Assembly: GCA_041172025.1 (NCBI GenBank)
Contig: JBEDKT010000065.1
Location: 1 to 37,126 of the forward strand
From: Bacteroidota bacterium
Lineage (GTDB): Bacteria > Bacteroidota > Bacteroidia > Chitinophagales > Chitinophagaceae
Length of the DNA: 37,126 nt
Reading direction: 5' to 3'
A program made the translations under genes and the position numbers. The notes below the pieces were generated by a model. It was not told the DNA's origin and did not search any database. It was given only the letters and a program-made list of their open reading frames with translations. Positions 1-37,126 of this stretch are shown here, in pieces (the first letter of the stretch is position 1; every line of letters starts with the position of its first letter).

Positions 1-2
1 AA

Positions 3-395
3 AGTGTTAGTTTCAGAGACGAGTATCCCTATATCAATACCGAGTCAATTGATTTTAGAAAAAATAAATTATTCGTAAAATATTTAACCATTCCTTTTCA
101 AATAAATTACAGGCCTAACCCTAGTAGTAAAAAAGGATTTTATGCGGGCATTGGCTTAAGTGCTGGTTACTTACTTAAAGCACGTAACAAACAAATAAGT
201 GCAGAAAGGGGCAAGCAAAAAATTGGAGGTACTTTTAATTTAAATGACTGGCGCACAGCTGCTATTGGAGAACTAGGCATAGGTGCTATTCGCTTATACG
301 GTTCCTATGGATTCAGTAATTTATTTGCTGACAATAACCTTTACGGATTTGATTTTAATCCCTTTGCTATTGGCATTCGTTTAAATAAATTTTAA
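3..395 (+). CDS. 3' part of an outer-membrane beta-barrel protein (PorT/OMP_b-brl-like), truncated by window start
   Basis: Frame 3 is open from the window edge to TAA at 393-395. Translation ...YLTIPFQINY...GFYAGIGLSAGYLL...FAIGIRLNKF shows amphipathic beta-strands and a terminal Phe. Not in the ORF track. Confidence 0.75.
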   Translation, partial: SVSFRDEYPYINTESIDFRKNKLFVKYLTIPFQINYRPNPSSKKGFYAGIGLSAGYLLKARNKQISAERGKQKIGGTFNLNDWRTAAIGELGIGAIRLYGSYGFSNLFADNNLYGFDFNPFAIGIRLNKF

Positions 396-443
396 AAAAA
401 TCATTTACGTCTTTCCTGGTTAAATAAAGAAATAGAACAACTA

Positions 444-471
444 AAAAGGTCCCGACAAGTCGGGACCTTTT
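444..471. terminator. Bidirectional intrinsic terminator between convergent OMP gene and serS
   Basis: Perfect 13-bp inverted repeat AAAAGGTCCCGAC-AA-GTCGGGACCTTTT with A and T tracts at the ends. Confidence 0.85.
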
Positions 472-504
472 GCATACTGCTCCTTTTAGGAAGCCAATAA
501 AATA

Positions 505-1776
505 TTATACTAATTCACTGCTACCAAAATAAGGTTGTAATACTTTAGGTAAGGAAATACCATTTTCAGTTTGGTAGTTTTCTACAATAGCAGCATAAAT
601 CCTAGGCAATGCAAGTGAACTCCCGTTCAATGAATGTGCAAATTGAATTTTACCTTCTGCGTCTTTAAAACGGCATTTCATTCTGTAAGTTTGATACGCT
701 TGGAAATTGCTTACACTACTTACTTCTAACCACCTTTCTTGTGCTGCACTATACACTTCAAAATCGTAAGTGATTGCTGAAGCAAAACCCATATCCCCAC
801 CACACAATCTTAAAATTCTATATTGTAAACCTAAACTGATTAATAAATTTTCAACGTGGGCAACCATATCGTTCAATACTTCATCACTTTTATCGGGATG
901 TACAATTTGAATAATTTCAACTTTCTCAAATTGATGCACTCTATTTAAACCACGAACGTCTTTACCAAAGCTTCCTGCTTCTCTTCTAAAACAAGGAGAA
1001 TAAGCGGTCATCTGAATAGGTAAATCGGTATCCTTTAATACTACATCGCGAAACACATTCGTAACAGGCACTTCGGCGGTTGGGATTAAATAAAAATCAT
1101 CCTCGGTCGCATGGTACATTTGTCCTTCCTTATCCGGTAATTGGCCTGTTGCAAAAGCAGAAGCCGAGTTCACCATAAATGGCGGCAGGTATTCTGTATA
1201 CCCTGCAGCAGTATTAAAGTCTAAAAAATACTGTGTCAAAACGCGCTGGAACTTAGCGCCCTTCCCAATATATAAGGGAAATCCACTGCCTGTAATTTTA
1301 GCGCCAGTTTCAAAATCAACTAAATTGTACTTTTTTATCAAATCCCAATGAGGCAAAGCTCCCGCTGGTAATTTATTGGTGCTTCCTGCTTCTTTGACTA
1401 TTTCATTTTCTTCAGGTGTTTTTCCTAATGGTACCAAATCATGAGGCAAATTGGGAAATTGTACTATCGTCTTCAACAAAGTAGCTTCTACTTCCGCCAT
1501 TTGCTCTTTTAAGGGCTCAAGCAATATTTTCCATTCGGCGACATTCATTTTAAGTGCCTCGGCTTGGTCCTTCTCCCCCTTTGCCATAAATCCGCCTATT
1601 TCTTTGGAAGCCGCATTCACCTTCGCTTGTGTTTCATCAAAAGCGGCTTGCAATTGCTTCCTTTCATCGTCAAGCGCAATTACTTCATCCACCAAATCCA
1701 CGTTAGCGAAATGCTTAACAGCTAATTTCTGCTTTGCTAAGTCACGGTTTTGGCGTAAAAAATTTACTTGTAACAT
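505..1776 (-). CDS. serS: Serine--tRNA ligase
   Basis: N-terminal coiled coil; motifs LIPTAEVP, CFRREAGSFGKDVRGLNRVHQFEKVE, EVSSVSN, HSLNGSSLA. Start moved to ATG 1776 (MLQVNF), just downstream of a promoter motif. Confidence 0.97.
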   Translation of the reverse strand: MLQVNFLRQNRDLAKQKLAVKHFANVDLVDEVIALDDERKQLQAAFDETQAKVNAASKEIGGFMAKGEKDQAEALKMNVAEWKILLEPLKEQMAEVEATLLKTIVQFPNLPHDLVPLGKTPEENEIVKEAGSTNKLPAGALPHWDLIKKYNLVDFETGAKITGSGFPLYIGKGAKFQRVLTQYFLDFNTAAGYTEYLPPFMVNSASAFATGQLPDKEGQMYHATEDDFYLIPTAEVPVTNVFRDVVLKDTDLPIQMTAYSPCFRREAGSFGKDVRGLNRVHQFEKVEIIQIVHPDKSDEVLNDMVAHVENLLISLGLQYRILRLCGGDMGFASAITYDFEVYSAAQERWLEVSSVSNFQAYQTYRMKCRFKDAEGKIQFAHSLNGSSLALPRIYAAIVENYQTENGISLPKVLQPYFGSSELV

Positions 1777-1791
1777 GTTTTCGAATTTTGG

Positions 1792-1839
1792 CAAAGATAA
1801 TCAAACCAACCTACCAAGCCTATATATCCCTTACCTTTG
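1792..1839. promoter_or_regulatory. Back-to-back Bacteroidota sigma-70 -7 elements
   Basis: TATCTTTG on the minus strand (1799-1792, for serS) and TACCTTTG on the plus strand (1832-1839) both match TAnnTTTG. Confidence 0.75.
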
Positions 1840-1864
1840 CAGCATAAATTGATAAAAGGAAGAT

Positions 1865-2212
1865 ATGGCAACTATAGCAGACGATTTTCAGACCAGATGG
1901 TGGGCTCTAGAACAAAAATTAGTAGACAAATTCGGGAAAAAACCCGATGTTGAGGCTGTGCTGTTTTTAATTGGGCTTCAAGAGACTGGATTTATTAGAG
2001 AAAAAATAAGCAAGGAGCAAAAGCAGGATTTGATGCATGTGGCCATTTGTAGCATACTTTCTTCAAGCGGATATTACATTTTGGAGGGTAAGGACGAGGA
2101 TGGTTGGCCCCACTTTAAGCAAATCAAGAATACCCCTACTATGAACTTAATTGAGCAAGAAGCCTTTTTAAAGGACCATATTTTGCTTTATTTTGAAAAC
2201 ATTAGTTTCTAG
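1865..2212 (+). CDS. Conserved hypothetical protein (Bacteroidota)
   Basis: 115-aa ORF with its own promoter motif; segments LFLIGLQE, KQDLMHVAIC and DEDGWPHF look like a conserved family. Confidence 0.75.
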   Translation: MATIADDFQTRWWALEQKLVDKFGKKPDVEAVLFLIGLQETGFIREKISKEQKQDLMHVAICSILSSSGYYILEGKDEDGWPHFKQIKNTPTMNLIEQEAFLKDHILLYFENISF

Positions 2213-2267
2213 CTCATTGTTTTTTTAGTGATTTTTATGAATCTTTGTAATAATTAAATTTTAACCT

Positions 2268-2645
2268 ATGCAATTCCCAGCAGACTTACGCTACACAAAA
2301 GACCACGAATGGATTAAATTAGAAGGTAATACTGCCACAATTGGCATTACCGACTTTGCTCAAAGCGAGTTGGGTGATATTGTATACATTGATATTAATA
2401 CTGTTGGGAAAGCACTTGAAGCTGAAGCTGTATTTGGTACCGTAGAAGCTGTTAAAACAGTAAGTGATTTATTCTTGCCACTTGCAGGCACTATTACTGA
2501 AGTAAATCCTGCCCTAACCGCTCAGCCTGAATTAGTAAATACTGACGCTTATGGTGATGGATGGATGGTAAAAGTGACTGTAAATGATCCTGCAGCATTT
2601 GAGCATTTATTGACTAGCGAGGCCTATGCCAAGTTGGTTCACTAA
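2268..2645 (+). CDS. gcvH: Glycine cleavage system H protein
   Basis: YTKDHEW, GITDFAQSELGDIVY, lipoyl-Lys motif VEAVKTVSD, YGDGWM. Confidence 0.97.
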   Translation: MQFPADLRYTKDHEWIKLEGNTATIGITDFAQSELGDIVYIDINTVGKALEAEAVFGTVEAVKTVSDLFLPLAGTITEVNPALTAQPELVNTDAYGDGWMVKVTVNDPAAFEHLLTSEAYAKLVH

Positions 2646-2659
2646 GCTCCCCAATATAA

Positions 2660-3037
2660 ATGAAAGCTTTGCTATGGGTGATAGGAGAATTACTAATCAT
2701 ATTTATATTATTAAGTATGGCAAGTAGTGATTTTTCAACAAAACCCGAATGGTTTAAAAATGTGCCAGTTGACAAAATTGTACACATAATTTTATTTGGC
2801 TCGCTGGCAATGTCATTTTTCTTCTATTTTGATCAATCAGCTGTAAAATTATTAAAAACAACAAGTGCAAAAGCTTGTGTTTTGATTTTCTGTATTTTGT
2901 ATGGAATAGGAATGGAATACTATCAAAAATATTTTGTTCCATCACGCGGATTTGAAGTTTCGGATATGCTAGCAGATGCTATTGGCGCATTGTTAGCCTT
3001 GCCTATTTTCACGTATTTAAGAAGAAAATATAACTAA
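2660..3037 (+). CDS. VanZ family membrane protein
   Basis: Several TM helices; DKIVH...E..Q...PSRGFEVSDMLAD.IG VanZ signature. Confidence 0.85.
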   Translation: MKALLWVIGELLIIFILLSMASSDFSTKPEWFKNVPVDKIVHIILFGSLAMSFFFYFDQSAVKLLKTTSAKACVLIFCILYGIGMEYYQKYFVPSRGFEVSDMLADAIGALLALPIFTYLRRKYN

Positions 3038-3056
3038 CTAAAGCGCAACATTCACA

Positions 3057-3518
3057 ATGGGTATCGAAAAAGAAATACAACAAACCAACTTCAGAAATGA
3101 ATTTCAAAAGTTAGCCATTAACTTACTGTATACTGCTAATTGGCTAAATGAAAGAATTAGCCGCATGTTGTTAAAAGAAGAAATCACCCAACAGCAATAT
3201 AATATTTTAAGAATTTTAAGAGGAAGCGACCACCCATTAAGCACCCTGCAAATTCGGGAACGCATGCTTGATAAGATGAGTGATACAAGCAGGATTGTTG
3301 ACCGCTTAATTTGCAAGGAACTAGTTCAAAAAAATGCTTGTCAATCGGATAAACGCTTAGTTGATATTATTTTAACAGAAAAGGGATTAAAGCTAGTTAA
3401 TAAATTAGATTCACTCGATGTGCAACTTGATGCACTTTTAAGCGGCTTAGATGAAAACGAAGCTACTATGACAAACCAAATTCTAGATAAGCTAAGAGCT
3501 CACAACAACAACGATTAA
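3057..3518 (+). CDS. MarR family transcriptional regulator
   Basis: QQYNILRILRG, winged HTH DTSRIVDRL, DKRLVDIILTEKG. Confidence 0.92.
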   Translation: MGIEKEIQQTNFRNEFQKLAINLLYTANWLNERISRMLLKEEITQQQYNILRILRGSDHPLSTLQIRERMLDKMSDTSRIVDRLICKELVQKNACQSDKRLVDIILTEKGLKLVNKLDSLDVQLDALLSGLDENEATMTNQILDKLRAHNNND

Positions 3519-3533
3519 TAAACTTATACGCAT

Positions 3534-5000
3534 ATGCGCATCTCACTTTGCATTCTATTTATAGGATGTTTTCTTTTTACAAAAGGACAACCAAAATTAG
3601 ACGATAAAAACGTATTTGAATTTAGAGGCGTTTGGGTAGCAACCGTCGCAAATATTGACTGGCCTAGTAAAAGAGGCTTAAGCAATGATGCACAAAAAGA
3701 AGAGTTCACCGCGCTTTTAGACATGCACCAGAAAAATGGAATGAATGCTATTATTATGCAAGTACGTCCATCAGGTGACGCTTTATACCCTTCGGTACTT
3801 GAACCATGGAGCGAATATTTAATGGGGAAACAAGGCTTACCTCCTAGTCCCTTTTACGATCCATTAATTTTCATGATTGAAGAAACGCATAAACGCGGAA
3901 TGGAATTTCATGCTTGGATAAACCCCTACAGAGCAGTATTTGATGTGAACAAATCAAGTATTGCACCAACGCATTTAACCAAAATACATCCAGAATGGTT
4001 TTTAACTTATGGAGATAAAAAATATTTCAACCCAGCCTTACCCGAAGTTTGGAAGCATACCAACAGAGTAGTAAAAGACTTGCTAAGTCGTTATGATATA
4101 GACGCCATTCATATGGATGACTACTTTTATCCCTATAAAATTCCAGGGAAGGAATTTCCCGACGAAGCAGCTTATGTGAAAAATAAAAGAGGCTTATTAA
4201 AAGAAGATTGGAGAAGAAGTAACTGCGATACCATTATTAAACAAATTGCTACAACTATCCAACAAACAAAACCAGGTACACAGTTTGGCATTAGTCCATT
4301 TGGCGTTTGGCGCAACAAGTCAAAGGACCCAAGAGGCAGCAACACCAAAGCTGGCGTAACTAATTACGATGAACTATATGCAGACGTTTTGTTATGGCTA
4401 GAAAAAGGCTGGATTGATTATATCACGCCACAATTATACTGGGAACATGGCCATGCATTAGCCGATTATGATGAACTAGTGAATTGGTGGGATAAAAATA
4501 CCTATAACCGTAATTTATATATCGGACATGGTATTTATAGGGCTGGAAGTAATGCTGCTTGGAAAGAAAGAAATGAAATTCCGCACCAAATTAAACAACT
4601 TAGGAGTTTAAAAAATACAAGAGGAAGTGCCTATTTCAGTAGTAAAAGTTTTACAACCAATGCAAATAACTGGAACGACACTTTGCAAAATAACTACTAC
4701 CGCAAACCAGCATTACAACCAACTATGCCTTGGCTAGTGCAATACGATGTAGAGTCCCCAATTGTTTTGAAAAAATCTGCTAATACTTTTCAGATTTCAT
4801 TTACTGATGGAAAGAAAATAAAACAATTAGCTATACTGCAAGAATACAAGGGAAACTTTGAAGTAGAAGTTGTTTTACCAAACGATACTAGACTAATAAG
4901 TTTAAGCGCATTAGAAATCACAAGGAAGCCTAATACACAATATTGGATAGTTAGTATTGGTAAACAAAATCAATTAAGCAAGCTAATCGCGCTTCCTTAA
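3534..5000 (+). CDS. Glycoside hydrolase-like 10 (YddW/DigH, GHL10) family secreted protein
   Basis: Signal peptide; EFRGVWVATVANIDWP, HAWINPYR, HMDDYFYPY, GISPFGVW, IDYITPQLYW. Confidence 0.9.
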   Translation: MRISLCILFIGCFLFTKGQPKLDDKNVFEFRGVWVATVANIDWPSKRGLSNDAQKEEFTALLDMHQKNGMNAIIMQVRPSGDALYPSVLEPWSEYLMGKQGLPPSPFYDPLIFMIEETHKRGMEFHAWINPYRAVFDVNKSSIAPTHLTKIHPEWFLTYGDKKYFNPALPEVWKHTNRVVKDLLSRYDIDAIHMDDYFYPYKIPGKEFPDEAAYVKNKRGLLKEDWRRSNCDTIIKQIATTIQQTKPGTQFGISPFGVWRNKSKDPRGSNTKAGVTNYDELYADVLLWLEKGWIDYITPQLYWEHGHALADYDELVNWWDKNTYNRNLYIGHGIYRAGSNAAWKERNEIPHQIKQLRSLKNTRGSAYFSSKSFTTNANNWNDTLQNNYYRKPALQPTMPWLVQYDVESPIVLKKSANTFQISFTDGKKIKQLAILQEYKGNFEVEVVLPNDTRLISLSALEITRKPNTQYWIVSIGKQNQLSKLIALP

Positions 5001-6970
5001 TCGTATACGCGCTTTAAAGGAATGTTCTCATTTGCTTTAATAATTAAAGGCACATGTTCTATAATGGTAGTAGCATTGTCGAGTCCAAATGCTTTTTGAT
5101 CGCTTTGTGATAAATGTTTAATATTAAAGTACAAATCCATAATAAAATCTTCTTTCACGGACAATTCGTTTTCAATTGAAAAGAAGCTTTCCATAATTAC
5201 ATACGTAATATCGGCATGGAAGTCTTTGCTTTTCAAGGACTCATACTTACTATATATACCTAATTCGTGAGATTCATTTAACTCCTGCATTACTTTTCTA
5301 AACAACACATTAATCCTTGGTTGAATCCTGAACCCTATTCTAAAATCAACACGCATTACTTTATCATCTACTAGTTCACGTATTGAATACTCCATTCCAT
5401 AAGGGGAATCGGTTCTGTCAATATGTATGAACCAATAAATGTCGGCACGTTTTGGCTTACGACTTAAAATGGAATCAATAATACGATGCTCCATTTCTCG
5501 GTAGTTATTGGCTTTTGTCAAATAAACTAAGTGTGTTGCATATTTTGGAATTTCTTTATCTACACTTAATTCTGACAAGGGTACCAAATAGTCTTTCAGC
5601 TTAACAAAATCCAAATAACGATTGGCAATTTTTCTAGCTCTATGCCAAACCACCATTACCAATATCATACTTAATGAAAAAACGAAAGTAATATAGGCCT
5701 CTTTAAATTTTACCACATTAGCGATGAAAAAAGAAAATTCTACCACTGAAAAAATAGTAATTATAAAAGCAACTAATGCCCTACTCCATCGCCTCACATT
5801 CAATAAATAAAAATTCATGAGTATGGTAGTCATTATCATAGTGATAACAATCGAAAAACCATAAGCAGCTTCCATATGTTCACTCTTTCTAAAAAATAGA
5901 CACATAGTTACACAACCTGCCCATAATAAAATATTCAAGCTTGGAATATATATTTGTCCTTTTTGTTCGGTAGGAAATTTAACAGTCACACGAGGCCAAA
6001 AATTAAGACTAATGGCTTCATTAATTAGCGTAAATGAACCACTAATTAATGCTTGGCTTGCTATAATAGCTGCGAATGTAGCAATGCTAATACCTATAAT
6101 TAAGAACCAGTGTGGCATCATCGCATAGAATGGATTTTGGCCATCTAAAGTAGTTCCAATATGCTGCATTAACCAAGCACCCTGTCCCATGTAATTCATT
6201 ACCAATGCCGCTTTCACAAACATCCAACTCACCTGAATATTTTGGCGTCCACAATGACCCAAATCACTATATAAAGCCTCAGCACCAGTAGTGCACAAAA
6301 ATACACCTCCTAATAACCAAAAGCCACTGGGATAATTAGCTAATAAATCATAAGCATAATAGGGATTAATACATTTTAAAATTGCAGCATGATCAACCAC
6401 CTGCGACAATCCCAATAAAAATATCATTGAAAACCAAACCAACATAATTGGACCAAATGCAAACCCAACAATCTTGGTTCCAAAACGTTGAAAGAAAAAT
6501 AATAGAGAGATAATGGCAATAACTATTCCAATAGTTAAATTATTTCCAGGAACAATAATGTTTTCTAAGCCTTTAACTCCGCCTAAGCCTTCTATTGCAG
6601 AAGAAACTGAAATTGGAGGCGTAATCATACCATCTGCAAGTAACATAGCTGCTCCTATAATAGCTGGTATATAAATCCATTTCACATATCGCTTAATAAG
6701 CGCAAATAAAGAAAATATTCCACCCTCCCCTTTATTGTCGGCGCGGAGTGTTAAAAAAACATATTTAAAAGTAGTTTGTAAAGTCAATGTCCAAAAAACA
6801 CAGGAAATGGCACCATAAACCAACTGCTCCGTAATCACTTTGTCGTTAATGATTGACTTAAACACATACAAGGGCGAAGTACCAATATCCCCATATATAA
6901 TTCCAAGAGTAACTATTAAGCCTGCAACCGAAAGTTTTTGAGCTTGTCTCCCACCAGATGTGTGTGCCAT
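4997..6970 (-). CDS. kup: KUP/HAK/KT family potassium transporter
   Basis: GIIYGDIGTSPLY, ADNKGEGG, TGAEALYSDLGH, GQIYIP, AAYG. Likely start is ATG 6970 (MAHTSGG), which removes the overlap with the upstream gene. Confidence 0.95.
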   Translation of the reverse strand: MAHTSGGRQAQKLSVAGLIVTLGIIYGDIGTSPLYVFKSIINDKVITEQLVYGAISCVFWTLTLQTTFKYVFLTLRADNKGEGGIFSLFALIKRYVKWIYIPAIIGAAMLLADGMITPPISVSSAIEGLGGVKGLENIIVPGNNLTIGIVIAIISLLFFFQRFGTKIVGFAFGPIMLVWFSMIFLLGLSQVVDHAAILKCINPYYAYDLLANYPSGFWLLGGVFLCTTGAEALYSDLGHCGRQNIQVSWMFVKAALVMNYMGQGAWLMQHIGTTLDGQNPFYAMMPHWFLIIGISIATFAAIIASQALISGSFTLINEAISLNFWPRVTVKFPTEQKGQIYIPSLNILLWAGCVTMCLFFRKSEHMEAAYGFSIVITMIMTTILMNFYLLNVRRWSRALVAFIITIFSVVEFSFFIANVVKFKEAYITFVFSLSMILVMVVWHRARKIANRYLDFVKLKDYLVPLSELSVDKEIPKYATHLVYLTKANNYREMEHRIIDSILSRKPKRADIYWFIHIDRTDSPYGMEYSIRELVDDKVMRVDFRIGFRIQPRINVLFRKVMQELNESHELGIYSKYESLKSKDFHADITYVIMESFFSIENELSVKEDFIMDLYFNIKHLSQSDQKAFGLDNATTIIEHVPLIIKANENIPLKRVYD

Positions 6971-7061
6971 GTAGATATTAAATTGACGACAAAGTTTAGT
7001 AAAATAAAAATAACAACGTGTTTTATTACTAACTATTTTATAAAAACTTCTTGCCCCAAAA

Positions 7062-7535
7062 CTAAGGCTTGTAAGTACCCCATTTGTCAATAACTGCCTG
7101 GAATCGGTGGTCAAAGATTCCCTTCAACTGATTTTTGACAAACAATACTTGTGCAATGTCCCCCAAAAAGCCAAAAGGAATTTTATAATGTACTATATCT
7201 TCCATCTTCACGCCGCCTTCAATGGCAGTAAAATGATGTTGGTGATGCCACATAATATAAGGTCCAAAGCGTTGCTCGTCCACAAAATACTTGCCTTCCT
7301 GTACATGTGTAATTTCGGTCATCCAATACAAAGGGATACCTAAAACAGGTGAAACAGTGTATTCGATAATTTGACCTGGATACATTTTTGCCCCATGGTG
7401 CTTGCTAATAATGTTAAAGCCCATATGGCTTGGCGTTATTTTAGCGAGGTTGGCTGGGCTACTAAAAAAATCCCATGCTTCTTCTAGGGAAATAGGGATA
7501 TTTTGGACGGTGTTGATGGTGTATACTTTTGACAT
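7062..7535 (-). CDS. SRPBCC family protein
   Basis: WDFFSSPANLAKITP, W.TEITHV, FVDEQRFGPY.MWHHQHHF. Confidence 0.88.
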   Translation of the reverse strand: MSKVYTINTVQNIPISLEEAWDFFSSPANLAKITPSHMGFNIISKHHGAKMYPGQIIEYTVSPVLGIPLYWMTEITHVQEGKYFVDEQRFGPYIMWHHQHHFTAIEGGVKMEDIVHYKIPFGFLGDIAQVLFVKNQLKGIFDHRFQAVIDKWGTYKP

Positions 7536-7601
7536 ACTATTATAACACTACAACTGCGGTTTTGTTGCAAGATTTAGAAATAAAGCCACTAATTTTATAA
7601 T

Positions 7602-10600
7602 ATGATAACCAAAGAGGAACAGTTAAAAGCTTTTGAAGAAGTGTACAAAGGCCTGAATGCGCAACAACAAATTGCAGTCGACACCATAGAAGGGCCCGTA
7701 ATGGTTATTGCTGGACCTGGAACTGGCAAAACACAAATATTAAGTGCCCGAATAGGAAAGATCATGTTGGAGACCGATACTGCTCCCGAAAATATTTTAT
7801 GCCTTACCTATACCGATGCCGGTGCCATTGCTATGCGTAAAAGGCTGGTTCAATTTATTGGAACAAGTGCCTACAAAGTAAATATTGCCACTTTCCATTC
7901 ATTCTGTAACGACATTATACAAGACAATTTATCCTTATTTGATAAAACAAGCTTAGACCCAATATCAGAACTAGAGAAGATAGAATTATTCAAAAAATTA
8001 ATTGATGGCTTTAAAAAAGACAACCCTTTAAAAAGGTATAGGGGGGATATCTATTTTGAGATAAGCAATTTATCGAAATTGTTTAGCGCTATGAAAAAAG
8101 AAGGTTGGACAGTCGCTTATTTAGTTGAACGCGTAGCTAGATATTTACTAGAGATTCCAACAAGAGAAGAATTTTTGTACAAACGCAAAACAAAACAGTT
8201 CGAAGCAGGTTCGGTCAAGCAAGCATTAGTTGATGCCGAAGTGGAGAAAATGGAAAAATTAATTGCTGCGGTAAAAGAATTTGACAACTACCAGCAATTG
8301 ATGCGAGACCATAATAGGTATGACTTTGACGATATGATAAATTGGGTGATTAAAGCATTTAAAGAAAATAAAAACTTACTTGCTCAATACCAAGAACGTT
8401 TTTTATATATACTAGTTGACGAATTTCAAGATACAAGTGGTACACAAAACGAACTAGTGCAATTACTAGTTAACTACTGGGACCAGCCGAATTTATTTGT
8501 AGTAGGCGATGACGACCAAAGTATATTTAGGTTTCAAGGTGCCAACGTCGAAAACATGTTGCATTTTCAAACTCAATATGCAAGTGAAATTTTGAATATT
8601 GTATTAGAAAACAACTACCGTTCTACACAGCCAATTCTTGACGCGTCTACGCTCTTAATTAACAACAACCAAGAACGCTTGGTAAATAAAATAGTAGGCT
8701 TAGAAAAGAAATTAATAGCTGCTTTGGCAAGCAACCAAATTAACACAAGCGAGCCACAAATTATAAAGTACAACGAGCCGCAAGAAGAAATGATTGACAT
8801 TGCAGAACAAATTGTACAATTAATAGAAAAAGGTATTGCACCAAAAAACATTGCAGTACTATTTAAAGAAAATAAATACGGAGAAGAGATTGCACATTTT
8901 TTAAAGCAAAAAAATGTACCAATTTATACAAAACGTACTGCTAATTTATTTGACCAAGTACTTATTCAGCAAATAATTAAAGTACTAGACTATTTGGCGT
9001 GTGAGTTAGACCAGCCATACGAAGGAGCTAATATATTATTTGAAATTTTGCATTATAAATGGTGGAATATATCCCCTATCACTATCGCCAAATTAACGTT
9101 TGAAGCAAATCAGGCGAAGTATGGCACTCCAGGCAACTCCTACCGAAAAGTGTTAGTTGAAAAAACACAGGAAATACAAACCGATATGTTTAGCCAAGGG
9201 GGCTTAACAGAAGTGGCAAAAGCGATGAGCGTTTTAGAGGACTTAATTGCACAAGTGTCCAACGTGACTTTATTAAATTTAGTAGAACAAGTTTTACAAA
9301 AAACTGGTGTTATCCAAAGTATTTTAAAAGCCGATGATAAAGGGTATGCGCTAGACGTAGTAACACACTTCTTCGATTTTATAAAAGAAGAAACACACCG
9401 AAATGCTAAAATGCAACTTAGTGATTTAGTCGAAATGCTTAAACTAATGCAAAGGGAAGCAATACGTATGCCACTGCCTATTACTACTGGAAATGAAAGT
9501 GGTGTAAATTTATTAACAACACATGGTAGTAAGGGCTTAGAATTCGAATATGTATTTGTTGCAGGAACCAACGCCCATTATTGGGAGAAAAAAAGAAGTT
9601 CAAATAATACAGGTTATAAGTTGCCTGACACGGTATTGACTTCCTTAGAAAATGCCGACGACAAAGAAGAATTACGTCGCCTATTTTATGTAGCTATTAC
9701 TAGAGCAAAAAAATATTTACAAGTATCTTACAGTCAGTTCCGTGCTGACGGGAAAGAAGCAGAGCCCAGCCAATTTATTATTGAATTACTAGAAGGGGAT
9801 GAACGAAAAATACAAACTAAAACAGTTACAGACCAAATACGCACTACCTATAAATTTTTACGTTTACAAACAGCGCCACAGCCTGAAATACAACAACTAG
9901 AGGCTGATTTCATTGGGCCAAAAGTTGAAAAGTTTATAATGAATGTTACGGCCTTAAACAATTACTTAAAATGCCCATTACATTTTTATTACAATAGTTT
10001 AATACGTGTGCCTTCGGGAAAATCGGAAGCAACTACTTTCGGTTCGGCCATACATGATGCCTTGCAACGTTTCTTTAGAAAAATGCAAGACAATAACAAT
10101 CAATTCCCCGATAAGCAGGATTTGGTTCAGGACTTTTACCACTATATGAGTAGGCATAGGGAGGCTTTCACGCAAGTAGAATACAAAAATAGAAAGGAAC
10201 AAGGAGAAATGGTATTGAACAATTACTACGATAAATATATTAACGACTGGAATAAAGTAGTCACTACCGAATACAGAATTAACAACGTGCTGTTACAAGG
10301 TATCCCCTTAAAAGGAGCCATTGATAAAATAGAATTCAACGGCAAACAAGTGGTGGTCATTGACTACAAAACTGGAAGTGTAGAAAATGCAAAAGAAAAA
10401 CTATTGCCTCCCAATGAAAAGAATCCTTTAGGAGGAGATTATTGGAGACAGGCCGTATTTTATAAAATTCTTTTACGAGGACACCCAAAAAACTGGGAAG
10501 TGGAAAAGGCAGAATTTGATTTCATTGAACCAAATAAGAAAAAGGAGTTCGAAAAAATTGCAGTCCCCATTCAAGAGGCCGATATTACTACCGTGAGTCA

Positions 10601-10754
10601 GCAGGTAAAAGAAGTGTGGGCTAAAATTCAAGCAAAAGATTTTTATACCGGTTGTGGCAAGCCAGAATGCCATTGGTGTAATTTTGTAAAAAGCAACGAA
10701 TTAGCTGTCGCATTACATGAAATTCCTAGTAATGACTTTGAAGAAACCGACTAA
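7602..10754 (+). CDS. UvrD/PcrA-type SF1A helicase fused to a C-terminal RecB-like PD-(D/E)XK nuclease
   Basis: Helicase motifs AGPGTGKT, DEFQD, VGDDDQSIFRFQGA, NYRS, THGSKGLEF, RLFYVAITRAK; nuclease motifs GAIDKIE, IDYKTG, QAVFY; four Cys (KCP...CGKPECHWC). Confidence 0.92.
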   Translation: MITKEEQLKAFEEVYKGLNAQQQIAVDTIEGPVMVIAGPGTGKTQILSARIGKIMLETDTAPENILCLTYTDAGAIAMRKRLVQFIGTSAYKVNIATFHSFCNDIIQDNLSLFDKTSLDPISELEKIELFKKLIDGFKKDNPLKRYRGDIYFEISNLSKLFSAMKKEGWTVAYLVERVARYLLEIPTREEFLYKRKTKQFEAGSVKQALVDAEVEKMEKLIAAVKEFDNYQQLMRDHNRYDFDDMINWVIKAFKENKNLLAQYQERFLYILVDEFQDTSGTQNELVQLLVNYWDQPNLFVVGDDDQSIFRFQGANVENMLHFQTQYASEILNIVLENNYRSTQPILDASTLLINNNQERLVNKIVGLEKKLIAALASNQINTSEPQIIKYNEPQEEMIDIAEQIVQLIEKGIAPKNIAVLFKENKYGEEIAHFLKQKNVPIYTKRTANLFDQVLIQQIIKVLDYLACELDQPYEGANILFEILHYKWWNISPITIAKLTFEANQAKYGTPGNSYRKVLVEKTQEIQTDMFSQGGLTEVAKAMSVLEDLIAQVSNVTLLNLVEQVLQKTGVIQSILKADDKGYALDVVTHFFDFIKEETHRNAKMQLSDLVEMLKLMQREAIRMPLPITTGNESGVNLLTTHGSKGLEFEYVFVAGTNAHYWEKKRSSNNTGYKLPDTVLTSLENADDKEELRRLFYVAITRAKKYLQVSYSQFRADGKEAEPSQFIIELLEGDERKIQTKTVTDQIRTTYKFLRLQTAPQPEIQQLEADFIGPKVEKFIMNVTALNNYLKCPLHFYYNSLIRVPSGKSEATTFGSAIHDALQRFFRKMQDNNNQFPDKQDLVQDFYHYMSRHREAFTQVEYKNRKEQGEMVLNNYYDKYINDWNKVVTTEYRINNVLLQGIPLKGAIDKIEFNGKQVVVIDYKTGSVENAKEKLLPPNEKNPLGGDYWRQAVFYKILLRGHPKNWEVEKAEFDFIEPNKKKEFEKIAVPIQEADITTVSQQVKEVWAKIQAKDFYTGCGKPECHWCNFVKSNELAVALHEIPSNDFEETD

Positions 10755-10794
10755 GAATACCCTTAATTTATAAAGGGTTATTAATAGAAACAAG

Positions 10795-10802
10795 TAAGTT
10801 TG
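10795..10802 (+). promoter_or_regulatory. -7 promoter element
   Basis: TAAGTTTG ending 5 nt before ATG 10808. Confidence 0.6.
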
Positions 10803-10807
10803 CATTA

Positions 10808-12232
10808 ATGATAAAATCTCCTACTTTGTTTGGACTATTATTAAGAAGTTTACTAGCTATGTACCTTGTACAATCCTTAGTTAGCTGTGCCAATATTGTA
10901 CCCCCTAGTGGTGGCCCAAGGGACAGCATCCCACCCTATTTACTTGTTGCAAAACCTAAGGATTCAGCTGTTAATGTGCAACCCAAGGAAATATGGTTGG
11001 CTTTTAATGAATATATAACAACTACGTCTATACAAGAAAACGTAATTGTATCCCCAAGTTTAAAAAACAACCCGCTAATAAGTTCAAAGTTAAATGTGTT
11101 AAGAATTAGGATTGCCGACACATTATTACCTAATACTACTTATAGCTTACAATTTGGAAATGCTATCAAGGATGTGAATGAAGGTAATATTGCCGAAAAT
11201 TATACTTATGCATTTAGCACAGGCAATACACTTGACACGGGTAGCTTAGAAGGCAGCGTTCAGCTTGCAGAAACAGGTCGCGTAGACAGCACCTTACTTG
11301 TAGTGCTTCACCCTGCTGGAGTTGATACCGCTATATACAAAAACAAACCACTTTATTACACCAGGTTAAATAAGCTGGGAAAGTTCAAGTTTTCCTATTT
11401 ACCAAATAAGGCATTTAATATTTTTGTGGTTCCAAACGATTTTACTAAAAAGTACGACGATAGTACTAAATTATTTGCCTTTGGAGATACGGTGATCACT
11501 ATTGCTGCACAAAATGCGATGGTTAACTTATATGCATTTCAAGCGTATAAAAAAACAGAGAAGAAAAAATTGACTCCTTTAATGAGTGGCAAGAAAGATG
11601 CTAAGCAAGCAGTTACCCCAATTAAATACAACAAAAGCTTAGAAGGTCTTGACCAAGATTTATTAATTCCCCTTAGTCTCACATTCGAAACGCCTATTCA
11701 ACTAAATGACAGTTTCCCTATCCAACTATGCGATACAAATAACCTACCATTAGGAGGCTATAAAATAACATTAGACAGTAGCACCAAACAAAAAATCACT
11801 ATTGACTATCCTTGGGTAGAACAAACTAAGATGCATTTAATAGTACCAAAAAATGGAATAAGTGATTCTTTAAAAAACACCTTACAAAAGTCGGACACCC
11901 TTCGCTTTGTTACTAAATCAACTGCCTCCTATGGTGCAAGTTTAATAAGGATTACAGGGTATCAGCAGTTTGTAAACCCAATTTTATTATTAACAAAAGA
12001 CGATAAGGTTTTATATAGCTACCCTATTTTAAAGAATTTATTAAATATTCCCTTATTGCCCCCGAATGAATATACTTTGAAAATATTAGAGGATAGGAAC
12101 GGGAATGGAGTATGGGATACTGGTAAATATGATACACAAAAACTACAAGCCGAAATCGTACATGTCCTAAAAGACAACTTGCTTATTAAACCTAATTGGG
12201 AGAATGAATTAAATTTGACCATTAATAAGTAA
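10808..12232 (+). CDS. Ig-like (Big_5) domain lipoprotein
   Basis: Lipobox LVSC followed by [14 protein letters not shown]; [23 protein letters not shown]; late [10 protein letters not shown]. Confidence 0.82.
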
Positions 12233-12254
12233 TTTTACCCTTCTACTTTCAATT

Positions 12255-12869
12255 ATGCAATTACCTTCTTCCTTGTTAGAAAATGCGGTGGCTGAATTTT
12301 CCAAACTACCTGGCATTGGCAAAAAAACCGCCTTGCGCTTGGTATTGCATTTACTAAAACAAGAACCCGAAGTCACCAATCAGTTTGGAGAGACATTAAT
12401 GAAAATGCGAAAGGAAATTCAATTTTGCCAAAACTGTTATAATATAAGTGATGGTAAAATTTGTTCTATTTGTGCAAACACGGGAAGGCAAAAAAATGTT
12501 ATTTGTGTAGTTGAAAATATCAGAGACGTAATAGCAATTGAAAATACACAACAATACAATGGGACTTACCATGTATTGGGAGGGATTATTTCGCCATTGG
12601 ACGGCATTGGTCCAGAACAATTGACAATTGATTCCCTCATAGAAAGAGTGAAAAAAGAAGAAGTAACTGAGCTAATTTTTGCACTAAACCCTACTATTCA
12701 AGGAGATACGACTATTTATTATATACAAAAGAAGCTCGCCAATACTACTTGCAAGGTGACTACAATCGCGCGCGGGATTGCTTTTGGAGGAGAATTGGAA
12801 TACGCTGATGAAATGACACTTGGAAAGAGCATTTCAAATAGACAGCCAATCCAACAATACATAAAATAG
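12255..12869 (+). CDS. recR: Recombination mediator RecR
   Basis: Hh[13 protein letters not shown]4 zinc finger CQNC...CSIC, Toprim [27 protein letters not shown]. Confidence 0.97.
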
Positions 12870-12914
12870 GAAATTCCAAAACAATACTATATTTTTGATG
12901 TTCAAACATTGACT

Positions 12915-13448
12915 ATGAAAAAAGTAATATCCACGCTATTTATTTTGGGCTTTGTACTAACTCAATTATCGGCGCAAAAAAATTATAGTACTAATACTGC
13001 ACAAGTTCGTTTTATAGCTGTGGACGACAAAGACATTGACGCAGTAAACAATGCTGCAGTGAGTCGCCTAGAAGCTAATGGTGACCTAAGTTTCATAATG
13101 CTAATGAAGGGCTTTAAGTTTGACATGGAAACAATGCAGGAACATTTTAACGAAGAATATGTAGAAAGTGACAAGTTTCCTCGTGCCCTATTCAATGGTA
13201 AAATAACAAATTTCAAAACTGTCAATTTTAAGAAAGACGGTACTTACCCAGTAACAGTTGAGGGAAATATGCAGGTGCATGGCGTGAACAAAGCTGTCCA
13301 AACCAATGGCATTATTGAAATTAAGGGAGGTGTCCCAAAAGCAACGGCTAAATTCACAGTGGCCTTAAAGGACTTTAATATTGGTGGAATACTGATTAAA
13401 ATGGTTGCTAACAAAATTGACATTCAAGTAACTGCCACCTATCAATAA
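12915..13448 (+). CDS. YceI family lipid/polyisoprenoid-binding secreted protein
   Basis: Signal peptide MKKVIS...; MQEHFNEEYVESDKFP, G.MQVHGV; TATTTTTG -7 element at 12890-12897. Confidence 0.88.
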   Translation: MKKVISTLFILGFVLTQLSAQKNYSTNTAQVRFIAVDDKDIDAVNNAAVSRLEANGDLSFIMLMKGFKFDMETMQEHFNEEYVESDKFPRALFNGKITNFKTVNFKKDGTYPVTVEGNMQVHGVNKAVQTNGIIEIKGGVPKATAKFTVALKDFNIGGILIKMVANKIDIQVTATYQ

Positions 13449-13471
13449 AGTTACCGAATAATTAAGGGCCC

Positions 13472-13502
13472 CTTGCAGCATAATTTGGCTGCAAGCTATT
13501 TG
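13472..13502 (+). terminator. Possible terminator hairpin after the YceI gene
   Basis: CTTGCAGC-N8-GCTGCAAG stem followed by a weak T-rich tail; overlaps the -33 element of the metH promoter. Confidence 0.45.
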
Positions 13503-13515
13503 TATATTACCTTCG
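13484..13515 (+). promoter_or_regulatory. Putative metH promoter (-33/-7)
   Basis: TTTG (13484-13487), 20-nt spacer, TACCTTCG (13508-13515; one mismatch to TAnnTTTG). Confidence 0.65.
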
Positions 13516-13526
13516 CTCCGCATTGC

Positions 13527-13627
13527 AGGGGATTTGTTTATTGTTCAACCTGCCATCCGTAAGGAAAAAGAACTAATAAACGATACAATTATCGCCCCCC
13601 TATTTCTTTTTCTGTTTGGATGACGCA
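13527..13627 (+). ncRNA. Candidate structured cis-regulatory RNA (riboswitch-like leader) of metH
   Basis: Nested stems AGGGG/CCCCT, GTTTATTGTTC/GAAC(T)AATAAAC, TCC-GTAA-GGA and GATA-CAAT-TATC; alternative 17/19-bp helix between 13554-13572 and 13604-13622. Confidence 0.6.
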
Positions 13628-13647
13628 TTAAAAAATAATGTAGTATT

Positions 13648-14661
13648 ATGTCCATTCAAGCAGCGCTTAAAGAGCGAATTTTAGTTATAGATGGTGCCAT
13701 GGGCACTATGATCCAACGTCACAAATTAACGGAAGAAGATTACCGAGGTACCCGCTTTGCCGACTGGCCAAGTGATGTAAAAGGGAATAACGACTTACTA
13801 TGTATTACTCAGCCCGCCATCATCACAGGGATACATTTACAATATTTAGAAGCAGGTGCAGATATTATTGAGACCAATACCTTTAGTAGTACTTCCATTG
13901 CAATGGCCGACTATGATATGCAAGCATTGGCTTATGAATTAAATATAGCAGCAGCTAAATGTGCGAAGGACGCTATTACACAATACAAATCAAAACATCC
14001 AAACTCAAAACAAAAATTTGTTGCTGGATCCATTGGGCCCTTGAATAAAACATTGAGTTTATCTCCTGATGTAAATAACCCAGGCTTTCGTGCAGTAACA
14101 TTTGATGAAGTAGTTACTTCTTATACCGAACAAATTAAAGGCTTGGTTGATGGCGATGTGGATGTGATTTTAATTGAAACTATTTTTGATACTTTAAATG
14201 CAAAGGCAGCCATTTTTGCTGTGAAAGAATTTTTTAGAAAAGAAGGAAAGCCTGAATTACCAATGATGATTAGTGGTACCATTACCGACGCTTCGGGTCG
14301 TACATTAAGTGGTCAAACTTTGGAAGCTTTTTATACCTCCATCGAACATGCAAAACCATTAAGTGTTGGGTTAAACTGTGCATTGGGTGCGCAAGAAATG
14401 AGAAGTCATATTGAGGAACTTTCACAAATCGCAGTTTGCTATACTTCGGCTTATCCCAATGCGGGACTTCCAAATGCGATGGGAGAATATGACGAAGAAC
14501 CACATCAAACAGCACATTTTATTGAAGAATGGGCCAAGAATAAATTTGTAAATATAGTAGGTGGCTGTTGTGGCACTACTCCTGACCATATTAAACATAT
14601 GGCGGACAATGTAAAAAATATTACGCCGAGGGCCTTACCTATTGTTGACACAACTATTTAA
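13648..14661 (+). CDS. metH: Methionine synthase, N-terminal homocysteine-binding (S-methyltransferase) subunit
   Basis: [20 protein letters not shown], Zn ligands GLNCALG and GGCCGTTP. Confidence 0.95.
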
Positions 14662-14665
14662 TTTT

Positions 14666-17377
14666 ATGAGCGAAGAAATAATACATATTAAGCCTTATTT
14701 AAGATTAGCAGGATTAGAACCATTAGTGATTCGTCCCGAAACTAATTTTGTGAACGTGGGTGAAAGAACCAACGTGACTGGATCCAAAAAATTTGCGCGT
14801 TTAATACGAGAAAATTTATATGAAGAAGCATTATCTGTAGCACGCCAACAAGTAGAAAGTGGCGCACAGGTAATTGATGTAAATATGGACGATGCTTTAT
14901 TAGAAGGCGTAAAGGCCATGACTACTTTTTTAAACTTAATGCAAAGCGAACCTGACATTGCACGTATCCCTATAATGATTGATAGCTCAAAATTTGAAAT
15001 CATTGAAGCCGGATTAAAATGTGTGCAAGGAAAGTGTATCGTGAATTCTATTTCCATGAAGGAAGGTGAAGCTAAGTTTATCGAACAAGCGCATATTTGT
15101 AAAGCGTATGGAGCTGCAGTAATTGTTATGGCATTTGACGAAGTTGGACAAGCGGACACCAAGGAAAGAAAAATTGAAATATGCAGTCGCGCTTATAAAA
15201 TATTAGTAGAGCAAGTTGGATTTGATCCTCAGGATATTATTTTCGATCCTAACGTTTTTGCAGTTGCCACTGGTATTGAAGAACACAATAATTATGCAGT
15301 CGATTTTATTGAAGCAACACGGGTAATTAAACAAAGAATGCCACTAGCAAAAGTGAGCGGTGGCGTTTCTAATGTGTCTTTTTCGTTCCGAGGAAACGAT
15401 GCAGTTAGAGAAGCAATTCATGCAGTATTTTTATTCCATGCAATAAAGGCTGGAATGGATATGGGTATTGTAAATGCAGGACAGTTAGAAATATACGATG
15501 AGATAGAACCTGTTTTAAGAAATTTATGCGAGGATGTAATTTTAAACAGAAATAACGAAAACAACGAAGCAACAGAAGCGTTAATACAATATGCAGAAAC
15601 TGTTAAAGCAAAAGGTAAAGTAGAAGTAAAAAGCGCAGCATGGCGTGAAGGAACTGTTGAAGAAAGGCTAGCACATTCACTAATAAACGGAATTACCGAT
15701 TTTATAGACGCCGATACAGAAGAAGCACGTTTAAAATATAGTGCGCCATTAGAAGTTATTGAAGGCCCTTTAATGGCGGGAATGAACCAAGTGGGTGATT
15801 TGTTTGGAGCAGGTAAAATGTTTTTACCACAAGTAGTAAAAAGCGCGCGTGTAATGAAAAAAAGCGTTGCTGTATTGACTCCGTTTATTGAAGCAGAAAA
15901 AGAAAGATTAAAACTAGCCTCAACTAGCCCTAATGGAGTAACAAAAGGACCTGCAAAAATACTACTCGCTACTGTAAAAGGAGATGTGCATGATATTGGT
16001 AAAAATATTGTGGGCGTAGTTTTGGGATGTAATGGCTATGAAATTATTGATATTGGTGTAATGGTACCTGCTGATAAAATATTAGCAGAAGCCGAAAAGC
16101 ACCAAGTGGACATTATTGGATTAAGCGGATTAATTACCCCATCATTAGACGAAATGGTTCACATAGCTAAAGAAATGAAGCGTCGCGGAATGACAATTCC
16201 ATTAATGATTGGTGGCGCTACTACTTCAAGAATGCATACTGCAGTAAAAATTGCTCCTGAATATGGAGACGGGGTGATACATGTACTAGATGCTTCACGT
16301 AGTGTAACAGTTGCAGGATCCTTATTAAACAAGGATCAGAAAAAACCATTTCTTGCTGAATTAGAAAAATCATATATCCAACTAAAGGCCGACTTTGATA
16401 CGAAAAGAACAACTAAGCAATCCTTGCCATACGCAGCAGCTTTAAAAAATAAAGTACAAATAGATTGGTCAAATTTTAGTGTCACCAAACCCAGTTTTAC
16501 GGGTAATAAGGCCATTGAAATTACCGACTTGTCGGTATTGGTAGATTATATCGACTGGAAACCATTCTTTATTGCTTGGGAATTACATGGAAACTTTCCT
16601 GCAATTTTAACTGATGGAGTTGTGGGTGAAGTGGCAAGTAAATTATATGCCGATGCACGCGCTTTGTTAGATACCATAGTGAAAGAAAAATGGTTGACAG
16701 CAAAAGGTGCGGTAGGCTTTTGGCCAGCAGCAGCAGTGAACGATGATGTGCTTGTACAAAACAACGGAACACAAACTCCATTACATTTTTTAAGACAACA
16801 AGCAGTTAAAGCCGCAGGCCAACCGAACTATTCATTGGCCGATTTCATTTGTCCAGCAAGCGAAGACAAAGAAGACTATATAGGCGCATTTGCGGTAACC
16901 ATTCATGGCATTGAAAAACATATTAAAGCATTTGAAGAAAATTTAGATGACTACAATAAAATTATATTACAAGCATTAGCAGATAGGCTTGCAGAAGCCT
17001 TTGCCGAATACTTGCATACAAAAACTAGGAAAGAATATTGGGGATATGCAAAAGACGAAGTGTTAGATAACGAAGCTTTAATTAAAGAAAGCTATGTGGG
17101 TATTCGTCCAGCACCAGGCTATCCTGCTTGCCCTGACCATACCGAAAAATACACGCTATTCAATTTATTAGAGACTGAAAAGCATACAGGCATTACACTC
17201 ACTGAAAGCTTGGCCATGTATCCAGCATCAAGTGTTTGTGGATGGTATTTTGCAAATCCACAAAGTCAATATTTTGGATTAGGAAAAATTGGACAGGACC
17301 AGGTTGCTGACTATACAATTAGGAAAAAGCAGACACTAGAATATATCACAAGATGGCTACAACCAGTGATTGACTAA
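14666..17377 (+). CDS. metH: Cobalamin-dependent methionine synthase, pterin-, B12-binding and activation domains
   Basis: [29 protein letters not shown]12 motif DVHDIGKN...SGL...[15 protein letters not shown]; start ATG 14666. Confidence 0.96.
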
Positions 17378-18127
17378 TTATACTCTTTCGAATAACCACC
17401 ATAGGCGTTTACGAGGCTTAGCTTTGTAATTGGCCCCCATGTATTTTTTAATATACTCGATTGCTTCCTGTGTATCGTCAGTGAATAAAATAAAATCTTT
17501 ATCTTCTGGTGAAATAGTACCTCCTTCTATCATATGTTCCATCCAATGTCGGAATGGTTCGTAAAATTCTTTCCCCATCACTACAATTGGGAAATCTTTA
17601 ATCACTTTGGTTTGTATTAGGGTAAGCGTTTCAAAAAATTCATCTTGGGTGCCAAAACCACCTGGCATAATAACAAAAGCATATGAGTATTTCACTAACA
17701 ATACTTTCCTAACAAAGAATAAATCAATAGTGATGGACCTATGCACATATGGATTTGGTTCTTGCTCATAGGGTAATTTAATATTACAACCTATTGATTT
17801 ACCCCCGTTTTCAAAAGCACCTCTATTGGCTGCTTCCATAATGCCAGGGCCACCGCCTGTGATAGTCGTAAATCCCGAAGCTGCTATTTGCTTCCCCATG
17901 TCCCGTGCAAGTATATAAAAGGGATGATCTTCTTTAAACCTTGCCGATCCAAAAACAGTAATACAAGGACCAATAAAGTGCAAGGCCCTGAATCCTTTAA
18001 TAAATTGTATGAATATTGTTAAAGCAAAGCCTAATTCATGAAGCCTTGATTTTGGTCCTTCTAACCCATACGATTTAATGGCAGGGATTATACGACGCTT
18101 TTTCTGAGTATTGGTATCCTCGTTCAT
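17378..18127 (-). CDS. LOG/TIGR00730 family Rossmann-fold nucleotide phosphoribohydrolase
   Basis: VFGSAR, TGGGPGIMEAANRGA, FFVRK, PGGFGTQDE (PGGxGTxDE type). Confidence 0.9.
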   Translation of the reverse strand: MNEDTNTQKKRRIIPAIKSYGLEGPKSRLHELGFALTIFIQFIKGFRALHFIGPCITVFGSARFKEDHPFYILARDMGKQIAASGFTTITGGGPGIMEAANRGAFENGGKSIGCNIKLPYEQEPNPYVHRSITIDLFFVRKVLLVKYSYAFVIMPGGFGTQDEFFETLTLIQTKVIKDFPIVVMGKEFYEPFRHWMEHMIEGGTISPEDKDFILFTDDTQEAIEYIKKYMGANYKAKPRKRLWWLFERV

Positions 18128-18214
18128 AAACAATAAAAATTAACAAATTCAATAGTGTAAAGTTAAAATAAATAATGAAGTTGTATTCCTTAAATTAACT
18201 AAATTTGAAACTGG

Positions 18215-19606
18215 ATGAATCGTAAAGCTATGAAGAAAATGAGACGCGTTGTACTACTAATTTTAATTACTTGTACTTACCTTAATGGAATTTCGCAAAA
18301 TAATTTAGTGGTAGAACAAATTCAGGTTTATTCTTCCTTAAACCCGAATGCCACTTATTGGCAATTGCCAACTAATGTTAATCCAATATTGGCCGCACTA
18401 GACAAAGGCTATTTTTCGGAACTGAATTTGCAAAGAGAAAAAAACTATCCCCTTGTTCAAAAGACATTAACCAAGTTGAATCAAATGGGCAAAATAGTTA
18501 TCGACTGGAAAAATAGTAGTACCATACCCTACCATGCTTATTTAGAATTGTACGAAGTGTCGGCCGACTTCGCATATAAAAATAACCTAGTTGATATTCC
18601 ATTAAATAAAAGAGACAGTGTGCACTCCTTCTGGCTAATTGGCTGCAGTATTTTTAATCAGGAGAAAGAAAAAGTAAATGCTAAAAATATTTTATTGGGA
18701 TTGCTTCCTATTCAGTCCTTGGGAATGGGGTATACGATTACTACATCGGCTGGTGTTCCTACAAGCATCTATCAGGCAGTCATAAAAGGCATTTCCTTGC
18801 TTTCTATAAATTCAGGCGAACTAGACTATATAGAAGCCAAAATGCCAATGGCCTATGCAATCGATAATTACTGGATGCCTTTAATACACAACCAACCGAG
18901 AACTATTATTGATACTGCTAAAGGCTTTCTTTCTTTCGCAAAAGAGGACGGAAACCATTTATTAAGAATTCCTAATGCCGTATTGAACAAAATAAATACA
19001 AGAGACAGAACAACAAATAATCCGTTTAGCGATATAGTTACTTATATAAAGAAAAACAGGTCCAACACCAATAGCAACGAGTACTACCAAGTAATCCAGG
19101 CATTAAGAGATGTTACAAATAATATTGATTACACCATCAAAGGCTATATTGAATTTGATAATATTGGACTTAAGAATGAATGGGAAACTAGTAATGCAAT
19201 TGTTTTTTTACCTGATTCAATGCATACAATTTACCAAGGCAATGATAGTGTTGGGAATTTTAGCGTAAAGGAAAATGTAATAGAAAAAAATAAATCCTAT
19301 AACCCCAATATCATTTATAATGGTTATGATTCTACCAAACAATACGCGCTGAATACCTTTTTTGCTACGCAGCCAATAATACATTCAAGAATTATTGAGG
19401 GGAAAATAAAAAACCACAGTTTCACTATTCAACTTAATTATGAAAATAATATAAACACAATATTACTTGATAATAAAATTGTTTTAGTGACAGGTGGGCA
19501 AAAGAAACCAGTACAAATGGTTGCCGCCCAAAATAGTGCCGACCCAATACTACTTGACTTACTACTACTTATGGCGAGTAGTGAAATTTTTCAATACCCT
19601 TCATAA
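18215..19606 (+). CDS. Hypothetical secreted protein
   Basis: 463-aa ORF with signal peptide (start could also be 18230 or 18239); TAAATTTG -7 element at 18200-18207; no motif recognised. Confidence 0.7.
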   Translation: MNRKAMKKMRRVVLLILITCTYLNGISQNNLVVEQIQVYSSLNPNATYWQLPTNVNPILAALDKGYFSELNLQREKNYPLVQKTLTKLNQMGKIVIDWKNSSTIPYHAYLELYEVSADFAYKNNLVDIPLNKRDSVHSFWLIGCSIFNQEKEKVNAKNILLGLLPIQSLGMGYTITTSAGVPTSIYQAVIKGISLLSINSGELDYIEAKMPMAYAIDNYWMPLIHNQPRTIIDTAKGFLSFAKEDGNHLLRIPNAVLNKINTRDRTTNNPFSDIVTYIKKNRSNTNSNEYYQVIQALRDVTNNIDYTIKGYIEFDNIGLKNEWETSNAIVFLPDSMHTIYQGNDSVGNFSVKENVIEKNKSYNPNIIYNGYDSTKQYALNTFFATQPIIHSRIIEGKIKNHSFTIQLNYENNINTILLDNKIVLVTGGQKKPVQMVAAQNSADPILLDLLLLMASSEIFQYPS

Positions 19607-19618
19607 GCCCCATTTTTT

Positions 19619-20389
19619 ATGCGTATAGTTAGTTATAATGTAAATGGCATTCGTGCTGCAATCAAAAAAGGTTTAATAGAATGGCTAACCGAATATCCAG
19701 TGGATGTGTTTTGTGTACAAGAAACAAAAGCCGCGCCAAGTGATATTGACATAAGTTTATTTACTTCACTAGGATATCATGTTGCCTGGTATCCTGCTCA
19801 AAAAAAAGGATATAGCGGCGTAGCTATTTTTAGTAAAAAAAAGCCTACCGAAATTTTTTATGGCAATGGCCACACCATGAGTGATTCTGAGGGACGCGTT
19901 GTAAGAATAGACCTTGGTGATTTAACAATTATCAATGCTTATTTCCCTTCTGGTACAAGTGGCGAAGAAAGGCAAGCCTACAAATATCAATGGCTGGATG
20001 AGTTTTACAAATGGATTCAATTATTAAAAAAAGAAAGGCCGAATATAGTTGTACTAGGAGACTATAATATTGCGCATAAAGAAATAGATATTCATGACCC
20101 AAAAGGAAATAAAAAATCATCAGGGTTTTTACCTGAGGAACGCGCATGGATGGATCAGTTCTTAGCGAATGGATGGGTGGATAGCTTTAGACAAAAAAAT
20201 CCAGAAGCCACTGGGGCCTATTCTTGGTGGAGCCAACGCTTCCCAACAGTAAGGTTGCAAAATAAAGGATGGAGGATTGACTATATCTGCACAACTGAAG
20301 CATTGTCACCGGCAATTAAATCAGCGACTATCCTGCCTATGGTAAAACATAGCGATCATTGTCCAATTGTACTTGAACTAAAAAAATAA
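19619..20389 (+). CDS. xth: Exodeoxyribonuclease III / AP endonuclease
   Basis: SYNVNGIRA, VQETK, GYSGVA, GDYNIAH, GWRIDY, SDHCP. Confidence 0.96.
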   Translation: MRIVSYNVNGIRAAIKKGLIEWLTEYPVDVFCVQETKAAPSDIDISLFTSLGYHVAWYPAQKKGYSGVAIFSKKKPTEIFYGNGHTMSDSEGRVVRIDLGDLTIINAYFPSGTSGEERQAYKYQWLDEFYKWIQLLKKERPNIVVLGDYNIAHKEIDIHDPKGNKKSSGFLPEERAWMDQFLANGWVDSFRQKNPEATGAYSWWSQRFPTVRLQNKGWRIDYICTTEALSPAIKSATILPMVKHSDHCPIVLELKK

Positions 20390-20393
20390 ACAC

Positions 20394-20696
20394 ATGTACG
20401 TTCAAAATATTAGTTTTCAAATTGCACCTACTTTAGAAACTCAATGGCTAGAATGGATGAAAGCTAAGCTCATCCCCCTTTTTTCAGCAACTGACTGCTT
20501 TACTGAAAGTAAATTTTACCAATTGGAGGTAACCGCCGACCAGGCACCCACCTACACTTTACAATTATATACCTCGGACCAAAGCCTTTTGAACAAATAC
20601 CTTGAACAGCATGCTGATAAGCTATTACAGGAAATACAGGCAATTTGGGGGGACCAGTGCTTTCATTTTAGTACTACAATGAAAATTGTGAATTGA
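20394..20696 (+). CDS. DUF4286 family protein
   Basis: ~100-aa protein with N.SF.I...WLEWMK...IP and TYTLQ pattern typical of this Bacteroidota family. Confidence 0.7.
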   Translation: MYVQNISFQIAPTLETQWLEWMKAKLIPLFSATDCFTESKFYQLEVTADQAPTYTLQLYTSDQSLLNKYLEQHADKLLQEIQAIWGDQCFHFSTTMKIVN

Positions 20697-20914
20697 TTGT
20701 GGATACTTAGTACCACGAAAGCCGCCATAGGCCTATATTTCAGGAAATAATAAGCTCAAAGTCAATGAAATCAACGTTTTACGTCCAAATACATAAATAG
20801 GAGATTCCCTATGACAAAGATCATTTTCCTTGAAAACCATACTATTTAAGGGTTTTAGTGGAAAAATAAAAGTAAAAAATAGTGCAAAATATTTTTTTGA
20901 TTCATAAAACCCAA

Positions 20915-20922
20915 TAAATTTG
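20915..20922 (+). promoter_or_regulatory. -7 promoter element of the HU gene
   Basis: TAAATTTG ending 32 nt upstream of ATG 20955. Confidence 0.65.
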
Positions 20923-20954
20923 TCCTATCGTTTAAAACTATAAAAAACACATCT

Positions 20955-21224
20955 ATGAACAAAGCAGAATTGATCGCACACATTGCTGACGCTGTTGGTT
21001 GTCCAAAAACTCAAGCTAACGCATCTCTAGACGCTTTTATCGAAGCAGTAACTAAATCATTGAAAAAAGGTGATAAAGTAACTTTAGTAGGTTTTGGTAC
21101 TTTCTCAGTATCTAAGCGTGCTGCAAGAACAGGTCGTAACCCACAAACAGGTGAAACAATCAAGATTAAAGCTAAAAAAGTTGCACGTTTCAAGGCTGGT
21201 AAAGAATTGAGCGGCAAGTTGTAG
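20955..21224 (+). CDS. hup: HU family DNA-binding protein
   Basis: [34 protein letters not shown]. Confidence 0.97.
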
Positions 21225-21242
21225 TTTAAATTAATTTGAAAT

Positions 21243-21281
21243 AAAACCCCTCGAATAGTCAGATATTCAAGGGGTTTTTTT
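21243..21281 (+). terminator. Intrinsic terminator after hup
   Basis: AAAACCCCT-C-GAATA-N6-TATTC-A-AGGGGTTTT followed by a T run. Confidence 0.8.
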
Positions 21282-21320
21282 ATTTTTACAATCTATTCAC
21301 TATTTAAACAACGTAATATC

Positions 21321-21464
21321 ATGGGAAGAGGAGATAAAAAAACAGCTAAAGGCAAAAGATTCATGGGATCTTTCGGAGTAAGCAGACCACACAAAGTAGC
21401 TACTACTGCACCGAAGCCAGCAGCAGCTGCAACTGCACCAAAAACAACTAAAGCAAGCGCTTAA
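21321..21464 (+). CDS. thx: 30S ribosomal protein THX (bTHX)
   Basis: Unlisted 47-aa ORF MGRGDKKTAKGKRFMGSFGVSRPHKVATTAPKPAAAATAPKTTKASA; matches the THX signature MG.GD.KT..GK...GS.G..RP. Confidence 0.92.
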   Translation: MGRGDKKTAKGKRFMGSFGVSRPHKVATTAPKPAAAATAPKTTKASA

Positions 21465-21476
21465 AATTTGTATAAA

Positions 21477-21502
21477 GATCCCCGAAGAATCGGGGTTTTT
21501 TT
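21477..21502 (+). terminator. Intrinsic terminator after thx
   Basis: CCCCGA-AGAA-TCGGGG followed by T7. Confidence 0.85.
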
Positions 21503-21519
21503 ATGCTAAATTTGCATGT

Positions 21520-21729
21520 ATGAAAAAGCTTTCAATTTTATTTACATTATTACTCCTAAGCACTATTAGTTTTGGGCAATGTTCTATTTGTACAAAAACG
21601 GCAAGTCAAATTGGAGAAGAAGCTGGTAAAGGTTTTAATGCTGGTGTATTATACCTAGCGGCTATGCCATTTGCAATTATTGGATATATAGCTTACAAAT
21701 GGTGGAAAAACGAAAACGCTGCCGCCTAA
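21520..21729 (+). CDS. Small exported CxxC membrane protein (hypothetical)
   Basis: Signal peptide, QCSICTKT, one further TM helix (GVLYLAAMPFAIIGYIAYKWW); TAAATTTG at 21507-21514. Confidence 0.8.
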   Translation: MKKLSILFTLLLLSTISFGQCSICTKTASQIGEEAGKGFNAGVLYLAAMPFAIIGYIAYKWWKNENAAA

Positions 21730-21730
21730 C

Positions 21731-22462
21731 ATGAATAAATTAATTCAGTTCATTAAACTTTTTCATAGGGCTTATAAATACCAGAAAAGTGATGTTGGCG
21801 AAATTGCTTACATAAAGGCTTCCATAAAAAAGGGGGACACTGTTTTTGATATTGGTGCACATAAAGCAGGCTACTTATATTTTATTAAAAAGCAAGTAGG
21901 GCCAAATGGAAAAGTGTATGCCTTTGAGCCACAGTCAAACTTGTTTAACTATATCACAAAATTGAAGGCCTTATTTAATTGGAGCAATGTCACACTTGAA
22001 CATTTAGCTTTGAGTAATACAGCTGGCCAAGCCCAACTATACCTACCTACCGAAGAAGCTGGCAAAACGTCTTCCCCAGGCGCTACCATTGCAGCCACTC
22101 AGGATGACGCTAACTTTACATCACTTGAAAAGGTAACCACTTCTACACTTGACACTTACTGTGGCGTCCATAACTGCAAGCCTAATTTTTTAAAAATTGA
22201 TGTAGAAGGCAACGAGTTAAATATTTTCAAAGGAGGTGTAGAAACGCTTTCAAAATACAGGCCTAAAATAATTGTAGAAATTGAATCAAGGCATATTGGG
22301 AAAGAAAAAGTAATGGAAACTATTCAATTTCTTGAATCAATTGGATACAAAGGACAATTTGTAAAAGGTGCGGAATATTTACCTATAAGTGCTTTCGATT
22401 TTAATGTGCACCAAAACAGAGAAGACAAAATAAATTACTGCAATAATTTTATTTTTGAATAG
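21731..22462 (+). CDS. FkbM family SAM-dependent methyltransferase
   Basis: VFDIGAHKAG, VYAFEP, LKIDVEGNE. Confidence 0.9.
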   Translation: MNKLIQFIKLFHRAYKYQKSDVGEIAYIKASIKKGDTVFDIGAHKAGYLYFIKKQVGPNGKVYAFEPQSNLFNYITKLKALFNWSNVTLEHLALSNTAGQAQLYLPTEEAGKTSSPGATIAATQDDANFTSLEKVTTSTLDTYCGVHNCKPNFLKIDVEGNELNIFKGGVETLSKYRPKIIVEIESRHIGKEKVMETIQFLESIGYKGQFVKGAEYLPISAFDFNVHQNREDKINYCNNFIFE

Positions 22463-22464
22463 CG

Positions 22465-23367
22465 CTAATAAAAAGACTGCGCAAATTTAAAAATATTAAA
22501 CTGCGGCTTTGCGTATGCTGCTAATAATTTTTCATTCATTTCTTTCAAATCAATTTGTCTCATTTTTTGAGCAACAATTAATTGCAATACCTTAGACAAT
22601 ATTAATTTAGGGTCACCTCCTGTTTTTGCTATTGTTTCATGATGCTCATTAATGGCAGCAATCAATTCTTGAATGCCCACCCCTTGGCTAGCAACTGTTT
22701 TTACTACTTTTATATTGCCCGTATCATGCGCAGCCTCCATCAACATTTGTTGAATATGGTTTGTAAATACTTCCGCATCTGGCCGGTCGCTTTTGTTTAC
22801 TACAAATAAATCAGCAACCTCCATTAAGCCTGATTTCATCATTTGAACCTCATCACCTGCTTCTGGGACCAACACCACAATGGTCGTCTCGGCTAGTGAG
22901 GCCACTTCAACTTCAGACTGCCCTACCCCTACTGTCTCCAAAACAACCACATCAAAGCCTACCGATTGCAATAAGGTGGTAAGTTCTATCATGGAACTAG
23001 TAAGGCCCCCTAAATGACCGCGAGACGCCAAAGAACGGATAAACACGTTGGGGTTGAGGTACCATTCCTTCATTCTAATTCTATCCCCTAATAAGGCGCC
23101 TTTATGAAAAGGCGACGAAGGGTCCACCGACAACACCGCCACTTTCTTGCCTTCTTTAATCCATTCCCCAATTAACGCTGAAATAAGGGTACTCTTTCCA
23201 GCACCCGGAGGCCCAGTAATACCAATAACAGGAATATTACTTGGCACTAAAGCTTCCAAAAAAGCCCCAACTCCTTCGCTTTTATTTTCGATGTGGGAAA
23301 TGGTTTTAGCTAACAGCAAAAAATCGCCATTTGTTACCCCCTTGTTTATATCAGTTATTGCAAACAT
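22465..23367 (-). CDS. meaB: Methylmalonyl-CoA mutase-associated GTPase MeaB (ArgK family)
   Basis: GITGPPGAGKST, VDPSSPF..GALLGDRIRM, ETVGVGQSE, NKSD. Confidence 0.94.
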   Translation of the reverse strand: MFAITDINKGVTNGDFLLLAKTISHIENKSEGVGAFLEALVPSNIPVIGITGPPGAGKSTLISALIGEWIKEGKKVAVLSVDPSSPFHKGALLGDRIRMKEWYLNPNVFIRSLASRGHLGGLTSSMIELTTLLQSVGFDVVVLETVGVGQSEVEVASLAETTIVVLVPEAGDEVQMMKSGLMEVADLFVVNKSDRPDAEVFTNHIQQMLMEAAHDTGNIKVVKTVASQGVGIQELIAAINEHHETIAKTGGDPKLILSKVLQLIVAQKMRQIDLKEMNEKLLAAYAKPQFNIFKFAQSFY

Positions 23368-23369
23368 TA

Positions 23370-24245
23370 CTAGGGTCTTATTATTTTATGATTTTTGAAA
23401 TCAAAAGGACGAATACCTGTTAATTTTTCAAAATAATACAATGCCAAATTTTTTAAAGAAAATTTCTTTTTGGAAACATCTAAATCAATTACCCAGTTTT
23501 TTTGCTTAATCCGGTCAAGCATCACATTAGGATGTGTTTCTGTAAATTTTTCCAAAGAATCAAAGCCTGTAAAATCATAATAATCGGGGCTTGCAATTAT
23601 TTTTTCCATTTTAGAATCATCATTCCAAAACACACTACTTTCTTTTTGTTTTTTTCTCATTTGCTCGGGGCTTTTCACCCAACCATAGTGGTAAATGCTT
23701 GCGTCAATTTTAGCAACCGGCAATTTACTTTTCCCAATTCTAAATCCTTGAGCGTCTTTATACGCGCTTATCTCCTTATTGTTTCTTATAATTCTTGTTT
23801 CGCAATCATACCATTTTCTACTATCTCCTACATAATCGTAAGTGCCATAAAAATGTTTATAGTTAAACAACAAGCCTTGCACGGCATTGTCATTGGCATA
23901 TTTGGCGCAAGCCGCTTTTATTGCAGGGTAATATTTTTCATGTACCACTTCGTCCCCTTGAATATAAAAAGCCCAAGTAAAAGAAGGGTCAATTAATTGA
24001 AATGCTTTATTTGTTTCGTCCGCTAATACCGCTCCTCCTTTTCTCAATTCCTTGTTCCATACCGAATGATGAATTTTTATTTTAGGATCTCCAATTGATT
24101 CAATTAATGCAATTGTTTCGTCTGTCGAGTCGCCTATTAATACAATCATTTCGTCTACCACCGGCAGAATTGAACGAATAGCTTCAACAATGGGAAAATC
24201 GTTTACTACCGCATTTTTTATAATTGTAAAGCCTGCAACTTTCAT
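23370..24245 (-). CDS. Glycosyltransferase family 2-like protein
   Basis: MKVAGFTIIKNA, GDSTDET, FYIQGDEVVHE, YHYGWVK; probable start ATG 24245. Confidence 0.82.
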   Translation of the reverse strand: MKVAGFTIIKNAVVNDFPIVEAIRSILPVVDEMIVLIGDSTDETIALIESIGDPKIKIHHSVWNKELRKGGAVLADETNKAFQLIDPSFTWAFYIQGDEVVHEKYYPAIKAACAKYANDNAVQGLLFNYKHFYGTYDYVGDSRKWYDCETRIIRNNKEISAYKDAQGFRIGKSKLPVAKIDASIYHYGWVKSPEQMRKKQKESSVFWNDDSKMEKIIASPDYYDFTGFDSLEKFTETHPNVMLDRIKQKNWVIDLDVSKKKFSLKNLALYYFEKLTGIRPFDFKNHKIIRP

Positions 24246-24350
24246 TTCATTTTCTTTTGTACTCCAAAGAACTGAAAACTTTTGCAACTTGCCTATTGTT
24301 TTAGGTAAACTTTGGGTCAAAGACATTAATTTTGAATTTCAAGTAAGCAT

Positions 24351-25076
24351 ATGTCTACCAGTATTTGTTTTGATTTTGGTAATACCCGATTAAAAGCTGC
24401 CATCTTTATAAATAAAGATTTGCATAAAGTGCATGTGTTTGAACAGGCCACTATCGAAAGTATACAGGCGCTTTTGCAAGAATGGAAGCCCGAAAAAACA
24501 ATCCTTGCTTCTGTAATTCATCATGACAAGGAAATTGAGACGCTTTTGGCTCAACATTCTAAATTTCACCTTTTAGGGCCAAAAACAACCTTAAATTTCA
24601 CGGCACCGGTAGGGAAGCCTGAAACCATTGGGGCCGACCGTATTGCACTAATAACTGCAGCTGTTGACCAATTTCCCAACCAACATAACCTTGTAATTGC
24701 CCTTGGAAGCTGTATCACCTATAATTTTGTCAACAAGCAGCATGCGTTTCTTGGAGGAAGTATTTCGCCTGGTATGCAAATGCGCTTCAAGTCCATGCAC
24801 GATTTAACTGCCTTACTGCCTATGGTTGAAGCTTCTAGCGAGTTTCCCCTAATAGGCTATGATACCAAAACTAACCTACTAAGCGGTGTAATATTGGGCA
24901 TTGCAGCCGAAATTGATGGTATTATCACAGCCTATGAGCAAAAATATGCCAACTTTAACGTGCTATTAACCGGTGGAGATATATGTTATTTTGCGCCTCA
25001 CTTAAAAAAAAGGATATTTGCCGACCAAAATTTAATATTTAAAGGACTTTATGCTATCTGCGAAAAAAATAATTAG
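24351..25076 (+). CDS. coaX: Type III pantothenate kinase
   Basis: DFGNTRLK, GADR, LGSCIT, GGSISPG, LTGGD; TAATTTTG -7 element at 24327-24334. Confidence 0.93.
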   Translation: MSTSICFDFGNTRLKAAIFINKDLHKVHVFEQATIESIQALLQEWKPEKTILASVIHHDKEIETLLAQHSKFHLLGPKTTLNFTAPVGKPETIGADRIALITAAVDQFPNQHNLVIALGSCITYNFVNKQHAFLGGSISPGMQMRFKSMHDLTALLPMVEASSEFPLIGYDTKTNLLSGVILGIAAEIDGIITAYEQKYANFNVLLTGGDICYFAPHLKKRIFADQNLIFKGLYAICEKNN

Positions 25077-26436
25077 GTTAATTCCTATCATCTGTTCAAT
25101 GGGTTTTGTACAATCAGTGACTGCACAAATTAATTCTCCCTTCTCTCGTTACGGACTAGGCAACGAAATACAAATAAGCCAAAATGCAACAAGTCAGGCA
25201 ATGGGCGGTTTTACTGCTGCCTATACCGCAAGCATGAATGGTAGTTTTGGACAAAGTATAAACTTTAATAATCCAGCTTCATTTGGTACTATTTATATGA
25301 CCACTTTTGACTTAGGTGTAAATTTCACCAATACTAAATTAAAACAAGAGAGTACAAACAAACAAGAGAAGTCAAATTACTTAATTCCTAATTACTTAGT
25401 AATTGGCGTACCCCTTAGTAAAGAAAAAAAAATGGGTATGGCATTTGGATTAAGGCCACTAACGCAGGTGAACTATTCTATAAACGAATTAAAACTAGTT
25501 TCAAGTACAGGAGACACTTTATATAATAATTATGTGGGTAGCGGTGGACTAAATCAAGTGTTTTTAGGCTTAGGTAAATCTTGGAAAAATATTAGTGTTG
25601 GATTTTCAACAGGTGTAAATTTCGGAAGAAAGAAAATACAAAATATTAAGTCATTAGACTACAATTCAGATTCTACCTACCTATACCAAACTATGGCTAG
25701 TACAAATACAGTTTATGGTGGTGTATTTTTAAACCTAGGAATTTTAGGGGAAACTACATTGAAATCAAAAACACACGCAAAAACAACCGATAAAACGGAA
25801 TATAGTTTAAGCTACGGAGCGACTGCAACTTTGGACCAAAACATGTCTGCAAAGCAGGACGTGTTGCGTACAACAGGTATATTCACTTCAACTACTGAAA
25901 ATGCTATTGACACTGCTTATTACGGAAAAGAGCTTCCTGGAAAAATTAAAATGCCAGCATTAATAACTACCGGTATTGCCTTGCATAAAAAAGAAATATC
26001 AAACAGAGGAACCTACGACCAATGGGTTATAGGTATTCAATACGACAAATCGGCATGGAAAGATAAGTATAGTAATTATGGGACAACCGACCCACTTTCT
26101 AATGCATGGATGATGCGCGTTGGTGTGCAATTTTGTCCAAACCCTTTTGATTACGAAAACTACTTTTCAACAGTTACTTACCGTGCTGGTTACTACACAG
26201 GAAAGGATTATATCAATTTCGATAATAAAGGTTTAACCGTATCTGCTTTTACACTAGGAATGGGGTTGCCTATTCGAAAATATCGTTCTTACGACTACCA
26301 ATTCACGGTGCTTAATTTAGCTTTACAAATGGGACAAAGAGGTTCAAGTGTGAATGATTTTAAAGAAAGCTTTATTCAATTCACACTAGGTTATAGCCTT
26401 AGTGATATATGGTTTAATAAAAGAAAGTATGATTAG
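25051..26436 (+). CDS. Outer-membrane beta-barrel protein (FadL/long-chain fatty-acid transporter-like)
   Basis: Signal peptide; NSPFSRYGLG, AMGG, NPAS, G.GGL, amphipathic strands, C-terminal WF.KRKYD. Confidence 0.75.
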   Translation: MLSAKKIIRLIPIICSMGFVQSVTAQINSPFSRYGLGNEIQISQNATSQAMGGFTAAYTASMNGSFGQSINFNNPASFGTIYMTTFDLGVNFTNTKLKQESTNKQEKSNYLIPNYLVIGVPLSKEKKMGMAFGLRPLTQVNYSINELKLVSSTGDTLYNNYVGSGGLNQVFLGLGKSWKNISVGFSTGVNFGRKKIQNIKSLDYNSDSTYLYQTMASTNTVYGGVFLNLGILGETTLKSKTHAKTTDKTEYSLSYGATATLDQNMSAKQDVLRTTGIFTSTTENAIDTAYYGKELPGKIKMPALITTGIALHKKEISNRGTYDQWVIGIQYDKSAWKDKYSNYGTTDPLSNAWMMRVGVQFCPNPFDYENYFSTVTYRAGYYTGKDYINFDNKGLTVSAFTLGMGLPIRKYRSYDYQFTVLNLALQMGQRGSSVNDFKESFIQFTLGYSLSDIWFNKRKYD

Positions 26437-27022
26437 TAGAAAATTCTATAACATTATAACAATAGCAGTTACTAGTTTAAGTAGCTGCTTTTTTATGGCC
26501 TCTTGCGAGAACAATATAAACGAGGTAAAAGCCCTTAGTTCAAGAGAAGGTGGAATTGATGTAGGAAAGGATGTGGAAATTTATATTAGTACCAGCGGCC
26601 GTATAAGTGCAAAACTAATGGCACCATTAATGAATAAATATTTATTGGATAGTGGCAAGATGATAGAATTTCCCAAGTCCATTAAAGTTAATTTTTTCAA
26701 GGATAGTAGTACCGAAGTAGAAAGTAAATTAAGTGCAAATTACGCACGTTTTATAGAAGCAGATAGTAAGGTATATTTACGCGACAATGTGGTTGTTTAC
26801 AATGTTTTAGGAGACAGTTTATGGTGCAATGAAATGGTTTGGGACCAGCAAACTGGGAAGTTCCATACCGACAAGGGCGTAATTGTTAAGCAACATGCCC
26901 CTTTATCAAAAGTATGGGGCAAGGGATTTGAAGCCGACCAAAACTTAAAAGATATTAAGATTATTGATGTACAATCCAATAGTTTTGCAATAATATCGGA
27001 TAGTTCAGGAAGCAATCTTTAA
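26429..27022 (+). CDS. lptC: LPS export ABC transporter periplasmic protein LptC
   Basis: EFPK.I.V.FF, LSANYA, NVVVYN..GDSL...EMVWD, GKGFEADQ beta-jellyroll pattern; sits in the coaX-OMP cluster; start ATG 26429. Confidence 0.8.
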   Translation: MISRKFYNIITIAVTSLSSCFFMASCENNINEVKALSSREGGIDVGKDVEIYISTSGRISAKLMAPLMNKYLLDSGKMIEFPKSIKVNFFKDSSTEVESKLSANYARFIEADSKVYLRDNVVVYNVLGDSLWCNEMVWDQQTGKFHTDKGVIVKQHAPLSKVWGKGFEADQNLKDIKIIDVQSNSFAIISDSSGSNL

Positions 27023-27033
27023 AAAGCAAGTAT

Positions 27034-28023
27034 ATGGAATATAGGAAAATGGGTAAAACCGGATTACAGTTAAGCACTTTAAGCTTTGGTAGTTGGGTAA
27101 CCTTTCATAAACAAATTGACGACCGCATAGCAGACGAGTTGATGGGCATCGCTTATGATGCAGGGGTTAACTTTTTTGACAATGCCGAAGTATATGCTGG
27201 CGGTGAAAGTGAAAAAATGATGGGTCGCGTGATTAGCAAAAAAAATTGGGATAGGACTTCTTATGTTTTATCGTCGAAAGCATATTTCGGATGGAGAGGA
27301 AAAGAAAATAAACCAAACCAAACTGGCTTAAGCAGAAAGCATTTAACCGAAGCTTGTCATGAAGCACTGAAAAGGCTTCAAACCGACTATCTTGACCTTT
27401 ACTTTTGCCACAGACCCGATAAGTCTACCCCCATTGAAGAAGTAGTGCACACTATGAATACTTTAATTCAACAAGGAAAAATTTTATATTGGGGCACAAG
27501 CGAATGGAGTGGCGTTGAAATTATGGAAGCACACCGAATTGCCCAAGCCTACCGTTTAATAGGCCCTTCCATGGAACAACCACAGTATAATTTATTCGAA
27601 CGTGAAAAAGTAGATAAAGACTATTTAGAAATATTTAAGAATGTAGGCATGGGTACTACCATTTGGAGCCCCCTTGCTGCCGGGTTATTAACTGGAAAAT
27701 ATAATGATGGTATACCTGAAGGATCTCGTTTTCAAATAGAAGGATTCGAATGGTTAAGAGACCAATGGTTAATTCAGGATAAAATAAAACGCGTTCAACA
27801 ACTAGGCGCTATTGCAAAAGCCTTAAAAGTGAGCACAGCTTCGCTAAGCATTGCATGGTGTATTAAAAACCCAAATGTGACTACGGCAATATTAGGTGCA
27901 ACAAGTAAAACACAATTACTAGATAATTTAACAGCATTAGCTACTGCGGCATTATTAACTCCAGAAATTATGGAGCAAATTGAAAGCATTGTAGAAAGCA
28001 AACCTAAACCTTACGAATACTAA
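27034..28023 (+). CDS. Aldo/keto reductase (Kv-beta-like subfamily)
   Basis: FFDNAEVY (catalytic D and Y), SSK, GLSRKH, YWGTSEWS, WSPLAAGLLTGKY. Confidence 0.93.
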   Translation: MEYRKMGKTGLQLSTLSFGSWVTFHKQIDDRIADELMGIAYDAGVNFFDNAEVYAGGESEKMMGRVISKKNWDRTSYVLSSKAYFGWRGKENKPNQTGLSRKHLTEACHEALKRLQTDYLDLYFCHRPDKSTPIEEVVHTMNTLIQQGKILYWGTSEWSGVEIMEAHRIAQAYRLIGPSMEQPQYNLFEREKVDKDYLEIFKNVGMGTTIWSPLAAGLLTGKYNDGIPEGSRFQIEGFEWLRDQWLIQDKIKRVQQLGAIAKALKVSTASLSIAWCIKNPNVTTAILGATSKTQLLDNLTALATAALLTPEIMEQIESIVESKPKPYEY

Positions 28024-28056
28024 CGGCAACAATAGTATTCATAAAATATATAAATC

Positions 28057-29292
28057 ATGATTTTTGCAATTATTGCATCACTTATTTTAATTGGATTTTT
28101 TTCTGGCTATGAAATTGGTTTCGTAAGTGCAAACCGATTAAGCTTAGAACTAAAGAAAAAACAGGGCAATAGGGCTGGGCAAATTATTGCTCGTTTCTTG
28201 CAAGCCCCTACTCAATTTATTGGCACATGTTTAATTGGGGTAAATATATCTTTAGTTGTTTTTGGAATTTTATTCGAGCAACTTTTGGAAGAACATGTTT
28301 GGGGAAAATTACAACTAAGTGAGTATTCCATATTACTAGGCAATACGGTGCTGTCTACACTAGTGATATTATTAATTGGCGAACTAGTGCCAAAAGCTAT
28401 ATTCAAAGCCAGGGCAGCCTCTATGATAACAAGGTTCGCTACCATTGCCAACTTCTTTCACTTGCTATTTAGTCCAATTACAAAAGTGATGGTTAACTTA
28501 GCTCAGTTTGTTTTGCAATACTTATTCAATGTTAAGGTAGTCAATCAAAAGGAAGCATTTTCAAAAGTAGATTTAGCTCATTTTATTCAGCAATCATCCG
28601 AGCAACAACAACAACAGGAGTTGAACACTGATTTGTTTGAAAATGCATTAAGCTTACCGGATATAAAAATTAGAGAATGCTTAGTACCCAGAACAGAAAT
28701 TGTTGGCATAGAAATAAATACTTCAATTGAAGAACTTAGGGCTGTGTTTGTAGAAACAAAATTAAGTAAGCTAATCGTATATGAAGATACGCTAGACACT
28801 ATTTTGGGTTATGTACACCAATTAGACTTGTTCAAGAAACCCAATAATATTAAGTCGGTATTACATCCTATTATTTTAGTTACAGAAAGCATGAATGCCG
28901 CCGACCTAATAAGTTTATTCTCTAAAAAAAGAAAAAGCATCGCTTGGGTAGTGGACGAGTTTGGAGGTACAGCAGGTATTGTTACCATGGAAGATGTATT
29001 AGAAGAAATTTTCGGCGAAATTGATGATGAATACGACGAACAAGAATTTCTGGAAAAACAATTATCTGAAACTGAATATATTTTTAGTGGCCGACTAGAA
29101 CTGGATTACTTATATGAAAAATATGGTATAGACTTCTCTGCTGACAATTCAGAGACCCTAAGTGGTTACCTTATTCACCGCCACGAAGCAATACCCAAAG
29201 TGCGCACAACCATACATCTAGACCATTTTGATGCCGAAATATTAGCAGTAAGCGATACTAGAATAGAAAAAGTAAAAATAAAAACCCACTAA
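28057..29292 (+). CDS. HlyC/CorC (CNNM-CBS-CorC) family transporter
   Basis: FFSGYE, GELVPK, CBS pair, VVDEFGGTAGIVTMEDVLEEIFGEI.DEYD. Confidence 0.92.
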   Translation: MIFAIIASLILIGFFSGYEIGFVSANRLSLELKKKQGNRAGQIIARFLQAPTQFIGTCLIGVNISLVVFGILFEQLLEEHVWGKLQLSEYSILLGNTVLSTLVILLIGELVPKAIFKARAASMITRFATIANFFHLLFSPITKVMVNLAQFVLQYLFNVKVVNQKEAFSKVDLAHFIQQSSEQQQQQELNTDLFENALSLPDIKIRECLVPRTEIVGIEINTSIEELRAVFVETKLSKLIVYEDTLDTILGYVHQLDLFKKPNNIKSVLHPIILVTESMNAADLISLFSKKRKSIAWVVDEFGGTAGIVTMEDVLEEIFGEIDDEYDEQEFLEKQLSETEYIFSGRLELDYLYEKYGIDFSADNSETLSGYLIHRHEAIPKVRTTIHLDHFDAEILAVSDTRIEKVKIKTH

Positions 29293-29363
29293 TACTATTT
29301 TTAGCATTTGGCTTCCCGTTTTCCGCTATAAGCCTTAACTTTAATGCTCATTGATAACTATTC

Positions 29364-30215
29364 ATGGCACTATTTGATAGATTTAGTAAAAACGACCAAT
29401 CGGAGATGTCATTCATTGATCATCTCGAAGTATTAAGAGGCACTATTGTACGTTCTCTTTTAGCAATAATAATTACCTCGCTTACCGTCTTTATTTTTAG
29501 GGACTGGATTATGGATAATGTAATTACAGGACCTATTAATCCCGACTTTATTACTTATCGTTTTTTTTGTGACCTAAGCCATCAATTGCATTTAGGCCAA
29601 GCATTATGTATGCCTCCGGTAAAAGTGTCTATGCAAAGCACCACTTTTGGCGGGCAGTTTATGAGTAGCATTAGTATGGCTTTTGTGGGGGGACTTATTA
29701 TTTCCTTTCCGTATATATTTCATCAAATTTGGGCATTTGTAAAACCAGCTTTAAAAGAGAAAGAATTAAAGAATACGCGCTTCATGATTTTCTGGGTTTC
29801 TTTCTTCTTCTTTATGGGCGCTGCATTTGGCTTTTTTGTACTTGGGCCATTCACTTTTAATTTTTTAGCAAGCTTCCAATTAGGTACAAGGGGCGTGATT
29901 ACCACAATCCCTACATTTGCCGATTACCTTGACAACTTAACCAATCTAATACTTGGTTGTGGCATCGCATTTGAATTACCTGTGATTGTGTTCTTGCTAA
30001 CCAAAATAGGCATTATTACCCCAAAATTTTTATCTACTACGCGTAAATATGCTGCTGTAATTATCTTAATTATTGCAGCATTTATAACACCTAGCCCCGA
30101 CTGGTATAGTCAAGCATTGGTGTTTATTCCATTGTATACTTTATTTGAGTTTAGTATTATAGTGTCAAGGTGGGCACACAAGTCGGTTAAAAAAGAAGAT
30201 GAAGAATGGGATTAG
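29364..30215 (+). CDS. tatC: Twin-arginine translocase subunit TatC
   Basis: MSFIDHLEVLR, W.FVKPAL, FELP, RKYA, AAFITPSPD. Confidence 0.96.
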   Translation: MALFDRFSKNDQSEMSFIDHLEVLRGTIVRSLLAIIITSLTVFIFRDWIMDNVITGPINPDFITYRFFCDLSHQLHLGQALCMPPVKVSMQSTTFGGQFMSSISMAFVGGLIISFPYIFHQIWAFVKPALKEKELKNTRFMIFWVSFFFFMGAAFGFFVLGPFTFNFLASFQLGTRGVITTIPTFADYLDNLTNLILGCGIAFELPVIVFLLTKIGIITPKFLSTTRKYAAVIILIIAAFITPSPDWYSQALVFIPLYTLFEFSIIVSRWAHKSVKKEDEEWD

Positions 30216-30261
30216 TAGTTAATCCATTAATTATATTTACTTAACAATTGAATTATACCTT

Positions 30262-30717
30262 ATGTCATTTGTATTTGATACAACCAAACCTATTGCCCTT
30301 GGTGCAGACCATGCGGGAGTTGATTACAAAAATGAAGTTAAAAACTGGCTTCAAGAAAAAGGCTACACCGTGAAAGATTTTGGAACAGCAAATGGCGACT
30401 CGGTAGACTATCCCGACTTTGCGCATCCAACAGCAACTAGTGTTGAAACCGGCGAAGCTGCATTTGGCATTTTGTTTTGCGGCAGTGCAAATGGAGTTGC
30501 CATTACGGCAAATAAACATGCTGGCATACGTGCTGGATTATGTTGGCAAACAGAAATAGCTGAATTAACTAGATTGCATAATGACGCAAATATGATTTGT
30601 GTACCTGCACGTTATGTAACCATAGAATTAGCAAAAGAAATGATTGAAAAATTTATGACTACTCCTTTTGAAGGCGGTCGTCATCAAAACCGTGTTAATA
30701 AAATACATTGTAATTAA
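30262..30717 (+). CDS. rpiB: Ribose 5-phosphate isomerase B
   Basis: GADHAG, SVDYPDF, CGSANG, ANK, HNDAN, FEGGRH.NRV. Confidence 0.96.
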   Translation: MSFVFDTTKPIALGADHAGVDYKNEVKNWLQEKGYTVKDFGTANGDSVDYPDFAHPTATSVETGEAAFGILFCGSANGVAITANKHAGIRAGLCWQTEIAELTRLHNDANMICVPARYVTIELAKEMIEKFMTTPFEGGRHQNRVNKIHCN

Positions 30718-30736
30718 CCCCAACTAAAATTGTACT

Positions 30737-32284
30737 ATGAAAAAATTGATTTGGATCTTTTTATTGCTTGTGAGCAATTTGGTTATTGCGCAAAAAGCAG
30801 AAGACCTAACAAAATTCGGAACAGTAATCACTCAACAAGGATTGAAAGAAAAACTTTCAATTATTGCAAGTCCAGAAATGGAAGGCCGTGAAACAGCTAC
30901 ACCAGGACAAAAACGTGCTGCAGCTTATATTGAAGGGCAGTTTAAAAAAATGGGACTGAAGCCAGGAAATGGAGACAGCTACCAACAAACTTATCCAGTA
31001 TATATTGATGCTATCACTGAAAAGAAATTATCAGTAAACGGCCGTTCTTTTGAATGGGACAAAGACTATAATTTCAATTTACAAATTATTGGCAAGGGGG
31101 ATTGGAACTTTGCTAGCTCCGTGTTTGCAGGTTATGGAATTGTAGATTCTGCAAAAGGAATTAATGATTATGCAAACCTAGATGTTAAAGGTAAATTGGT
31201 GTTTATCTTAGAAGGTAGCGCAACTGGCATGCCAACAATGGGTGTTGGAGGTAATAGAGCAATGAATGCTAATCCTGCATCTACTAACTCAAAAATGAGA
31301 GTAGCTATTGCAAAAGGTGCAGCTGCATTATTTATTGTATCAGCCGACTTCCCGCGTAAAAATACCACACCTGTAAAAGGAAATATGTATGTAAAGCCAA
31401 ATAATAATCCAGGATTTGCTATGGCAAATATTTCTGCCGAAGTAGCTGCTGCAATGATAGGAAGTAGCATTAAAGTAAGCATGGCCGATTTCGCAGGCAT
31501 TAAAAAGGGTGTTTATACGGCTGCAACAAATGTAGTTGCAAATAAAGTAACTGAAAATTTAGAAAGTAGCAATGTTATAGGTATTATACCTGGCACTGAT
31601 AAGAAAGACGAATACCTTTTCCTTACTGGTCACTACGACCATTTAGGCAAGAGAGGCGATGTTATTTATTACGGCGCTGATGATGATGGTTCAGGTACGG
31701 TGAGTGTAATGCAAATGGCAGAAGCTTTTGCGACTGCTGCAAAAAAAGGAAAAGGCCCACGCAGAACTGTTGTATGCTTAATTGTAAGTGGGGAGGAAAA
31801 AGGACTTTGGGGTTCAGACTATTATGCTGAACATCCAATATTTCCAATGGAAAAAACAACTGCCGATTTAAATACCGATATGGTTGGTCGTGTAGATACT
31901 GAGCGCTTAACTGCTGATTCTTTAAACTATATATACGTAATTGGACATGATAAATTGAGTACCGATTTACCAATTATTAACGAAGCAGCTAATAAATTGT
32001 CTAGCAACTTAGTATTAGATTACAAGTACGACGATCCGGCTGATAAGAATATGATTTACTACCGCAGTGATCACTATAATTTCGCACGCAAAGGGGTACC
32101 TGTATTGTTCTATTATGACGGTATGTTACAATCGGACTACCACAAGCCAACAGATACTATTGAGAAAATTAATTTTGACTTAATGCAAAGAAGAGTATTG
32201 ATGGTTTATTATACTGCATGTGAAATTGCAAATAGAGAAGACATGTTAAAAAGAGATTTGAAATTGAATATGCCCGCTCGTTAG
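30737..32284 (+). CDS. M28 family metallo-aminopeptidase with PA domain
   Basis: Signal peptide; GHYDHLG, GADDDGSG, GEEKGL.GS, N.DMVGR, RSDH, DYHKPTD. Confidence 0.93.
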   Translation: MKKLIWIFLLLVSNLVIAQKAEDLTKFGTVITQQGLKEKLSIIASPEMEGRETATPGQKRAAAYIEGQFKKMGLKPGNGDSYQQTYPVYIDAITEKKLSVNGRSFEWDKDYNFNLQIIGKGDWNFASSVFAGYGIVDSAKGINDYANLDVKGKLVFILEGSATGMPTMGVGGNRAMNANPASTNSKMRVAIAKGAAALFIVSADFPRKNTTPVKGNMYVKPNNNPGFAMANISAEVAAAMIGSSIKVSMADFAGIKKGVYTAATNVVANKVTENLESSNVIGIIPGTDKKDEYLFLTGHYDHLGKRGDVIYYGADDDGSGTVSVMQMAEAFATAAKKGKGPRRTVVCLIVSGEEKGLWGSDYYAEHPIFPMEKTTADLNTDMVGRVDTERLTADSLNYIYVIGHDKLSTDLPIINEAANKLSSNLVLDYKYDDPADKNMIYYRSDHYNFARKGVPVLFYYDGMLQSDYHKPTDTIEKINFDLMQRRVLMVYYTACEIANREDMLKRDLKLNMPAR

Positions 32285-32302
32285 ACCTACTTTAACAAGC
32301 TA

Positions 32303-32344
32303 AAATAAAGAAGCCCCCCGATTGATCGGGGGGCTTCTTTATTT
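32303..32344. terminator. Bidirectional intrinsic terminator
   Basis: Perfect 20-bp inverted repeat AAATAAAGAAGCCCCCCGAT-TG-ATCGGGGGGCTTCTTTATTT between convergent genes. Confidence 0.9.
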
Positions 32345-33319
32345 CTAATGACCAAGTATGTATGCGAAAATAAGTGGTACCACTATTGTAGCATCACTTT
32401 CGACAATAAATTTTGGTGTATGAATATCTAATTTACCCCAAGTGATTTTTTCGTTAGGAACCGCTCCTGAATACGACCCGTAAGAAGTAGTACTGTCACT
32501 CACTTGACAGAAATAGCTCCAAAAAGGAACATCATGCCATTCTAAATCCTGGTACATCATTGGTACTACACAAATTGGGAAGTCACCAGCAATACCGCCA
32601 CCCACTTGGAAAAATCCTACACCCTTTCCGCCACTGTTTGCTCTGTACCACTCGGTTAAATAAACCATGTATTCAATACCGTTTTTAACAGTGCTTGCTT
32701 TTAATTCATTCTTAATTACATAGCTCGCAAAAATATTACCGGTAGTGCTATCCTCCCAACCTGGAACCACAATAGGAATATTCTTTTTTGCAGCAGCTAC
32801 TATCCAGCTATCCTTAGGATCGATCTCATAGTATTGCTCTAGCTCCCCACTCAAAATAACTTGATACATAAATTCATGTGGAAAATAACGCTCCCCTTTT
32901 GCTTCCGCTTCTTTCCAAAACTTAACAATATGCTTTTGTAACCTTCTAAATGCTTCTTCTTCCGGAATACAAGTATCAGTTACACGGTTGTAATGGTTTT
33001 CTAATAAGTCCCACTCATCCTGAGGGGTTAAATCTCTATAATTAGGCACTCTTTTGTAGTGGCTATGTGCAACCAGGTTCATCACGTCTTCCTCTAGGTT
33101 AGCACCCGTACAACTTATAATGGCAATTTTGTCTTGGCGGATCATTTCGGCCAAGCTAATTCCTAACTCAGCAGTACTCATCGCACCTGCTAAGCTTACT
33201 AGCATTTTACCACCCTCTAATAAATGGGTTTCATACCCTTTTGCGGCATCCACTAGGGCAGCAGCATTAAAATGTCTATACTGGTGTTCTATAAACTGGG
33301 AAACTGGACCTTTGCTCAT
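32345..33319 (-). CDS. Deoxyhypusine synthase-like protein (probable homospermidine synthase)
   Basis: LAGAMSTAELG, TGANLEED, GGG, SGAVPNEKITWGK (catalytic-Lys motif WGK); start ATG 33319; TACTTTTG -7 element at 33344-33337. Confidence 0.9.
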   Translation of the reverse strand: MSKGPVSQFIEHQYRHFNAAALVDAAKGYETHLLEGGKMLVSLAGAMSTAELGISLAEMIRQDKIAIISCTGANLEEDVMNLVAHSHYKRVPNYRDLTPQDEWDLLENHYNRVTDTCIPEEEAFRRLQKHIVKFWKEAEAKGERYFPHEFMYQVILSGELEQYYEIDPKDSWIVAAAKKNIPIVVPGWEDSTTGNIFASYVIKNELKASTVKNGIEYMVYLTEWYRANSGGKGVGFFQVGGGIAGDFPICVVPMMYQDLEWHDVPFWSYFCQVSDSTTSYGSYSGAVPNEKITWGKLDIHTPKFIVESDATIVVPLIFAYILGH

Positions 33320-33428
33320 TGCTTTATGATTTAGTGCAAAAGTAATTTTTTTTAGGACATATTCCCAATAACTACAAAACACGGTAAAACACAAAATTTA
33401 GTACCTTGTAGCACCTTTAAATCAAGTT

Positions 33429-34091
33429 ATGAATACCAAAAAATATGGTCCTTGGATAGTAGCCCTCCTATTATCGGTGCCCTTAATATATAGTGTTGTT
33501 ATATATCCAAATTTGCCGAGTCAAATTCCTACCCATTTTAATATCGAAGGAAAGCCAGATGCCTGGGGTGGACCAGCAAGTATATTTTTAGGACCTGGAA
33601 TTATGGGTGCTGTGAGTATTTTTATTTATACCCTAATGACGAATTTGAAATCTATTGATCCCAAAAAGTACGACGCCTCAAATGACACACTTTATACCAA
33701 TTTTGCATTAATCACAGTTGCATTTTTATGTATGTTAAGCGTTTTAATTATTTATGCAACAACGCATGACCAGATAAATATTGGAAACAATATCTTGCCA
33801 TTAATAGGAATTGCATTTGCTGGGCTTGGTTGGTATATGCCTAAGTTTAAGCAAAATTATTTTGTTGGTTTTAAATTACCTTGGACACTAGAAAACGAAG
33901 ACAACTGGAATGAAACACATAAGGTTGCAGGTAAGGTTTGGTTAATTGGGGGTTTATTTCAGGCAATCGCTTCATTCACACTGTCAAGTAAATTAGGATT
34001 TATCTGCTTTATAACAGCAACAGCAATTATGGTAATTATCCCAACCATATTCTCTTATCGAATGTTTAAAAATGGAAATATTATCAAATAA
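33429..34091 (+). CDS. SdpI/YhfL family membrane protein (DUF1648 + SdpI)
   Basis: LPSQIPTHFNIEGKPDAWG, N.FVGFKLPWTLENEDNW.ETHKVAG; about 6 TM helices. Confidence 0.88.
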   Translation: MNTKKYGPWIVALLLSVPLIYSVVIYPNLPSQIPTHFNIEGKPDAWGGPASIFLGPGIMGAVSIFIYTLMTNLKSIDPKKYDASNDTLYTNFALITVAFLCMLSVLIIYATTHDQINIGNNILPLIGIAFAGLGWYMPKFKQNYFVGFKLPWTLENEDNWNETHKVAGKVWLIGGLFQAIASFTLSSKLGFICFITATAIMVIIPTIFSYRMFKNGNIIK

Positions 34092-34101
34092 AAATACAGC
34101 T

Positions 34102-35253
34102 ATGAATAATAAAAATAACTTGGGCACTAAATTTATACATGCAGGTGCACATCCCGATCCTAGTACAGGTGCAATCATGACACCTATCTATCAAACATCT
34201 ACTTACGTACAATCCGCTCCTGGCGTGCACAAGGGGTATGAATACGCAAGAAGCCAAAACCCAACAAGGTTTGCATTAGAAGAAGCATTTGCAGTAATTG
34301 AAAATGGAAAATATGGTCTTGCTTTTGCAAGTGGTGTAGCGGCAACGGATGCAGTTATGCGCTTATTAGTACCTGGTGACGAAGTCATTGCAGCACATGA
34401 TATGTATGGAGGATCTTTCCGTTTGTTTTCAAAAGTGCACGAAAAAATGGGCATCAAGTTTGTATATGTAGATACTTCTAATGCAGAAAATGTAGCAAAC
34501 GCAATTAGCCCAGCAACAAAATTAATATGGGTAGAAACACCAACAAACCCATTGATGAATATTACGGACATAGAAGCTGTTTCGGCAATTGGTAAAAAAC
34601 ACAATTGTATTGTATGCGTTGACAATACATTTGCTTCTCCTTATTTGCAAAACCCATTGGATTTTGGCGCAACTATTGTAATGCATTCCGCTACTAAATA
34701 TTTAGGGGGGCATAGTGATGTTATCCAAGGTTGTTTAGTAATGAATGACGAAACCTTGCGAGACCAATTATATTTTATTCAAAAAAGTACAGGTGCCGTT
34801 CCTGGACCCCAGGATTGCTTTTTGGTATTAAGAGGCATAAAGACACTACATGTAAGAATGCAAAGGCATTGTGAGAATGGAGAAAAAGTAGCTGCCTATT
34901 TACGTAACCATCCAAAAGTGTCAAGAGTATACTGGTGTGGGTTTTCAGACCATCCTAATCACGATATTGCTAAAAAACAGATGCGTGGCTTTGGTGGAAT
35001 GATGAGTTTCACTTTAAAAGACGACAGCATAGCTGCGGCAACTAAAGTATTGTCCAGTACCAAAATATTTTCCTTAGCAGAAAGCTTGGGTGGTGTAGAA
35101 TCCTTAATTAACCACCCTGCAAGTATGACACATGCGTCTATACCTCGTGAACAAAGAATTGCTAACGGCCTTACAGATGGCTTAATTCGTTTAAGTGTAG
35201 GTATTGAAGATGCAGAAGATATTATCGCTGACTTAGCACAAGCTATTGGATAA
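34102..35253 (+). CDS. Cys/Met metabolism PLP enzyme (cystathionine gamma-synthase/lyase)
   Basis: PIYQTSTY, Y.RSQNPTR, ETPTNP, VDNTF, PLP-Lys SATKYLGGHSD, AESLGGVESL; start ATG 34102. Confidence 0.93.
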   Translation: MNNKNNLGTKFIHAGAHPDPSTGAIMTPIYQTSTYVQSAPGVHKGYEYARSQNPTRFALEEAFAVIENGKYGLAFASGVAATDAVMRLLVPGDEVIAAHDMYGGSFRLFSKVHEKMGIKFVYVDTSNAENVANAISPATKLIWVETPTNPLMNITDIEAVSAIGKKHNCIVCVDNTFASPYLQNPLDFGATIVMHSATKYLGGHSDVIQGCLVMNDETLRDQLYFIQKSTGAVPGPQDCFLVLRGIKTLHVRMQRHCENGEKVAAYLRNHPKVSRVYWCGFSDHPNHDIAKKQMRGFGGMMSFTLKDDSIAAATKVLSSTKIFSLAESLGGVESLINHPASMTHASIPREQRIANGLTDGLIRLSVGIEDAEDIIADLAQAIG

Positions 35254-35292
35254 AAAATGATAGTATTAATTTAGAAATGGATAATTGATTAT

Positions 35293-36078
35293 GTGAATAC
35301 ACAGCAAGAGATTAAAAAAGTTTTAGACCAAAAAGTAAAGCAATACAATAAGTTTGATTTTATAGAGAAAGATCCTATTTGTATTCCTCATGCATATACA
35401 AAGCAGCAAGATATTGAGATTGCTGGCTTTTTTGCAGCTATTTTTGCATGGGGCAACCGTACTACCATTATCAATAAAAGCAAAGAACTGTTGCAAAGAA
35501 TGGACAATGCACCATATGATTTTTGCACACAACACGGGCCCAAGGATTTAAAAAAACTACTAGGGTTTGTACATCGTACTTTTAACGATACCGATTTACT
35601 ATATACCATTGAATTTTTTAAACACCATTACAACAAAAACGAAACCTTAGAGAACGCGTTTTTTAAAAATCAAATTACCCACAAGAAGATTGATAACATC
35701 GAATCGGCACTGAATCACTTTCAATCTTATTTCATGTCATTGGAAGATGCCCCACACCGAACTAAAAAACACATTGCAAGTCCTAATTCGGGTTCAACTT
35801 GTAAACGATTAAATATGTATTTACGCTGGATGGTTCGAAAGGATAAACAAGGCGTTGACTTTGGCATATGGGATGCTGTAAAGCCAGCGGAATTAATTAT
35901 ACCTATTGATGTACATGTAGCAAGAGTTTCCAGGGCACTAGGCATTTTAAAAAGACCACAAACAGACTGGCAAGCTGCGTTGGAATTAACGGAATATTGT
36001 CGAACTTTGAATCCTAAGGATCCCGTGAAATACGACTTCGCCTTATTTAGCTTAGGGGTCATTGAAAAATTCAACTAA
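35293..36078 (+). CDS. TIGR02757 (DUF2400) family protein
   Basis: DPI.IPH, AWGNR, FVHRTFN, CKRLNMYLRWMVR.D..GVDFG.W, IPIDVHV, DPVKYDFALF; GTG start. Confidence 0.88.
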   Translation: MNTQQEIKKVLDQKVKQYNKFDFIEKDPICIPHAYTKQQDIEIAGFFAAIFAWGNRTTIINKSKELLQRMDNAPYDFCTQHGPKDLKKLLGFVHRTFNDTDLLYTIEFFKHHYNKNETLENAFFKNQITHKKIDNIESALNHFQSYFMSLEDAPHRTKKHIASPNSGSTCKRLNMYLRWMVRKDKQGVDFGIWDAVKPAELIIPIDVHVARVSRALGILKRPQTDWQAALELTEYCRTLNPKDPVKYDFALFSLGVIEKFN

Positions 36079-36413
36079 TGGAAATAAGTTTATTGGAGTT
36101 AGAAAAATTATCTACTTCACAATTAGAAGACTTTATTAACGAATGTATTAAAAGCGATTTTTCAAGGTTAGTTCAATTGCTTTATAGGATAGATGTATCG
36201 GAACAAAAATTAAAAACAATTTTACTAGCAAACCCGAACGAAGATGCAGGAAAACTTATTGCTTCCGTTATAGTAGAGAGGCTAGCTGCAACCAAAGAAG
36301 CTAGGGAAAGTTTTTCTAATCAAAATCCTAAATTACAAAGCAGCGAGGATAGTAGAACAGAAAATAATAACACAGCTTTCAATTCAGATGACGAAGGTGC
36401 TGAACGCTTATAA
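36078..36413 (+). CDS. Hypothetical protein
   Basis: Coupled to the upstream gene by a TAATG overlap; DF.RLVQLLYRIDVSE.KL core followed by an acidic tail. Confidence 0.75.
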   Translation: MEISLLELEKLSTSQLEDFINECIKSDFSRLVQLLYRIDVSEQKLKTILLANPNEDAGKLIASVIVERLAATKEARESFSNQNPKLQSSEDSRTENNNTAFNSDDEGAERL

Positions 36414-36423
36414 ACTCACTTCT

Positions 36424-37122
36424 TTATAAATCTCCTTTTTGCGGACGCATTACAATATCTTCTACAACTGCTTGTGGGCTTAAATGTGCAGCAGCAAAAA
36501 TCATTTTAGCAATATCTTCTGCCTCCATAATGCGTTCCAAACTTACACCGCTGTCCTTCCAGCTATTCGTATAAGTTGCTCCAGGGCATACTGCGGTAAC
36601 TTTAATTCCACTATCCTTCAGTTCCATTCTTAAGTTTTTAGAAAACCCTAATAGTGCAAACTTACTAATGCTATACGACCCCCCGTTTGCATAGGCATTT
36701 AAAGAAGCAATTGAACAAATATTAAAAATATGTCCTTTAGTTCGTTTTAACATTGCAGGAAGTAAAGCACGTGTAGTATGATAAGCCGAATATAAATTTG
36801 AAGCCATTTGTTTTTCTAAAACCTCGTCCGCCTCGTCTTGAATATTACCCGGCAAAAAGAACCCTGCATTGTTTACTAAAATATCAGGAGCCCCCTTTTC
36901 TAAACACCAATCCGCAAACGCAACACATTCTTGTTTAACAGACAAGTCGGCTGACATTGCATGAACAATTGCCTGAGGGAACTGGCTCGTAAGTTGCTCC
37001 TTGGCGAGTTGTATATTTCCTGGTGTCTTACTGCATAACAATAAAGTGTGCCCCTCCTTTGCAAATGCCGCTGCAATTGCAAACCCTATCCCTTGTGAAG
37101 CACCGGTAATAACTACATTCAT
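36424..37122 (-). CDS. SDR family NAD(P)-dependent oxidoreductase
   Basis: TGASQGIG, LVNNAG, catalytic YSISK. Confidence 0.95.
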   Translation of the reverse strand: MNVVITGASQGIGFAIAAAFAKEGHTLLLCSKTPGNIQLAKEQLTSQFPQAIVHAMSADLSVKQECVAFADWCLEKGAPDILVNNAGFFLPGNIQDEADEVLEKQMASNLYSAYHTTRALLPAMLKRTKGHIFNICSIASLNAYANGGSYSISKFALLGFSKNLRMELKDSGIKVTAVCPGATYTNSWKDSGVSLERIMEAEDIAKMIFAAAHLSPQAVVEDIVMRPQKGDL

Positions 37123-37126
37123 GTTC

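What the first reader, a model, noticed from the sequence alone, without database searches (positions are those of the whole stretch)
13520..13647. Candidate new riboswitch-like switchable RNA in the metH leader
Seen in sequence: a promoter motif (TTTG-N20-TACCTTCG) implies a ~125-nt 5' leader, much longer than the other leaders inferred in this window. Fold A is a multi-stem junction. P1 is AGGGG(13527-31)/CCCCU(13597-601). P2 is GUUUAUUGUUC(13536-46)/GAAC-U-AAUAAAC(13570-81). Inside P2 lies an asymmetric internal loop AACCUGCCA/AAAA and a UCC-GUAA-GGA hairpin with a GNRA tetraloop. A side hairpin GAUA-CAAU-UAUC spans 13582-93, and a U-rich tract follows P1 directly. Fold B is mutually exclusive: 13554-13572 (CAUCCGUAAGGAAAAAGAA) pairs with 13604-13622 (UUCUUUUUCUGUUUGGAUG) at 17 of 19 positions including 2 G-U, which destroys the GNRA hairpin and part of P2 and sequesters the U tract. 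Established: methionine synthase genes are frequent targets of SAM, SAH and cobalamin riboswitches, and aptamer plus competing helix is the classic riboswitch layout. By eye this RNA lacks the SAM-I (AUC..GAU core, kink-turn), SAH (GAGGAGCG..GGCGCUC) and full cobalamin consensus. It has only a faint SAM-II/V echo (GAUUUG...CAUUAAAAAA). Inference: an unclassified element sensing a methyl-cycle ligand (SAM, SAH, Hcy, methyl-THF or B12) or a protein.
Basis: partly seen in the sequence, partly recalled or inferred. Interest (0 to 1): 0.85.

Follow-up and report, generated by a model that had tools for sequence, protein, structure and literature searches.

The report
Uncatalogued SAM-II/V-type riboswitch before metH
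The leader of this bacterium's methionine synthase gene carries an RNA motif, conserved across most genera of its family and missed by the RNA-family database, that is predicted to fold like known S-adenosylmethionine (SAM) sensors with one ligand-contact base changed, and it likely switches the gene off when SAM is plentiful.

Summary
A real conserved cis-element, but not the multi-stem junction proposed. Window 13525-13582 is a predicted H-type pseudoknot (P1 13525-29/13549-53; P2 13536-46/13570-81, bulged U13574) of the SAM-II/SAM-V class. No Rfam hit. One copy in 113 of 150 Chitinophagaceae genomes, also in three sister families, not found outside the order; 163 of 169 loci precede metH. 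Both helices covary. All SAM-V adenine- and sulfonium-reading bases are kept; the aminoacyl-contact A50 is U in all 230 genuine copies. Other families of the order hold SAM-I in the same slot (19 of 40 leaders), and in sister families the aptamer abuts or overlaps the start codon: SAM, OFF, inferred. Ligand untested; long-leader wiring unresolved (11% look like ON-type terminators). The scan found this motif before on other DNA (four notes). New variant of a known kind.

The parts
13472..13495 (+). Hairpin with U-rich tail after the upstream yceI-like gene (likely its terminator); overlaps the -33 box
   Evidence: terminator scan; YceI domain at 12909-13448
13484..13515 (+). Bacteroidota-type promoter-like site: TTTG (13484-87), 20 nt, TACCTTCG (13508-15); start of transcription inferred near 13521-22
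   Evidence: a TAnnTTYR box lies within 45 nt upstream of the aptamer core in 166 of 167 loci, 158 of them at 11-17 nt, vs 106 of 2543 coding 41-mers; promoter consensus recalled
13525..13529 (+). P1 5' strand GCAGG (this copy lacks one base of the family's CAGGC)
   Evidence: all 6 P1 pairs show two-sided changes
13531..13536 (+). GAUUUG, predicted major-groove third strand (SAM-V G5/A7/U8/U9/U10/G11 equivalents)
   Evidence: invariant columns; mapping Table S4; triplex inferred
13536..13546 (+). P2/P2a 5' strand; A13540 = A18, U13541 = U19, U13542 = U20, G13543 = G21
13549..13553 (+). P1 3' strand CCUGC
13556..13569 (+). Optional P3 hairpin (UCC-GUAA-GGA) and A-rich linker; variable in length and sequence
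13570..13581 (+). P2/P2a 3' strand GAAC-U-AAUAAAC; bulged U13574 = U47 (predicted adenine contact), A13575/A13576 = A48/A49 (U-A-U triples), U13577 replaces A50 (aminoacyl contact)
13582..13603 (+). Small hairpin (13582-93) and C-rich spacer
   Evidence: C/G 2.05 in the 40 nt after the aptamer family-wide vs 1.23 after SAM-I
13604..13624 (+). Switch strand: pairs with 13554-72 (fold B, predicted ON state) or, with the aptamer locked, with 13650-63 of the coding start (predicted OFF state)
13648..14661 (+). metH N-terminal half (homocysteine S-methyltransferase domain)
14666..17377 (+). metH C-terminal half (pterin-binding, B12-binding, activation domains); ORF listed from TTG 14642, first ATG 14666

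Best explanation
Window 13525-13582 is a conserved metH-leader motif that is predicted to fold as a SAM-II/SAM-V-class pseudoknot and likely binds SAM to switch the split methionine synthase off, in this copy probably by blocking translation initiation. Shown: sequence conservation, covariation of both helices, link to metH, identity of the SAM-V pocket bases, and the A50-to-U change. Inferred: SAM sits in the major-groove triplex (adenine on U13574/U13533, sulfonium on U13534.U13542-A13575) and its amino-acid end is read by the major-groove edge of a Watson-Crick A13540-U13577 pair instead of A50. Predicted switch in this copy: without SAM, strand 13604-22 invades P3, the linker and the foot of P2 (fold B) and leaves the start region open; with SAM the pseudoknot is locked, the strand is freed and pairs with codons 1-5, enclosing the AUG. 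In sister families the locked P2 strand itself covers the initiation region. SAM plus OFF logic alone I put at about 0.78; the translational step in this copy lowers the whole statement.
For: Pocket: SAM-V contacts U8/U47, U9.U20:A48, U10.U19:A49, A7.G21:C46, G.U22:A45 (PMC6061858 text and Table S4) all have invariant equivalents. Fold: P1 6 of 6 pairs with two-sided changes, 0 of 500 shuffles reach the covariation score (109 rows including the chance row L068); P2 C24:G43 to U:A in 13 of 47 and U12:A53 to C:G in 3 of 47 rows (alignment fitted to the P2 model, so it leans that way). Gene link: 163 of 169 loci directly before metH; one copy per genome in 113 of 150; in G387 and G578 both separately located metH halves carry it. 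Ligand by substitution: SAM-I above gathering score in 19 of 40 metH leaders from the order, one of them from this family; none of those 40 carried both. OFF logic: start codon within 12 nt of the aptamer end in 22 of 23 sister-family loci, directly adjacent in 8 and overlapping in 3 (starts placed by eye), and 5-12 nt in 7 of 163 loci of the first set; mRNA structure near the start lowers translation in Flavobacterium (PMC6847099, abstract and section 17). This copy: mean unpaired at 13645-62 is 0.36 with the aptamer locked vs 0.76 with fold B locked; no U tract follows fold B. Leaders of 40-90 nt: start region 0.415 unpaired when locked, 0.587 in the ON state, 0.476 with the spacer shuffled (n = 42); 25 of 85 loci at or beyond 1 of 20 shuffles. 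Window's clade: 24 of 66 leaders less open when locked, 1 more open.
Against: No binding or expression data. A50 is a direct ligand contact: A50-inosine raised Kd 0.5 to 16.8 uM in bhmT SAM-V, and the SAM-II equivalent A47 is reported completely conserved (PMC3764141 passage); here it is U in 230 of 230. Only 2 nt separate G11 from U17 (5 in SAM-V), so the triplex-to-P2a turn is unusually tight and unmodelled. No Rfam SAM-II/V model scores it near cut-off (best 18.3 vs 41 bits). The AUG-burying helix is not better than synonymous recodings (0 of 66 at p <= 0.05; this copy p = 0.135) and the cognate pairing was not the best one for most coding-start types. In 71 leaders over 130 nt the start region does not change (0.56 vs 0.57). 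16 of 146 long leaders have the anti-aptamer hairpin followed by at least 6 U of 8 (3.0 expected after shuffling), which would be ON wiring. Loci are related, so the statistics overstate.
Confidence: 0.62

Rival explanations
1. Same SAM-binding OFF switch, but the output is transcriptional: with SAM bound the C/U-rich stretch after the aptamer stays single-stranded and Rho terminates; without SAM the anti-aptamer helix hides it.
For: The 40 nt after the aptamer are C-rich and G-poor (C/G 2.05 vs 1.23 after SAM-I; 2.4 vs 1.1 in distal leader) and more open when the aptamer is locked (0.53 vs 0.44; 62 vs 0 of 156 loci shift by over 0.1). No strong terminator downstream (6 of 156 vs 30 of 30 for SAM-I controls). 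Long leaders show no change at the start codon. Most SAM-II switches are described as transcriptional (PMC6061858).
Against: The C-rich patch is short (about 30 nt) and partly looped in both states; no RNA-end data; does not apply to copies that abut the start codon. Could act together with translational block.
Confidence: 0.16
2. The A50-to-U pocket has changed specificity (a SAM relative with a different amino-acid end, or SAH), and in long leaders the anti-aptamer hairpin is a terminator so that ligand turns metH ON.
For: Invariant change at a direct contact; found only before metH while SAM-I, present in 117 of 150 of the same genomes, serves metB/metY/hom-like genes; 16 of 146 hairpin-plus-U cases vs 3.0 expected; close aptamer variants with new ligands are known (PMC10853860, search listing only).
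Against: The sulfonium-selecting U.U-A triple is invariant; copies overlapping the start codon can only be OFF when the pseudoknot is stabilised; SAM-I fills the same slot in sister families; ahcY is present yet no second copy of the motif was found in any of 113 genomes; the 16 hairpins are weak (-8 to -12.5 kcal/mol over 45-60 nt); one of 28 CUAA-type rows seen in the SAM-II long-loops alignment also has U at this position; this copy has no U tract after fold B.
Confidence: 0.14
3. The element is a protein-binding site (RNA or DNA operator) with no small-molecule pocket.
For: P2 is almost invariant in sequence within the family, as protein sites often are; ligand not tested.
Against: Two-sided changes in P1 and P2, inserts of 2-63 nt between the halves, a conserved competing helix, and a base-for-base match to a solved SAM pocket.
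Confidence: 0.05
4. One reading: a new multi-stem-junction aptamer closed by AGGGG/CCCCU and followed by a U-tract terminator.
For: It is the nested MFE of 13520-13610 (-17.6 kcal/mol).
Against: That helix is not conserved (5 of 165 vs 4.2 expected); the same 5' bases covary with 13549-53 instead; nested folding cannot show the pseudoknot.
Confidence: 0.02

Closest known systems
SAM-V riboswitch (Rfam RF01826; metY/bhmT of 'Ca. Pelagibacter ubique'; PDB 6FZ0; PMC6061858)
   Same: H-type pseudoknot; AUUUG third strand; UAUUG strand; 4 bp G21-C24 stem plus bulged U47; U.A-U triples; optional P3 with A-rich linker; in short-leader copies the aptamer covers the initiation region.
   Different: A50 is U and pairs with A18; 2 nt instead of 5 between G11 and U17; P2a about 5 bp and A-U rich; an extra purine between P2 and P1; P1 5-7 bp; no Shine-Dalgarno; many copies use an anti-aptamer strand; best model score 18.3 vs 41 bits.
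SAM-II long loops (Rfam RF01726; Bacteroidetes and marine; PMC2864571 supplement file 5)
   Same: Same phylum and layout in the rows seen: P1, two purines, GAUUUG, short turn, AUUG, purine, P1', optional inserted hairpin, A run, CUAA.
   Different: Those rows have a GCA/UG-type stem and A at position 50 in 27 of 28 CUAA-type rows (51 of 162 rows seen); 3-4 nt turn; no match over cut-off in 5 genomes carrying our motif.
SAM-II riboswitch (Rfam RF00521, SAM_alpha; PDB 2QWY)
   Same: G directly before AUUU without an extruded base; long P1; about 5 bp P2a (as summarised in PMC6061858).
   Different: A47, reported completely conserved, is U; P3 often present; no match over cut-off.
SAM-I riboswitch (Rfam RF00162)
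   Same: Occupies the metH leader in other families of the order (19 of 40 leaders); probable same ligand and logic.
   Different: Unrelated four-way-junction fold; in this family it precedes homocysteine-synthesis genes and uses strong intrinsic terminators (30 of 30).

Membership tests
General SAM-II class (SAM-II plus SAM-V types) | H-type pseudoknot with P1 and P2 | tested here: met
   Covariation in both helices; fold itself predicted, not probed
General SAM-II class (SAM-II plus SAM-V types) | Adenine-reading bulged U47 with U8, flanked by G21:C46.A7 | tested here: met
   Invariant bases against Table S4; partly built into the search patterns, but also true of metH-selected and model-found loci
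General SAM-II class (SAM-II plus SAM-V types) | Sulfonium-reading U9.U20:A48 and U10.U19:A49 triples | tested here: met
   Sequence invariant; triple formation inferred
General SAM-II class (SAM-II plus SAM-V types) | Aminoacyl-reading A50 (SAM-II A47) in a non-canonical pair with position 18 | tested here: not met
   U in 230 of 230 genuine copies; the 2 strings with A among 232 are chance model hits L231, L232
General SAM-II class (SAM-II plus SAM-V types) | Upstream of methionine/SAM metabolism genes | tested here: met
   163 of 169 loci before metH; C-terminal half too
General SAM-II class (SAM-II plus SAM-V types) | Selective SAM binding over SAH | not testable with these tools
   Needs in-line probing or ITC
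SAM-V (RF01826) | Covariance-model score at or above 41 bits | tested here: not met
   0 of 5 genomes over cut-off; one leader at 18.3 bits; no hit
SAM-V (RF01826) | 2-bp P2a overlapping a Shine-Dalgarno sequence | tested here: not met
   No SD-like run at the 3' strand; P2a longer; aptamer 65 nt from the AUG here
SAM-II (RF00521) | Covariance-model score at or above 36 bits | tested here: not met
   0 of 5 genomes; no match at the metH leaders
SAM-II long loops (RF01726) | Covariance-model score at or above 44 bits | tested here: not met
   0 of 5 genomes
SAM-I, SAM-I/IV, SAH, SAM-SAH, cobalamin families | Rfam model match in the leader | tested here: not met
   No match at gathering score in the window, none at E <= 10 in 13300-13750 except a chance InvR

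The most novel reading that the evidence does not exclude
A Chitinophagales branch of the SAM-II/V fold whose rebuilt amino-acid pocket (A18-U50 pair, tight turn) reads a different methionine-cycle metabolite or SAM at a very different threshold, dedicated to B12-dependent methionine synthase, having displaced SAM-I there, and coupled to at least three interchangeable outputs (start-codon overlap, a distant AUG-burying helix, and a transcriptional one that may even be ON): a new riboswitch class by ligand.
Probability: 0.14. Interest if true: 0.85.

Novelty: new variant of a known kind. Interest (0 to 1): 0.55.

Why it matters
It would add an uncatalogued riboswitch type carried by about three quarters of Chitinophagaceae genera, abundant soil and freshwater bacteria. 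It is a natural experiment on a solved pocket: nature fixed a substitution at a base whose modification weakened SAM binding in SAM-V, so one titration says whether the pocket found another way to hold SAM or changed ligand. It also shows how a translational riboswitch may work in a phylum without Shine-Dalgarno sequences, and why one genome may use SAM-I for homocysteine synthesis and another fold for metH.

Tried and rejected
Rfam: no hit in the window at gathering score, or locally at E <= 10 in the window and in a short-insert relative; SAM-II, SAM-V and long-loops models gave nothing over cut-off in 5 genomes. The first coding control for the promoter box (85 of 163) used one fixed offset in homologous genes and was replaced by many offsets. 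Intrinsic terminator downstream of a locked aptamer: rejected (6 of 156 vs 30 of 30). Codon-level selection for the AUG-burying helix: not found. Range outside the order: phylum and class samples of 151 genomes each gave only weak hits (best E 5.6e-4 and 0.009); 8 phylum-search loci read lacked the motif and methionine genes, as did order-level weak hits L230-L232, L234. One search's pair table mis-anchored 4 loci and was redone. RNA runs: contigs from two freshwater metatranscriptome studies cover 13530-13664 of close relatives with 14-15 differences, none of the listed ones in the invariant core (60 rows not shown); contigs show neither strand, ends nor level and may include DNA, so this is not counted as evidence. 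Dropped rows: L068 (chance match, Pseudomonadales record, no P1, no metH) was in alignment A1 but left out of A2; four loci end at contig edges; L112 had no assignable ORF; L024 lacked the strict pattern though the model finds its genome. Literature: 9 full-text searches and term look-ups in PMC8632094, PMC5737381, PMC11109978, PMC5473149 (passages only) found no description of this motif; the original SAM-V paper (PMC2764483) is not held and the supplement of PMC5737381 could not be read, so a mention there or in subscription journals is not excluded.

Full report
Setting. The 199-nt gap between a yceI-like gene (ends 13448) and a split methionine synthase (13648-14661 homocysteine-methyltransferase half; 14666-17377 pterin, B12 and activation half) holds the finding. 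The window is contig 65 of a 1.54-Mb, 80% complete genome. Records carrying the same motif are titled mostly Chitinophagaceae or Bacteroidetes, so I read family f1 as Chitinophagaceae and the order as Chitinophagales; other families bear only codes.

Observation. Fold B is the MFE, z -3.31. Rfam gives nothing at gathering score in the window and only a chance InvR hit locally.

Conservation. A BLAST-type search of 13500-13660 in 301 family genomes put its best matches on query positions about 20-89, just upstream of metH (224 genomes at E <= 0.1, many of the weak ones chance). From 180 loci (30 chosen by metH, 30 by DNA match, 120 by pattern) came 169 distinct motif copies; 163 lie directly before metH, 4 end at contig edges, 1 is a chance match, 1 had no assignable ORF. 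Chosen by metH alone, 29 of the 30 best-scoring loci carry the strict motif but only 7 of 20 lower-scoring ones. A covariance model finds exactly one copy in 113 of 150 family genomes, one per genus, strong hits in three more families of the order (6, 7 and 1 genomes at E <= 1e-4; 11 of 25 in family f11), and nothing convincing outside the order in samples of 151 genomes each.

Structure. The conserved P1 is 13525-29 with 13549-53: all six pairs show two-sided changes and no shuffle of 500 reaches the covariation score. P2 is nearly invariant in the family but covaries in sister families: C24:G43 to U:A (18 strings) and U12:A53 to C:G (12) or A:U (1) among 232 strings, 2 of them chance. The GNRA hairpin is an optional insert.

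Comparison with the solved pocket. I read the whole text and the supplement of PMC6061858. SAM-V holds the SAM adenine on U47 with U8, the sulfonium on U9.U20:A48, and the amino-acid end on A50, with further triples U10.U19:A49, A7.G21:C46 and G5.U22:A45. Window equivalents are U13574, U13533, U13534.U13542:A13575, U13535.U13541:A13576, A13532.G13543:C13573 and G13531.U13544:A13572, all invariant. The exception is position 50: U13577, complementary to A13540, in 230 of 230 genuine copies (many were found with patterns that require it, but metH-selected and model-found copies agree). In SAM-V, inosine there raised Kd from 0.5 to 16.8 uM; the SAM-II equivalent is reported fully conserved (PMC3764141, passages). 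The turn after G11 is also shorter (2 nt vs 5); one f11 copy has a 2-nt insert there. The Bacteroidetes rows of the SAM-II long-loops alignment show the same layout, with A at position 50 in 27 of 28 CUAA-type rows and U in one (PMC2864571 supplement file 5, 51 of 162 rows seen). PMC5473149 treats SAM-II and SAM-V as types of one class (passages). None of the three Rfam models reaches cut-off in five carrier genomes.

Ligand and logic, by inference. In 40 metH leaders from the order that lacked a model hit, SAM-I scored over its cut-off in 19, one from this family; one other carried the insert variant of our motif and none carried both. In two f11 genomes both separately placed metH halves have their own copy. 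In sister families the start codon lies within 12 nt of the aptamer end in 22 of 23 loci, adjacent in 8 and overlapping in 3 (by eye), and 7 of the 163 first-set loci have 5-12 nt. A ligand-stabilised pseudoknot there can only block initiation; structure near the start lowers translation in Flavobacterium (PMC6847099, abstract and one section). No second copy was seen that could serve ahcY, which is present. Together this points to SAM and OFF.

Expression platform. In long leaders a strand about 30 nt downstream mimics the 5' strand of P2 and pairs with the aptamer's 3' strand (duplex -11.9 vs -7.7 kcal/mol shuffled, n = 156; ensemble pairing 0.66 vs 0.13, n = 85). Fold B is this copy's version; close relatives keep a longer one. 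With the aptamer locked, the freed strand 13612-24 is predicted to pair with 13650-63 and enclose the AUG; the start region is 0.36 unpaired against 0.76 with fold B locked. This copy's strand pairs with its own coding start at -14.2 kcal/mol and with six other clade types at -4.6 to -8.1, but other types did not always prefer their own, and synonymous recodings were not significantly worse in any of 66 leaders. Family-wide, leaders up to 130 nt show less open start regions than shuffled controls (25 of 85 at the extreme); leaders over 130 nt show no change. SAM-I in the same family (117 of 150 genomes, none in this incomplete one) precedes metB-, metY- and hom-like genes (5 ORFs scanned) with clear terminators in 30 of 30; our motif has 6 of 156 downstream and 16 of 156 using the aptamer strand. 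Those 16 exceed the 3.0 expected and would wire ON; the C-rich spacer would fit Rho. The long-leader output is therefore unresolved. Kinship makes all these counts less independent than they look.

Earlier notes. Four notes of this scan describe the same motif in other genomes as a SAM-V-like variant; my reading was set before I saw them and they are not counted as support. One suggests ON wiring; I find that possible for about a tenth of long leaders and not for start-overlapping copies or for this one.

Verdict. A real, widespread, uncatalogued variant of the SAM-II/SAM-V riboswitch class that works like a SAM OFF switch for metH, but fails one defining feature (A50) and all three Rfam models, so it should be filed as a variant, not a member of RF00521, RF01726 or RF01826. 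No description was found in the searches listed under Tried and rejected; unread sources may hold one.

Noticed in passing
L207:1739-3052 (G002:C7); also G057:C1:2831675-2832772: The metH N-terminal half has an in-frame insertion near residue 117: about 150 aa with a DUF559-type match in G002, a short one in G057. Possibly a mobile endonuclease-like insert.
   Followed up: partly
L250:4895-4897 (G310:C1): The metH C-terminal half of a single-contig genome has one in-frame TAG between 182-aa and 711-aa open frames; sequencing error, pseudogene or read-through not decided.
   Followed up: partly
L289, L290 (G310, G330, genus g161): Upstream of the N-terminal metH half there appear to be decayed traces of the motif, while the C-terminal half keeps an intact copy.
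   Followed up: no
metH leaders of relatives, e.g. L005, L006, L009: A short repeated element (GYGTCRCWCWC core) lies in 32 of 163 leaders downstream of the switch and once in the window's genome; REP-like by recall.
   Followed up: partly
L322-L351: SAM-I riboswitches of this family (117 of 150 genomes) all 30 examined end in strong intrinsic terminators before metB-, metY- or hom-like genes, whereas several SAM-I copies before metH in sister families show by eye an anti-aptamer without an obvious terminator.
   Followed up: partly
window 21321-21464 (+): 47-aa ORF with weak matches below cut-off to ribosomal protein Thx/S31e families, likely a small ribosomal protein missed by the 80-aa ORF list; a 69-aa ORF follows at 21520-21729.
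   Followed up: partly
window 13472-13495: The upstream gene's terminator-like hairpin overlaps the -33 box of the metH promoter-like site.
   Followed up: no
G400:C75:11239 and G400:C46:19855: Two near-identical copies of the motif, each before a metH N-terminal half, in one genome with 5% contamination; may be an assembly mixture.
   Followed up: partly
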